Source of the DNA: Schizochytrium sp. TIO01
Taxonomy: Eukaryota > Protista > Bigyra: Labyrinthulomycetes
NCBI GenBank assembly: GCA_004764695.1
Contig: SMSO01000033.1
Span: 2,542,001 to 2,606,000, forward strand
Direction of reading: 5' to 3'
Length of the DNA: 64,000 nucleotides
In this document: positions 1 to 64,000 of the stretch, in pieces
Layout of the letters: each line of letters starts with the position of its first letter
How positions within the stretch are numbered: the first letter of the stretch is position 1
The notes under the pieces: generated by a model
Told to the model about the DNA's origin: nothing
What the model saw: only the letters and a program-made list of their open reading frames with translations
The model's database searches: none
Position numbers and translations under genes: made by a program

Positions 1-272
1 ACGCCGTGCTGGTTGCAGAGCTCCTTCTGCTGGGTGCAGTCAACCTTGGCGATGGCGACGTTGTCATCGGCAGAGTACTTGTCGGCGAGCTCCTTCCAGG
101 TGGGTGCAAGGCGCTTGCAGTGGCCGCACCACGGGGCGTAGAACTTCACGAAGGTGTGCTTGCCGCTGCCGGTGATCTGGTCCTGGGACTTGAGCTCCTC
201 CTGGGCAGACACCACAGCAACGAGCGCGAGCACGAGCGCGAGCACAGTCATGAGCTTGGCCATCATGGTCAT
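1..272 (-). CDS. Secretory thioredoxin-domain / protein disulfide isomerase family protein, 5' part (runs off the window)
   Basis: Hand translation from ATG 272: [23 protein letters not shown] (signal peptide) ... [28 protein letters not shown]...[19 protein letters not shown]. Contains the canonical PDI WCGHC active site. Missing from the ORF track because there is no stop within the window. Confidence 0.93.
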
Positions 273-3200
273 CTTGGCTGATACAGAAATATTTAACGAG
301 CGTACACTCTCAAACAGAACCTGGAAATCCGAGCGGACGAGGCAGCTAAGTACAGCGGCAAGCGGTGGCGAGTGCAGGTGAGTGGATTCGGGTCTGCTGG
401 AGCGTAGAAGTCGAGTTTCCTCGTCTCCGACTTCCATTCTGTTCTCTCCATATTACCCTTAATAAACTATCTTTTCTCTTTCATTTACATACGAAACTGA
501 CCCTTTCATCATTTTTGCTGCTGTCTGTCCCACTTTGCTCATACAACCCCTTCTACCCCCCCTTCACTAACCCCCATATTCGACCCCTAGCCCATACTAA
601 ACTCGTATCACCCAAATAATCGCGCTTCAACGAGGGCCCTTCTAGCACCCCATTTAGCGCAAACAGTAGGAATCTTGCGAAGAGAAAAAGCGAATGGAAA
701 CGAAGTTGGAGCTGTGAAGAGAGTTGTTGACGATTTACTCGATCAAAACGCCCCGATCTGCGAGGACCGAGGTCCAAAGCCGCCGCAGAGGAGTCCAAAG
801 TGCGCGGCACCGCCTCGGAAGGGCCGAGCTCCACGTGGAGCGCACGCCCGCGGCGGCTTCTGCTGGCGGGTAAAGCACGAGAAGTCCGATGGCGGTCCTA
901 ACTGAAAAAGCTTTTATTATTGCGTTTAGTTCCATTTCGTTTAATTTAAAGTTTTATTCATGAAAGATTTATGAAAGTTTTTCTCTTCAAATCATATCAT
1001 CGTTGACAGAAAAACTGTTTTGATAACTAAACTTAATGAGCGTGCCAGACTGGATATCGGGAGAACCTAGGGTTATGCCGGCCTCATAACTTCACTGTAT
1101 GGGTGCGCAGTGTATTAGCCCGGCGCTGGCAGTTTTCCCGAGTAGGGGCCTGGATAGGTTAAAAAGTAGGGGTGTGGGATAGTGGTAGGGGCGAATAGGG
1201 CAAATGGTAGAAGTGCGAGAGACGTGAAAGACGCAAGTGTTAGAGAGTAGGAGGTGGTTAGGGATAATGGTAGAAGTGTGGGAAATGGAGCATATATAAT
1301 AAGTTAATCACGCAGGAGAGATTTGAGGATGTGATCATTGGGATTAGGCTTCTTTGTAAGAACCTACGCGCAGACAGAGATCGCGTTTGGAGATTGTGGA
1401 GACGGGGGATCATGGGGAGTAAAAGGCCTCGGGATTGGAGGTTTGGTCAATAACGCAGAAAGAATCTTGCACATAAGTTAAGCTGCCTTCAAAGGAAAGT
1501 AATGAGTATTGAACCCGGAGGTTGACTCTGGGTTTTACAAATAGGTTATAAAACTAGAACGAATTGGCGGCGGCCTGCATCTGCAAATGCAAGCTTTATA
1601 AAATGATACATTTATACCCAGATGAAGCTTATCCGTGGAAGGATAAAAACAAAAATCGAAGGGATTTGGAAATTAAGGTCTCTCTCGTTACAAAATGCTT
1701 TTTTGGTTCCGAGGGATTGATTCGCCAGAGCTTATGAAACTTTATCAGGCCTAAATGATTGGTGAAATCCGTTTCTCACGTCTTCGTCATAGACATATAG
1801 CAAGGACAGAGTAGACGATGTTTACTTTTTAAACTTTCTAAAACATCTGCGTTGTGATGCGAGTTATATTATCTTTTAAGTCATACAATTTAATACACAC
1901 TGTTGGCACCTTCTTGTGTGATATCAAGCTCTCTACCGCAGAATCGATACTCTCTTTTAAGGTTAATCTTCAGGATTAGCCTTGAAAGAATCGTCTTAGC
2001 ATAGCACACTAATGTAGTGCTTACTTTTCTCTCCTGAGGTTTCGGATGAGGCAGTTGGCGCACAAGGATTAAAAAGTTTTTATATCTACGGGGTTAGTGT
2101 CGCCCGTTTGATTACCGTGCTACAAGGTAACTATCAACATCGATGACTGCTACAGACATCTGTAATTGAAGGAACTTGTGGACACTATATTGCTATGATT
2201 CTTAACGGCCCACTGCAAGGATTGACGACTTACATAGAAGTTTTTATCACTACGCAGCCAGATGCATAGTTGGGAAGTGAAGACAGCCGAGAATTGAAAG
2301 TGGGCGTGCATTCATCGACTAGAATCAAGTATGATGATATCTGAATCAATGGTTGGCAAGACGAGTTAACCTGACCTCTTCAAAATTTGTTGTACAGATC
2401 AACCTGACTTCAGTCTCCTAGTTATAACATAAGCAGTCTATCCAGGGGTTTAATTCCAGAGACAGAAAATCGAAAGTGTTCACATCCAACGTTTATTGAG
2501 TCTTCTTCTTCTCTCGCTTCATCTTCATAGCTAATCCGCAGCTGACCTGATTTATCTCTCAGCAATCTCAGTTCTTCTGTCTTGTAGCTCGCAAGCCTCT
2601 GGACAGTTCTGATCCCAGCAAACAGAGTGCATAGTCCCCAATTCTCCCCAATAACTCATTGCTGCGCACGCATCGTGTAAATTCCCCTTAAGAATGATCC
2701 CAAGAACAGCAACCTCTCCAGATTACCCAAGTAGTTTCATATATTCGAACCAACACCCTCCAGTGAGCTGAGCGATTGATTACCCTTTAACCCAAAGCGT
2801 CTCCCGTGCCTACGCCATTTCTAAACCCGAGTGCGGCCTCTGGGTTTGCTGGATTTTCCCATGGGCCTTTCCAAATTTGGGCACTCCCAACTCGAGTTCC
2901 AATTTCATAACTAACGTACGAACTCCACATTTCTTCACTTTGCCATATCCTAGGATATCCTCGAGTACCGGTCACCGTTCTCTCGTTCCCAGCGTCTTGC
3001 CAAGCTCTTTTGATACCCCGTGGGGACCGTCCGTTTGAAGAAACCTACTTCTCAGGCAGGAATCGCGCCCCTCATGGACGTGCACAGCTTTGCTCAAGAT
3101 ATCAAAGCAGAAATCGAGCTCTACATCGCTGGAGAGACCCTGATGCAAAGGAAAACCGCCCAAGAGGGCCGTTCTCTGCGCGTGCCGGATTAATCGGCGA

Positions 3201-3395
3201 AACATGGGAAGGATAATTTTAAAATGAGAAGGTTCAACAAGCAGCCAGAGATAATGTGAGACGGAGTAAATAAGGAGGTTTACCCGACGCAGCCCAATTT
3301 TCCCAACGACCGAACAAAACCAAAACTGCAAAAAGCACTCTTCGAGGCGTTGGGACTTGCGAGGAGGGAGGTTTAGACGCGTGGAGAAAGTCGCG

Positions 3396-4584
3396 ATGAT
3401 TGTGATCTGCCTGGAGGGATGCCACGGTACGTTTGTGCGGCAGCCGCGACTCTGAAACGCAACGGAAAGAGGAGATGAGCCTCATGATGGAGTCGAGCAG
3501 CCCGTGGTTGGGCCGGGTACTGGCGGTAGTTTGCATATTACGCATAGGCGCTTCGAAGGAAATCAAGACCAACGAAATCGTTGCAGAAGGGAATGATCTG
3601 CTTGCGAAAAGAGCAAAAGGCGCTGGTGGAAAGGAAGCAGAGGCATTGAGCCTGAAGGCTTCGTGACAGGCTCTACCTACTTTCTTGCAGTGGCTACTTA
3701 TCAGATGTTCGTTGGGCAAAGGACAGGGAGACTAACATTGTGAGCTATGTGACAATTCTGAATGGCAAATGCTTGTGTGCTTTAATGGGATACTATGAAT
3801 GTATTGCGGTGTTATAATTGCAGGATGTGGAAAGACTGAACTGTGCAAGCGGTTCGAGACTGAAGGTTTTCGCACCCTCGATGAGGCCTTCCTTGACATG
3901 CCATCGTACGGTATTCATCCGCAGAGTCTTCTGATGGAAACTACCTGGGTGGTGTCGTGGTTCGAGCGTCTGCTCAAGCAGGCAGAGTCCTTCAAGGCAC
4001 GTGGTGAGTCTCATGAACGCGTTGTCTTCTTCGCTGACAGGTCTCCTTTCAGTGCGGTATTCTACTCGAACCATGGCGAGCTTCTCAAGCCCATTATCGA
4101 GAAGCAGATTGAGGAGGTCCGCGAGTTCGCTAATATCTACATTCACAGCGTTCATGTACGTGTGGAGCGTGAGGTTCTTTGGAAGCGTGTCCAAGCACGG
4201 CTCGAACTGGAGCCGGATCGTGCCATTTACAAGGAGGACAAGCGTGAGTGGATGGAGCAGGTAGTCTCTTTCTATGAGAACTTTTCTTGGGACACCGAGA
4301 TCGATAACACGGAAGATGACGTCACCATGAGCTTGCAAAACCTCTTGAGTCGCACAGTCCGCACTATTTGCACCTCGCTGCCGAACCTTGATGTTTGTTT
4401 GCAGGACGCTGCACCTAAGTTGTACAAGCGCTCCCAGGAAACCTTCTTGAACCGTCGTCCCAACTCTGAGACTGATTCGGAGGGATATGTTGATGAAGAC
4501 TTTTGTGCCTCTATCCCTGTAGACACTTCCTCGCGTGTGGGTAGCTCTCGCCGCATCCAGGCGCCCCAATTTGTCTCTCCATGA
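3396..4584 (+). CDS. P-loop nucleoside/nucleotide kinase-like protein (dNK/thymidylate kinase/AAA_28-like), 263 aa, 2 exons
   Basis: Exons 3396-3426 and 3824-4584; intron GTACGT...TTGCAG. Splicing restores a complete Walker A, MIVICLEGCHGCGKT. A downstream FFADRSPFS motif and a lid-like segment (LWKRVQAR) match the dNK/TMPK fold. Confidence 0.8.
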
Positions 4585-5624
4585 TTGGGACCAAAGCTCC
4601 TTTCATAGAAACTGTTGCGACGAGGACGCACGTTTGGACGCCGTGCCTGAAGAATACTAGCTACCTACTGCCTACTGCCTACCTACCCAATGCTTAGCAT
4701 AGTTGTGTGAGGCTGGTTCTGCTAGGCCAACTCAAGAATGTATACCCCCCCCCCTCTTTTATTCAAACCAATGCCACCCAAGCCAGAAGTACTATTTCGA
4801 CTTCACTCTAACCTCAGGGTAAAATAAAACATTAATCTGAGAGCACATACCTGATGTATATACTTCCTCTTTTTCGTATATTTAACAAGTGTCTGCCTTC
4901 GAAGGAAGCATCTTCAGGACCATCCACACATTTGCTGACTAGAAGCAGAATGCTCAATCATGATTGGATATGCCTGAATCTTGATGTTAATCTGCTTTTG
5001 AGCTAATCCCTTCCACAGGAAATAGTCTCTCTGTACAAAATAATCTCTAATCTCACCATTCAGTACTTTACTGTACTGCATACAGAGGTTATCGAGACTG
5101 GCGTGTCTATCCTCCTGATGTGTTTATTTTTAAGTAGAACATTAAGAAGTACACTAGCATCTGGGTTCACTTTTATTATTCATCAAGATTTATCACTGAT
5201 TTCCCCTTTGAATGCAAATAATGCAAATGCGTGAAGAGTTATTTCCCACCAAAGGAGGCCATAGACAATAGCAGACGATTCTCATGCATGCCAACTCCGA
5301 CATTATCATTCTTCTGGGCCAGTGATTATAGCCCGAAATTTTTCTTCCCAAACTACTCTCAGCATCATCCAGCTCGTTCTTTATCGCATTCATTGCTATC
5401 ATCATGATAAACATTTGTATGTTCTCTCTTCACTCCACATCTTTGAACTAAAATACTATGAATTGGCTAAGGTCTTCAGCATCGTCCCCAATGACCCCTT
5501 CTGATTAAGAGTTAGCTATGGGTCACTAGGAATATCTCCCTACCAGCGAATAGCAGAGAGCGATGAGTGGCATGGAGGCTGTCAGAACTCCATTCCGCAG
5601 AAACCGCGCGAGCAATAAACTACA

Positions 5625-7038
5625 ATGTTGCGCGTGGAGGGGGCACAGCTCTTTCGAGCAGTAAGTAGACACGTTGCGACGGCCTTTCCTTTTTGGCTGG
5701 ATCCTTTGGCTTGAAGAGGCCTCATGGGGCAGCCATGGCAACAAATTCGGTGGTGGCGAGCGCGAGGCGGTCGCCTTGGCAGACAAATACGCGCTAAATT
5801 GATGCAAGAATGTGAAACTAACGTCGACGGTGAAAACTGGAATCTATTTAACCCAACAGCGTCTTACGGGCTCCATCCTGAGCAACCGCCCGGTGATCAT
5901 CACTAAAATTCGAGAGTTGGATGACAAACCTGGTGTGGCAGACTATGAAGTCTCCTTCATGCGCCTCGTAGACAAAATGACCAACGGTACTTCAATTAGC
6001 ATTAACACTACTGGTACTGGTGTGACGGTTCGTCCGGGATACATTGTTGGTGGCCGCATCGAGCACGAATGCGAGGGTCGTGCCGTGGGATACTTTTTGG
6101 AGGGCATCTTGCCGCTGTGCCTTTTTGCGAAACAAACTGTGGAAATTACTCTTACTGGTGTGACCAACGATGATGTAGATATCTGTGTAGACCTCTTCAG
6201 AGCCGTGACCATCCCGTTGCTGCGTCGTTTCGGACTCGAGCAGCTCCCCACGCTCGAGATTGTTCGCAGAGGTCTTGCGCCTGGAGGCCGTGGTGTAGTC
6301 GTTTTCAGGGCCCCGGTTGCCCGTGAGCTCCGCGCTGTGCAGTTGACAGACCCTGGATTCGTACGCAAAGTTCGAGGCTTGGCATACGCTGTTCGCGTGT
6401 CACCGCAGTTCGCAAACCGCATGGCCACTGAGGCGAGAGGTGTTTTTAACACACTACTGCCTGACGTGTACATTAACACGGACCACACCAAGCTTCGCGA
6501 TGTCGTGCCGGGCTATGGCATGTGCATCTACGCGCAAACCACGACAGGATGCATCCTTGGAACTAAACGGGGTGCCACACGACGATCGCTTCTTGAGGAT
6601 AAGGATAAAAAATCTGATCCCTTTGGCATGGATGACCCTGCTGCTGCGTTCAAGAAGCGAGTAGAGGAGGAAGAAAACGATGACCGCGACGAAGAGAAAC
6701 AACAAAACGCAGACTGGAGGATACCCGGAGTTAAAGCACAGTCGGAGGCTGAGGAGGTTGCAGCAAACGCCGCGCAGCAACTTTTGGAACAGATTGGACA
6801 AGGCGGCTGTGTTGACGCAACGCATCAGTCGCTCTTGTTTATGCTCATGACTCTTTGTCCTGAAGATGTCTCCAAGGTCCGTGTGGGCACCCTTACTCCG
6901 TACTCCATTAGGTTCCTCCGCCTTTTGAAGGAGTTTTTTGGTGTCACCTTCCGCCTTCAGACTGATGAGGAGACCTCCACCACTTTATGCGCCTGTGTTG
7001 GTGTTGGCTACAAGAACTTGGCCCGCAAGGTCACCTAA
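5625..7038 (+). CDS. RCL1: RNA 3'-terminal phosphate cyclase-like protein (18S rRNA processing), 404 aa, 2 exons
   Basis: Exons 5625-5660 (MLRVEGAQLFRA) and 5860-7038; intron GTAAGT...CAACAG. RCL1 motifs: GYFLEG, GVTND, RRGLAPGGRG, LLPDVYI, GCVDATHQ, C-terminal CVGVGYKN. Confidence 0.92.
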
Positions 7039-7633
7039 TTTTATCACATTTCCAAATAAACTATTTGATCGAGTACATACACGTTTTTTAAATTATTCGA
7101 TTTGGTTCCTAGCAAAATGCGCAGCATCACCGTTGTTCCAAATGCTTTCTCAGCATTTTGCTATGATTAAGCCAGAAAACCCTACTGGTATATCATTTCG
7201 AATCGGTACGCGCACACTGTAGTAAAACACACCAACTTCACTACAGAGTGCGATGTCTGATCGACATAACCTTGGCTGGTGTGATAAGGCAACAGAATCT
7301 CATACTTTGAGAGGAAAAAACGAGAAGGTAATATTTGGGAGTAAAGTGAGTAAATTACTACGGAGAGCCCCTTCATTAAAAAAACTTAAGATGCTTTGCC
7401 TCTAGATGTCAAAAAGCGAATTGTAGTGGAAAAATGTTCGAATCTAAACATGAACGAAATAGCTTGTCATTATAATTGTCGATTAAGTTTGTAAATGATA
7501 TGGAGAAAGGGACAGGGCAATAACAAAAGAATGCAGAGGCAATTCGTTCTTTTGCAGAATATGGTGTAATATCATCAAAAAGCTAAGAAGAACATCATCA
7601 TTACGTTGTGGAGATCAAATCGAATACACAGCT

Positions 7634-9403
7634 TCAAGGAAGAGTCTTGCGACGCCGGGAAGGGCTCTTACGGGTCCGAGGGCGGTTGACCACAGCCGTA
7701 ACAATGTCAGCAACAGCGGCAGAACCAATGATATTTTCGGCTGCACTCTTAATGCCCTCATAGTCAGTGATCTGCTGCTCTGTGCCAACGAGCGTCATTG
7801 GATCAGGGTGCTCCATGTCATGCAGGATAAGAGCGTCTTCATCCTCTGACTCGGAAATTGTCAATAGAAAGAGTCCGAGTGAGACGATGACACAGGAAAG
7901 AACTTTAATGCGCAAATTACTGATAGCAGATTCACGACCGACGCCAAAAATCTTGAGTGCTCCTAGAGCAAACAAAAGGTTGAGACCCTGAGAAAGGGAG
8001 GCCTCGGCTGCGTGCACGATACTCGCTTGGTAATACCAGCTGTACGCAAACTGACTCAAATAGTAGCCAAAGAGCGTGAGAACCTGACCAAGACTTGAAA
8101 AGAAGATCACACGGCGCGGGATATTCTGCAAGTCGATAAAGCGCTGGCGTAAATTTGGGACAGTGCCATACACAAGGCAAAATACTACTGCGAATCCGCA
8201 CCATGCAATGAAAAAGAACTCGAACTCGAGGTCAGCCGGGAGGATGCCACGGAACTTTTCTTTTTTAGCTGAGCTCTTAAGACTGTAAGACATGACCAAG
8301 TCATAAATTCCGACAGCGAATTCGGAGATGATAATGTTACGCACGTAGGACTGCTTCCAGAAGGAGAGACGCAACATACGCTTCATATCACCATCAAGTG
8401 AAGGGAGAATGCCACCAACGACGATGATAATGTAGCAGAGAAAATCAAAAGGACGGATAAAAGTAGATCCAGTCAACGCAGCTGGTACTGCAGAGCCGAC
8501 CAACATCCATGTACTACTCACTTGAATGAGAGGATTGATAACTGTACTGGGGGCGTTGTCATAGGCCTGCAGGAGGTAAAAGTAGTGGGAGAACATGAGA
8601 ATACCACTAAGGGTCGCGAGCCACCACTCCAAGTCGTCACCGGGCGACCAAATGAATTGAGGTTGAAGATAGCTATGCACAGAGTCGCGCTCCAGTACAT
8701 TTGAGGCCAGATGCGAGGCCTGCTTTGCAAGATGCACGCGCTTGAGCGAAAGCAGGTACATGATGCTACCGGTGGTGATTCCAGCAACGGCACAATCCTG
8801 GATACCATCGAGGTGCTCCTCCTCGTCCTCATCGTCTTCCTTTCCATTGTTGTGAGACTTGTCGTCGATTTCTAAATCTTCATCCTTCTTAATCATCATG
8901 CTTGACTCGGAAGGATCGACGCCGATGTCTATGCTTCCAGTGCGACCCTTTCTGTTTTTCAGGTCTAATGACTCGGAAGAGGAGCTTGGCTTAATCATGC
9001 CGCTGCTATCGCCAGAAGAGATCATATCGCTGCTGGAGTTTTCAAGGTCTCCGACCTTGAATTTTTGAGAGGAATTCCTGTTACGGGCCGAATTGAGCAC
9101 ATTGTCTCCATTTCGCATGCGAAGATTGGTGTCGTTGGTTGTTTCCATGGATTGCGAGTTAGTGCGACGTTTGATGCTAGCCTCGCTTTGAGATGCGAGA
9201 GCAGGGAGATTATCTGCGGAGGACTTATTAGTCATTTTCTCCGCAGATGTCCCGATTGGCACCATTTCGAAGCCAAACTCATCGTCATCGTCTTCCTCTC
9301 CGATACACATATCACAGAAGATATCAGCAACGGCCCAACACAAAGCTGCGCCAAGCGTGGCAATCAGCCACTTGTTCTCATCGTACCACTTAGATTCGTC
9401 CAT
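7634..9403 (-). CDS. Multi-pass drug/metabolite transporter (DMT/EamA-like) with a large acidic/Ser-rich loop, about 589 aa
   Basis: About 10 hydrophobic segments and EamA-like motifs (AALCWAVADIF; YFYLLQAYDNAPSTVINPLIQVS). The first ATG is at 9403; the ORF track extends to a non-ATG start at 9427. Confidence 0.72.
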   Translation of the reverse strand: MDESKWYDENKWLIATLGAALCWAVADIFCDMCIGEEDDDDEFGFEMVPIGTSAEKMTNKSSADNLPALASQSEASIKRRTNSQSMETTNDTNLRMRNGDNVLNSARNRNSSQKFKVGDLENSSSDMISSGDSSGMIKPSSSSESLDLKNRKGRTGSIDIGVDPSESSMMIKKDEDLEIDDKSHNNGKEDDEDEEEHLDGIQDCAVAGITTGSIMYLLSLKRVHLAKQASHLASNVLERDSVHSYLQPQFIWSPGDDLEWWLATLSGILMFSHYFYLLQAYDNAPSTVINPLIQVSSTWMLVGSAVPAALTGSTFIRPFDFLCYIIIVVGGILPSLDGDMKRMLRLSFWKQSYVRNIIISEFAVGIYDLVMSYSLKSSAKKEKFRGILPADLEFEFFFIAWCGFAVVFCLVYGTVPNLRQRFIDLQNIPRRVIFFSSLGQVLTLFGYYLSQFAYSWYYQASIVHAAEASLSQGLNLLFALGALKIFGVGRESAISNLRIKVLSCVIVSLGLFLLTISESEDEDALILHDMEHPDPMTLVGTEQQITDYEGIKSAAENIIGSAAVADIVTAVVNRPRTRKSPSRRRKTLP

Positions 9404-10502
9404 CTTGGCCGCTCGCCAAATAAACAAAGGCCGCGTAAATCAGATGTGGTTCACGAAAAAGCTACGCAAACGCGCAATTCAAATAGCAAAACAATCTTCG
9501 AGGAGAAGATGAAGCTCAATGTCAGCTCTGCAGCTTTACCCTGCAAGTATCCTCGGCACCAAACCGTCTTTGCAATATTTATCACCGCACAGAATTCTGG
9601 TTCTCAGGTTTCTCTCCTGAGCTTGCTGTCCGCTGCAGCGTTCTGCACAGCCAACCAAGGTCAATTCAACCCAATATTAAGATCAACGTCAAGGTCACGG
9701 TCACGAAGACAGACCCCTTGCGCGAGGTGGGCGTTGAAGAGATGCAATAGGCAGAGGTAACGCAATAGATGAAGTCGATCGCGGTGCTGGATCCGTACGC
9801 ACCGCACAGGGGCCTCGAGAGCAAGACCAAAGAGTCCCACGGCGCAAAAATGATCGCAGCCGCACACCCGCTCGGCACGCGGCCGGCGAGCAAGATGGAC
9901 GACTGAGTCTGCTGTCGAGGCGGCCCGCGGAGTCGGCGGCGCTGCGGCTCTCGACTCTTTGTTTATTTATATATAACTTTACAAATTTCATTAATTAACT
10001 TATTAACTCATTCATTCATTCATTCACTCATTACTTTGTTCATTACTTTATTCATTTATTACTTTATCATACCATATCATATCATATCATATTCATTTAC
10101 TTTTGCTTTTACCTTTAAGAAGTTCCTTCTTTCTCGTCCTTTTATTGTTCGTTTGCTCCTAGGACCCCTTACCCTTCAACTAGCGGATCCACAATCTGTT
10201 AACTTATTTGGTTTCTTCTTTCTTTCTTTCTTTCTTTCTTTCTCTTCACTTCTTCAAGTCATTCTTTCATCGGCCGAGCATATCTTCTTCAGTAAGCAGG
10301 GGCTCCATTACAGGCCACACAGCCTCCTTCCCAGCCTTTGTCTGCATTGCTTGTTTGTTTGTTTATTTGTCTCTTGCCAAGAGACATTGATTTCCCCGGT
10401 TTTCACAGGATGAAGTTGACATTTTAACAGCCGTGGCGTCTTCGAATCAAATCGCCTTTCGACCTTTTCTGTTCTTTTCACAAATTATCTTCGTCAAAAT
10501 CT

Positions 10503-10507
<5 letters not shown>

Positions 10508-10540
<33 letters not shown>
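10508..10540. repeat. (TC)n microsatellite
   Basis: About 16 TC units seen directly. Confidence 0.9.
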
Positions 10541-10546
<6 letters not shown>

Positions 10547-12103
10547 TATTATTTTAATTTTAATTTTAATTAAAAACAATTATTGTTATCATCTGCTTGA
10601 AAGATAAAAAGTATCATTAAAATGTAACCTCTTTTTATTGCCTATTGACATACGGGACGTGCATTCATACCGGACGCCGCGTCATCGCCCATGGTTGGAG
10701 TAGCCATAGACACCGCAAATACACCGGCAATGTACGAGTTGCAGCCCTCCTTAATGATTGCCATTTGCCCGTAAAGTAAAGTAAAATGTTTTGCGAAGTT
10801 TTCAGAACACATACATACATACATACGCACGCAAAGGCTGATGCAGATGGGCCCTCTTGAAGGCCATCGACGTCGAAGGCGTTCTCGTGCACTTAACAAT
10901 CGAGTTCTTTGCAGCGTAGGAATCGCCTTCAATCTTCAGCTTTCCGACAACCCACAAACGCATAGGTTGGTAAAATGTGAAATCCGCAGAGGATAACGCT
11001 CCAGAGGTGCTACCGCAAACCTTAGGGCTCCATAGGGTCCGTAGCCAGTGTAGTATAGTAATAACCCATTCGACTCCTGCGCTAAGACCCTCCCAGCCTT
11101 AACGCTAGCAGTAGTGGGACTATTAGCATTACGATTAGGCGGCTGCCTACGCATATCAGAACTAAGCGCTCTCTCTGTGCTTAATGGTCGAAAGGACTCC
11201 TTTCAATCAACTCTGTTCTGCAAAACCCGGAAGAGCGTCGACCTGAATGGCATCGACACCGCAATGCCAAAGATGGCTGGCAGACAGGCACCCCTTTCCC
11301 AATGAGCTGCAGCGCCCGTGAGGGTGGCGATGGGCATAATTACATCGATGGAATTGCTCGATTCTGTTATCATCGTTTCATGAAACTACACTTATTAAAA
11401 CTTAGAACGAACTCGATGCGCCATAGAGTCCCTATGAGAGGGTGGACTAGGAGGTACCTACCCATAACACTATGAGTACCCATGTACGTGTATGTGGATC
11501 TCGAGGTGCTCCATTCCCGCCGCCAGACGGCAAAGCACAGTGTGGCACGAGCCCCAGAGCAGGCATGGCGCAAGGAAGAAGGTGTGATGAGGTGGAGAGC
11601 ATCTTGAGGCGCGTTTAGGTTGAGGAAGGGTCGCGATTGGCCTCCTGGGGCGCGAGATATGCGCCGGCAAGCGCAAGAACTGCGGCATTTGGCCTGCCTG
11701 ATTCTGTAGCCTTTGGCGCCTTGGTTGATATGCTAATATGGTGAGGGGTACCTACAGAGGTGCCTCACTCCGCTCCGCTCGCGGGCCTCTCAGGTGGAGC
11801 TCGACAGACAGCTCTGGCCTTTCCACGAACGCACACCATCGTCCGAGCAAGCTAGCTGCCCGAAAGATGAGGATTCTGCAGTTCGCCACGGATTCCACGG
11901 TTCTGATTGATGAACTCCAGGATCTCACTCAACCTCGCAGACTTTGGGCCAAACCAACCAACGCAGCCATCGATCGAGCCAGCATCGCAATCGATGACAG
12001 CCTGCGGTCCCTCTGCTGCGAACGCGAGCTTCGAAAGCGCTGTCTTGAAAGTGGGAGGTCTGTGGAGAGATTGATCGATCGATCAAAGGTCATCGATTGA
12101 AGA

Positions 12104-12143
12104 TGAATGAATGAATGAATGAATGAATGAATGAATGAATGAA
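12104..12143. repeat. (TGAA)n microsatellite
   Basis: About 10 TGAA units. Confidence 0.9.
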
Positions 12144-12745
12144 CATTAATAATCATTGCTCATTAAAAGGAACTCAATAAAAGAAAAAGAAATCGCTAAT
12201 CAATCAATTGATATGGCCAATATGGGAGTTCGATCGCGAGGCCACTCCACCCGCTCGGGAGCCCTGCCGGAGGGCGGCGCCGCAGAAGGGACGCGGGGAG
12301 GCCGGGCGGGTGCACAATGCTGTCTGCACGCGGGAGTCTGCGGCGGTCTGAGCAGCAGCTTTGGCGGCCTGAGCGCAGGTTTCGCTCGATGGAGGTCGCT
12401 GGAGCCGTCATGAATGAACTTTTGGCTGTCGATGAGTTACCAATTTTCCTTCCTTTTAAATTTTTTTTTCATTTTTTAAGTTTTAAATAAATAAGAATAT
12501 TATAAAAAGCTTTCTTTCTACTCTCATTCATATTATACTCTTCTCTTTTTCTTTTTTTCCCCCTCTTTTTATTTTTACTTTAAAGAATAATTGGAAAGTA
12601 TTGTTGTTATCGTTAGTGCTGTTATTATCATCGATGATAACTAAAAGAAAAAAGAAAGGAAAAGTGGTATTACAATTTTAGTTATTGATTGATTGATTGG
12701 TTGATTTGCTTTATAATTATAATTGAGTGATTGTTTAATTAGTTT

Positions 12746-12793
12746 ACTGTTTAATTAATTAACTGTTTAATTAATTAACTGTTTAATTACTTA
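12746..12793. repeat. 16-bp tandem repeat (ACTGTTTAATTAATTA) x3
   Basis: Copies at 12746, 12762 and 12778 (last has one mismatch). Confidence 0.88.
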
Positions 12794-14721
12794 ATTGTTC
12801 GTTTACCGGACCTAGAGATACTTAACCTCGTTATGCGCTTAGAAAGCGAAGGCGCCTTACGCTTATAAATTGGTGATTATGCCATAGGCTTTGAAGAGGA
12901 CTGAGAAGTCAACGCTGAGGAAGGCGTAAGAAATCTTCAGAAGTTATGTTTGATGATTTAGTCACCTGCTGTGGCGAACTATTTGGAGGATAATGGCAGC
13001 GAGCGATACAATAAATAGAATACCATGAAATTGGCGTTGGAGTAGCAGAACTCGTGGATGAAATGCAGCTAGCTCCAAGTTTACAGCACAGCATGCGTCG
13101 ATAACCTGGGTGGACTTTGGGCGTGGACGCCTTTGTAGCGAAGACTTCGAAGTGACTGGGATCCAGCCAGGAATTGGCTGCGATTTTGATGCGAAATAGG
13201 CACCAATGCAGAAGGTAAAAAAGCTATGTACATCTTGAAGAACATGCCACCTTGAAAAACGAAAAGGCCGTAGGGTCTGCTGATTTTGGAAACCGTCTCG
13301 ACGGCCCGAGAGATGGTCAAACTAGCCGTGGCATCGGCCCAGGGAAAGAGCTAGAAATATACAGCGTGAAATAGTTGCTTGCAGGACCATAATATAAAGC
13401 AATGTTATGGTATTAAGCTACAAATTGCACAAGCTTGCTTGCTTGCCGTCTCTGCTATATCTCTTTGCAGAGTAGAGCTCACGATAGTTTGCTCAATTAT
13501 AAGGAACCACAGGACCTGACGTGTATCTTGCTAACATCGCGGGATTGGGGTCAACGGAAGTCTTCAAGAAACATATAGCATGGCAGCCAGACTTGAACTT
13601 GGTTCTGAGTAAACCCTGGTACGAAATGAACGTAAATACTCATTGGGACTCATGAAAGTATGCAAACGACGTACTGAGTGAGTTTTTAGCCACTAGAAAA
13701 CTGTTTTACTACGATAATGTGTCCAAAAACGTTGGGCCTTCAAGTTGTCTTTTACCTCTCTAGAGATCATGGCTCCTGGAGTTTTGGTGAACTAGGAGCA
13801 TATTTATATATATATATATACATATATCTGCAAGAGCGTTTAGCGCATCTTCGGCTAAGGGTTCATCAGCGCCTACATACTCCTATGATACTGTGCTAAC
13901 AGGATGAAGAAGTAGGAGCAGCCTAATGGACTCCTATATCGAGATGCATCATCATCATCATCAGTATCATAAATATTATCAACATCAGCAGCAGTTCACT
14001 GCTATACGCAAGAGTCGAATATCTCTATAGAACGTAAAAGTTGAAGGGGGAGCTTGATTAATCCTGGTCATCAGCGCGTGACCATTGCTAGACCGGTGCC
14101 AGCTACAACGCCCTGCTAGGAAGTATTCTTGTAAAGAGGAATTTGGTTTCTTTGGAAAATAGCAAATAGCAAATCTTACTTACAAGAAAATAGATAGGAC
14201 CTCATAACCTAAACTATAGCAGCACCTCAATCGCATTGCAAACATCGGCACAGAATTCTGTAGATTCCGCCCACTCTTCAAGACCGAGGATAAACTCCTG
14301 GAAAACTTGAAGATATTTATCTGAAAGCTGGCATACTGGGCTCCTCAATGACATCAGGACTATCTTGATGGATCAAAGTAAAGATCTTCAATGACAGGTT
14401 CAAAGGGCACTTAAAATTGAGGACTAATTAGCACTTCTTAAGGCGCTATTAAGGGAGAAGGAGTTCGTGGCCAGGAAAGCAGAATGGAATCAACGCCTCG
14501 AGCGCTCGAAGAATCCGTGACCAAGAGCGCTTTCGCGGTGCGAGGCAGCTCCTAAAGTCCGCTCGAGGTCCTGTGCGAGCGTAGGAGATCCGCGGGTCTT
14601 GATTCCCGTGGTTTTCCAGAGCGGAGGCTGGAAGATTGACTGAAGTTTTTTTGATCAACCTCGATCACCCTTTCTCAGAGCTTGGTCTTGAAGTCCAGCT
14701 TACCCACACCCCATCCAAACA

Positions 14722-17700
14722 ATGCCGGTGGACGCGAACATGATGCTGCTGGCGCTGCAGCACACTCTAAACCCCGATGCTGCGAAGCGTCGTGAGGCGG
14801 AAGAGTTTCTTAGTAAGTCCAGTGCAGAACAAGGCTTTCTCATCGAGCTCTTGAAGATTGTTGCTCGTGACGATGCCGAGCAAACGGTCCGACTCGCGGC
14901 AGCAGTGCAGCTCAAGAACTGCGTTCGCTTCAACTGGACTCGCACCCCTGAAGAGCAATCTGACCGTGCTGCCAGGTTCAACTCCAAATACTTTGGTAAC
15001 ATGCGGCCTCAGATCTTGGACCCAAGTGAAAAGGCAATGGTCCGTGATAACATCATCGAAGCGCTCGCGCTCTCGCAGCAGAAGAATCTTCGCAAACTTC
15101 TCGGAGCCTGCGTCAAAAAGATCGCGATGGAAGATTTTCCTGAACAATGGAGCAACCCCGTCGAGCAGTCTGTCAAACTACTCATGACGCAAGACCCGAG
15201 CCGCATGCATGCAGGTTTGCTTGTACTCAGCAAAATCTGTAGCAAGTACGCCTACCACACAGACAATGAGAAGCGCGAACCGCTTAACCAGCTTGCCAAC
15301 TCCACCTTTGATATTCTGAGACAGTTATTTGAGGCCTTGCTGGCCCAGAACGTGAATGAGGTCTACGCCGCAGAACTCTTCAAGATGGTCTGCAAGATTT
15401 TTGTCAAGACAATCAATATGAAGGTGCCCCCGTACTTTCAGAATTCTGAGCAGCTGCATGCGTGGTGCAAGATGTTCATGACCCTCTTGCAAAAGCCCGT
15501 GCCGCCAGGCCAGCCCGCAGACATTGAAGCTCGCAACGAATGGCCATGGTGGAAGGCAAAGGCAAGAGCCGCGGAGTGTCTTCACAGGCTCTTCTCCAGA
15601 TACGGATTTCCCAAAAAGGAGGAAACTGACCTCTGCATGATGGTGTCATCCCGTACAGGAGTAGCAACGCAGATCATCGTGCCGGGCACCTTGCAGCAGC
15701 TGAAGGCTGTCTTTAACGAAGGTCAGTTCTGCACAATGCTAGTTGTGAGCTATTTGATCATGATTGTTGAGGAGGCTGTTGAATTTGCGACCATGTTTCA
15801 GCTTCTCAAGCCTGACATTAATTTCTTGGTCAGCACTGTCCTGCTCCCGTCACTGCGATGGACTCAGGGAGAGCTTGAGCTCTGGGAAACTGACCCGCAA
15901 ACTCTGGTTGCAGACCTCAACCGCTTTGACCGCACCATGAACATGCGCGGAATTAGCCTTAACGACGACGCTATGACCACTCTTGAGGCCATGTGCCGCA
16001 TGCGCAAAAGATACGTGCTTCCATTCACGATGGAGGTCATCAACAACATCGTCCAACGCCACCGTGCAGACCCGAATAACTTCGAGCTTGCCATGGAGAA
16101 GGCAGCTGCCTTGCGAGCTGTCGAGTGCCTCACGCACGTACTTAAGAAGGACGAGTCCTTCCCTCTCGAGAAGTTCATTGGAGAGGCTATCATGCCGGAC
16201 CTCAAGAGTCCGTTCCCATTTGTGCGTTTTGCAGCTGTGCGGTGCGTCTCCAAGATGATCAAGGTGAGATTCCCGTGGTCTAACGAGGATGTCGAGCGGG
16301 CTGTTGCTGAAGGTATGTTGCAGCTCCTTGCTGACCCTTCGCTGCCGGTTCGTGTGGAGGCCAGCTGTAACATGGCCAGCTTGTTCCGTAGAGGTACCCG
16401 CACCATGCACAGGGTCATCGGAAATGTTCTTCCGGATGTTGTCCGCAGCTTTCTTAGCATCATGCACGATGTTGGTGTCGACAACGTATTTTCATCCCTT
16501 CAGCAGCTCATTAACATTTACCCGAAGCAGGTCATGCCTTTCGGAATTGAAATTTGCCAGAAACTCGTTGACTCCTTCTCTCGATTCGCCTCTGAAGATA
16601 GCGATAAGGGCAATGAAGAGGCATTCGAGGTGGAGAGCGCTGCTCTGGATTGCCTCGAGTCGCTTCACACGATTCTCTCTGCGTTTGCCAACGAGGAGAA
16701 CCACGAACAAACTGAAAAGAACGCCTCCGGTCTCACTCCCGGTGAGGAGATCCTCAGGGCTATCATGCCCATCGTCATGCCAATGCTTAACTACATCCTA
16801 GCCGCTGGAGTGACTGTTTCAATCGAGGATGATAACCAGCTCGACCAGTTGGCACTTGCCTGTGGCCGTGAGCTATGCGGAGGATCCATCGCTGAGACTC
16901 AGCTTGATATGTCAGACTTCCTGGAGCAGGCCCTTGGCATGATTCACCGCATCATTTACTCCACCAAGATCGTCCAGCCCGTCATGTGGAACTACATTCC
17001 CTTGTTTTCCCGCCTTCTTTCCGGTTGGGGCAGTGAGTATGTCAATGAGGTCTTGAGCATTACTAACACAATGATCCACTTCGATCCTCAAGGTTTTATC
17101 AACACGAAGCCGCAGGGATGCACGAACCTTGCTGTTGTCTTTGACTATGCCAAGGCTCAGATCGACCTGGCCATCCAGAATGCAGAAGACGAGAACGGAG
17201 GCAGCAGTGGACACGGTGGCGATGACGATGACGACGATGATGATGACGACGATGACTTTGAGGTTGAGGGTGATGACTTTCAACAGCTTCTTGACGACCA
17301 CATGCGCCACTACAGCGATGACCAGGTCGATCGCTGCGCCGTTGAAGCTGCTGCTGTGATGTCAACTATTCTGCAAATCTGCCCAGGCCAGGTCGACAAC
17401 TATGTAAAGCCCATGGTAGATAGTATGATGGCTGCTCTGACTACCCTTAGTGAGACTGCGGAGCCCTGGATTGTGACTGCGATGCTCACCACAATTGAGA
17501 GTGCTATTTACTACAACCCCATCCTTGCTCTGGAGTCCATTGGCGGTGACAAGCTTGAGGCTTTTTTCATGGCTTGCTTTGAAAACATCGAGTCTCACGT
17601 GATTATTGGTGAGAAGATGATTGGAATCCTCGCATTTGCGCGCATCTTGGCCCTTCCCTCAGCCAACACCCCACCTCAGATCAACGCACAGCGCGGAGAT

Positions 17701-18237
17701 CTTGTCAAGGCCATCAGTGTCCACACGAAGACTTTGCACCAGCTTCGCACGGCTATCGAAGAGCGCAAACGTGAGATCATGGAGCAGGCGAAGAACTCCT
17801 CGCAGGACGATGACAATGACATCGCGTCGCGTGGTGGCGATAGTCTCGACGAAGATGACAATGGCGATGGAATTGCCGGCATCTTCCGCGAGGGAGCCAC
17901 AGATGTTGAGGAAACTCTTAATGTGTTTGAGCAAACTATCCAAACACCGACATTTGATCCCTTCCTTCAGGATGACGATGACGTGTCTGGAGAAGAGGAG
18001 AGCGGCGACAATGATGACGTTGAGGAGTTCCCCGTTGAGACTCTTGATGAATTTGTGTTTTTCTACCAGACTTTTGAAAACGCCGGTGCTGCTGCCAAAT
18101 CTGAACTCGAGCAGGTTGTCAGCCAGCTTGACTCCGAAACGGCGAATGTGATTAGTTCCCTTCTTCAGGAGGGTGCCCGCCGTGTCTCGCAGGGTGCCAA
18201 GCCTGCTCTTTGGCCGTCTCCGCCTACCCAGCAGTAG
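14722..18237 (+). CDS. Importin-7/8-like karyopherin-beta, 1171 aa
   Basis: IBN_N N-terminus (LQHTLNPDAAKRREAEEFL...VRLAAAVQLKN), DFPEQW and WPWWKAK...LHRLFSRYG motifs of the IPO7/IPO8/SAD2 group, HEAT repeats, and acidic C-terminal loops. Confidence 0.9.
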   Translation: MPVDANMMLLALQHTLNPDAAKRREAEEFLSKSSAEQGFLIELLKIVARDDAEQTVRLAAAVQLKNCVRFNWTRTPEEQSDRAARFNSKYFGNMRPQILDPSEKAMVRDNIIEALALSQQKNLRKLLGACVKKIAMEDFPEQWSNPVEQSVKLLMTQDPSRMHAGLLVLSKICSKYAYHTDNEKREPLNQLANSTFDILRQLFEALLAQNVNEVYAAELFKMVCKIFVKTINMKVPPYFQNSEQLHAWCKMFMTLLQKPVPPGQPADIEARNEWPWWKAKARAAECLHRLFSRYGFPKKEETDLCMMVSSRTGVATQIIVPGTLQQLKAVFNEGQFCTMLVVSYLIMIVEEAVEFATMFQLLKPDINFLVSTVLLPSLRWTQGELELWETDPQTLVADLNRFDRTMNMRGISLNDDAMTTLEAMCRMRKRYVLPFTMEVINNIVQRHRADPNNFELAMEKAAALRAVECLTHVLKKDESFPLEKFIGEAIMPDLKSPFPFVRFAAVRCVSKMIKVRFPWSNEDVERAVAEGMLQLLADPSLPVRVEASCNMASLFRRGTRTMHRVIGNVLPDVVRSFLSIMHDVGVDNVFSSLQQLINIYPKQVMPFGIEICQKLVDSFSRFASEDSDKGNEEAFEVESAALDCLESLHTILSAFANEENHEQTEKNASGLTPGEEILRAIMPIVMPMLNYILAAGVTVSIEDDNQLDQLALACGRELCGGSIAETQLDMSDFLEQALGMIHRIIYSTKIVQPVMWNYIPLFSRLLSGWGSEYVNEVLSITNTMIHFDPQGFINTKPQGCTNLAVVFDYAKAQIDLAIQNAEDENGGSSGHGGDDDDDDDDDDDDFEVEGDDFQQLLDDHMRHYSDDQVDRCAVEAAAVMSTILQICPGQVDNYVKPMVDSMMAALTTLSETAEPWIVTAMLTTIESAIYYNPILALESIGGDKLEAFFMACFENIESHVIIGEKMIGILAFARILALPSANTPPQINAQRGDLVKAISVHTKTLHQLRTAIEERKREIMEQAKNSSQDDDNDIASRGGDSLDEDDNGDGIAGIFREGATDVEETLNVFEQTIQTPTFDPFLQDDDDVSGEEESGDNDDVEEFPVETLDEFVFFYQTFENAGAAAKSELEQVVSQLDSETANVISSLLQEGARRVSQGAKPALWPSPPTQQ

Positions 18238-19093
18238 ACGAACAAACCCTGATTTTAGGTGGAGTGGGTCATATAGAGCCTTTCCTGTAGAAATCGGCGA
18301 AATCTCAGTGGATGACAAACCAGGCGACACGCTGCTAAATACCTGCCTTGAGCTTATGGTAAGTCTCTCGCAAAGGTAGAATTGCAGTGGTCGCCTTTCA
18401 CACAGATCCACACAATATTCCTAAAAACTCCTTTCGTTAATTGTTCTGACCGCGTGAATAAAGTATTTCATGATTTTAAAACACATTCATTTTGCTTTGC
18501 AAAGACTCCAATGAACGCGACAATGCGTCGTCTACTAATTGTACATGTTCTAAAGCTTGCAGCCTGCCCTTAGTGTTATATCTTACTCTATGCGAGTTCT
18601 AATTTGCGCAGTTTTCTCAAATGCAGGAATAGAAATGTGTTTCGTGTCAGTTTTATAGCCATGGAAGATGGGATTTAAGACAACAATTTCATATCTCGAG
18701 TTTGTCGTATTGATGGCGATAGTGCGGTCCCCAAAAATTCATTTGCGTGACCATTTCCCTAAAATCTCAGGTCTCTTTCTTGGCGTGGCAATGTTCTCTA
18801 CTCCTCTCATGAGTACCTAGTATCTACGATCCATAGATAGTAGTAATTTAATTAATTAAAATTAAATTGAGACGCTTTTCAATTTTGTTGTTTCCATAAT
18901 TAATTAACCAAACTCGCATTAGCATCGACGCTATCGCGCTCTCTTCGAAGCGCTGTGACAGTGAAGAGAGAGAGATTGCGATTGTCTGCTCCTGGTGCTA
19001 ACTCCTGCATCCAGAAGCTGGTTGAAGAGTCGGGGAAAGAACGTTAGTTAGGGAAGCCACTTCAGTCGAGCCAAGGGGTCACAGGGAGCATCC

Positions 19094-19877
19094 ATGCAGG
19101 AGCTTTTGCGCGAACAGCGTCAACGGCGTGCTGCCAACCGCCGTGAGATTGGTAAGTGGTTATATGAGGAGGTAAAACGGATATGGCGGATGCAGAAAAG
19201 GTGTTAAAGTTTTCTTTTCAATGTACAATTGTCCTGTAGAGCTGAGTTCTAGATGCAAAGGAATGGCACTCACTTATGGTCGACCACTCGGTCAGATGTT
19301 GCGTTTTGCTGATGCTCGCTCTTCCTTCGATATAGGTTGCTAAGGCTTGTATGGTATTGTGTAAGGAGATCTGGTTGTAATAGCTTGATCGCACATGTAT
19401 GAATTTTGAATACAAGTATCACTGACGCAATGATGCATTACAATTCTACGCGCAGAGGTTGCCAAGGCAGCAGCAGTCCAAGCAGGGCGTAGGGCCAATG
19501 CAACTGCGTTAATGGCAGTCAATAGAGACACTGTAGTTGTCTTCAAGACGCAACAGGATTTGGAAAAGCAATCTCAGCAACTTGCAACGGAGACTGCTGA
19601 GTTTGCGAAGCAAGCAAATCGATGGCTCGACGCTTTTCAAGGCCTTAATCTTGCGGTGGAAAGGCTAGACGGTCTTGAATCTTGGGCCCAGGGAATCGAA
19701 GACGACCTTTCAGCTATTACAGACTCTTTAGAGGAAATTAGCTCAGGGCCGCAAGCAACAGCTACTTTAGGCGACCATATGTCTGATTATTATGGTGAAG
19801 ATGACTTAGAGATGCCGACTCCCCCAAGTCTCTCTGCGAGTACTGAGGAAACCTCACAAACAAAATCACAGAGCTAA
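19094..19877 (+). CDS. BLOC1S1: BLOC-1 subunit 1 (GCN5L1/BLOS1)-like coiled-coil protein, 159 aa, 2 exons
   Basis: Exons 19094-19151 (MQELLREQRQRRAANRREI) and 19456-19877; intron GTAAGT...GCGCAG, in frame. The pattern Q..LE.....L......FAKQ...W......N.A...L..LE.WA..IE.DL..I...LE matches BLOS1. Confidence 0.82.
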
Positions 19878-20618
19878 CCTTTTTTTGTAGTGTAAAATAC
19901 AATCGTTTATAGCAAGAGGCGCCGGAACAAACATAAATCTGGGCTTTGTATATGCTTTCAAAATTAGCATTAGCTGACTGTTCACTTGTATATATACAAA
20001 GAAAAAAGAGCTTAACAATTAGAAATGATTGCAGATGGTCCACCCAACCTCACCGTTTCAGTTTGAATGACGTTGTAGCTTGAGAGCTCTACTAGAGCAG
20101 CGAACAAGCAACATATTTATCAAACCACAGCTACACAGCAGGCCAACAACTTTAAAAAATGCAGCTACATCACTGAATTTACGCTGGAAATTTTTGTTAC
20201 TTAGTCCCGGAATATGGTGCGTGTGCTATAAATTTATTCTATGGACAAAGCGTTCCACATTCAGGTGACTATCGGAACAATACATCATACTTGTATTTTG
20301 AAGCCTCATGAAGAATTCAGAAATAATGTTTTATTTGATCCGAACTCAACATAGACTCGCGTTATAATACGTTCTACTTTAGAAACTTCATACAATTATC
20401 ACGTTTTTATAGAATTGAAGGACTTTTCAAAGATGCAACAGCTTAGAATATTCCCACTGCTATAATGCACTTATTTAGTTGCTGCGTTGATTGAAATTTG
20501 ATGAAGGATACTCTTTAAGCTGGTTAAGAAATATATATATATCCTTTTATAAAATAGCCGCTACAAGTGACTCTGCCATGGCAGGAGGTTTGTGTCATAT
20601 GCAAAGGTCTTTATAATT

Positions 20619-21542
20619 TTAACCCCTCTTCACAAGAGAGGCTGCAAGGATCCCAAAGGCAACGGATACATTTAGTGAGTCAACAATACCTCCGCCTGCA
20701 ACTTCAGCGCCGTCGCGGCGTCCTGGAATACTCATGAAGTCCGTGCAGGCATCCATAACCTGCGGGCGGACACCAGAGCCTTCACTGCCCATCACAAGGA
20801 TAACGTTTTCATCACTACTGAGATCTTCAGCCCGTAATGTATGCTCGTCCTCAACACGTGTGGCAACTGTCCTCCATTTATTTTCCCGCAGAAAATCGAG
20901 GAACTCCGCTGAAGATCCCACAATCTCCCAAAGTGCGTTTTTGCCACAGAACATATCAAGCGCTCCTGCAGACACTCTAGCGACGGTCTCCGAAAGTGGA
21001 GCTGATTTTTTACTGCTGATAAGAACGTCGTCGACACCAAGAAACCACGCCGTTCTCAAAATTGCACCTAAGTTCTGGGTATCCTGGAGCTGATCTAACA
21101 GCACAGCAGTTCGTCCTGAGCCGCGTTGCCACTCCGGCCGAGTCCTCTCATTGAGACGTTTTCCATACAGAGGGCCAACCTCAAGTGCAACACCGCGGTG
21201 GTGCGGGTTTACGTTGTCAAGCGTCTGTTTGGGCACCAGTCTTGTTTCAATCTGAAGACCACGAGCTTTAGCTCTCGCCATGAGTTCGTCAGGGTTTCTC
21301 CCGGCACCAAAGTGATCTATGAGGTCATTTTGTAGGAGAAGCCTCCCGTACTGAGGCCTTGCTCCTGCCCAGAGCGCAGCAGACACCGCGTGTGGTCCGC
21401 CAAGAGTCTCGAGCTGGCCCGCATGGTTCCCTTTTGCAGCCGGCTTACCACCTTTCCTTGGCCCGCCAGCACCACGTGCCTTCTTGGGGCCGCCAGATGA
21501 CCCTGCGAACCGCCCGCCGCCCTTGGTGAAGCCTCCGCGCAT
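20619..21542 (-). CDS. SpoU/TrmH-family rRNA 2'-O-methyltransferase (MRM1/RlmB-like), 307 aa
   Basis: SPOUT motifs LDQLQDTQNLGAILRTA, VMGSEGSG and VDSLNVSVA, plus HHRGVAL (HQG-like) in the substrate-binding domain. Confidence 0.9.
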   Translation of the reverse strand: MRGGFTKGGGRFAGSSGGPKKARGAGGPRKGGKPAAKGNHAGQLETLGGPHAVSAALWAGARPQYGRLLLQNDLIDHFGAGRNPDELMARAKARGLQIETRLVPKQTLDNVNPHHRGVALEVGPLYGKRLNERTRPEWQRGSGRTAVLLDQLQDTQNLGAILRTAWFLGVDDVLISSKKSAPLSETVARVSAGALDMFCGKNALWEIVGSSAEFLDFLRENKWRTVATRVEDEHTLRAEDLSSDENVILVMGSEGSGVRPQVMDACTDFMSIPGRRDGAEVAGGGIVDSLNVSVAFGILAASLVKRG

Positions 21543-21821
21543 GGTCTCAAGAGCGGTTGCTTATTATACGAGTCTGCCTTCTCAGATCTTGAACCAAAGT
21601 TTCCACAGCCACGTTATTAGTCAATATGGCGGTTCAAAACCGAGTTCTCAAAGAACGTGGAGAGCAAAACCAAAACTGCAGCGAGACAAACGAAGAACGA
21701 TCGACCCTTGGAGGACAAGACGTCACGATCGCAGAAGGCGCCTAGACTTGAGCAAACATCTTCTTTATGAATACGTAGTCCAGTGTGAGTACGGAGGTGA
21801 GATTCTTTGGGAGTGTCGAAA
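21543..21821. promoter_or_regulatory. Probable compact bidirectional promoter
   Basis: Only 279 bp separate the divergent start codons of the TrmH-family and Tag genes. Inferred from layout; no specific motif identified. Confidence 0.5.
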
Positions 21822-22877
21822 ATGATGCGCATGGGAAGAGAACTTCGGTCGAAACGGAGCACCGTGGCGGCGGGGACAAGGATGGTCGCGAGAGGAACGT
21901 CGACAAAGAGACAGAAATGCTCACCTGAAGAACTCCAAGACGACTCGAGCGAAGAAGCGAGAATGAAAGTTCAAAATGACCAAGACTCGGATTCCGGTTC
22001 CGTGGAGCAAAGCTTCGGACGGAACGATGCCAAAAATACCGACAGTGGAGGCGCAACCAAGGTAACAAAGGGGCGTAGAAAATCAGTGAAGAAGCCAAGT
22101 TCGATCGAGGTTGACGAAGAAACTCAGAAGCATGCTAAGAAGTTGAAAAGCGTATCCAAGAAGCCCCAAGAGGCCAGCACTGGAAACACGAAGCCAAAGG
22201 CTTCATCGAAAGAAAGCAAGATGAAGAACAAAGGCATGGCATCTCCAAACTCAGAGACACCAAAAGATGATGGTCGTGAACGATGCGGATGGTGCAACTC
22301 AACCCAACTGTACCAGGACTATCATGATTTGGAGTGGGGTATTCCTGTGCGCTTAAAACAAGGGCTGGAAAATGACTTAGCCCATAAAACAAGTATTGAC
22401 AATAAGCTCTTTGAAATGCTTTGCCTCGAAGGTGCCCAAGCTGGACTTTCCTGGTACACAGTATTGGTGAAACGCGAACGATATCGGGAGCTGTTTGAGA
22501 ATTTTGAGATAGATAAGGTTGCAGCCTTCGAGCCGTCTAAGATCGAGGCTATGTTGAATGACGCTGGTATTATTCGTCACCGCGGGAAACTTCAGAGTGT
22601 TGTAAGCAACGCCAAATTAACTCAAGAAGTCCAAAAAACTCATGGGTCTCTCAGCACTTATCTTTGGCAATTTGCCCCGGAAGATCCTTTCTCCAATCCC
22701 GACATTCGTCAGTCTTTCACCCCAGAGGCAAAGTCAATGAGCAACGCACTCAAGAAGAAAGGATTTAAGTTTGTGGGGCCTACAATCTGTCATGCTTTCA
22801 TGCAGGCTGTTGGCATGTTCAACGACCATGCCCCAACCTGCTTTAGATACAAAGTTGATCGTAATACTGAAAAATAA
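21822..22877 (+). CDS. DNA-3-methyladenine glycosylase I (Tag family) with a basic, disordered N-terminal extension, about 351 aa
   Basis: Motifs RCGW, YQDYHDLEWG, LFEMLCLEGAQAGLSW, GFKFVGPTICHAFMQAVG and NDH...C (Zn ligands). Confidence 0.93.
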   Translation: MMRMGRELRSKRSTVAAGTRMVARGTSTKRQKCSPEELQDDSSEEARMKVQNDQDSDSGSVEQSFGRNDAKNTDSGGATKVTKGRRKSVKKPSSIEVDEETQKHAKKLKSVSKKPQEASTGNTKPKASSKESKMKNKGMASPNSETPKDDGRERCGWCNSTQLYQDYHDLEWGIPVRLKQGLENDLAHKTSIDNKLFEMLCLEGAQAGLSWYTVLVKRERYRELFENFEIDKVAAFEPSKIEAMLNDAGIIRHRGKLQSVVSNAKLTQEVQKTHGSLSTYLWQFAPEDPFSNPDIRQSFTPEAKSMSNALKKKGFKFVGPTICHAFMQAVGMFNDHAPTCFRYKVDRNTEK

Positions 22878-23420
22878 GTTACGATGTGGTTAAACTCTAC
22901 TGAATCGAAAACGTGGCGGCGAAGGTTGAGTTGTGGATTCGACAATGCCAAGGTAGCGCTTGCTTAGGACAATATTTACTCCCCATATATGGCGCAGAAG
23001 TATGGAGTGACTAAAATTTAAAATTGGATCCTGTGGTCAAATTGAACTGTTGCTTTTAATATTTGGGCAGTGTTTGTCTTTAACTGCACAATTCACAATT
23101 CAATTTGACCCTTTAAAATATTCGTAGTAAGTAAGGTCGATATAATGCGATTCTATCTTGTTTCTTTTTCTTTTTTTCCCTAACACTGCACTTTCGAGGC
23201 CTTCTTTGTTCATTTTAAGAAAATCGATTCAAGAGTCAACTTTTGCGAGGGTAGTCACTTCAAGCAAAGGTGAGCCTGCCCCGCCCCGTTCTAGAGCAAA
23301 GAGGAATTGTCGACTCAGTAGCCCATACAAAGAGTTTGAAGACCAGACAGCTGGGCAGATACTTCAAAACAGGAGAAATTAGAATGAGCAACGGCGACAA
23401 GAAGTAGTTGTAACTACAAT

Positions 23421-26001
23421 TTACGTGAACACCTCAAATACTCCTCTGGTGCGGGCGCAAGTCAAGTTGCTCGTGGTCCAGCCGGGCCAATTGACGACGT
23501 CAGCGTACTTTTCCTTTCTTGAAGAACCTCTAATACGTCTCCGGAGAGTGTTATAACTTCGCAGGGTATCCTGTTCAGAATGTTCATAGTGGCTGTTACG
23601 ACGGCTGCTACTCTGCCGCGAGCGATGCATTTCATCCAGCGGGTTTTCTCCATCGTGATGACTATTAGTTGTAGACCGCCCAATGGAGTTTGTATTAGCA
23701 TCATTTATCTCCTTTATATTGTCGAGAGATTTCGTACCCATGATTGAAGAATCACTGAAGTCACCTGCGCTTACCGAAGGCACGTTGCGGAGATGGTGAC
23801 GCATGTCGTAGCGCTGCTGGTCTACACGAAGTTTCATAACAAGTGCACGATTGGCCACAGATCGACGCTGGATCTCTCGCTCAATTTGAAGCTCCCGGGC
23901 AAGTTTCTTGGCCTCTGTACCATGGATTGTGTGATAAAGTCCAGCACGGGAGTCCATATTCTCAATGCGATGAGCCTCGAGGGAGTCTACATGCTCGGTA
24001 CTTTTGCCAGCCATGCTTCGGTCATGCAAGCTACGAAGCCGTTGTGATATAACCGAATCATCAAGTGCTAGACCATGTTTTGGTAAAGATGCTCTACGTG
24101 AGACATCGATGGCGTCATTGTCCTCTTGAGGCTCCTTTATATTCAAACGCACCTCATCTATAATCGCCGTGGCACTATTAACAGAGCTGTTTTCCAGGTC
24201 ATCCTTTGACCCCGAGCTTGAGCTCTCGACCTCTTTTGTGTCAAAGATATTATTAGGAAATGCAACGTGATGGGATGTCTTTTTTCCTACACTACCATCA
24301 CTTTGGGTACTGCGAGCGCTTGCACCAGATGTTCCGAAAACTCCGTCTAAAGATCGAGACGGTTTTGACCGAGAAATTTGGCTGGTGAGTTCCTCGGATA
24401 CAGCATCCGTTGCTTCGTTGCGCTCCTCGGCATCTTCCTCGTCTTCATCACTACTAGTTGCGTCCAAGTTTAGTGGCTTGAGCTCTTCGGTATTTGAATA
24501 TGGTTCAGCCTGGTTAGTATTCGTTGGAGTGCCCGAACCCTTGATATCGTCCGGGTTGATGCTAAACAGGTCAAAGAGCTTTGACGTAGATGAAGTTTGT
24601 GGCGCATTGACGGAGTCGCTTTCCTCAGAAAGCCTGCGCAAAGTGTCAACAGCCTTGTCATTTCCGGGCTCTTTAATTTCGTCAAGCTTGTTGCGGAACC
24701 TAAAGTTCTTCATGAGCGCGCGGTGACGGTCCATGGCCGACTTTTCAAGTTTCGCATCGCCTGCATAAGCGTCCTTGTCAAGCTCTGGGCTATCGTATTC
24801 ACCGGGTTCTGAGTCGAGACCCTCTTGTTTATGAATCCGGGCTTTAGATTTCAGAGCAGTAAAGTCACGTTCACGACAGGCATAAAAGACCTCTGGCACT
24901 TCCATGTACTGGATGGAACTCATATCATCATCGAAGGCCACAGTATAGTACACAGTTGGCAGATTGTTTACGGAGGGTTCAAACGGGAGTTCGAGTTGTG
25001 CAGCTGTTTCGTTTACAGCAACCAGAATCCATGTACTTGCACCAGCAATGGCCCCAGCAAGCACATATGAGGTAGGGAAGAAGGAGGCCATGATAATGGG
25101 GGTCAGAATCGCCCAGGTGTGAATCATCATACTAGTAAGCTGGACGAAAGGAAAGGGGAACGGGGTCTCTGAGATCCGGCGGGCGTTGTTAAAATACATG
25201 TTTGCGTTCGTCTGCACCTGAAAGGCACGACTCAAAATAGCGTCTCCAGCACGAAATGCTTCACGGTTTTCCATGATCAAGCGATGCATCCACGATGCGA
25301 CTTGGATGGGACGCTTGCGGTCACGAGCTAAAAGTTCTACCTCTTCCTGGTTTAGGTTGACACGGTGGTGCAGAGCAAAATCTATTCCCTGAAACTCCTC
25401 CAAAGCTAGTTCATGGTAGGCACGGCACCAGCGGATAATCGTTTCCCGGAGGACCTGGACATGCTCTGTGTCATCTAAGAGAAAGGAGTTTAAGAAGGAC
25501 ACAAAGTCATGCATCTTTGATGCCATGTTAAAGTATGCAAGTTGGGCTTCTGCATAGCGCGAGTATGCGATCTGTGCGCGGTACACGACGGTAAAACCTA
25601 CAATAAAACTAATACTCTGTGGTAGTTGGCACAAGAAGGCAAGAATCCAAAGTGCCACAGCAAGAGCCAAGTAAGCAAGCAGTAAAGCATCATTTAGACA
25701 CTTCGTCAGTTGATAGCCCTTTTCAATCGTCTTTCAGAAATGCAGAAATACATCAAGGCATTTATTCGGTTCTGTGAAAAAAAAAAATCTTCGTAAAAGA
25801 CAAACTTACCCCAAAATACGACGTACTCTGAAGCACGTGGAGCCCGAGCCAATCTCTAAGTGGCGTAAGGTATGCAAAAATCGTCGCAATAATGGCAGAT
25901 GCGGCAGCTATGGGCATGGATCTCCACGAAAAGAGCGCACTGCCCGCTTGGTGCAGGAAGATGTCATATCCTCCAAGTTTGCGAGAATCATAGACAATCA
26001 T
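23421..26001 (-). CDS. Bestrophin-like (UPF0187/YneE/VCCN-type) anion channel with a long disordered C-terminus, 795 aa, 2 exons
   Basis: Exons 26001-25810 and 25616-23421; phase-0 intron GTAAG...CCACAG joins ...TSYFG|SISFIVGFTVVYR. Motifs VYRAQIAYSRY, RISETPFPFPFVQ and ETAAQLELPF. Confidence 0.83.
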
Positions 26002-28683
26002 TTTGTCCACCAAAGCTCAACCTGACATGCCCTTCCCGTACGATATTCTTCAAACTCAAATCCAAAGCCGATCTTTCCAATCACACCAATCTAGCACTGC
26101 ACAGCAACCAGAAGCCGAGCTCTGCAAACTTTGCGAGGTCCGCGAGCTGGGTAGACCTCCTTGGAATAGTAAGAAACTCGTCGGTACCCAGGTAGCGCAA
26201 TCAGGGTTTTCGCAGGCAAGCAAAAGACGCAGGGGTCAGTACCGGAACGAGTTCACCCCCGTTGACCTCACGGACTTCGACCTCCTCCGCAAACGCTGCG
26301 GCCTTTAGAAGGTCCGCAGACACTGCCTCGGAGCGGTGAAAGGGCTCTGCTAAAGCCTCGTGGGCCACGAAACCGAATGAATAAAAGAGTGAATGAATTA
26401 CATTACTTTCTAACAAACAAACAAACAAACAAACAGAGGAAACAAAGGAAACATTAAAAAAAAATAACAATGAAATAAATTTATTTCCCCCCCCTCACTA
26501 GTTATAGGTACCTATTTCCTATCACTTCTCCAATCACGTTTTCATAATTCCATTAAAATGGCTCCGATTTCACCATCATCATCATCGCCAATCAAACTGT
26601 GATCGATGTTTCTTTCCGTCGCTTTCGGTGTATGTGTGTCTCTCTGTGTGTGTATACATATACGCATACGTACATGAATCGTCCGTGCGTACTCAGCGCT
26701 TCATTGAGGGAAACCAACATCAGAACGTCGTCGCTTTTGATGAAATGTTCTGTACTACTTCATTATCATCATCGCAAAACGGAGGGACTTCCGAACCTCT
26801 AAGAAAGCGCAGCAGTGAAGTGAGTTGAGTGCTTCAGCCCACAAATGATTGGGATCGTTCCAGAGTTAGTTTCTTGAAGCATTCCTGCACAATCGAGGTT
26901 TGTCTGCACGCACGAGTTGAGTGGAGTGGAGTGGAGTGGAGTTGAGACTTTCCCTGCTGGTTCTTGGATGTTGGTTGCGAACATAATCGACTAACTTTGT
27001 TCGCTCAAGCGGTTCGCAGCTCGCTGGAGCTGAGGACTTTGCACAAATAAATATATATATACCTGCATGTGCAGGCACTCTCGAAGGTGGTCAAGACCGA
27101 GCGAATTGGGTACGTACATACATTTGGGAATCCTCGAGATCGCCATGCGAACAAGTGACATACATACATACGCACATATATACATGCATGCCAAGAAGGC
27201 ATTGGTCGCATACGTTGCCGTCGTTGCCGTCGTTGTCGAGTAGCAAGTAGCGAACAAAGGCTCAAGGTCGATGCTGATTGGCAGCGAAGGAAGCCGACGA
27301 CGAAACCGAGCTCAGGTTTTGGTTTGTGCTGGTGCCGTTCGACACAATTGGTTTTGATTGATGATTTGCTATTTATTTATTGCCTTTCGTATTGGTATCG
27401 ATCACAGGCACTGACCGCTATTCCTCATCGCTTACGGTGCCAAGAGCGAGCACGATGAAGAAGGTATGAAGCAAGTCCTAACTCCGGCAGTGCAGGCGAC
27501 GGTCTTGATGAGGATATCCGGGAACCGCGACGACGAGGTCAACGTCGAGCGCAGCGAGTTCGACGCTCACAGAACTGACCATCATTGCCTACCTTCGCTT
27601 AGGCAGGAACTAGCGAACTTTGCCATTCCTTCCAATCGTTGCGAGCGTGAGTTTCATTCGCTGCACAATCACCCAAAGGTGGACGCTGCCAGAGGGTTGA
27701 AATTCGCGTCGGGAGGTGCTTCTTGCCACCGACCTCGCCGTTCGCTGTCTGCTCAGGGTTTGTGATTGATCGAGCTCGAGTATTCATTTCTTCTTGGCTG
27801 GAGAATCAATCGCCTTTAGACCCGGAGTTGGCGAACTTGGCGTTCTCGTTCTTGGCGTTCTTTGGGGTGTTCTGATGACGGGCGTAGCGCCTAGCTAGCG
27901 ATTTGACTAGCACTAAGAAGGTCTACATGGTGAGAAGTTCTCTCGTTGAGGCTGTCTTTCATCCTCCTGAGAAGAGCTTCTGTGACAGCACGTATGACAT
28001 GAAGAGAGACCTCGCAAAGTGTAGTGGATGAAGCTTTTGGTGGCGAGGGAGAAGCCGAGTCGAAGTTGCGTATTTTTATGTGGGTGCTTGAGCTGGGTGA
28101 AAAGTCACCGAGAACGGAAACATCGGGTTCGTTGGCTGGTGCCTCTACCACAAATTTGCAGCGCCACTGAGGGTTCACCCTGGTGATTTAACTCTGGCGC
28201 CGATTATTGCGAGCGCAGGAATCGTATGGACGCCGATGGCCACCAGTTACAGCCCCGCGGGGGACGGGGGACTTTGATTTTCTGATGCATGCCTGGGCAC
28301 TCACTCTAATCAAAGTCATCAGTTACCACCGCGCTTCGATGCTCTTATTTTCGGCCGATGCATATTCGCTGCCGTTTGATACATGTCATTGTGCTTTAGT
28401 CCCAACTTCTCTAGCTAGATTGCAAAGCGGAAGAAGAGGAAGCACGGGACCTTATAATATACTAACAAACACAATTGAATTAAAGCAAAATTGTATCTTA
28501 ATGGCATTTAGAATAGTGTTGACTGTTTTGAAGGTCAATGGATAACCATGGTGCTGTCCACCCAATGGAACTGTAACACTGAAAAATCTGATCGATCTAG
28601 AAGACCATAGTTTGCCGACAACCAGAGAATTTTTTTATTAAAGGCTAAAAAACAAGCCTGGCTTACTTGCCCGAATGTATATT

Positions 28684-30243
28684 TTAAACGATGATGGAAG
28701 CCTCATTGAATAGCTTCGAACGTAATTTTGATAAGCTCCACGCGCGATGATTGGCAAGATGTTGTGGTCCTTGTGCTGCCAGGTCTCGAAGCATACGTGG
28801 GTTGCACAAGGTGCAGCAATTCGCTACACGTGTGGGATTCACTTTGCGGGATGGTGCCACTCGCTTGTATTCTTTGAAAATATTCATATAGTTCGCTTTT
28901 CCTGGTACAAAGCGAGAGACCATCTGGAGGTAATTTGTATCAAAGGCGTCTTCCGGTGGTAAAGTTCTCCATACATGATATTCGTCATACGCGGTTTGAT
29001 TGTTTGTCAGATACAGTAGGTAATCTGCCAGGTCTTTTGGTGAAGCGAAATCATGGACATTGATGAAAGAGCGCCGCGTGGTAATGTTGAAAACATCAGG
29101 AGCACCCATGTATATTGGAATCGGCCCAAAACTCAGCGTCTTCATCAACTTCTCTGTCACGTATCCATCCAGGATAGTATTCTCGAAGGCTAAGTAGAAC
29201 TTGTACTTGGCAGCTAAGTCCGCCATATTTTGCAATGGCTTTGGAGGCGTTTTTGCACCTTTTCCGCATGAACCATAGTGATCAATGGACCCTACTGACT
29301 TGGGTAAAATTTTCTCGAGTTCGCTGATGTATTCTCCGCGGCGGCTTGAAGTTGGTTCGCAGTTACTAATGACTGAGAGCGCAAACAAAGGGCGTCCAGA
29401 CTCGCTCACAAGCTTTGCAACCTGCTTATTTCGCTGTACATAGGTCACAGGCCTTACAAGGAAATTGGGATTCAGTAGTCTATTCCAAAAATGAATACCC
29501 ATCACAAAGTCCACGTTTGACTGAGCTTCCTGAGTCACGTGGCTGGCTTCACGTAAATAGATTACACGGTATCGACGCGTCGTCTGATCAGGCATGAAAC
29601 GAGGGATCTCATGATCCCAAAGCTTGAAGCGTGTTAGGCGTTCAGCGTCTGAGCGATCAACAACCACAATTCCTGCTTTACTAAGATCGCCACCCTCCTT
29701 GACCTGAAACATCTTGCACCCAGTGTCTTGCAAACATCCTGGACTCCCAGGTCCTGAGTTGACTGGACACCCGGAGAATCTTTGAAGAGCCGTAGCTGAC
29801 TCGCCGAGCATGCGCCCGTAAAAAGCAACCTGCATGTTAGCCCTTTCTGTTTTGGACCCATTATAATACTCCTCAAATTTAGTACCGCAGTTCGCTTCCT
29901 CGATGAGATTCTGTGGATTGCGGCAATCCTTTGCGCCGACAAATGAAGGCGAATTCTTATTCTTCGCTCCTGGCTCATCATAATCTTCTGGCTCCACCTC
30001 TTCAGATGGATCACCATGATCGTCTGCTTTAAAAGATGGGTTTAGACTTGCTCTCAAAGCTGCAGTCTCTACCCCGATGTTCTTGAGGCCGAAATCACAT
30101 TTTTGCTCCCAAAACAAATTTAATGAAATGAGGACTACTATTGTAATGCTCAGCAGTATGAAGGAATGCCTTTGTTGTGCCACACATCGGTACTGATCTC
30201 TTGGTTTATTTACGTCTGACCTTGGGCTTCCACACCCACGCAT
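28684..30243 (-). CDS. Alpha-1,3/4-fucosyltransferase (GT10), type II membrane protein, about 519 aa
   Basis: N-terminal TM (FILLSITIVVLISLNLF), VISNC, and the GT10 signature YKFYLAFENTILDGYVTEKL...PIYMGA...FINVHDFASPKDLADYL...AYDEYHVWR. Confidence 0.92.
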   Translation of the reverse strand: MRGCGSPRSDVNKPRDQYRCVAQQRHSFILLSITIVVLISLNLFWEQKCDFGLKNIGVETAALRASLNPSFKADDHGDPSEEVEPEDYDEPGAKNKNSPSFVGAKDCRNPQNLIEEANCGTKFEEYYNGSKTERANMQVAFYGRMLGESATALQRFSGCPVNSGPGSPGCLQDTGCKMFQVKEGGDLSKAGIVVVDRSDAERLTRFKLWDHEIPRFMPDQTTRRYRVIYLREASHVTQEAQSNVDFVMGIHFWNRLLNPNFLVRPVTYVQRNKQVAKLVSESGRPLFALSVISNCEPTSSRRGEYISELEKILPKSVGSIDHYGSCGKGAKTPPKPLQNMADLAAKYKFYLAFENTILDGYVTEKLMKTLSFGPIPIYMGAPDVFNITTRRSFINVHDFASPKDLADYLLYLTNNQTAYDEYHVWRTLPPEDAFDTNYLQMVSRFVPGKANYMNIFKEYKRVAPSRKVNPTRVANCCTLCNPRMLRDLAAQGPQHLANHRAWSLSKLRSKLFNEASIIV

Positions 30244-31749
30244 CTTCGTGCGCAAGTCTCTCTCTTCGCTGCTCGCTCAGAGTAGCAAAGTCCAGCTAAT
30301 TCGGGCTCGATCTTTTGATCGTTCGAAAAGGCAAGAACAGGTCTGCTCGTAGCTCCTTGTCCACAAACGACCCACTGCGTGTCCACTTGCGCTGCACCGA
30401 GGTTTCCTCGACTGCTTCGTCTTGCGTTGGCGCTCTGCAGACTCGCAGTTCAAGGTCAGCAGTGATAAACTTGTCTGACGTACTACGTGCCACTCTTGCC
30501 GGCACGTACTCTTTCTCTTTATCCCTCACACAATCGTTTTTACAACTTTACCAAAAACTTTTTAAACAATCAATCAAAGGCGAAGTAAAAGTTGGGGTCC
30601 TCGCTCCGTGAGGGGTGCACATAAGAAGACTTGCTTTTCAGCGCACGCTATGACAAAGGTGGGGTACTCGAAGGGCACCTGCAGTAGGACCCGCTACCGA
30701 GGTACTAGGCCTGGGGGGGCGTAATCGCGGAAGATGTGCACAGTGCCCCCCTCGAACGCACCCTGGCATTGGTTGGAGGTGTTGCTAAATTACTCAGAGC
30801 TGCAGTGACTCTCATTGTTCTGAGGTAATAATAATTCGCGAGAAAGAAGAAACCTTTTAGAAAGGATTGGTGAAGAGACAGCCTATCGATGTCCCTTTCT
30901 GCGCATCGCGTACTGCCCATGCACTTTGGGGAATGGCAACTCCAAGGTCTTGGTGTTTGCTGTGAGGGAGTCTGAGGTTGGTTGGGAAGGTCGACCCGGA
31001 TCTTCGTTTGGAGAGGGTTTCTGCACTCGCCGAAGGGCTTTGCATCGTCGCATAGGATATGGGGACATGACCCCTTGACACTGAACCCTTGACGCTGAAG
31101 CTGGGCAGTATATACTGCAGGGAGATTGATTCTTTTCTTGGTTTTAGAGCGTCTGTGAAAAGGTTTCCAGGACTAGGTAAGTGTGTACCTACCTCCCCGG
31201 AAAATGGAAATCATTTTTATAGAATAAAAAATATTTTCTAATTTGAGGGTCAGCATATGATAATAGTACTAATACAGAAAAGTACCGTTGAGTTTCTGCA
31301 ATTGAACCAACGATTGAACGAACAATTAAACAAAGATGTATAGGCCTGCGTACGTTTGTAAACAAGACAGAAAACTATGGATGTGGATGGATGGATAGGA
31401 GATGGTAAATGGTAGAATGCGATGAGAGACGGAGTTGAAAGAAGCCCGAAAAGTGACGACCTCGGGCAATATAAATAAGCTGTAGACCAAACTTTCTCTC
31501 AAGACAAAGAAAAAAAAATCGTCAACGATGAAGTAGCAAGTTAGAGTAAAAGAAAGAAGACCGGATGTTGCAGTAATAGCAAAGATTAGCAAAACCCTCA
31601 CTGATCGTGTGTGAAAACTAAGTCAAACGCACGACACTTAGAATACATTTCAACGCGTTGTGAGGCTTACCGAAGACTAGATTTCATCAACTGAAGCACA
31701 TCTTATAAGTTCAACTTCTTTACACAAGCTTCGAGACTATTGTCGAGGA

Positions 31750-32496
31750 CCATGAGTTTAGCATTGTATACATTCCGCCTCGCCTCGTAAGGATGAGACA
31801 TCTTGCAATCCTGCAAGGCTCTCGTTAAAGCCCGGCTGCGGATGTCTGCTGTCATGTGCCTGCACAACGCTTTGCAAGTCGCTCTGAAATGGCAGATTTT
31901 GGCAGAGGAGACTTGCTGATATTGGAGTCACAGAAGTCCTCGCTCTGGGTGCGGATGGGACCGTCTTTAGCAGCAAGCCACAGACGTTTTAGAAACTCTG
32001 CTGCCTGAGCCCAAAGCTTATGGTGCACTTACCAACATCGGACTTGTCGCATACCCACAGATGCGCAAGCACTTGCTTGTCAATGATAACAGTTTTCTGG
32101 CGTCTATGGAACGCAAGGCTACAATTCTGCAGGAGGGCAAGCAGGACCCTGCAAAAGATACTTTTCAAGCTACGCAGCTTGGAATCAATGTAGAACTGGC
32201 TCGCATGGCGCCAGAGGTTACATACTCGTGTGCCATTTTCCCGCGACGTTGAAATCTGCACAGGTGTGTTTGGGCTAATTGAGGCCTCCATGACTCGTCG
32301 CATTGCTGCCCGGCTCGGTTTTGGCAAGTACCTGCTAGATGAGGTAGAAAAAATGCCATCAAATACTTTGATGAACTATTACTCTGCGGAGTTTTGCAAA
32401 GTTTGCGAGCCTGCTTCTTCCTCACTCTATGCATCAGCCTTTGACACAAAGGTCTTGGCAGCGCTCGAATATTACAAACATATGGAGCTTAAGTGA
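31750..32496 (+). pseudogene. Probable decayed gene (frameshifted coding-like fragments), product unknown
   Basis: Overlapping protein-like ORFs 32061-32252 and 32230-32496 in different frames, with more short coding-like pieces upstream, in a higher-GC island between AT-rich flanks. No splice sites were found that repair the frames. Confidence 0.35.
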
Positions 32497-33247
32497 ACTC
32501 TTCCGGGTTTATAAACCTCAGACGCAAAGCTACTAGTCTATACTTTTGTACATCATGCATTATGATCTTTATGTAGCCATGGTATCGCTGGAACTTCCAT
32601 AGACCCATACTTCCCTCGGCAATTATAACCATTAGACCAAATACCTAAACCATCTTTGTTGTATCTACTTTCTCAATTCACGTACTTTGAATGTTTAATC
32701 TACTACAATGGCATCGATATACCTTTTTACTTATTCGATGAATTACAGAACCTAGTACGTAGGTATCACTCTTAAGAGGTAGCCTCCTTGTTTAGTAGTT
32801 TGTTATCAATCTATTGTTTCCTGTTGTATTCCATTTTGAAGTGTTCGTGTTATTTCGTAAAGTCCCAAAATCAAAAAAGTGAAATCCGAGACAATGACAG
32901 ACACAATAAACTGATCGCCCGACACGTTTTTTGAACAAACCAGGAAACCAAGTTGACCTCAAATCGAAGTGGATTTTAAAACAAAATGAAACGTGTTAAT
33001 ACAAAGATTTCACTGTTGAAGGTTCTACAAAGCCTTACTCCAACTATGTAGAACAAACATTATGTTCAAACTTGCATCCAAACGAAAAGAACAAAATTGA
33101 ACTCATCCTCTGGACAAACTGTTCTTACAAGACTTATTCTCAAAAAAAAAATTAAGGCGGTTATGAAGGAAGAATATCTCCAAGATCTATTAAAATGCAA
33201 TCGAAGAATAATCAAAGCTTGGGCTTATAGGGTGAAGTTTTAGGAAG

Positions 33248-36200
33248 CTACTCTAGCTCAAATTCAGCCCCAACAATATCTGGAGTTAGCAACGGCTCGA
33301 GTTTAGCTCTCAGAACGCTTGGAAGACTTCTGCCTTGTATATTTTCGCTCCAGTACATACGCAGACGCTCCGCACGAACCACTCGCCACGCCTCATGCAC
33401 TTGCTCTGGAGAGTCAGGATAATATAAGTCGACACTACGTCTTCTGCTGCATTTTCTTATATGAGTGTAGCAAGCTTGCTTGTTCTTGGAGCTGTATTCA
33501 AGACACCAAGCACAAAACCGATGCCCGCAGCTACCATTGCCACAGATCACAGCAGAGCATCCCTCAAATTCGTCAAAGCGAGCCTTACAATTTGGACAGC
33601 TCGTAATCAAGAGTTTTTCTTTCATGTGCTGCAAATGCATCTTTGCTTCTAAGCTCAGCCCGCCTTCTTCAAGAATCACTGCCATGCGCTTTTCAATCTC
33701 CTCTTCGACCCGAACTAAAGCATCGCTTTCCGCTTTCATCTGCGCGATCCGCAAAAGGTGTCTCAGAGCCCTTGGCGCAAGGCGCGCAATATCTTGGCCC
33801 ATGATTCTTCCATCGCATTTATCCTCCACGCATTTCATCGTTCCATCGGCACCCACAGTCACAGAGGCTTCTGGGTCCGTAGCAGCTTCTACTGAGCTTG
33901 CGATACAGTCTCGGCAAAGGAAATGTTCTCTCTCGCAGCACGTGCCCTCGGAAAGCGGGATGTCATCCAAGCATACAGGACACCTTACTAAAGGGTCTGC
34001 GGCAACCCCGAATGCCTCAAGCGCTTCAACGGCACTTGGACGATGCTCAGGATTTATCGCTTTGAGAGAGTTTATGAGCGACTGTATTGCAGATGTTCGC
34101 TCACGGGGATATAGCTTCTCTAGGACTACACCCACAGAGTACATATCCATTGCAGTTTCGAACCTGTCTACGGGCCCAGTCTGCAATTCAGGAGCAAGGT
34201 ACTGTGCCGTCGCCTGAAGAGATGTGTATGTTGCTGTGGAATCCGCTACTTTCATACCATCGAAATCCCCAAGCAGTGGGGTCTCGATACTCGTGAGGAA
34301 GATGTTCTCTGGCTTGATGTCGCAGTGTACGATGTTCAGAGCATGCATGTCAGCCACCCCAATGAGTAAGCCTGAGGCAAGTCGATTCCGCGTAGCATTG
34401 TCTGCGTTGGGGTGTTTTTTAATCCATTCTGCCAAGTTGCCTTGCTCGTAGAAGGGCATCACGATGCATCCGCGTGGTACTCCATGTACTTTACTAACAA
34501 AGACACCGATAATGCGGATTATATGTCGCGAAGCGACCTTGCCTAGATTCGCAGCTTGCATGTAGAAAGCCCTAATTTGACTCGGATGCCCGAGTTGAAA
34601 CTGCTTTAGAACGAGAGTTTTGCCAGCGCTATCTAGCACCTTCTGTACCGTCTTGCCACTCCTCGTAACCAGAAGCTCTCCAACAGGCTGGAAATCCGAA
34701 ATTTCTATGTTTGCTAGCCAGAGATCAGAGCAAGCCACCTCAAGGACACCATCTGCACTTACATGTACCTTTTCGAGCCATGCTTGGTCTTTCAGTAGTT
34801 CTGGGTAATGCTCCTGCGCGTGTTGCAGAGTTTCGGCAAGTTTATGACGAAATGTTTTGCTCAGCTCGATAGGGGTACCTTCAGAGAGAATAAGCTCTTG
34901 TTTTTTTATTCGACGCTCGAAGTACGCTTTATCTTCTTCCTCCAGGTTCTTCCCCTCGAGGTCTCTTTTGGCTCTCTTGATAATTTCCGTCGCATCTCGC
35001 GACCTGGCAAGTTTCTCGTATAGCTCTATAACACAAGAGACATTGGTTTCTTTCGAACTCAAAAGCACATAGTCGTATAACTCCGCAATGTCCTCCGGTG
35101 AAAGAATGATAGGTTCATCTACCTTGAAGTCTTGGGTTGACTTCTCCAAACCATCAAATACTGAGCTGATAGCGCATAGTACCTCTGTCACTGTGCCACG
35201 AAACGTATCCCCTTTCAGGTCCTCAAGCTCTTCCTGCAGAGCATTTTGAAGTTCAGAAAGCTCAGGCTTCAGTTTTGTGGACTTTTCAGGCTCCCTCATA
35301 GCAACCCTGAATGCGTCACCAAGTCCCAACTCACTCACTCGCAAAATGACTTTTTCCACCGCTTCTTCGCTTCGTTGATTAACGTTACTCTGATAACTAC
35401 TTTGGCTCGCCTTGTACTCTTTGACGCACTTGTCAGCCCGACCAAGCAACTCCTGGCAGTCTTTGAAGTCAGCCGCGCATGCACGTCCATCCAATGCTGC
35501 GCCACTTATGCTCAGACCCTGCAACAAACTGGCAAGCCTTTCCTTAAAGCCACGAACTTGAACCTCATTGCTTTCGTAGAACCCAGTCCGAACCCAAGGG
35601 TGCACATTTTGCACGAGTGAACGCAAGCGCGCTCTTTCATCGTTTCGCTCCGCAATGAGCTGAGATAAACCAGCCGGAGAGCTTTCACGAATCCGGGCTT
35701 GGCAAGATTCTAAACGGTCTTTGGAGTTCGTGATGTCACTAGAAGTCTGTTTCAACTTCAATTGAACAAAGTGGCCTTGAATGACTGGGCCTGCGAACTC
35801 CTCAAACAGTGCAATCGCGGTCTGCAGGGAGTCTTCTCTAGCCACACCACGGCCTGCCCGCGTGTGCGAGACCTCCTTGGCGAGCTGCACCACGTCAGCA
35901 AAGCTCACCCCACCCATGTCCGGTGGTTCTCTGAGGTATGGTTGGCGAAACGCAGTAACAGCAGATGCTCAAGTCAGGATTCCATTCGATAGATGCTTCA
36001 ACACAGCTCGTGCACCAGACATTTATTTCAATCACGACGGAGAGACTCAATGCCCCTACCATCAAAGAATCAAACTTACATAGCATCTTCTGAGCCCCTG
36101 GCCTCTGCACAAGGTTCGTTCGCCTCATCAATGCAGACACAGGAATCAGGGTCCGGGGCTGCAATATCCTCTCCAGGAGTACACACCTTTGCAAACAATT

Positions 36201-39200
36201 CTTCGGGGGTTATGAAGTCTCCAAACTCACACCTGTGTCAAGTCAATCGAATGTTCAATACGAGGTCTCGTGAGAACAACAATTCGTGAATTTCAAGACA
36301 GCCTTGCAGCTCCAGGACCGACATTGATGACACAGCCTAGGCAAACCTGACAGCTAGCTGCGAGCGACGACGGAACTTACCAGGTTTTCACAGAAGGGCA
36401 TGTTTTGTGCAGAGATTTAGCAATTGCCTTGGCGCCGTCGATGCCGATGTGATTGTGTTGGAGACTGTGTGGTCACCAATAAGCGATTGTAATGTCGCGA
36501 CATGTCAGTTCAGTGCGTTTGATTCTCGACGATATTGAGCCACAGCCATATACTGCACCACTCTCCTTTCCTTGTGTTCGATCTTGGGATTTGGCAAAAG
36601 GCCGCTTCGGTTGTTGCTCTTTACCATCGGTTCACCCATTTATTCCCTGCATTCCTTATGTCCGTAATCATTCAGGGCTCTTTCATTGACTGTTTTCTTT
36701 CTCGCTCTCTATTTCCTTTTTTATTTTTTTCCTCTCTCTCTCTCCAGTTTCGAATCTCAGCGCGCAGCTCTCTTTTTGCCCTCTTTCTGCTCTACAAACG
36801 TACGACAATCGAGTGAGGTTTTTGCATCCCTTCAGTGCTTTGGCGACTGCCTTTGCGCCCTCATCGCCAATGTTGTTCTGTGAAAGACTGTGTACGAGTA
36901 TTTTTCATTCGTTGTGCAATACAATTATTACGCGTCAGTCACTTGAGTGTTTCCAATACTCCAAACAAGCGCTCCCCCGCCACCACAGGAACCCAAACAG
37001 CGTTCTCAACGTCATGTTCTTTCTGTCTGTGCTGTATTTCCGTAATTCTTCTCTCCTCATTCAATGAAACGTTGCGCATTCTATTCACATGATAACTCAT
37101 CACCGTTGCTATCTTTTGCTCTGTTCCCGAAAGCGCTTCTTCAAGTTCTATCGCCCAATCTTGAACTTCATGTCCTCAATTCTCTGTCTTTGCAAGGTGA
37201 CTTTCCCGTTTTATCACCTTCACAACTCAGCGCAGCGCAAGTTTTCGATTCTACGAACGTACTACAATTCTGTCAGCTTCTCGCACCCCTCAAGAGCGTT
37301 GGCGACTGCCTTTGCGCCCTCAGAGCCAATGTTGTTCTCTGAAAGACTGTGTACGAGTATTTTCCATTCGTTGTGCAATACAATTATTACGCGTCAGTCA
37401 ATCAGTTAATCAGTCAGTGAGATCGTGAACTGCTTTCATGTCTGCGTCTCAAGTTCTTCTGCGAAGCAATACTTCTGCAACTTCACAACACTGATTCTCT
37501 ACATTCGCATTCTCTGCTCTGTCTGTTTTTGCATCATTCGTCCTCAGCATTCAAAATCCTACTCATCGCTTTTGACAGTTCTTTTTGAGTTTGTTTTCAC
37601 ATCGTTTCTTCTGTTCTTTCTTTCTTTCCAAACAAAGGAACTCTTCTGCAACACATATGATTTTCTCTCTTTGGTCTCTCTTCTTTCGTTCCGAGTCGAC
37701 CATTTCTCTTCTTTTTCTATTTCTTTTTCCTTTTCGCATCTCAAAGGCTGAAATGAAATACGAAACAGCAGACTTTTCCAAACGTACCCCAATGTAGCGA
37801 GGTCTTTGCATCCCTTCAGTGCTTTGGCGACTGCCTTTGCGCCCTCAGAGCCAATGTTGTTCTGTGAAAGACTGTGTACGAGTATTTTCCATTCGTTGTG
37901 CAATACAATCAATCTTACTCAGTCAATCGCTGTCCATCTGAATGCCTTCTTTCTTCTCGTGTCTTCAGAGAACTAAGAATGTCTCTCTCAGCGCCATTCT
38001 TCGTTGTCTCTGCAATATTCATCCGCACTTTCAAATTCACCACTTTCGTGGGAGTGTGATTTCTCAATTTATTTCTTTCCCCAAATAATCGTATTTTGCT
38101 TATTCTTCCTTGCAACTTTAATCTTTGAAAGAGTGTTCTTGAAAGATCATACGTGTTTGCTCTTTCTTTTGTGCGTCTCTTTTCTTACGTTCTCCCATTC
38201 TCTCTTTCCGAACCAAAACGCATCGATAGTATGATGGTACCATAACTACTGCGCAGTGGAGATTCAACACGCTCATAAAACATACCTCAATGTGGTGAGA
38301 TTATCACGACCTTTCAGTGCGTTTGCGACGGCCTTTATGCCCTCTTCGCCAACGTTGTTCCCCCAAAGCCTGTCATTGGTTGTTAGAAGAGAGTATTTTC
38401 AAAGTTAGTAAAAAGCTGCATTACTTCTCAAGTGTTCTTTTAACATCACAACTCCAATTGCAGAACTCTCTCTCTTTCTCTCTTTTCGCTGTGAGGAATC
38501 GTCGTTCTGAAGAGCCTTCCTTCTCTCGATGAGTACCAACATGTAAGCAATAAGTATATTGCTTCTGTACACTTTATTGTTGTTCTGTAAACTTTTACTC
38601 CGATTACACCTTCCTTTTTTTTATATTATTATTATTTTTTCATGCTTTTCAATTTAAAAATAAAACAAACAATTGGTACTGTTCTTTTCCGCTTTGAAAC
38701 AAGGCCCCATCACTACTAACTGCCAAGGTGGGTGGGTAATCTTTCAAACAGCTATTGTATAAACTTATATATCAATCAAACGTACCTCAAGTCAGTGAGA
38801 CTCTTGCATCCCTCCAGAGAGATTGCGATGGCCTTTGCGCCCTCTGTGCCGATTTTGTTGTTAAAGAGGCTGGTTTGTGCAACACAACAAATACGAGTCA
38901 GTCAGTCAACTGCTTTCATGTCTGCTTTCATCAAGTTCTTCTGCGAAGCAATACTCCTACAACTTCACAACACTGATTCTCTACATTTGCGTTCTCTGCT
39001 CTGTCTGTTTTCCTTCAGCATTCAAGTTCTATTCAATGTTTTTTACTTCTTCTTGAGTTTGATTCGTATCATTTGTTCGGTTCATTCTTTCATTCTTTCC
39101 AAAGGAAGGAACTCTTCTGCAACAAATACTTTCTCTCTTTGTGGCCCCTCTTATTTCTTTCCGAGTCGATCATTTAAAAAAAATTTTAGCATTCCAAAGG

Positions 39201-39498
39201 CTGAAATGAAGCACCGAATAGAGACTTTTCAAAACTTACTTCAATCTAGTGAGGTTCTTGCATCCCTTGAGTGCATCTGCGAGGGCCTGAGCCTGCACAG
39301 CGCATATGCTCTCGCAAGCCAGCCTATGTTTGTTGGAGATCAAGGTATGCGATTCTCAGTTCATTAGTTCTAAATCTTAGCTTTAAAATAAATTGCTCAA
39401 AGGCCATGCCTCGATCTTCTACCCCTCTCTCCAGCATGCACTTACCAGACCTCCGTCGTACCATTGGTGATTTCCCCAATACTCCGTGCAGTCGTCAT
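33248..39498 (-). CDS. LRR (7x RNI-like) / helical region / non-RD Ser/Thr protein kinase / RBR-like RING E3 ligase fusion, 1158 aa, 10 exons
   Basis: Exons 39498-39446, 39323-39240, 38869-38786, 38369-38286, 37871-37788, 37346-37263, 36887-36804, 36464-36381, 36232-36080, 35930-33248. All introns are GT-AG and phase 2; the total is 3477 nt with no internal stop. Kinase motifs VLKQ, HCDIKPEN, DFDG, YLAPE, DMYSVG; RING1 CPVC..C..EHFLCRDC..C....C; Rcat-like CPNC..FEGCSAVIC..CGHRFCAWC. Confidence 0.88.
36381..39323 (-). repeat. Array of seven 84-nt exons, each encoding one 28-aa leucine-rich repeat, spaced about 420-525 bp apart
   Basis: Exon translations: LACESICAVQAQALADALKGCKNLTRL, LFNNKIGTEGAKAIAISLEGCKSLTDL, LWGNNVGEEGIKAVANALKGRDNLTTL, LSQNNIGSEGAKAVAKALKGCKDLATL, LSENNIGSEGAKAVANALEGCEKLTEL, LSQNNIGDEGAKAVAKALKGCKNLTRL, LQHNHIGIDGAKAIAKSLHKTCPSVKT. 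Each is bounded by YAG and GTA(A/C/T)G. Confidence 0.93.
37425..39239. repeat. Dispersed duplicated intron block (about 37425-37787 and about 38905-39239)
   Basis: Shared colinear segments aactgctttcatgtctgc, caagttcttctgcgaagcaatact, caacttcacaacactgattctctacatt, aaggaactcttctgcaaca, ttccgagtcga, aaaggctgaaatgaa and gacttttc. Confidence 0.9.
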
Positions 39499-40388
39499 TG
39501 TCTTTCAGTCTTAACCTTGAGCAGACGTATCACGCTTTCCGTCTTTTGCGTTCCTTTCTTTTGCACGATCAAGATCAGATGGCCTGCTCTCGCTAGAGAA
39601 CAGCAACTCGAACTTCAAAGCCTCAAGGAAGAACGGACTCCGCGTGAATAAGCGCGAGTGTCTTTGCAGAGCAGAGCGAGCCCGTCCGCCCAATCAACGC
39701 GACGTGTGGCTCGGGAGAAACCGCGGGTGTATCGAGCGCGCTCGCTTCCTTCTGTTCAGGCTTTGCCGGCTTCGGCGCGAACATATCTCCCTGCCTTATT
39801 CTTGGAGGTCCGTTGGATCAACTTTTTCCTGAGAGCGCAAATGCTAAAAATGGATTCTAGGAGTCGACCCATTGCGGCCCTACGCGTGTTCAAGGTCGTA
39901 GTAATTGGTTGCATAGAAGGCCTTGAATGGGGCAGCTGCAACTATTTAGTGAATACGTAGATGAGGAAAAGTCGCTTGTAATAGCCTTTTTGCTTTGAGC
40001 ATGGGCAAGTAGTATTGAAAGCCTGAAATATGTCCCATTGTGTAAACGTCACGTCAGTAAGCAAGGTACTTGTATTTGCTCTATATATATATACACACTA
40101 TTGAGTTGAGGCCGTCTTTACGAGCTCAGTGAACGATATATTCGTATAAGTATATAAATGTTGCCTTTCATGGATTGATCGTGCGAGGGGGTAGAGGAAG
40201 ATTTCATCATGATTACCGTGACTGGAGAGGCAACCAGAAGGACACTGAAGGCCATACTTTGGGAGGGGAAGGAGGGCTCATCTACGAATAAAGGCTTTTA
40301 TGAAACAGGGGACGCAATATATGCTCAGGAGACGCCGCAACAGTTCGGGTGACTAGACCCGGATACTATTTGACCATGATATGCAATC

Positions 40389-42480
40389 CTAAAACCTCAG
40401 CGAAAACAGCAAGGCCACAATGCTGGCAATGAGCCCTTCTTGAGATACTTCTATTCTTGGATAGTTTTCATAATCTCTTTCTCTGACCTGCAGGGTTCGT
40501 TGTTGAGCTTTTAGAAAGCCCCTTCCGTCGCTGGTCTTCTTCGCGACCTTTGAATCCCCCTTTTGAACGTGCAACATTTCTAAGCTCCCAGCGTACAGGA
40601 ACACCGTGGCATCACTTCTGACTCGTCCTGTAAAACCAGTAGTTTCAAGGGTTTTTCCAGTCTTTGCTATTTGAAAAGAAGATGCACAATCAGAGGAATA
40701 TTTGATGAGCCAAAGAGCTTGGTCAAAGTATTCTTGGTCATAGTGCTTGCAGATACTTTAAGACTCAGCGAAGCATGTATGTTGAAAGTCCAGCACCTGA
40801 ATACGGAAGTTTTCCTTGGCTATAAATATGAAGGGTTGGTGTAGAGTAGAACTCCGGCAGAGACGATAATTCAAAGGCTGAAACGTACGGTACTTTATAT
40901 TTCTACCCAGTGCGATCTAGTGAATTTTAAAAAGCATCTAGAACAAGCCTGTGTAGAGCCCCATTTGAATTTGTATGGAGGTCTCCAAAGAGTCCTTTCG
41001 AACCAAAACGTATATTTGGGACTGAGTGGATCGCTGGTACATCCATGAGTCCTGTAATCGAAGAGTCCGCTCAGAACCTGAAGAAAATGCGGTGTCAGAG
41101 CCATCACTTTCTACCACGAGAAAAAGATTTGACGGTTTCAAATTTGGCTCGCGTGTTGCCATCCTGGTTTGTTCCCAACCAAAGAACCTGACGCCTATTC
41201 TTTCCTTAGGGTCCTGCATTAATTTTGTCCAGAGGCTGCTTAGCATTGATTCGGGTCCATCCTGGCAAAAGACTTTAAAGATTTGAATCCTTTGCGACAT
41301 TAATTCTCCATCGGCTCGGGACCCGACGTCTTCAGTCAGATCAACTACAGTCCCGTGGGGGAATTCAAAAGTATCATTAACGGGGGTACACCTTGCACTG
41401 TAGCTTATTGTCTCCTGTATCAGCGGGCGCGTCCCATGCGTGATACTGCATTGTGAAGGAGATTTCTGACATCGAGAAAACCATCATAGCCGTTTGAATT
41501 GTTAAAGTGCTCAAAGTTTTATACCTTGGTAGATGAATCAATTGGAATATCACAAGCTGCTTGCGGGAAGACCCTTTCGCTCTGTGTCTCAAAGGCTTGT
41601 TGTTTCGCTTGTGCAATAACAACCTGCCGTTTTCTTGATTTCGACGAGACTAAGCAGCACATTTTATACCCTTTGCATGGATGGTATTGTGAAGAATGGC
41701 AGCCTTCCCATCTCACATATTCCATCTCAGAAATCAGACTATATGTGGAGGAACACAGAGCCTCTATCTGGAGAGTTGTGTTATAGGAAGTGTCATAGAC
41801 TTCATGGGTATGTACACGTATATGATCGTGTAGTTTGTGATTGTAAGCATCTGGTTACGAAGTATCATATATGGAATAAGAACTCATTTTCTATTAATTC
41901 TTTCATTTAAAAAGTGGTGAGTATTCATGACTTTCGGTGTTTTGTCAAGCCCATGCATGCATTTGGGAATGGAGTCCGCAACCGTGGCGAGATGATGATA
42001 GCCTACCTGTGAGGTTTCAATAGCAGGATGTATAAATCTCTTCAGATCAAACTTACGTTTGACTCCATCATGGTATAGTCAATTTGGGCTAGATGATGAG
42101 TTTCTTGCGAGAATCTACTATGCCTGACACGCAGAGCATCAAAGAGGATAAGAATTTGCAAATATAATTTCTCAATTTCAAATAAAACCTGTATCTGAAA
42201 AGAAACAGCAGAATTGCCTCTTTCATTTTTTAAAATCATGTAAGACCCTGTGCTTATGTTGTTTTGCAAGTCTAAGAACTCTTCTTAGCAACAAATCAAT
42301 GTACTTAAGATCTACCAGCATCAAAATTTCAAACGTTGACTGAATCACAAGCAAATGGACAAGGTCAAAACAGCTTTATAAAGCTTGAGAGAAGAGCAGT
42401 TAAAGTTCTTATTTAAGCAAGCGCAGAATGACGCCTCCTTCTGACTTTTTGTTTCCACTTCAATCGCATTGTTCATCCAA
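40389..42480 (-). pseudogene. Probable decayed gene, possibly a type II membrane/secretory enzyme
   Basis: Chain of same-strand protein-like ORF fragments (42042-42269, 41519-41725, 41377-41622, 40938-41300, 40895-41107, 40389-40604) broken by stops and frameshifts, with a hydrophobic segment near the 5' end. Family not identified. Confidence 0.3.
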
Positions 42481-43564
42481 CAATAGAATGCAGTCAAATC
42501 TGACTCGTTGAGTTCAAGTTATCGATATGGTTCGGATTACCTCCCTCCGCCAGCTCCTGCACCTCGTTTGTTTGCATTTGCACGCGAACTATGCGAGATT
42601 AGGCCTAATTATTCATGATCTACGTAGTTTCTTTGCTTCTCTCTATTTCGGTTGGGAGTTCTGCTTTCTGATTTTCATGGTGCGAGAGATTGTTTTGGCT
42701 TGAGTTTTAACCCGAGCTAAACAATTTCAACTTATTACCTTTGACTAGTGAGAGTACGACCTTGGTATATTCTCAAAAACAGTCCTTTTTGATGATACAC
42801 TCGGTGCCTGTGATCTTAAATGAGTTGTTCAAACATAAATCATGCTCAGATGCCACTTTTATTATTATTTTAAAAATAAACCCCAAACTCTGGACTGTGA
42901 TTTTAAGAAAATGTGAGATATGACGTGGTGTTGTAAGCTATCAGAAGGTCTCGTTTATTTAGATCTCGTTGGTCTTCTAATGGAGCTGTCGAATGATGAA
43001 TTGAGCTCTTTGCAGGAAAGTTTTCAAGAAATACTAATTGAAATTACCCAAACATAATTGCAGGTGAGTTGTATGCGACAAATGAATGAAAACATAGTTT
43101 GTGGAGTTGCAATGCCGCCAACACAGGAAGTTGAAAGTATATATTACATTTTAGAAATGGCCATTGTATGTATGAAGGGTGCTGTGCAACAGTATTGGGT
43201 GAGGGGGGGGGGGTTAGTTTTTAATGACCAAGATCTTTGAAGATTTATCGGAGAAAGGGCCACAAGTAAATTAATCAAAGAAAAGTATTGCGAACCGGTT
43301 CCTTATATTACAGTCGATTCAGTTGTCATAATAATTACTGAGATTTGTGTTGATTTGAAGGATTCGTGCGAATTGTGTACTAATTGTGGGCGACCTACAA
43401 GTTATTTCCTATACTTCCTTCACAGTCGTACTAATCTCTACTAGTAGATAAGTACTATCTCTAGAGTAGCAAGCACAACACAAAACAAGAAAAAAGAACG
43501 AGACCTTTCTTTGTTGATTACAATCTTGCAATCAAGGTCTCGATGCAACAGCTGTGAGAACGCA

Positions 43565-46500
43565 ATGTCAGAAATGGAGGCACCCGAGTGGGCAGATTAT
43601 TCTAACGCAAGCGCGGCTGAGACCTTTGTGGCAGCCTTGGAGATGCTCTTGGCGCAGTGGGGTCTTTCGGATGCGCTCCAAGCTCGGCCGGCTTCTCCAG
43701 CAAACTCTAAACTGCGATTTCGAGCAGATTCTGAAGCAAACGGTGACCACTCGGAGCGAATAATACACCAAAACAAGAACTCCACGACTGAGGATCTCAA
43801 CTTCAGAAAAGATAACATCTCAGGTGAGCTAAATCGTCATGGGTATGCTGAAGTTGAGGGCGAAGACGAAGATGATGACGATCTTGTAGAATATAGATCA
43901 GAAGAATTACCCCTGGGAAAAGATAGATATTCAGTGCTCTATATTCCACATCCCGATGGAGCTTTTGCTCGTGTTCCTGTGAGCCCTGTAGAGGCTCGCC
44001 TCTCCCTCGCAGAAGTCATGCTCCTTACAACGTCGCCAGAATTTCGTCCTTTGGAGCAGCCTTCTACTCTAGAACAACTCTTTGGTGTCGCAGAGTACGT
44101 GGTCTTGAGTCCAACACAACGCCGTGCAAACCTGAATGATGTATCGTTGTTGCTATCCAGTGCATCATTGGCATTACCGACTTGCGCAAGACCCGTGCCG
44201 TGTTTTGTGCCAGTTCCGAGAGGATCAACGGGTGATATCTCTTCACCTGTCAGTTCTCACGAAGGAAGCCGAAATGCACTTAAACGTCGCCTTCAAGGAG
44301 TAGTATATAAGTTATTACCACAGTTGCAGAAATCCACTATATCTTACTACGGAACATGGACAGCAAGTTCTGAAAGCAATCCTGGCACTGTGATTCATTT
44401 CAACTCGGTTGAGCAACGCCTTGGTGATGTTCCCAAGACACTTAGATCACTATCTGGGATCTGTAGGCTTTTTCGCGGGAAATTGGGCCAGCACTCTCTC
44501 GGCAGTAGTCATCATGGCCAGAAACAAAACGCTGGATTTAATAATCGGTCAAATAATGAACATTCGGACAAGCGTCTCTCGTCAGGAGATGTACTAGTGA
44601 GCATTCGTTATACATACGAAGGGCGCCGCCATTGGAACCCTCATTTTCTCACTAATCCATCTGCTGATGCGCACACAAGAGCAACCAATTGGACAGAATG
44701 GCATGATAGTGATCTGAGTTGGCGGCTCCATCTTGATCATTTTGGCAAGCCTCCAGCAATAATTGCCCTGCGCGGTGGTTTTGGCCGCCCTCCATTGTGG
44801 GGACCACTTTCAGATCCTATTGCAAATGTTGGCTTGCAGATTCTTTGGCCTGCGTTTTCTGATGATCAAGTAGTAGATAATGAGACAATCTGTACACTTA
44901 TACCCGAAAGTGCGCCGACCTGGGTGGTTGAAGCCTGTATAGATGCTGAGCTACAAGACTCAGAAGTTGACTATGGAAATGAGTCATTAGCCCCTGAAGA
45001 TGTCTACTACGGCCACAATAGGGAAGCTGATCATGATTGTGAGGAGAACTCATCTGCTTCTTCCAGCAGCGAAGATAAGAGCGTTGTAGAAAATGAAGCT
45101 ACTTGTCCTCTTTCTAGCTCCGTAAGATACTTGCAAATAATGGTAGACGCATCAATGTCAGATCATTATCGGAACGCCTTGCTTTCACGACTGCCACAGG
45201 ATGAGGAAGATGTTGAAAGGGAGTATCATCAGCAACATAACAGGGGATACCAAACACGAATGAACAATCAAAGTTTTGACCAACAACCTGGAGGACCAAC
45301 GCAGGCACCGGCTCGAGCAGGACGCGGTGCGCGCAATACCTCGCTTGAGGAAGCACGCATTCAAGGCCTCATTAAGGACCTTTTTACTTCTTCTCCAGAC
45401 GCAGAGTTGCCTCGAACCGTATTAGTTCAACTTCAGCGATTAAAACAACTGTACATGGAAGGTTCACTAACAAACCATGAATTTAGAGATGCAAAGGAGC
45501 GCATCCTTATTGAAGCTGGACGTGCTGGCCCTGATCTAGATTATGGTATGTCTTCACAGTGGGCAGATGAATCATCCGCACAATTTAACGTTTTGCAACG
45601 CCCATGTCCAGAGTGCTGGTTGTGCTCACCAGAAAGTTGCTTAAAAACGCACCGTGTTCCAGCAACGCGCGCGGCGACCAGCGTAAAAGGTGCCCCAGAG
45701 GGATCCCTACTGTCTGTTCTTGCCTTGCGCATTATTCCTGAATTTGGTGCCAGCATGAGCGCTGCGTCCGCTTTATGGCGAGCGTTTGTGGCAGAGCTAA
45801 GATGGTATTGGGAAAATGCTGTTCTTATTCCTGTCAACGCCAGTAGTCGGAATCCGCTGGAGCCTGTGGACCATCAGGATTGTATTTTACACCAAAAATT
45901 AGCGCTCTTGAACCTCTGTATTGCTGCTCGCGCTCATGCTCAATTTAATCACGAGTCTAGGTTAGATGAAGTAGCAAGTTTAAGTAACACGGGTATAGCG
46001 AAAGCAAAAGGGGTCGAACTCAGCGGATCCGTGTCTGGTAATAGAAATGATGATTGCAAAGGCATAGCAGAGGACAAAAACGTTTACGAGGGCCTAGAGG
46101 AAGAGGGTTCAGACACCTTCTTTGACGCTGCCTCATCTAGTCCTATATCCCCATCACACACGGCACAAACGGTTGGAGGTTTGAGTGTTCCTTGGACAAT
46201 CGAAAACAGTCTCATGACCGAGGATATGGTTCGTGAGCGCACAGAACTTATGAGCTCACTTGCTTTGAAGCAAAATACTGCAGCTTTGCACAAAGAGATG
46301 CTTTCGACGTCTTTGCGTTCAGAAATTTCTGCGTTCAAGGCAGCTAATGTGGAAGCAACTTTTGAGGATTTTAAGCGTTTTAAAGGGCGCACACGCATGC
46401 TTGGGGACTTTTGGAGAAAGTTGTGGGATGAGACCGAGGCAATGACCTTGCGCGACCAAGTTCGGCAGAACCCCACTTTGTTTGTTCATGCGGCCGAAGC

Positions 46501-47155
46501 AGAGAAAATTCTTCACTTCTTTGAGACCATGTCGCCAAATGCTGCTTTAAGTGACTTATTTCTTGTCGGTCTGCAATCTGCCATTTATGTCTTGAAAAAT
46601 GCAATTGATTCATTCATGAATTATCCAGAGATTCACTCAATCTTATCCCGCAATCTGATGATGGCATCCTCGCAGCTTGGCCGCCTTGATGCAGTACAAA
46701 GTCCAAAACCTGGGTCGCCTTCTCGCCGAGGCCGAGCGCTTGAGCAAGAACTAAAGTTACAAAGGCTTGTTCGTCAGGCAGCTCTTGACGGTTTAGCACG
46801 TACTGAGTTGCTTTTGAGCCTTGCTGCGTCGCTTTTGCATAAGTTTCCTCCGTCTGTTGTGGAGAGTATGTTGACAGAAGAAGAAGCGACTGGTCGTCTT
46901 GTTGCAACTTTGGAGAAGTCTGCCATTGCAGAGCGTCAGCACATTCGATCGCTCTTATTTCCCGAGTCGGTCATGGACTCACTTTCTGTTCCAGAGCCTG
47001 ATCGCCGCGAGTATATTCTCCGAGCGCTAGCACGTCGTGGTGGTTTTCGCGGTGCATCTTCATGGGTACGCCCCGGGGCAAACCGTATGTATGTAGCTAT
47101 GACTCATAATTCTTTTGTGTTGGCAACTTCTCTCACTGAGACAGCCTTTGCGTAA
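43565..47155 (+). CDS. RAB3GAP1: Rab3 GTPase-activating protein catalytic subunit-like, about 1196 aa
   Basis: N-terminal DYSNAS..ETFVAALE..L..W; LWRAFVAELRWYWE; CILHQKLALLNLCI; MTEDMV; LRSEISAFKAAN..ATFEDF; LF....EAEKILHFFE; C-terminal REYILR...NRMYV. Confidence 0.85.
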   Translation: MSEMEAPEWADYSNASAAETFVAALEMLLAQWGLSDALQARPASPANSKLRFRADSEANGDHSERIIHQNKNSTTEDLNFRKDNISGELNRHGYAEVEGEDEDDDDLVEYRSEELPLGKDRYSVLYIPHPDGAFARVPVSPVEARLSLAEVMLLTTSPEFRPLEQPSTLEQLFGVAEYVVLSPTQRRANLNDVSLLLSSASLALPTCARPVPCFVPVPRGSTGDISSPVSSHEGSRNALKRRLQGVVYKLLPQLQKSTISYYGTWTASSESNPGTVIHFNSVEQRLGDVPKTLRSLSGICRLFRGKLGQHSLGSSHHGQKQNAGFNNRSNNEHSDKRLSSGDVLVSIRYTYEGRRHWNPHFLTNPSADAHTRATNWTEWHDSDLSWRLHLDHFGKPPAIIALRGGFGRPPLWGPLSDPIANVGLQILWPAFSDDQVVDNETICTLIPESAPTWVVEACIDAELQDSEVDYGNESLAPEDVYYGHNREADHDCEENSSASSSSEDKSVVENEATCPLSSSVRYLQIMVDASMSDHYRNALLSRLPQDEEDVEREYHQQHNRGYQTRMNNQSFDQQPGGPTQAPARAGRGARNTSLEEARIQGLIKDLFTSSPDAELPRTVLVQLQRLKQLYMEGSLTNHEFRDAKERILIEAGRAGPDLDYGMSSQWADESSAQFNVLQRPCPECWLCSPESCLKTHRVPATRAATSVKGAPEGSLLSVLALRIIPEFGASMSAASALWRAFVAELRWYWENAVLIPVNASSRNPLEPVDHQDCILHQKLALLNLCIAARAHAQFNHESRLDEVASLSNTGIAKAKGVELSGSVSGNRNDDCKGIAEDKNVYEGLEEEGSDTFFDAASSSPISPSHTAQTVGGLSVPWTIENSLMTEDMVRERTELMSSLALKQNTAALHKEMLSTSLRSEISAFKAANVEATFEDFKRFKGRTRMLGDFWRKLWDETEAMTLRDQVRQNPTLFVHAAEAEKILHFFETMSPNAALSDLFLVGLQSAIYVLKNAIDSFMNYPEIHSILSRNLMMASSQLGRLDAVQSPKPGSPSRRGRALEQELKLQRLVRQAALDGLARTELLLSLAASLLHKFPPSVVESMLTEEEATGRLVATLEKSAIAERQHIRSLLFPESVMDSLSVPEPDRREYILRALARRGGFRGASSWVRPGANRMYVAMTHNSFVLATSLTETAFA

Positions 47156-47399
47156 GGACACGTAGATGTGAACGGTGGTTAGCTTTGTAATAAAGAATCT
47201 TGGGAGTGCTGATTAACAGTTAGAAGTTTTCAGTTGGATTTGCTTGCTTTCTAATAAGATGCGGAGAAATTGCTCGTTTTACTTCTCTAGGAACCTGTTG
47301 GTTTGTTGGTATGTTGATTAATTGTTTAAGACTTTAGTATAAATTTAAGGATGACGAAAACCAACTATGGAGTTAGAGGCATTGAAGTTGATGAGTAAA

Positions 47400-50300
47400 T
47401 TACTGTGCAGCTTTGAATTCTTTCCAGCGCTCAGCAAGAATACCCATGACTTTGCTTTTATCATTAACCTCATCAAGGACGGTTTTATAGTTGTCTTTTA
47501 CAAACTGTTGGTACGCGTTAAGCTTCTTCTTTTCGATCTTGTTGCCATTCTCATCAAACTGACCAACAAAAACAAGGCTGCTCCTGCTCTTACACCGGCT
47601 GCAGCACATGCTGTTGACATCAATAGATTTGCTGTGTCGAGTCCATGTTGCTTTGCAGCCAGTGCATTCATAACGAAAGGGTGCGTGGACTTTGTAGTTA
47701 TGGCATGTCGTAACGGGGTAGCGTGGATACACTTGAGTTGCACGCTCGGCCCACTTTACAAACGCTGGGCCGTGTGGAGGTTTCTGTACACCATCAACCA
47801 ACCATGCAGCAGCATGACAAAGTTCGTGTAAAAGTGTCGTGTTGAGGCGCTCTCCATTCGTTATAACCTTGCTCGAAAGTTCGATACGCGCAGAGCGGGT
47901 ACGATCTGATGAGCATTTCATGAAACAAAACCCAGCAGACGATGTCATGCGTGCATTCCACGTGATTTTAAGGTCATATGGGATTTCGCCCCCAAATACT
48001 GTATCGTTGAACTCGGCTAAGAGATCACGAGCAAGCTTTTCCCTGTTCGATTTTGTCACTTTAATGGAGTCCTTGACAGAGGTCCCATTCTGACGCTCCT
48101 TTGAGGTCTTCGAGGCCTTGATTTTGGCAATAGATTTTTCAGCATCGCTCATGTCGCTGAAATCATCGTCGTGGTCGTTCTCACAAAACTCGACACCACT
48201 ACTGCTTTTTGATGATGATGCAACTGACAAAATTTCAACGTCGCTATCGGCATCGGCATCCTCGTCATCCTCATCTTCGTCATCCTCATCTTCGTCGCTG
48301 CTACCTTCGTCGACATAATCCTCATCCTCGTCCTCTTCCTCTGAAAGGTCCTCGTCAGAAGCAATGAAAGAGTCTTCAAGATCATACTCATTTTCACTTT
48401 CTTCGTCTTCATCATCCTCATCAGAGCTTTCAACACGACGAGAAGATCTGATATTTCGTTTTGGCGCCTTACCTTTAGGCATTAGGGGTGTTGATGTTTG
48501 AATACTAAAATTGGACTTTGAAAGTTCGTTCTCATCATTCTCATCATCATCGTCTTCTTCAAAATAGTCGTCATCTTCATCTTCATCAGAAGAAGATAAG
48601 AAGACAACCTTCTGAGGACCTTTACGGGTCGACTTACGAGGAGGAGGTAATGGACTATTTTCATCAAACTCCTCATCAAACTCCTTTGCTGCGGTCGCTT
48701 TATAGGATTTGGGTGGCGGAGTTGATTCGACACGGGGAAGAGGGGTTGATTCGCTCATTGCTAAAGGGGAAGACGATAGATCATAAACAAGCTCCTTTGC
48801 TGCTGTAGCTTTGTAGGATTTGGGTGGCGGGGTGTATTCGCAGGGGGGCAGAGGTGTTGATTCACCAATTGACAAAGGGCTAGTGGGTGGAGTCAAGCGG
48901 AGCGGTGTAGAGGCGGGGACCCTTGTGTGTTCTTTTCCTAGAAAGTCATTGCTTTCAAGTTGCTCGTCCTCATCTTCTTCGTTATTTGTGTGTAAAACAC
49001 GACTCGCGTTTTGGCTCATTTCACGGGATGCCCCGGCAGCGGCCACAGCAGTATTTCTCCTTGGTCGTCGACGAAGTTGTGTTGCGCTTCTTACAGGTGC
49101 AAAAAGAGGACTTTCTTCCTCTTCCTTTTTGTTGCCTGCTTGAATTCTTGTACTAGTAGCTTTCTTCTTTGGAGATGGCGTGTAAATACTATCCTCGTCA
49201 GATTCTCCATCATTCGCGTAGTCCCCATCATCTTGGTCACTTTGCTCATCTTCAAAATCACCATCCGCGTCATCTTGATCAAGATCTATACTACGCGCAC
49301 TACTTGTTGGGGGCAAGACTGCTGTACGTTCTGTGAAGGTTTCATCATTGTCAGAGCTGCTACTGTCGCTAATTGTCGTTGTACCTTTAAGCCCCGCTCC
49401 AGCGCTTTTACTATCCTGTAAATCATCTTCTACATCAGATTCATCGGTTTCACTCAAAGTGCACAAACCCTTTTGTGTTGGGGGCGGTGCCCTTTGTGGC
49501 GGTGTTTGGTTCTCTCCTTGACCTTTAAGGGGAAGGGCAGAGCCTCCTGCACTATTGGTTGCTTTGCTGAAAATGGGTTTCGCTGGACTTGGTGACAGTT
49601 CTCTGTCTTGGATGGAGCTTGCCGTAGACTTGGTTGGGCTCGGTGACATTCCTCTGTCTTGAATGAAGCTTGTAGTAGACTTGGCTGGGCTCGGTGACAA
49701 TTCTCTGCCTTGGATGGAGCTTGCCGTAGACTTGGCTGGGCTCGGTGACATTCCTCCGTCTTGAATGGGGCTTGCCGTAAACTTGGCTGGGCTTGGTGAC
49801 ATTCCCCTATCTTGAGCCAGACTTGGTGCGGCCTTAGGTATGGTTGAAGAGGAGATACGACGTGTTGGTGTTGAATTATCGTTCAAATTGACACAGTTAT
49901 TGAATTTATCGACGAGGTTTTGCTCAAGGAAGCCAGAATCCCGCTCGAAATCGCCTTGTAAGACATCAACGTCTTCCTCTGAAGACAAGGACTGCCGCGC
50001 TGAGACGAATGAGTCTGTATGAATTGGCGAAGAGTCTCCAGCATTGCGTTCATTGAATTGCTGGAAAGGACTTGCACCGAACTGTCTCAAGGCAGCTGGA
50101 GAATCTGCTGAGAAATCTAAGTTTAATCCGTTTCGCAGTGCTTCACACAGATTATCGGTCAAACTGTGATTTGTGTTCTCTTGTTCAATCTTAACTTTTT
50201 TGTCCGATGCTGGCATATCACTTGCCGGCAGGGTAGACGGGTTTCCAATTTTCGGCGACCTTTCTGCAGAATCATCATAGTCCCTAGCAAACGAGCCGTT

Positions 50301-50933
50301 TGTCAAGGAGTCACCATCTGGACTTGCCATTACTTCTGCTGCACGGCGCAAAATAACACTTGCAGGGGTACTTTCCTCGCTCGTTGGCGACTTAATCGTA
50401 TTGATTGGTGTCAAAGTAGAACCAAAGTAAGGGTCGTCGTCTTGCGATGTGCTTCCCCGTTGATCTTTGTGTTGGCCTAATAGCGATGGTGTAGAGCCTG
50501 ATGAGCTATTTGACAATGACGATGATGTTGATGAGGGTACCAAAGGACGCCTTATACGAGCTGGTGTTGTAGGATCATACTTGGTGGAGATATCCGAGAA
50601 CCCTGATTCATAGCCATCGCAATGTCTTGAGTCTAATGATTTCTTTGCCATTGTTCTGCTTTTCTGCCAGTAGGAGAATATTCCTTTTGAGACGCTGTCT
50701 TCGTAGCGTACCACAAAACTGCAGGTTTCTTCTTTTCTGGAGCTGTTTACGTTCTCGACTGGGCGGTGGTATCGAGGGCTGTTTCCACGGTCGAGTCTTT
50801 TGAGGGACGTCGGCAAAGGAATTGGCGTCTCCGGGAGGAACCGGGCCGCTGATTTCGTAGCGAGGTGTCTCCAAAGCTGACCTGCGACCACACAACGATG
50901 CGTCCTGGCACCGCGCTGCGCCCCCAGCAACAT
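47400..50933 (-). CDS. GCNA: GCNA/ACRC-like SprT metalloprotease (long acidic disordered region, SprT, Zn finger, C-terminal HMG-like box)
   Basis: FNDTVF..ITWNARMTSSAG..IELSSKV..RLNTTLLHELCHAAAWL..PHGPAF..W; TCHNY; C..C....RHSKSI..C..C; LNAYQQFVKDNY..VMGILAERWK. Start uncertain (ATG 50933 or 50651). Confidence 0.87.
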   Translation of the reverse strand: MLLGAQRGARTHRCVVAGQLWRHLATKSAARFLPETPIPLPTSLKRLDRGNSPRYHRPVENVNSSRKEETCSFVVRYEDSVSKGIFSYWQKSRTMAKKSLDSRHCDGYESGFSDISTKYDPTTPARIRRPLVPSSTSSSLSNSSSGSTPSLLGQHKDQRGSTSQDDDPYFGSTLTPINTIKSPTSEESTPASVILRRAAEVMASPDGDSLTNGSFARDYDDSAERSPKIGNPSTLPASDMPASDKKVKIEQENTNHSLTDNLCEALRNGLNLDFSADSPAALRQFGASPFQQFNERNAGDSSPIHTDSFVSARQSLSSEEDVDVLQGDFERDSGFLEQNLVDKFNNCVNLNDNSTPTRRISSSTIPKAAPSLAQDRGMSPSPAKFTASPIQDGGMSPSPAKSTASSIQGRELSPSPAKSTTSFIQDRGMSPSPTKSTASSIQDRELSPSPAKPIFSKATNSAGGSALPLKGQGENQTPPQRAPPPTQKGLCTLSETDESDVEDDLQDSKSAGAGLKGTTTISDSSSSDNDETFTERTAVLPPTSSARSIDLDQDDADGDFEDEQSDQDDGDYANDGESDEDSIYTPSPKKKATSTRIQAGNKKEEEESPLFAPVRSATQLRRRPRRNTAVAAAGASREMSQNASRVLHTNNEEDEDEQLESNDFLGKEHTRVPASTPLRLTPPTSPLSIGESTPLPPCEYTPPPKSYKATAAKELVYDLSSSPLAMSESTPLPRVESTPPPKSYKATAAKEFDEEFDENSPLPPPRKSTRKGPQKVVFLSSSDEDEDDDYFEEDDDDENDENELSKSNFSIQTSTPLMPKGKAPKRNIRSSRRVESSDEDDEDEESENEYDLEDSFIASDEDLSEEEDEDEDYVDEGSSDEDEDDEDEDDEDADADSDVEILSVASSSKSSSGVEFCENDHDDDFSDMSDAEKSIAKIKASKTSKERQNGTSVKDSIKVTKSNREKLARDLLAEFNDTVFGGEIPYDLKITWNARMTSSAGFCFMKCSSDRTRSARIELSSKVITNGERLNTTLLHELCHAAAWLVDGVQKPPHGPAFVKWAERATQVYPRYPVTTCHNYKVHAPFRYECTGCKATWTRHSKSIDVNSMCCSRCKSRSSLVFVGQFDENGNKIEKKKLNAYQQFVKDNYKTVLDEVNDKSKVMGILAERWKEFKAAQ
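48681..48881 (-). repeat. In-frame duplication with a 111-bp period within the GCNA-like gene
   Basis: SPLSIGESTPLPPCEYTPPPKSYKATAAKE and SPLAMSESTPLPRVESTPPPKSYKATAAKE. Confidence 0.88.
49578..49814 (-). repeat. In-frame 51-bp (17-aa) coding minisatellite, about 4.6 copies
   Basis: QDRGMSPSPAKFTASPI / QDGGMSPSPAKSTASSI / QGRELSPSPAKSTTSFI / QDRGMSPSPTKSTASSI / QDRELSPSPAK. Confidence 0.92.
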
Positions 50934-51802
50934 GCACTGCGCCGCTTTCGTTCGCGCGGCCAAGGGTTTCGATCTGTTGCGTCTCTTCAGTCGAAGTCCA
51001 AAACATCAGAAAACGAACGAACGAATGAAAAGAAATCAAATCAAATCAAACTAATAACCATATAACACCATCCTAATAAAAATACTAATCACTTTTACTT
51101 TTTTATTTCATATAGAAGTCATAACAGTCATACAATTAATAATCAGAGAAACGAGAGCGCTTTCGCGGCAGTTGCGCATTTTGCAGTCCGGTAATAACCG
51201 CACTGTGGGTTTATATGTTACAAAATACTAATATGTCTTGTATAGATATTAAGAGAAAACGATCAAGAGCAGCACCATCTCGTGAAGGTTTCTTGTGGTG
51301 AATGAGAGCGTGAATATCAATACAACATCAGTAAGTGATTAATTGATGTATTTGTTCCTACCACGTCGTAATGGGCCAAGAAATGAGAGCGTCATAAGTC
51401 GCTTGAGAGCGGTATCAGGGTCTGTTTCATAGAAGTAGTAAATGCAAAGGTTAGAGTGTTTATGATCCAATTACCTGGCTTGGAATGGAATGACCGGAGG
51501 AAGATAATCGAAACGAAATACATTTTGCGTCGGCGAGGGCAGGTAACTAACTCCCTTTCAATGATCTGTGCTGATTCATAATTTTTATGGCTTGGCCCAC
51601 CGTGTGTTGAAGAGGACATAACTTCAGTTATCTATACTGAGCTGCCTGATTAAAGCAGGGTAACCCTGTGCTCTTGAGACACAGGGCAGTTGGAGGGTAG
51701 CAGCAGAACGTAAGCTGGAGTTTATGCTACTGCAAGGAAAGGAAACAAAGTGATGAAACAAGATTTCGATTAAAGGGAAAAGGTCACAGGGGGTTTAGTT
51801 GA

Positions 51803-53722
51803 TTAGTTGCTGTCATTGTTGTTGTCATTGTTCGTTCCATTGAGATCCTTCGGCACGAAGAGCATGCTCTCGAGGAGCCGCTGGCGGACAATATCATGCA
51901 TGGTGGAGTGAGAAGGCGATAGCTGCTGTTGCTGGCGCTGGTGTTGGTGGTTGTTTTGTGAAGAACGGGGCTGAGAGCACATCAATGATGAAAAGAATGG
52001 AACATCAGAGACAGTCCTAGACTGGAGCGTTTCATGAGTAGGAAATGATGATACAGGGGTGTTGCTGTTGTTGCTGCTGCTGCTGCTGCCAGGAGGAAGC
52101 TGTGAGTTCAGTGATGCCAGGCTTCCAGACGAAAGATTTGAAGGTCGAGCAGACACCGCCGCAGCAACAGCGGCAGCAGCAGCGGCGGCGGCGGCTGCTG
52201 CTGCTGCTGCTGATGAATGGCGAGTCGCAGATCCTGCCGCGGATACGGAAGAAGGCGAAGAGATAGATGTAGAAACAAGAGGCGTCGCAGAGGCCATCTC
52301 TCCCAGAGATGATGAGCGACTGAGCATGCCTGCGGCCCCCACCAAAGGGGACCCCGCGGCATGGCTGTGGAATGGGTGTTGTGGTTGCAAAACATGTTGG
52401 TGCTTCGAAGCAGCAGATCCCGAGAGCCAGGGAGCATTCATTGATTGTGAGTGTAAGAAAGGTCCATGCTGAGGAGATGTTGTGCTACTGTTACAACTGC
52501 TATTACTCGCATCACTTGATGCCGAGTGCAAGAGAGGCGAGGATACAGACCTTGGAATAGAGGCGGAATCAGGGCCGGAGCGAACTCGGTTAACCTGAGT
52601 GCCATGTGCAATGCAATATAAGCTACGCCCTCGAGCACCTTTGGAGCAGTCTGGGTATTGGCATCGTCTCCCACCTCCATGCGCTGAACAGAATGGAGTG
52701 GCACCTTGAGCAGATTTTTCACAGGTATCCATTTGGCATCGTCTTCCTCCACCGTGTGATACACAATACCTAGATCCACTTCTGTAAAATTTAATGCACC
52801 CAGGAAACCTACAACGCTTGCCTCTAGGTTTCTTCGGAGACCCTTCACTTTCGTTGGTGACAGCTCCAGGGCTACTACCGCTGCCCGTGGCTCCATCGCT
52901 ATGTGCTATCGAAGAGGACCTGCTGCGCGGGGATACTGGCGGGTGCCCCAAGGTGTGTGCGCGCACCCCTGAAAATTTGGTAGCGTCCTTAGTGGATGAG
53001 GCGCTCTTGGAAGTACCAATGTCATTTGAAGGGTGACATTCGCCGAAGCTAGTGTTTTGGTTGTTGTTGTTGTTGCTGCTGCTGTTGAGGTTGTTTTGCC
53101 CACTGCTGCTACTGCTGCTGCCGCTGCTGTGAAATGTCTGCAGCGTCCTCAGTTTGTGAGTCTCCAGGTGTTGTTGCTGGTGCTGATAGTCGAGAGGGTT
53201 ATTCTCCTGCTTGAGGTAAAACTGTGCCGAGGCGGCGAAGTTCTGGCGAGAAGAGTTGGTGATACTGCTCTCCTGCTTGAAAGAAGAAGCTGCTGAGGCG
53301 CAGGGCTTTGATGAAGAGTTACTTTGTAGTGGTGAATGTGGGAACGAATTTGTGCTGTTTTCACATTGCGTGTTCTTATTGTTGGGGTTCATGGATGTGG
53401 CGGCGGCTGCGAGGTCCTCGAGCTTGAGACGTTTGAGCAGAGGCTGAGGGTTGGAGTCTACCACGATAGTCGTGGAGGCACTGCTATTGAGAACTTGGAA
53501 TGCAGGGAAGACCGCTGTGGGCTGAGTTGCAATGGAAGATCGCTTTTTTGATTTACTACCAGAGCGGTCTTTGAAGTCTGCACCGCGTCGTAGCTTGACA
53601 GCGTTTTCATTGTCCTCTTCTTCAGCGTCCATACTCTGGCAGGCTGTGAATGGTATGTATCGAGTGGAGAATGAGTCCCAGCAGCCACGACCAGCTTCAC
53701 GTGGCTTGCAGTCTAGCAACAT
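51803..53722 (-). CDS. WRKY19-like Cys/His zinc-finger repeat protein (putative transcription factor), low-complexity, about 639 aa
   Basis: Three tandem C-x4-C-x-K-x8-C-x2-H-G units (CRFPGCIKFYRSGSRYCVSHGGG, CQMDTCEKSAQGATPFCSAHGGG, CQYPDCSKGARGRSLYCIAHG) with poly-S/N/Q/A tracts. Start uncertain (ATG 53722 or 53632). Confidence 0.8.
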   Translation of the reverse strand: MLLDCKPREAGRGCWDSFSTRYIPFTACQSMDAEEEDNENAVKLRRGADFKDRSGSKSKKRSSIATQPTAVFPAFQVLNSSASTTIVVDSNPQPLLKRLKLEDLAAAATSMNPNNKNTQCENSTNSFPHSPLQSNSSSKPCASAASSFKQESSITNSSRQNFAASAQFYLKQENNPLDYQHQQQHLETHKLRTLQTFHSSGSSSSSSGQNNLNSSSNNNNNQNTSFGECHPSNDIGTSKSASSTKDATKFSGVRAHTLGHPPVSPRSRSSSIAHSDGATGSGSSPGAVTNESEGSPKKPRGKRCRFPGCIKFYRSGSRYCVSHGGGRRCQMDTCEKSAQGATPFCSAHGGGRRCQYPDCSKGARGRSLYCIAHGTQVNRVRSGPDSASIPRSVSSPLLHSASSDASNSSCNSSTTSPQHGPFLHSQSMNAPWLSGSAASKHQHVLQPQHPFHSHAAGSPLVGAAGMLSRSSSLGEMASATPLVSTSISSPSSVSAAGSATRHSSAAAAAAAAAAAAAAVAAAVSARPSNLSSGSLASLNSQLPPGSSSSSNNSNTPVSSFPTHETLQSRTVSDVPFFSSLMCSQPRSSQNNHQHQRQQQQLSPSHSTMHDIVRQRLLESMLFVPKDLNGTNNDNNNDSN

Positions 53723-56636
53723 GCCGTCTTGCGACTGTGCAAGTGTCTGGTTCTGTTCGAGGCTGCTCAGCGAGCCGTGCGATGCCGCAGGCTCAAGCAG
53801 CGGACGCAGTCGTGCAATTTCTGTCGTGCTCGTCCTGTTTGGGGGGTTCTGGTCTTTTCGTTGGCTGCGTATTGTTGGGTGGTGCAAATCAATTGAGAAA
53901 AACGTATCAGCTTGAAGGCAAAATCAGACACCAGTTCAATGCGCAAGTGGATGATGTCAAAGCCAAGCTTTAGTTTTCTGCTTTCACTGAAAGCGAAGAG
54001 AAGTGCGTCTATCACAGGATGAACCACAAAGACGAATCTGTTTCCTCAATTCCTGGCGTTTACTAGTAAATACTCTGTATATACTACAGTCCGTCTATAC
54101 GCAACACTATCAGCACAAGAATGGACCTCGCCGCAGATCCCTGTACGTTCTACTGCTCCAACGAGAGAGAAAGAACTGCACCTCCACGCTCTGGCAGCTC
54201 TGTCTCGAGCGCCCAGTTCTTAACCTCTCAGTCCGGAGAGAGCGGCAATTCTCGAGTTTCTTCGTCAATAGCAGTAACCTATTACAATGAGCAGCTTGAG
54301 CAGACAAAGAGAGAGAGAGCCTCCTGAGCCTATTTGCAGAGCCTTGCGACTCTGACGGAGCTGTCCGTGTGACAAGAAAAGCCAGGGAGCCAACCGGAGC
54401 CAGACCCGAGCGAGTTGTCGAATCTCAAGAAGACGGCGAAGAAGAAGAAGAAGTCGAGGTCGAAGAAGGAGGAGAGAAAAGAGGCAAAGAACTAAGAATG
54501 AGACGATGAGTCAATATCGAGAAAACAAAACAAAAAACAGAAAAACAGAGAAAGAGAGAAAGGCAATGAATGTGCGGCCAAGCCCGCGACTCTGTCACCC
54601 TCGCAGCGTCGAGATCGCTTGCAGGCGTTCCCAGCCTGATCGGTCCGTCTGTCGTAGGCCAGCAGGTCGCTCCTCGAGGTCAGCAGTCTGGCCTGAGCCG
54701 GCCAGCCAGCTTCTGGGCGTGCTCGAAGAGGGTTTGACCTGGTTGATTCTAGTTTGTTGATTGATTGATCGATCGATCGATCGATCGATTTTCTTTTTAT
54801 CATTTTTTTTTCTTGGCCTCTTTTCTTTTCTTCCATATGTTAGTTTTCTCACAATTTACCATTCTCAGCCCATTTTCATAAGAATATTTATTTTAAAAAT
54901 TATTCAAAGTATGTACTAGGTACCCAGGAAAGAAAACTTTAGTATAATTACAATTCTATTTTTAAAATTATAAAAAAAGGCACTTTGTTACGATTTGTTC
55001 TTACTAAAACAAAAAGCCTAATTCACCCACTCTTTCACTCGCGCTCTTTCTTATTCAAAACAACTAAACAAGAAAGACTGTGCCATGCTGAAAAGTGCTG
55101 CTCCCTTCAGCAGTACGTACCTGCATGTCTACCGCCACATCCACGTTCGCCCTCACTTAATTGTTTGTTTCATTTAAGATATATCAAAAATATTGGATAA
55201 ATACGGAGTTTAACGTCAAAAACCAGAGAAACTATGATTTTTTCAAAACATTAGTTTTTATCTTATAACAAAACAATTTTTTCAATACATTATTAAAATT
55301 AAAAAAGTCAATATGTATTTTTAAGTTGTAAAAAACAAATAAAAAACTTATGTTTTCTTCGAGACGCAGACAATTTCATTCTTTATTTAACTAAAAAAGA
55401 AAGAAAATACTATTTAAAAAAAAAAAAAGAAGAAAAAGAAAAAGAGAAAAGAGAAAAGGTAGATTTAGTTAGCAACGCATTTGTACATTTGAAGTACGAA
55501 GGGCTTTTCTATTCTTTCAAGTTTTCGTCGGTAGTTTCTTCTTCCCTGAAAGGCCTTTCGGGTGTTTGTTTGCTCTTCTTGGTCTTTCTTTCTGGAAGTC
55601 CTCACGAGTTCCTCCTCTCCGACAAACCTTGCAAAGGACCTCCTCCTCTCCCCTCATAAGCACGTGTCCACACCTCTCTTCGAGCCCTTCTCCCTTTCTC
55701 AGGCCCAGCTTTCGCCCTCTTTCCGCGCCTTCTTCGCTCCTCTGCTCTGCTCTGCGCGTCTCTCCGTTCTCTTCTTTCTCTTTCTGCCGTGAGAAAAGAT
55801 CTCTTTCTCTCTCCTCCTCTCTTTCCGAATATTTCTTAGTTTTAAAAGAAAAATGAAAATAACATCATATTTTCGTATATATTGTGGTTTTTACGCGCCG
55901 TAGTGAGGTGGCTACTGCAATCGCTAAGCCTCCCTTGCTAGCATTAGTCGGTTAGCAGTACCTATCAGGGTGGTAGTGAGAGGGTAGATAAGGCTACTGC
56001 TGCTTCTACCAGTTAGGTCACATTGTTTGTTATACTACGCAACTCATCTGAGGTCCCTAATTCGTCCACGAGTCATCGAAACTGAGAAAAGATGCGCTCG
56101 AAGATGGAGAAGAAGGAAAGTACCGCAGAGTCCTTGTTGGGTTTTTAATGAAGGTACTCGACTCTCAAAAGAAGAACAAGAGAGCGCCATCTTTTCTTTG
56201 CCTCAGTTCTGCTCGAAACCAGGAGTGCCCATACATATAATAATATTAGTTCTAGCTAGTAATACCAGTAGTAGTGCCATAATGCTGAATGGAAATTGTG
56301 AAAATTGTAATACCTATACCTACCCAGGAAATAGCAGCCATCTATGAGTAAGCAAAGCAATAACGGAGACAGACTTTGCTCTAAATAAACGTTGCGGAAA
56401 GAGAAGCTTCGCGCAAAGACCTGAGAATGATACTTCCCTTTCGACCCTTACGAACGAAATCCAAATCAAACGCTCTTTTCCTGGTTTATTTATTTGATGA
56501 ATTAGTATGTTGACAAAATTATCATAGGTAGTATGTTATTCTAAGATGGTTCGTTCGCCGTTGTGGGTTGAGACACCACCGCGTTTTACATGGTATGAGA
56601 TATATGGGCTCTGTGGATGTATGTATTTGTTTACAT

Positions 56637-56680
56637 ACGTATGCATGTATGTATGTATGTATGTATGAATGTATGTATGT
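56637..56680. repeat. Imperfect (TATG)n microsatellite
   Basis: gtatgcatgtatgtatgtatgtatgtatgaatgtatgtatgt. Confidence 0.8.
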
Positions 56681-59183
56681 GTCTGCGTACGTATGTACTT
56701 CACGAGGTTTTGTTTGGGAGCGTGGCAACCTACGAATACGTGCATGCATGATCAAAAACCTACGCATACGCTCAAACCAGGTTGAACTCGGGAGGGAAAA
56801 CGAGAACTCAGCCAAAGATGGATTGACAACGAAGCAGCTAGAATGGAAGGGAACGCACGATTGATAGGAACGCGACGAAGAGAACGGTTTTATGAATGCT
56901 AAAGCCACACCCAATCACGAGGTCAATCTCAAGCTCAAGCTCAATTTCAAGGTCAATCTCAAGCTAATGTATGAGTATCCGCACATGGTTTAGAAGGCTG
57001 AATGGACGAGTCAACCGTTTGGTGCTGTGCGGTCAGTTTCGAGAGACGACCTTTACGTGTAAATGCAATTGTTGGGTTCCTTTCAATGTTCTATTCGAAA
57101 ACCTTTTACATTAAAGTGTTTTAATTGAAAACCTTTTCTTTCTTTCTTTTTTTCTCAAAGGGAGAAGATTAACAAAATCGAAGCTGTAACCAATTAGTTT
57201 AGAGCTTTTAAGTTAAAAAGAGATTAAAAGCCACATAAATATATTTGTTTTTAGAAAGAGAGAAAGAGAGAAAGAGAGAGCGCACTTCGCGGCAGAGAAC
57301 TCCGCGATTTTTGAGGATTTCTTAGTGATGTTCGAGGCTTCGCGACGAAGAAGAGTACGGACCCTCACGCGCCTCGCGATTCTCGAAGAGGCGCCGAGGC
57401 TCTCTCACTCTCGCTTGCGAGGGCTGAGCAGCGTCTCTCAGAGGCCTGGTCCCTGCCGGCCTCCTACAAACCGACGTCGGCGGCAGTAACTGCGTAGGTG
57501 TCATCTATCTGGAGAGGACGATCCCTTCGTTTTGGTCTCTTGCGCCGGGAACGATGCTGCGATACGCATCGTAAACCAAGAGCAGTCGCGAGGCGCAGCT
57601 CGACTCTGCCAGCGAGGCGTCGAGCATCCTCTGCCCGTCGCCTGGACGCCACCAAGGTCCCTCGCAGTGGCGGATCAAGCGAAGTGAATTGCAGGAACTG
57701 TCTGGGTCACATTCGCGAATCTGGCCCACGCACGCTCTGCTTGCTCTGCGTGCTCGCTTGCTCGCTTGCTCGCTTGCTCGCTTGCCCGGTGGCTAGCTCT
57801 CGCAGCTGCCTCGAGGCTTCGCCGCGCCGCTGCGCTTCCAGAGTCCTGGCAGGACCCAAGAACGGTGCAGACAGCGAGAGGGAGGAATCGCAGTTCGCGG
57901 CACCCGGATTCTCGATATCCGCCTTGTTATTCCTTGCTTTGCATTATATTGTGAATGCGGAGAGGTGTAAATTAAATAGGCGGTCCTTCATGGCGGTCGC
58001 GATGTAATTTCTTGCGGTCAAGGTGGCGAATGAAATCGACGTCGATGCGAGCACGATGGATACCTGCTCTCCGTCAGCCTCGTGGCGGTTTTGCAGGGCT
58101 TGGCCAGGCAGTCAGCGACTGTCAGGAGATTGACTGATTGATTGGTTGATTGATTCGTTTGATTTGCTCGTTGCACATTTGGAGGGTCTGTGCTGCGAGT
58201 TGAGGGAGCGAATTTGCAGCAGTTTCGCGCTCTCTCGTAGGCAAGCAGGCAGGCAGGGCAAGGATGCCGCCATCGCTCGTGCTGCTGCCGTCATCTCTGG
58301 AGTCCAAGACAGTCGGTCGCATCTTCCGGGCGAAGGCGGGCATCGATAACGCAATCTTCCACGGTCCCAAAAAGTGGAGGAACTGCGATCCTCGCACTGG
58401 ACATGATGGAATTTCAGAAGACCCAATTCTTCCACGATCTTCAAAACAACCTCAAGTTCCCTTGTGCATTCGATTCGTTCAGGCCGACCAGGCCTGGGTA
58501 TCTTCTATTTGGTCTCACTACGTGTAATACAAGTTTTATTGATTGTAGGTCTTTAATATAAAATAGTTACCATCAGCATCAACGCCAACGAGAGCGCCAA
58601 GTCCACCTTCGTGGCATTCCTTGGTTTGCACAATGCTCTCGTGATCAAGCCTTTCCTTTTGGTGCTTCCACCTCTGCCCTGGAATGTGCCAATGCTTAGC
58701 GCAGTAGGTTTCTCGCGCTAAACGAGGCCAGGTGTCCCAGTCTCTGCTGTGCCTTCTTCGTCCAAAGCAGGCACAGTCTGTATATGTAGGACCTATATCG
58801 ATGCACCTATCGTAGTAGAAGGCCTTCGCGGCATGGTTTTCAAAGCCCATTCTCAATAAACATGCAAACCGAAATGCAAGAGCAAAAGTTTGATCTCCTG
58901 AAGCTTCACTGATGATCATTCTCAAGTGCGTGTGTTATGAATTCGGGGCATGAGCCGAAGCCGCATCCTCCAAGAACAACCAGCAGCCTCCGCTTCCTCC
59001 CCTAAAAACAAATTGCTGCTACCTCTCCTCATGTGCTCCATGGATGTTGTCGTCCTCCAAATGCTTTCTCTCGAGGCCGGCGCAGTCGCTGCGAAAGCGC
59101 GCTGTCCCGATATTATTGCAGCAGTGAACCTATGGTTCTCCGCGTTCTCTCTACTTCATCATAATGAGTGTTTTCCAATCTCT

Positions 59184-59214
<31 letters not shown>

Positions 59215-62200
59215 CACATCGCTCGATTTAGTAATACGAAAGAAAAATCGCCCTGTTCCAAGTGGCTTCGGCACACGCACTCTTCATATCTTCTGTTATC
59301 TATCACAGAGACCAAATGTATCCTCGTCGAGAAGCTCAAACAGGGACCCAAGTTGGAGCTCGAGGCTGCCTAAAACCTCGGCAGTCTGTGCAGATAGCGA
59401 CAGACGCTCTCGAAGCAGCGCAGACCTCGACCTTTTGCAGCGACTGCGTCAGTTGTTGCGTTGTGCTTTGATCTTCGCAGCATTCTTCTTCACTTATTAC
59501 TTCAATTTTTCTTTCTTTCTTTCTTTCATTCATCTTAGCGTCACACTAAGCCTCCCTACTGCAGCCTACCAAGCGCGGTTATCATGACTATTGCATTAGA
59601 AAGAAAGTTGTTTTAAAAAAAGAATGCGAATGTTTCGCAGTTTTCTGAGCAATGATGAAAAGGTCAAAGTCAGTAAAGTGGAAGAATGAGAAGAGGAAAG
59701 AAAAGAAAAGAAAAGAAGAAAGGACTTTGAGAATGCCGGGTACAAATATTTTGGAGCGATACAGCACAGGAATAAACATGACCAAAGTTGGCAAATTCAG
59801 AGGAATTCAGCCCTCTGAAGCCCCCTCCTTCTATTTCTCTCTGTCTCTTTGAAGAACGAAACCTCCTCTCAGCACCACCGAAGTTGGTTATGAAACAAAC
59901 TTCGGCAGCGCAAGGAATGACAAGAAAGAGGAAACATACTACCTTGCGACATAGTACTAGCTAACACTAGCTAGCACTAAATCACTAACTAACATTAACT
60001 ATCCGAGTAGCTGCTCCTAATACACTCCTAGCAAATGTACGTGTTCGCGGTCTCCAGGAGATTACTTAATTAATTGGTATGTTTGTCTGTTTGTCAGTCT
60101 ATTTATTTATTTGTTTATTTATTTGTGAAAAAATAAGTTCGCAGATCGTTATGTTTTCCTCTTTCAACTTACTCCTTCAGAATGATTAATATGGGTTTAA
60201 TTCAGAAAGAAGGCTCTAAGAGGTTCTTTGTAAACAAAAACAAAGAAATAAAGAAGAGTTTACCTGTACTTCCTGCTACTGCTGCATAAGAGCAATCATG
60301 GGAGGGTAGGTATATCAATCTTCTCAAGAAAAGCGGATTAGTTCGATGGAAGAGCAGAACCACATCAATTTACTCGTTGCAATGTCGTTGGGAGAGAACT
60401 TCATTTATTAAAGTAATCGGTTCCTCTCTTGAGACGATCTCCGCCTCCTCCTCAACACTACTATCACGAGACGACTACTAATCAGTGGGACTCAAAGTGG
60501 CCCACCTCGCAATTCTTTGCATTATATGCGCTTCAAAGTAATTTTTTTTTTCTATTTTTATCTTAACTTTAACAACTATAAAAGAATTCTAAGAAATCAT
60601 AAATCATAGGATTAGTTTACATTTCTTCTTGGCATTAAAAAAAACAAAAAAAACATTGAGTAGGTTGAAATATATTCCTCTGATAAACCAACCCATGGAA
60701 GAGCAGTTGAGCAGAGGGTAGAGTAGATAGTTAGTAGGTCCCTAACCCAGAATAAAGCTATCTCTCTTCTCTACTATCGACCCAGGTATATTGTAGGTAT
60801 AGGTCACTTCAGCATTTAAAAAAGAAAGAAAGAAAGAAGAAGCAGTTATAGACATATTTTTCAATTTTTGAAGAAGTTTTTTATTTTTATTTTATTTTAT
60901 TTTTTTAATATGATATGATATGACAAGGTATGGATACTATCAGAGCGATTCAAGCTCATCCATACGAAGCGCAGTTTCCCTATTTCGCAGGTTCCAGTCG
61001 CATTAACTTGAGACTCCTCGAGTTTCGAAGGCGGTGCTCTCACCAATTTTGAACCGTGTCCGTTTGTGATTCTTCAAAGCCGGCTCAATAGAAGCTCACT
61101 ATTGCAACCACGTTCGAACCAATGAAGGCACAGAGAAGTATGAAATCACCTCTGCGCTGCTGAGAAACTTTGCAGAGACCGCCCTGGAGGAACGTCTGTT
61201 AACAGTTGCACCCATACTGTACACAGTTCCAAATCCGCTCTCGGGGCGGTGCCACTCGTACCCGACTCTTGCGAAAGAGACAGACGAGAGAACGGAAAGC
61301 CAACTTCGGGCTAATGGAAATTGAACTCGATGAATGATAAAGCCAAACTAGAGATAGAGAAGTCTCTAATATACAAACTGAATAAATAAACAACTAATCA
61401 ATCCATTTCGATTGAGCTTGAGGGAAGCAAGATACACCACGTATTTGTACGATCGTGAACGAGAGGCTCCGTATTGTTCCTCTCTCGAAACAACGAACGG
61501 AGCAAAAGCTGCAACAGAGAAATAAGAAAACGACGACAGCTTTTCAAACAAACAACAGGGAGACCAAAATCTCAAGAGAGAACTATTTGTAGTACATATA
61601 GCAAATTGAGTACTCTTCCTAATAATAATTGTAATAATAAGAACAATAGCGAGACAAATATAGAGGAAACAGAGTAAGAAGCATAGGATGTAACCAGAAC
61701 ACCTTTTTATCTCCTAGGAACTAACTTGATACCGCAAATCATAGAGTATCCTTTCGACCGTGCTAGTGGCACACTAGAGACTTTCTTATTTTTTAAAAAA
61801 GTGTTCTCATTTTTTGTTTTTACAGTAGGTACCTACATTATTGCAAAATGGTTACATAAATGCGAAGGAGGGATTCAGCTTTTTTAAATACACTTTTTTT
61901 TAATTAAAAAAAGAAAAGAAAATAAAATAAACAAAAGACTAAAGGGGGGAGAAAATACTAAGAATGAAATAAAGAATCGCTTGGCTCCCTGTGCGCAGCT
62001 TCCAAGATCTTCTTGTACATCTTTTCGTTGTGCCACGGTGCTACAAATTCATTCAATACTTTTTATTTTTATTTATTTTAAAAAGAAAAGAAAAAACTTA
62101 AATTAGGGCTGTTTCAAAAACACATGGTGAGGAAAACTCCGTTCTTGAAACGAGACAGTGAAGAGACCAAAGGCTCCGAGGGCATATAACCAATTGTTGT

Positions 62201-63352
62201 CTTGGCTTGGTATGGCTTTCCCTTTGATCGTTTTTGTATTTTCGATAATTTGAGCTTTGACCTCTCTTGCAAAAACAAATGCTTCATTGCTCTATAAGCC
62301 TTAATCATGTGTAGAAGAGGTACTTCGACAGTCTCGCGCTTTTTCATGGCTTAAGTTGACCCTTTTAGTTTAATAGTTCAATGTTAAAAAAGAAGATGGG
62401 AGATATCGGAAACCATGCGCAGAACTGCAAAGCTGTAGCTAGTACCCTTCTAAATTCAACATGCAGAGGGTGTTTATGTCTTTTTTATATATTCAATGCT
62501 AAAAAGAATGAAGCTCTCTTTAGTTACTGTCAATGCGGGAAATAATAGGGTACTGTGAGAGGGAGAGATGATAGAAAAGGCCGTGTTACTTCTTCCCAAA
62601 AGCTAACTGGCTTCCAAAAGCGCCTCATCAAGGCCGTATCCTCGCACTTCCCTGCTTCCAAAAGACCTCAAGCCTGAATGTTTAGTCTCTGAGGCCCCCC
62701 AGCTGTGCCCACAGGCGTTCGCTTTCTCTCTTCTTTTCTTTTTTTTTCATTCTTCTTAGATAAAAGTTTTTACTTACTTCATCATTGAGCAGCTAGCTCT
62801 ACCGACTATTATCAAAATGTATCTAGTTTAAATAAGTGTTTCTTTTCTTCATTAAAAGTAGTAGAATGAAAATACTCCTGTGAGACAGACATTTTATTAA
62901 AAAAAGGTTTTTGTCTCTGGTTGCAGAAAAAAGTGTTTAGCTAGCTAGCTAGCTAGCTCTGTACGTCCTAGACCCGTGGCTAAGTTTTTTAGTGAATTAA
63001 AAAATGAAAAGGGAAAAAACCTTTCTCAACGTCTGAGAAGTCAGCAGTCCTAGCAACTAGCTAGCCAGCTAGATAGCGTTCCCTTCAGGCTGAAAAAAGA
63101 AAATAACTTCCTACTCGTGATAGCCGTGGCATACGGCGGTGAAAAGCCTTCCTTCCGAACCAGAACCAGGAACGATGCCGGGACTAAAAGAGAAACAAAG
63201 AGAACACTCGCTCACTCCAGCAGACTATATGCACTTCTGCGTTATGATACCACGTTTCCTGATTTAGATCGAATTCGAGAAGAAGTAGAGTTAACTCTCA
63301 AAAGGCGAAGCGGACTCTGAAGACATTTCACGATTCATTTGCAACGGCATAA

Positions 63353-63391
63353 ATACATACATACATACATACATACATACATACATGCATA
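63353..63391. repeat. (ATAC)n microsatellite
   Basis: About 8-9 ATAC units. Confidence 0.88.
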
Positions 63392-64000
63392 CAAACATAG
63401 GTACTTCCAAACACTCGGATTATCATCTTCGAAGTTCTAAGGCCTGAGCCTTGAGCGAAGCGGAACTGTAGGCAGACTTGGGAAGATCACAACTTGGAGA
63501 ACGAAGGTATAAACACTTGAACTTGTTCAATTGCCCGTACTTAGTGTGTGTTGAGCGATAGAAGCAAACTATGAATAGCTGGTTTCTTTCTCTTCAACAG
63601 TCCTCTGAAATCTGCAACCGTCGCAGTGATCCCTCCCTCTCTCTATCACAGTACTATAACCTACCTACTACACAGTAGATGGGATGAATTCACGTGTGCA
63701 CAGAATGAAGGATCATGAAGATCGATAGCACATGAGCAATAAGTGATACCGCTATGGTGAGGTACCTGCGAAGGTGAAGCGTGGTCCTGATCCAAGCATA
63801 TGTGAGTCAGGATTGAGAGTCTGCGAGAATAGCCCAATTCTTGCTCGAATATCCGCAGGTATCGCCTCTCAACGCTAAATGATAGAGCGCTCCGCTTCGC
63901 AAAAGACTAAATGACTAAAGGGCCCTTCAAAAAGTCTGAAACACATAACTGACTAACTAACTAAATAGTAAAATTATTTTTATTCATCTTCAAAAGTTTT

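Follow-up and report, generated by a model that had tools for sequence, protein, structure and literature searches.

Among the RBR ubiquitin ligases, parkin and RNF216 are activated by phosphorylation. TRIM and IpaH/NEL ligases combine a variable recognition domain with the E3 in one fusion protein; TRIMs also possess a helical region, and the leucine-rich repeats (LRRs) of IpaH both select the substrate and autoinhibit the ligase. A non-RD catalytic loop, as in kinases of the IRAK/Pelle type, is said to have been associated with pattern-recognition receptors by Dardick and Ronald in 2006. Brown algae (Ectocarpus) possess cytosolic LRR-ROCO proteins in which each repeat has its own exon; the exon phases are symmetric, exons are shuffled and the repeat number varies, and these proteins have been proposed to be pathogen receptors (PMC3341825, PMC11378527).

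Here we describe a gene from the thraustochytrid Schizochytrium sp. TIO01, located in a stretch of 64,000 nucleotides of contig SMSO01000033.1 (positions 2,542,001 to 2,606,000; "the window", to which all coordinates refer). We consider it slightly more probable than not that this expressed gene of ten exons, a member of a thraustochytrid family of at least 51 copies, encodes an LRR-gated kinase/RBR-like receptor E3 that would work without an NTPase switch. The family resembles the LRR-ROCO proteins in being likewise of stramenopile origin, cytosolic (as predicted), built from one-repeat exons of symmetric phase, variable in repeat number and proposed to recognise pathogens, a likeness drawn from architecture; LRR-ROCO proteins carry a ROC-COR GTPase and no RBR module, whereas no NTPase was found here by Pfam and the effectors are a kinase domain and an RBR-like ligase. 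With TRIM restriction factors and IpaH/NEL LRR ligases it shares the fusion of a recognition domain to an E3, a likeness without shown homology: the canonical RING of TRIMs is N-terminal, NEL is a Cys ligase of another, unrelated kind, and domain order, ligase chemistry and the intervening kinase all differ. As in plant LRR receptor kinases, non-RD IRAK/Pelle-type kinases and LRRK2, LRRs and a kinase domain are found in one chain; in contrast to these proteins, the protein described here has no predicted transmembrane helix or signal peptide, its LRRs are of the RNI type and not plant-specific, and ROC-COR is missing. No publication describing an LRR-kinase-RBR-like architecture was found in literature searches, in agreement with an earlier note on this DNA, made from the sequence alone, which did not recognise it as a described family.

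Gene structure and transcript support

The model rebuilt from the window consists of one minus-strand gene (33248-39498) with ten exons, a 3477-nt frame, a lone terminal stop codon and a product of 1158 aa, and it reproduces the ten GT-AG exons read in the earlier note. All nine introns are bounded by GT..AG, with GTAAGT, GTACGT or GTATGT as donors and CAG or TAG as acceptors, and each of the seven 84-nt LRR exons is entered in phase 2. The ATG at 39498 is preceded by an in-frame TGA three codons upstream; no further ATG is present in the 200 nt read upstream of it. Contigs of runs X1 and X3 cover 39449/39496-39650; transcribed sequence thus reaches at least 39650, upstream of exon 1, and represents a 5' UTR. 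The features of the gene are as follows.

39446..39498, minus strand: exon 1, 53 nt, start codon 39498-39496 (rebuilt model)
39240..39323, minus strand: exon 2, 84 nt, degenerate first LRR, N-terminal cap-like; no Pfam match alone
38786..38869, minus strand: exon 3, 84 nt, RNI-type LRR; LRR_6 E 6.7e-4
38286..38369, minus strand: exon 4, 84 nt, RNI-type LRR; length-preserving exon-exon joints in RNA-like contigs, with other letters at hypervariable codons
37788..37871, minus strand: exon 5, 84 nt, RNI-type LRR; LRR_6 E 0.003
37263..37346, minus strand: exon 6, 84 nt, RNI-type LRR; LRR_6 E 9.2e-4
36804..36887, minus strand: exon 7, 84 nt, RNI-type LRR; LRR_6 E 8.7e-5
36381..36464, minus strand: exon 8, 84 nt, terminal cap LRR (...AKSLHKTCPSV..), kept as the last LRR exon in paralogues; joint 36464/36804 exact in X1
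36080..36232, minus strand: exon 9, 153 nt, acidic Cys-rich linker; exact joints 36232/36381 (X1) and 36080/35930 (X6)
33248..35930, minus strand: exon 10, comprising the all-alpha region, kinase, RING1, helical linker, Rcat-like finger and tail
34790..35930, minus strand: all-alpha region of ~380 aa at the start of exon 10, closing with a conserved YPELL motif (AF2 model)
33998..34705, minus strand: protein-kinase domain, non-RD; Pkinase 1.1e-25
33815..33982, minus strand: RBR-type RING1 (translation, Cys conservation, VIA-align)
33599..33814, minus strand: helical linker between the two fingers, no Cys/His cluster (model residues 94-157 helical; no conserved Cys in the alignment)
33449..33598, minus strand: Rcat-like finger (translation, family profile against ARIH1 RING2)
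33248..33448, minus strand: C-terminal helical tail and stop codon (33248-33250); model residues 224-269 helical, pLDDT about 90

Searches were run exon by exon, and the joined 1158-aa product was used for frame and hydropathy checks only. The C-terminal tail is kept through to the C-terminus in relatives. The neighbours of the gene are long single ORFs (fucosyltransferase, Rab3GAP-like, SprT-like, bestrophin-like), which fits, on this loose check, the earlier statement that they have no more than one intron.

Nine junctions had been proposed, with that between 36080 and 35930 singled out. RNA-like contigs (the RNA nature of the runs is a guess, labelled 'RNA?') join the exons exactly at introns 7, 8 and 9, including 36080/35930, which is exact in X6 and has loose ends on both sides in X1. 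Run X1 shows no intron depth; in the DNA run X19, the introns are covered and there are no joints at all. For intron 1, one contig joins 39449 to 39308 with 18 letters replaced, a net removal of 122 nt that equals the length of this intron. Within the LRR array, the joints occur in the length-preserving form only, with differing letters at variable codons, and paralogues or other strains are their probable source. One further joint, which skips exactly one LRR unit, bears on the cassette exons of the earlier note and thereby on alternative splicing; it stems from the run of another strain and is ambiguous.

As the gene is not covered from end to end by any one contig, and as the ATG at 35917 opens an 889-aa ORF in this copy, the model could in principle have fused two genes, i.e., an LRR-only gene and a kinase/ligase gene starting at this ATG. 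We regard this as extremely improbable in view of the exact 36080/35930 joint in X6, the reciprocal loose ends in X1 and the phase that is kept through all ten exons. Furthermore, the same acceptor and LRR exons precede the big exon in 27/27 paralogues, most of which retain the acceptor and have no ATG at the start of this exon. In addition, both halves are present in the complete transcript product P0012 (1240 aa) of a relative in MMETSP0960, which combines LRR_6 repeats with the same kinase, RING1 and Rcat. The joints, the paralogues and the MMETSP product confirm that the locus is a real, spliced and expressed single gene with LRRs, kinase and ligase in one chain, in the order LRR-helical-kinase-RING1-Rcat-like that had been read from the sequence.

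Sensor arm and helical region

The repeats have a period of 28 aa (84 nt) and are of the RNI type: five of the seven LRR exons match Pfam LRR_6 when searched singly (E 8.7e-5 to 0.037). Their consensus over 47 exons is L-x-x-N-N-I-G-x-E-G-A-K-A-V-A-K-A-L-E-G-C-K-N-L-x-x-L. Note that TRF reported no tandem repeat in this array, as the units are too diverged; exons 7 and 5 differ at eight sites, none of which is silent. The linker encoded by exon 9 (57 aa) contains 16 acidic and 2 basic residues and 5 Cys. No transmembrane helix or signal peptide was seen by a crude hydropathy measure (maximal 19-aa Kyte-Doolittle window 1.39, N-terminus not hydrophobic), and the 1158-aa protein is predicted to be cytosolic, as proposed earlier.

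The lack of a NACHT, NB-ARC or ROC domain postulated in the earlier note also held: Pfam revealed none of these and no other NTPase in the 889-aa product (E up to 1) or in the exons, and no P-loop fold was matched between the LRRs and the kinase by Foldseek or VIA with the predicted model, in which this region is all-alpha. The AF2 model of the region consists of helices only (pLDDT 81.5). No recognisable fold relative was found for it, the Foldseek (E ≥ 0.03) and VIA (Z ≤ 8.2) matches being at the background of helical proteins; Pfam was blank and the ESM Atlas gave no usable match. The wide VIA-align matches with Z up to 8.2 were rejected as helical hairpins. Likewise, a pore-forming or death-fold reading is unsupported (Foldseek returned ClyA-type toxins and designed bundles, TM 0.15-0.21).

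Kinase domain

The catalytic loop reads HCDIKPEN and is thus of the non-RD type (HCD), as had been noted, with VLK, DFD and APE retained. Its closest matches among solved kinases are 9gmp, GCN2/PKR, NEK1 and MK2, and not IRAK or RLK. Among the residues of active kinases, the Lys, the Asp of HCD, the Asn, the Asp of DFD and APE are kept, and GxGxxG and the alphaC Glu are missing. In its degenerate form, the glycine-rich loop reads xSRGGKxV, and Gln occupies the position of the alphaC Glu throughout the family, i.e., in thraustochytrid, dinoflagellate-like and Sphaeroforma relatives; in the alignment with 9gmp, this Gln faces the Glu of the target. Kinase activity is therefore doubtful, and the domain may not phosphorylate.

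Pseudokinases usually lack some of the residues beta3 Lys, HCD Asp, Asn, DFD Asp and APE. If the domain belonged to them, the protein would be an LRR-targeted E3 with the kinase fold as a rigid scaffold or a nucleotide-sensing switch comparable to MLKL or JH2. The degenerate loop and the Gln in all three groups of relatives agree with such a function, and the sequence matches include the TYK2 pseudokinase domain. Nevertheless, we hold it to be somewhat unlikely, as the beta3 Lys, the HCD Asp, the Asn of KPxN, the DFD Asp and APE are kept even in distant relatives. It alters the mechanism and leaves the recognition role unchanged.

RBR-like ligase module

RING1 follows the pattern C-x2-C-x11-C-x3-H-x2-C-x2-C-x24-C-x4-C. 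Its eight ligand positions are conserved, and the Cys are invariant or nearly so over 42-43 relatives. In VIA-align, it superimposes on RING1 of RNF216 with Z 11.0 (rmsd 2.1 Å, 84 residues) and on RING1 of HOIL-1, ARIH2, parkin and HOIP with Z 7-8, and RBR RING1 domains outrank non-RBR RINGs. The model of the whole C-terminal module (pLDDT 90.8) finds almost exclusively RBR ligases among the top Foldseek matches, with RNF216 in the first place (E 6e-5).

The second finger can be written as CPxC-x9-C-x4-C-x4-C-x4-C-x2-C...H-x3-C. Its family profile aligns without gaps over 35 residues to RING2 of ARIH1, and 7/7 Cys are matched, at an E of only 0.004. The conserved candidate catalytic residue is the Cys of EGC, kept in 41/42 sequences; it is aligned with the position in ARIH1 RING2 that we take to be the catalytic Cys. 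The Pfam matches of this finger are under the cut-offs (IBR_2 0.0067, IBR_1 0.029), as are those to the Pfam RING models. A His two residues after the candidate Cys is absent from the family alignment. By sequence, the finger also matches the canonical RING of RNF4. A canonical second RING of this kind is less likely: distant relatives do not keep the required His, and two extra conserved Cys are used by the Rcat pattern only.

Between the fingers, the alignment and the model show no IBR (BRcat); the ~70 residues located there are predicted to be helical and contain no conserved Cys or His. Because the IBR is missing, the module is not a canonical RBR. The RBR-like E3 read in the earlier note is supported by RING1 (similar to RNF216) and by the second finger (gapless to ARIH1), a candidate Rcat. 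The ligase part appears to be RBR-like and non-canonical, with predicted thioester catalysis. In summary of the comparison with RNF216, ARIH1 (HHARI), HOIL-1 and parkin, the family shares the shape of RING1 and the Cys spacing of ARIH1 RING2, and differs in the helical stretch instead of the IBR, in the residue at position +2 of the candidate Cys and in having a repeat sensor and kinase domain fused in cis to the module.

A large family with a diversified predicted binding face

At least 51 full-length paralogues are present in the genome, which is Aurantiochytrium-like (51 scored of 302 first-look candidates), and 46/51 contain no internal stop. Full-length identity of this copy to 46 of the listed copies is 56-61%. 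Throughout the family, 84-nt one-LRR exons are spliced to a conserved helical-kinase-RING1-Rcat exon, with a shared acceptor and a shared cap-LRR exon. The scaffold pattern of the LRRs gave 356 matches and none in a reversed control, and the arrays comprise between 5 and at least 20 units (sizes taken from pattern positions only). The earlier note had raised a conserved single-copy gene with an invariant LRR number as the opposite case, and this is not what was found. In a quick tree, this copy and the C35 and C7 copies form a small divergent clade apart from the main one, and at least 25 members with near-identical scaffolds point to a recent expansion. The C35 copy (95%) was considered as an allele or haplotig and rejected, its flanks being only ~65% alike.

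Many family members are located at chromosome ends, and near contig ends the LRR exons of other members recur in arrays with a ~420-nt period; this copy is found in an ordinary internal, non-subtelomeric region. In Aurantiochytrium limacinum, the LORE-TEARS elements at chromosome ends consist of units of 366-529 bp repeated 1.8-22.6 times; they were treated as spacers with no GenBank similarity, and LRRs or kinases are never mentioned (bioRxiv 10.1101/2023.06.15.545109). Their unit size and terminal position resemble those of the ~420-nt LRR arrays, a likeness drawn from the published description, from which this internal copy departs.

Variation is very unevenly distributed over the protein. 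Repeat positions 2, 3 and 26 have a residue entropy of 2.7-3.5 bits, the scaffold one below 0.8; compared to the nearest paralogue, 12/21 face codons differ and only 1/60 scaffold codons. Substitutions between copies are thus concentrated on the x positions of LxxLxLxxN, the predicted concave face of the LRRs. It is precisely at the variable codons that contigs from different strains differ in their letters. Purifying selection acts on the effector half, with dN/dS to the nearest paralogue of 0.27 in the helical part and 0.23 in the kinase.

Proposed function

Because of the presence of at least 51 copies and the variable residues of the predicted binding face, the family looks like an undescribed family of recognition receptors, perhaps with a role in immunity or defence. 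The variable LRR face would capture a protein ligand, either non-self (e.g., viral) or altered self, and binding would relieve an autoinhibited state. The kinase domain, through autophosphorylation or as a phospho-regulated scaffold, could then switch on the RBR-like module, following PINK1/parkin logic within one chain; activation by phosphorylation, as in parkin and RNF216, is the logic that we propose for the family. RING1 would recruit E2~Ub, and ubiquitin would be passed to the Rcat Cys and from there either to the captured ligand or to some substrate further downstream. The net role would be that of a restriction-factor or receptor E3 with no NTPase switch.

Alternatively, the proteins could select the cell's own proteins for ubiquitination, similar to F-box-LRR adaptors, so that many copies would correspond to many endogenous substrates or regulatory states and not to defence. 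The position of this copy among housekeeping genes and the ordinary purifying selection on the effector half are consistent with this, and the fusion of the core to ANK, WD40, LRR or RanBP1 in distant protists is what a general adaptor design predicts. We find it unlikely all the same: substitutions are almost confined to face codons, repeat numbers vary from 5 to at least 20, and the expansion is recent. Variation focused on the face is typical of receptors tracking changing ligands rather than of fixed endogenous substrates.

In a self/non-self system (allorecognition, mating or fusion incompatibility), polymorphic LRR faces would read conspecific variants, and a hypervariable multi-copy family with many members at chromosome ends and strain differences at exactly the variable codons would be expected there as well. 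No partner ligand genes were seen and nothing in the data bears on cell fusion, and we consider this very unlikely, with the note that the evidence does not separate it from defence.

The kinase-RING1-Rcat core itself is more widespread. With ANK, WD40 or RanBP1 N-termini, it is found in Hondaea, dinoflagellates, Sphaeroforma and Euglena; the module is not specific to protist immunity. As judged from the sequences, the core is conserved in several protist lineages with interchangeable repeat sensors (LRR, ANK, WD40). It may be a general signalling device, since the lineages with RanBP1 or other N-termini show no sign of diversification.

Returning to the recognition receptor, we tentatively suggest, as a possibility rather than a probability, a new class of NTPase-free innate immune receptors in which the capture of a foreign protein by a hypervariable, exon-modular LRR would let a cis-fused atypical kinase gate an IBR-less RBR ligase directly; a kinase-RBR module with exchangeable LRR, ANK or WD40 sensors would then be pan-protist, and the thraustochytrid repertoire its diversified branch. 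If true, a free-living marine protist would defend itself or discriminate by means of dozens of receptors in which a diversifying LRR is coupled directly to ubiquitination. Such receptors would dispense with the NTPase switch by which NLR and ROCO receptors are defined, a new design among the few large recognition repertoires, and would provide an example of RBR ligases that need no IBR and are controlled by a fused kinase. Aurantiochytrium is culturable and transformable. Herpes-like viral elements have been reported for A. limacinum (10.1101/2023.06.15.545109). Unlike the subtelomeric arrays, the copy described here is internal and single-locus, has only seven repeats and diverged introns, and can be targeted and sequenced unambiguously.

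Gene structure and transcript evidence

The earlier note had described ten cleanly splicing exons for the minus-strand gene, and this observation was confirmed. If the exons are cut from the window by script, all nine introns are of the GT..AG type, and the joined exons give 3477 nt with a single terminal stop, i.e., a protein of 1158 aa. The seven LRR exons are each exactly 84 nt long and are all entered in phase 2. An in-frame TGA lies three codons upstream of the ATG at 39498, with no other ATG within 200 nt upstream. Frame and hydropathy checks were made on the joined translation, homology and fold searches per exon or on exon 10. The features concerned are:

33248-39498, minus strand: gene for the predicted LRR-helical-kinase-RING1-Rcat-like protein
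35930-33248, minus strand: exon 10
33248-35917, minus strand: ORF of 889 aa, the body of exon 10
33480-34217, plus strand: antisense ORF of 245 aa, inside exon 10
38732-39367, plus strand: antisense ORF of 211 aa, across LRR exons and introns

The two antisense ORFs are taken as chance frames.

The read evidence (5951 letters queried) consists of contigs from three small assemblies labelled 'RNA?' (the label being the tool's guess) and one genome-size assembly; the gene is never spanned whole by one contig. In X19, the genome-size run, introns are covered as well as exons and no joints occur; in the X1 run, the depth falls to zero or near-zero in several intron bins. X1 carries exact, copy-specific joints for intron 7 (36464/36804) and intron 8 (36232/36381, reported as 36230/36379 with the cut shifted by +2). 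At intron 9, X1 contigs break off on either side, and their loose letters, compared with the window sequence, are those of the opposite exon's end; the joint 35930/36080 itself is carried by the X6 run; this junction, which the earlier note had singled out for checking, is thus borne out. Low-depth X1 contigs (5.8-8.6) inside intron 7 (36435-36761), next to a spliced joint with a depth of 14.3, suggest intron retention or unspliced precursor RNA.

The joints in the LRR array preserve length, with 8-18 letters replaced exactly at the exon edges (e.g., 39449 to 39308, where 18 letters are replaced and the net 122 nt lost equal intron 1 in length; 38360 to 38788, 11 letters replaced). Paralogues or other strains that share the scaffold and differ at the variable codons are therefore the probable source of these contigs, and the joints back the splice pattern, not the 33248-39498 copy specifically. 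One X6 contig joins exon 5 straight to exon 7 (36887/37788; shorter side just 29 nt). The 900 nt that it leaves out are exactly intron 5, exon 6 and intron 6, which may reflect exon skipping, a strain with a repeat less, or wrong placement among exons that are nearly identical.

Three further lines are independent of the read runs. Wherever the motif could be placed in a paralogue (27 of 27), the same TCAG acceptor and 84-nt LRR exons, a conserved cap exon among them, lie upstream of the big exon. Most paralogues have no ATG where this exon begins. Finally, the cluster of the database relative P0012 includes a transcript product from MMETSP0960, complete at 1240 aa, in which about a dozen LRR_6 repeats are followed by the same helical-kinase-RING1-Rcat order. 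The header of this product gives TAXON_ID 87120, a fungus in NCBI. As we take MMETSP0960 to be Aurantiochytrium limacinum (taxid 87102), we read it as a transposed number.

Paralogues in the genome

Among named organisms, Hondaea fermentalgiana has the closest relatives of the protein. The paralogue count proposed in the earlier note was made by a six-frame whole-genome search with the 889-aa query, which revealed 51 full-length matches among 302 first-look candidates, 46 of them without an internal stop. Identity is 95% for the contig 35 copy, 84% for a broken copy on contig 7, and 55-61% for the others. In a quick tree, the gene and the copies on contigs 35 and 7 form a small clade (SH-aLRT 100), separate from another, tight one that comprises 25 copies.

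The contig 35 copy was considered as an allele; however, its flanks and those of the gene are only ~65% alike, and it was regarded as a paralogue instead. Over the final 1 kb of coding sequence (window 33251-34250 versus locus L002, G000:C35:2426837-2427836), identity is 99.8% with dS = 0, compared with 92-96% for the remainder of the gene and about 65% for the downstream flank. Given this contrast with the flanks, gene conversion appears to have acted recently on the shared stretch over the ligase module.

Searching with a degenerate LRR-scaffold pattern gave 356 matches versus 0 in the reversed control, forming arrays that adjoin big exons with a period of ~420 nt. Beside different copies, at least 5, 7, 8, 11 and 20 matches were found (counts per copy are lower bounds). 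The repeat number is therefore not fixed, and the invariant LRR number that the earlier note would have held against its reading was not observed. No tandem repeat was detected by TRF in the LRR-exon array of the gene. The gene itself is situated on contig 32 at ~2.57 Mb, and its neighbours are ordinary genes (fucosyltransferase, Rab3GAP-like, SprT-like and bestrophin-like proteins). In the A. limacinum telomere-to-telomere preprint (10.1101/2023.06.15.545109), the LORE-TEARS, subtelomeric repeats of 366-529 bp, are treated as spacers without GenBank similarity, and LRR or kinase are absent from the text.

Elsewhere in the window there is one further ORF:

51806-53887, minus strand: ORF of 694 aa with zinc-finger repeats of the WRKY19 type (PF24906, E 1.1e-22), a domain named from plants, here in a stramenopile

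Variation of the LRR face

The entropy of residues, computed over 47 core LRR exons from the window and paralogue flanks, reaches 3.5, 2.7, 2.0 and 3.1 bits at positions 2, 3, 25 and 26 of the repeat. Positions 5 and 8 have 1.3-1.6 bits, and all others <0.8 bits. The high-entropy positions are the x of LxxLxLxxN, which line the concave sheet of the LRR. Variable codons differ at all three codon positions, and scaffold codons are near-identical even at third positions. Between exons 5 and 7 of the gene there are eight differing sites, none of them silent. As gene conversion can mimic part of this pattern, the contrast between face and scaffold is not taken as a formal test of positive selection.

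Table. The gene compared with its nearest paralogue
Face codons: 12 of 21 differ, 10 change the residue
Scaffold codons: 1 of 60 differs
Helical region: dN/dS 0.27
Kinase: dN/dS 0.23

Helical region and kinase

The 380 residues N-terminal of the kinase are predicted to form long helices (pLDDT 81.5). Foldseek, VIA-align wide and ESM Atlas gave no informative relative of this all-alpha region, and spacing or oligomerisation as its role is a guess.

The kinase (Pfam Pkinase, E 1.1e-25) is non-RD, as the earlier note had stated: paralogues and distant relatives alike retain the beta3 Lys (VLK), HCD, KPxN, DFD and APE. The loop that is normally glycine-rich has a degenerate sequence (xSRGGKxV), and in every relative but the Euglena protein a Gln within a conserved F-Y-R-Q stands opposite the alphaC Glu of 9gmp. 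Among solved kinases, those nearest to the domain are 9gmp, GCN2/PKR, NEK1 and MK2, not IRAK or RLK. For these reasons the predicted domain may be catalytically inactive. The closest structure, PDB 9gmp_A, is deposited as 'Map kinase kinase-like protein' and resembles the gene's family in its non-RD loop (HGD in 9gmp_A), degenerate glycine loop and PYY..GSL motif; a literature search found no informative paper on it.

Predicted ligase module

The last 276 residues were modelled with AlphaFold2 using 43 aligned relatives (mean pLDDT 90.8). The top Foldseek matches are nearly all RBR ligases (RNF216, E 6e-5, then ARIH1, ARIH2, HOIL-1, parkin, RNF144A and HOIP). With VIA-align, model residues 28-118 match RING1 of RNF216 with Z 11.0 (rmsd 2.1 A over 84 residues) and RING1 of HOIL-1, ARIH2, parkin and HOIP with Z 7-8; non-RBR RINGs score <5. 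The fourth RING1 zinc ligand is His (~33925-33927) in the window copy and distant relatives, and Asp in 26 of 42 aligned sequences (in the column of paralogues L003-L030).

The profile of the second finger gave its best single-domain score with ARIH1 RING2 (E 0.004), ungapped over 35 residues and with all seven Cys paired, one of them with what is presumably the catalytic Cys of ARIH1. A canonical RING reading (RNF4) would require a His that distant relatives do not conserve, and two extra Cys used solely by the Rcat pattern are conserved. Between the fingers there are ~70 helical residues without Cys and thus no IBR; Pfam IBR_2 and IBR_1 matches are under cut-off. Of the ligase proposed in the earlier note, the RING1 and Rcat-like finger are retained, and the predicted module is called RBR-like rather than a canonical RBR.

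Distribution of the kinase-RBR-like core

No description of the LRR-helical-kinase-RING1-Rcat architecture was found in the literature, so the family appears undescribed as far as was searched. The architecture part of the earlier interpretation is supported. One-LRR-per-exon shuffling, cited there for brown-algal ROCO genes, is indeed published (PMC3341825, PMC11378527). Herpes-like viral elements are reported in A. limacinum (10.1101/2023.06.15.545109). A putative immune role of the LRR-kinase-RBR-like protein is a reasonable inference.

A full HMMER scan of 1.84 billion representatives gave 80 proteins at E <=1e-30, many of which span kinase through Rcat at ~30% identity.

Table. Relatives of the core
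Hondaea: N-termini with ANK or LRR+ANK
P0025 (ENA protein, eukaryote, 1297 aa): WD40 propeller and kinase-RING1-Rcat core
P0041 (Logan-derived): ANK+LRR N-terminus
Durusdinium, Polykrikos (dinoflagellates): relatives in the scan
P0040 (Sphaeroforma arctica, ichthyosporean, 1907 aa): RanBP1 and kinase-RING1-Rcat core
Euglena: relative in the scan

The association of the core with ANK, LRR, WD40 and RanBP1 across lineages implies that it is an old module lacking a name, with interchangeable N-terminal domains. Its age well exceeds that of the LRR family of thraustochytrids, which is the expanded, diversifying branch of this module.

Follow-up and report, generated by a model that had tools for sequence, protein, structure and literature searches.

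The window analysed here, i.e., the whole stretch of 64,000 nucleotides from Schizochytrium sp. TIO01, contains on its minus strand a spliced ten-exon gene of the thraustochytrid type that probably encodes a cytosolic sensor. The LRRs of this sensor were probably diversified in the DNA by recombination and gene conversion between exon-intron units, together with selection acting on the face of the strands, and its output is predicted to consist of a non-RD kinase and an RBR-like ubiquitin ligase devoid of IBR.

Joined together, exons 1 to 10 of this gene can be read through as 1158 codons in one frame, interrupted by no stop before the terminal one. Exon 1 (39446..39498; all features given here as window positions lie on the minus strand) brings the start codon, which a stop in the same frame precedes by three codons, and its 17 codons plus 2 nt provide the first half-strand of repeat 1. 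Exons 2 to 8 measure 84 nt each, with AG before and GT after, and all the introns are in phase 2. Exon 2 (39240..39323) encodes a degenerate first LRR without the ladder Asn, exon 3 (38786..38869) a canonical 28-residue RI-type LRR (LRR_6, E 0.00067), exons 4 (38286..38369), 5 (37788..37871), 6 (37263..37346, ending in TA) and 7 (36804..36887) one LRR each, and exon 8 (36381..36464) a capping repeat whose register is shifted by one residue. Because of this shifted cap and the missing ladder Asn of exon 2, only exons 3–7 are canonical, interchangeable units. The repeats are of the RI type, i.e., LxxLxLxxN repeats of 28 residues with a helix, and each of the consecutive exons, equal in length, a multiple of three and identical in phase, carries exactly one of them. 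Chance is excluded as the origin of seven exons of equal length standing in register. Exon 9 (36080..36232) encodes an acidic linker of 153 nt, in phase 2 at both sides, and exon 10 (33248..35930, 2683 nt) successively comprises a helical region, a kinase, a RING1, helices, an Rcat-like finger and the stop. The neighbouring genes belong to the single-copy housekeeping type (RTC family, importin-beta, SpoU methylase and Rab3GAP), the locus having a fucosyltransferase on one flank and Rab3GAP on the other, and other LRR exons, orphan or inverted ones included, do not occur in the 64-kb window.

Parts of the stretch are found in 20 public runs from 8 studies, four of which are presumed to be RNA; none is recorded as RNA, and X18 is marked as probably DNA. 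Contigs from these runs show splicing joints across several introns, and such joints are confined to the four presumed-RNA runs and absent from four DNA runs. The joint between exons 1 and 2 (39308-39449) is present in two of the four presumed-RNA runs, the intron-8 joint is exact (CT..AC) in three of them, and introns 8 and 9 are both joined in contigs.

With respect to the codon split by each intron, which the original prediction had placed on the binding face, its position is indeed that of the x between the strand leucines, as described for the borders of RI-type LRR exons in the accessible part of PMC6642158. The donor dinucleotides TG, AA, AG, AG, GG, TA and TC, yielding W, N, R, S, G, Y and S at the junctions, were recovered identically upon recomputation. 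All 21 forward skips among exons 1–8 are similarly free of stops, which appear, as predicted, on joining exon 6 to exon 9 or 10 and exon 1 or 8 to exon 10. The idea that the LRR exons can be swapped in frame holds for most joins, but TAG arises in two of the 49 possible among exons 2–8, when exon 2 or exon 4 is placed after exon 6, exon 6 being the only donor among exons 2–8 that makes a stop with exons starting with G. Stop-free joins need no special design, since five of the seven exons start with C or T, which never occur as the third base of a stop codon. Junctional diversity created by splicing turns out to be minor: the residue is altered by 10 of the 21 forward skips, all of them from donors 1–3, and each donor exon gives access to two junction residues at most. 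The junction residue varies mainly through DNA changes in the last bases of the donor exon, e.g., at base 36804, the last base of exon 7 (junction Ser to Tyr), which differs in the contigs of all four DNA runs, and at base 38287, which differs in those of one of the four. A 'junction' amino acid has already been described for the phase-2 LRR exons of Tetrahymena (accessible text of PMC6564038), and neither the exon layout nor the junction codon is new or adds much on its own.

Reshuffling at the DNA level, the other source of diversity proposed originally, has left direct traces, consisting of a patchwork of identity between units, substitutions in face codons and paralogs with 4, 7 and 10 repeats. 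Intron 2 (38870..39239, 370 nt) is homologous to intron 5 (37347..37787, 441 nt), with 79.6% identity over 289 nt (E 7e-68), and the likeness among introns 4, 5 and 6 is confined to their last 38-60 nt. Intron 5 accordingly combines a body resembling intron 2 with a last segment of 54 nt that is 98% identical to intron 6, and of which the final 38 nt are common to intron 4. The near-identity of units 5, 6 and 7 starts at about position -38 and reaches exon base 48 or 67, whereas deeper into the introns the three units are unrelated. Exons 5 and 7 share 76 of their 84 nt, and differ by 0.5 synonymous and 7.5 non-synonymous changes. In all four DNA runs, the summed contig depth of one LRR-exon bin reaches 30-107 times that of the intron-8 bin, a ratio distinct from a copy number that gives a hint of a large family of like exons. 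Three further candidates were set aside: a gap in the cover of X1 at 36898-37159 (intron 6), across which no contig joins; the joint 36859-38875, present in three DNA runs, which corresponds to a variant exon-3-like unit with 37 other letters rather than to a deletion; and the joint 36969-37635, too weak with one run and a side of 20.

The substitutions are concentrated in the face codons, i.e., the five x positions of xxLxLxx, corresponding to codons 2, 3, 25 and 26 and to the junction codon, the placement of which on the concave face relies on the repeat register and on the published RI-type structure. Among exons 5–7, pN reaches 0.45 at the face codons vs 0.09 elsewhere, with a pS of 0.20 in both; the resulting face pN/pS is 2.3 for exons 5–7, 1.4 for exons 3–7 and 1.2 for exons 2–7, all of these figures being derived from few sites and few, non-independent pairs. 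Of the LRR-exon variants listed for the four DNA runs, 14 out of 17 fall in 15 of the 84 bases, in a list restricted to the 40 rows with the best support out of 320, in which exon ends are over-represented. The mean entropy, calculated over 13 modules from three genes, amounts to 2.53 bits at the face vs 1.04, a value as high being reached by 5 of 98280 position sets. Variability also affects helix positions 8 and 16, and it is a general property of the exposed x positions of LRRs. The first face codons of exon 4, together with its acceptor, differ in contigs of X1 (record 5) and X4 (record 22), in which the flanking introns are kept, and several variants in other runs consist of paired base changes within one face codon, one of the single steps being a stop. 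The contigs of the DNA and presumed-RNA runs are short, none spans the LRR array, and alleles are indistinguishable in them from paralogs. Taken together, this distribution of changes suggests that selection may act on the strand face.

What the protein does is told by exon 10, which the original prediction had left aside. An all-helical region of about 365 residues (34808..35902), matching no Pfam family, precedes a protein kinase domain (34109..34657; Pkinase, E 1.1e-25) with a His-Cys-Asp catalytic loop (34327-34319). The Cys residue before the catalytic Asp makes this kinase a non-RD one, like 110 of the 125 relatives with a readable loop. Inspection by eye revealed neither a clear glycine-rich loop nor a helix-C glutamate, and DFD occurs in place of DFG; owing to these features, the domain may be a pseudokinase. 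In plants, receptor kinases of the non-RD type are associated with the recognition of microbes (PMC3411088); the link between non-RD kinases and immunity is a correlation drawn from plants and animals. A Roc-COR tandem is absent from exon 10, for which Pfam returns kinase families only and the structure model shows helices, a kinase and zinc fingers; a NACHT or NB-ARC NTPase of the NLR/STAND type is likewise absent by both Pfam and the model. No strongly hydrophobic stretch was detected by hydropathy, the best 19-residue value being 1.39 at residue 738; this peak does not lie between the LRRs and a cytoplasmic domain, as it would in an LRR receptor kinase with its signal peptide, extracellular LRRs and transmembrane helix, and the sensor is likely, as judged from its sequence, to reside in the cytosol.

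The C-terminal part begins with a RING1 of the RBR type (33815..33982; Z 7.3, rmsd 3.0 and 85 aligned residues with 1wim, Z 7.2 with ARIH2) and continues with a RING2/Rcat-like zinc finger (33449..33598), in which a candidate catalytic Cys occurs at 33559-33557. The module is modelled with a pLDDT of 93, and its best Foldseek match is the RBR of RNF216 (E 3.7e-6); as a whole, it displays a modest structural likeness to RBRs (TM ~0.3), and the Rcat-like finger weakly matches the RING2 of parkin and Ariadne (E 0.05-0.09). The candidate catalytic Cys is kept in 35 of 37 relatives, and the residue located two positions further is Ala in all 37; in parkin and HOIP, a His residue stands two residues after the Rcat Cys. 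No IBR occurs between the two fingers, the linker being helical in the model, and in all 62 relatives with both fingers parsed this linker measures 51-87 residues with 0-3 Cys. The tail is thus predicted, from the modelled structure, to be a shortened RBR-like ubiquitin ligase without IBR; such a RING1-Rcat assembly would represent a stripped-down RBR ligase and a useful test of the purpose of the IBR.

Relatives of the last exon occur in thraustochytrids and in other protists, behind LRR, ankyrin, WD40 or TPR repeats. Among 38 relatives scanned for their front ends, 12 possess ankyrin repeats (one of them also LRRs), 2 more possess LRRs, 2 ubiquitin, and 1 each WD40, TPR, MATH and RanBP1, and none was found in 18. 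In Hondaea, a member with LRRs and one with TPRs are sisters on short branches (support 99/93). The number of repeats, counted as modules in the paralogs and not as exons, is 4 in P0037 and 10 in P0293, compared to 7 in the present gene, so that the same number everywhere, which the original prediction had regarded as evidence against itself, does not occur among close paralogs. In both paralogs, which lack the kinase altogether, a like cap ends the array and a linker is also common, that of P0293 being homologous to exon 9; the transcriptome labels of P0166 and P0037 presumably designate Aurantiochytrium limacinum. The exon profile finds its best solved match in 5irl/5irm (E 9.7e-9), which we take to be rabbit NOD2. 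The nearest database matches are fish NACHT-LRR proteins, two of which appeared, as weak evidence, among the 19 candidates obtained when exon 5 and its flanking sequence served as the query. An LRR search with P0005 led to generic RI-type and RanGAP-like proteins, whereas a fold search of the whole last exon and a profile search with A3 were filled by kinases; the 79 loci of a metagenome scan were set aside as generic kinases (25-47% identity, over the kinase only). No published account of a thraustochytrid family of this build was found in the literature searched, which lies mostly outside subscription journals, and the main texts of two thraustochytrid genome preprints contain no LRR, NLR or immune term, although their supplements could list such genes.

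Different generators could be considered for this diversity. Combinatorial alternative splicing, by which one gene would deliver many LRR surfaces and new junction residues, seems improbable as the main one, even though 112 of the 128 subsets of exons 2–8 are stop-free, the introns between LRR exons are long for the gene (339-441 vs 122-149 nt for the others), and a skip would yield a composite strand, its first half taken from one strand and its second from another. Moreover, the annotation of ROCO genes in Ectocarpus includes variants with differing LRR sets (PMC11378527), and such variants have been demonstrated for NLRP3 (PMC6642158). However, no clean skip occurs among the 15 joints listed out of 37 in contigs of the four presumed-RNA runs, 22 further joints lying beyond these and contigs being prone to lose rare variants; the non-adjacent joints among the 15 show foreign letters at the junction or 'between: not known', with sides of 21-47 nt. 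An apparent skip, 36876-39252, also stands in two DNA runs, all the donor sites read GTAAG, GTACG or GTATG, the choice of junction residues is as narrow as indicated above, and exon skipping is rarer outside bilaterians, Tetrahymena being the only non-animal with a frame-keeping bias (accessible part of PMC6142364). Joints that appear to go back, e.g., 37871-37263 in X17, were rejected as exon reordering, because the first 22 nt of exon 7 are also those of exon 5, to which a normal 6-to-7 joint can therefore map. In-frame skipping is possible, but it is probably a side effect rather than the main generator.

Ordinary turnover of a tandem repeat with no role in defence, with conversion and, under relaxed constraint, drift at exposed positions in a housekeeping or developmental ligase using its LRRs as a substrate adaptor, is more plausible than splicing and still rather unlikely. 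Patches due to conversion are to be expected wherever repeats lie close together in tandem, the face pN/pS decreases as soon as exons outside 5–7 are included, the gene has housekeeping neighbours and no other LRR exon in its window, and the transcripts of the P0004 cluster show 1 difference in the LRR region. Such turnover accounts poorly, however, for the nearly exclusive replacement changes between exons 5 and 7, for paired changes in one face codon with a stop as one single step, and for a tail combined with several unrelated repeat types in a mostly non-RD kinase family. Reassembly of the LRR exons inside a growing clone, a process put forward for Ectocarpus, is very improbable: the contig depth hints at a large pool of like exons, and the joined exon-exon form found in the DNA of two runs may represent a copy devoid of introns or a product derived from cDNA, but the orphan and inverted LRR exons of the Ectocarpus loci (accessible part of PMC3341825) have no counterpart in the 64-kb window. 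Diversification by exchange and face selection in the DNA of a cytosolic sensor is the preferred reading.

Genes with one LRR per phase-2 exon are in print for brown algae and Tetrahymena (PMC3341825, PMC11378527, PMC6564038), and the comparisons below are limited to the accessible parts of the sources cited. The LRR-ROCO and type I LRR-kinase genes of brown algae (PMC3341825, PMC11378527), also stramenopiles, share this organization as well as a variable repeat number among paralogs, variation of the concave face and a proposed defence role. They differ by their repeats of 72 nt and 24 residues vs 84 nt and 28 RI-type residues, by a Roc-COR or kinase output vs the predicted non-RD kinase and RING1-Rcat, and by annotated splice variants, none of which was seen here among 15 of 37 joints. 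The Tetrahymena genes (PMC6564038), for which unequal crossing over has been proposed, similarly consist of tandem equal phase-2 exons with a 2+1-base junction amino acid, but their exons measure 90 bp, number tens of thousands and are linked to a retrotransposon. Vertebrate RI-type LRR genes such as NLRP3, NOD1/2, CIITA and RNH1 (PMC6642158) have in common with the present gene the 28-residue repeats, the fixed exon border in the β-sheet and the frame-keeping skips; in contrast, the gene described here has no NACHT/NTPase, its LRRs are N-terminal and its face changes fast between copies. The RBR ligases RNF216, ARIH1/HHARI, parkin and HOIL-1 resemble its tail by an RBR-type RING1 and an Rcat-like finger with a conserved Gly-Cys, but the module here lacks the IBR and follows, in the same chain, either a kinase or the LRRs themselves. 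The plant LRR receptor kinases XA21, FLS2 and EFR also associate an LRR sensor with a kinase in which Cys replaces Arg before the catalytic Asp, and E3 ligases act in the same pathways (PMC3411088); unlike them, the present protein has no apparent transmembrane helix, possesses RI-type repeats and carries a ligase-like module in the same chain.

According to the proposed mechanism, the frame would survive gains, losses and conversions owing to the uniform phase-2 exons, and, since the variable strand is interrupted halfway by the intron, one half of a strand face could be replaced in an exchange. Binding of a ligand at the LRRs would release the kinase and the ligase, and the latter would use its Rcat cysteine to ubiquitinate either the bound target or a partner in signalling. 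The ligand might be, as a guess, a viral or parasite protein, and we infer an immune role for the protein. Thraustochytrids carry persistent large DNA viruses, as reported in PMC12606086 and bioRxiv 10.64898/2026.07.28.741200. More tentatively, and as a possibility rather than a probability, the gene may belong to an undescribed class of intracellular immune receptors of protists, associating a swappable and rapidly diversifying repeat sensor with a non-RD kinase and an IBR-less ligase of the RBR type, drawing on a pool of 84-nt exons and possibly engaged in an arms race with viruses. If so, the sensors would be LRRs here and ankyrin, WD40 or TPR repeats in the relatives, the pool of 84-nt exons available to the LRR branch of thraustochytrids would extend over the genome and comprise dozens to hundreds of them, the mid-strand intron would allow half-face exchange by conversion, and persistent DNA viruses would be possible opponents. 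Immunity is little known in protists. Because many thraustochytrid strains have been sequenced, the question left open in brown algae, i.e., whether LRR exon arrays owe their diversity to exchange in the DNA, to splicing or to changes inside clones, can be addressed directly in this group.

The stretch covered by the original prediction forms the middle of a ten-exon LRR gene on the minus strand, comprising exon 1 (39498-39446), exons 2-8, seven exons of 84 nt each encoding one LRR (39323-39240 for the first to 36464-36381 for the last), exon 9 (36232-36080) and a last exon 10 (35930-33248). All nine introns are of the GT-AG type and interrupt the frame in phase 2, and the spliced gene reads as a single frame of 1158 codons with one stop at its end. 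The introns between the LRR exons (36381-39445) are rich in A (34-40% of the sense strand) and measure 339-441 nt, compared with 122-149 nt for the shorter introns 1, 8 and 9. Because many neighbouring genes in the window are single long frames, nine introns are locally atypical. The 84-nt phase-2 LRR exon array is real, and no additional LRR exons were found in the 64-kb window. Only five exons are fully canonical, since the ladder Asn is absent from exon 2 and exon 8 encodes a capping repeat with a shifted register. The predicted donor dinucleotides, junction residues (the x codons split by the introns) and stop list were recovered identically upon recomputing; none of the 21 forward skips within exons 1-8 creates a stop, and 112 of the 128 subsets of exons 2-8 are likewise open. 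In-frame swapping of exons 2-8 holds for 47 of the 49 joins, but fails where exon 6 meets exon 2 or exon 4, which creates a TAG.

Other features of the window deserve a brief mention. Upstream of the LRR gene, a stop-rich minus-strand stretch (40389-41483) with two open frames of 122 and 181 aa is possibly a decayed gene; the 181-aa frame has no Pfam family, and its Atlas match lies under the recognition threshold. A 1201-codon frame (47400-51005, minus) carries a SprT-like domain at its C-terminus, along with long acidic tracts and repeats of 51 nt (tandem, 4.6 copies) and 111 nt, and resembles genes for GCNA/ACRC-type proteins. On the plus strand, 21801-22877 codes for a long N-terminus of low complexity and a methyladenine glycosylase (PF03352, E 7.5e-64), whose family is known chiefly from bacteria and plants. 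Finally, a 601-codon frame (7634-9439, minus), with many hydrophobic stretches and no Pfam match at E 0.01, may encode a transporter.

With respect to splicing, 20 of the 24 public sequencing runs listed, from eight studies and none recorded as RNA, contain part of the window; contigs of four runs guessed to be RNA were compared with four DNA runs. Intron 8 is exactly spliced out in three of the four RNA-guess runs and intron 7 is joined in all four, with other letters at the exon end. Intron 9 is joined in two, with two other letters in between, and in a third a loose contig end matches exon 9 at this intron. Introns 1, 3 and 4 are joined as well, the letters around the joint being other or not known. 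Since no such joints occur in the four DNA runs, two of which contain pieces covering most or all of intron 8, the exon borders are real for the window gene or its close paralogs.

That splicing is the main source of diversity appears unlikely. Among the 15 joints listed of 37 in the four RNA-guess runs, no clean exon skip was found, in contigs that lose rare variants, so some skipping may occur. The non-adjacent joints have sides of 21-47 nt, with other letters at the junction where given, and their hand translations, e.g., LQQLYLRRN, LTYLSLGWN or LDLYQN (LRLWGN in the window), read as other exons in the same frame with other face residues. One of them, the exon-end to exon-start joint 36876-39252, also occurs in DNA contigs of two runs (X1 and X11), a hint that these genomes contain LRR copies which lack or have lost introns. 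The headline idea of junction-written diversity by splicing comes down to a small, sequence-predicted effect, already published as an idea: the junction residue changes in 10 of the 21 forward skips, with at most two residues per donor because five of the seven exons begin with C or T.

The proposed shuffling at the DNA level fares better, owing to patchwork identity, face-codon variants and paralogs with different module numbers. Introns 2 and 5 are 79.6% alike over 289 nt, and introns 4, 5 and 6 share only their final 38-60 nt. The tract of near-identity starts about 38 nt 5' of the exon and reaches exon base 48 between units 5 and 6 and base 67 between units 5 and 7; between units 6 and 7 it starts 54 nt 5' of the exon. 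Outside these tracts, the introns of units 5, 6 and 7 are unrelated. This patchwork would not result from whole-unit duplication alone, but would fit short tracts of conversion spanning the acceptor and the helix-coding core. Single contig pieces of runs X1 and X4 span exon 4 with both flanking introns and differ in the first face codons, the X1 piece also in the acceptor. Of the 8 base differences between exons 5 and 7, 7.5 count as non-synonymous. Over exons 5-7, pN reaches 0.45 at the five xxLxLxx face codons vs 0.09 elsewhere, with pS 0.20 in both; the face pN/pS is lower, 1.4, over exons 3-7. Among the best 40 of 320 variants from the DNA runs, a selection skewed to exon ends whose p-value therefore carries little weight, LRR exons account for 17, and the face codons, which make up 15 of 84 bases, for 14 of those. 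The junction base varies at 36804 in all four DNA runs and at 38287 in one. The close paralogs P0037 and P0293 possess 4 and 10 modules, respectively, with the repeat type, cap and exon-9-like linker of the window gene. Over 13 exact 28-residue modules from the three genes, face entropy is 2.53 bits vs 1.04 on average, a value reached by 5 of 98280 five-position sets. Summed contig depth of the exon-7 bin over the intron-8 bin gives 30, 47, 75 and 107 in the four DNA runs, which is not a copy number and hints at a large family; the contigs used do not separate alleles from paralogs. The array thus seems to carry recent DNA-level rewriting directed at the predicted binding face. Neutral turnover of a protein outside defence is rather unlikely, and clonal rearrangement of the LRR exons is barely credible.

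The original prediction left out exon 10, which encodes a helical region of some 365 residues and, beyond it, a kinase (E 1.1e-25) and a pair of zinc modules. The catalytic loop reads His-Cys-Asp (non-RD); non-RD loops are also present in 110 of the 125 relatives with a readable loop (153 examined). On visual inspection, the kinase lacks the glycine loop and the helix-C glutamate and has DFD in place of DFG, which leaves its activity uncertain. The C-terminal 246 residues were modelled (pLDDT 93) as an RBR-type RING1 that two helices connect to a RING2/Rcat-like finger. Their best fold match is RNF216 in a transthiolation complex (Foldseek E 3.7e-6, TM 0.30); RBR RING1 domains match with Z 7.3 (rmsd 3.0, 85 aligned), a Z below 8 not being decisive alone. 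The top Atlas clusters contain unnamed eukaryote proteins (0.96 and 0.95), followed by RBR ligases. The Rcat pattern occurs in 98 of 155 relatives, 62 of which also show a RING1 within 200 residues; as their linkers comprise 51-87 residues with 0-3 Cys, the IBR is absent. The candidate catalytic Cys is present in 35 of 37 aligned sequences.

A profile search returned 266 representatives at E <= 1e-30, the best 150 of which were listed. Among named proteins, the closest relative of the last exon is an LRR-kinase from Hondaea fermentalgiana (37% identity over 69%), which points to a thraustochytrid as the likely source; named members among 30 proteins looked up come from Hondaea, Chromera, Sphaeroforma, Polarella and one record labelled Durusdinium. 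A front end is recognisable in 20 of the 38 relatives scanned: ankyrin in 12 (one with LRR), LRR in two more, ubiquitin in two, and WD40, TPR, MATH and RanBP1 in one each. A tree of 45 kinase domains places the window gene with four unnamed last-exon-like proteins (100/100) and pairs an LRR member from Hondaea with a TPR member as sisters (99/93), which would fit sensor swapping. In P0037 and P0293, the LRR cap and linker run straight into RING1-Rcat without helical region or kinase, making the kinase block optional in this family. The Hondaea protein P0033 unites TPR repeats, the same kinase and a NEL-type E3 ligase domain (PF14496, E 1.5e-27) in a single chain.

The window gene belongs to the one-LRR-per-exon kind, but is neither a ROCO, an NLR nor a receptor kinase, and its tail is RBR-like but fails membership on the IBR. 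Earlier accounts describe brown-algal ROCO genes whose 72-nt phase-2 LRR exons are shuffled and under selection on the concave face, with splice variants annotated (PMC3341825, PMC11378527), 90-bp phase-2 LRR exons with their junction amino acid in Tetrahymena (PMC6564038), and human RI-type LRR genes with borders at one beta-sheet position and skipped exons (PMC6642158). Exon skipping is less frequent outside bilaterians (PMC6142364), and plant non-RD receptor kinases function in microbe recognition (PMC3411088).

Most likely, the repeats would build a one-faced binding surface that unequal exchange and conversion renew from one generation to the next, the equal phase-2 exons preserving the frame and the mid-strand intron allowing half-faces to move, and ligand binding would turn on the kinase and ligase tail. 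This mechanism as a whole is held with moderate confidence; its DNA exchange half, a renewable binding surface, is supported by the sequence comparisons, and a ligand, enzyme activity and a defence role are inferred. Neither literature searches on thraustochytrid LRR/RBR-kinase genes nor term look-ups in two thraustochytrid genome preprints yielded a published account of the family. What raises the finding is a rewriting of the predicted binding face for which no earlier report was found in this lineage, carried by a receptor-like architecture likewise found without description.
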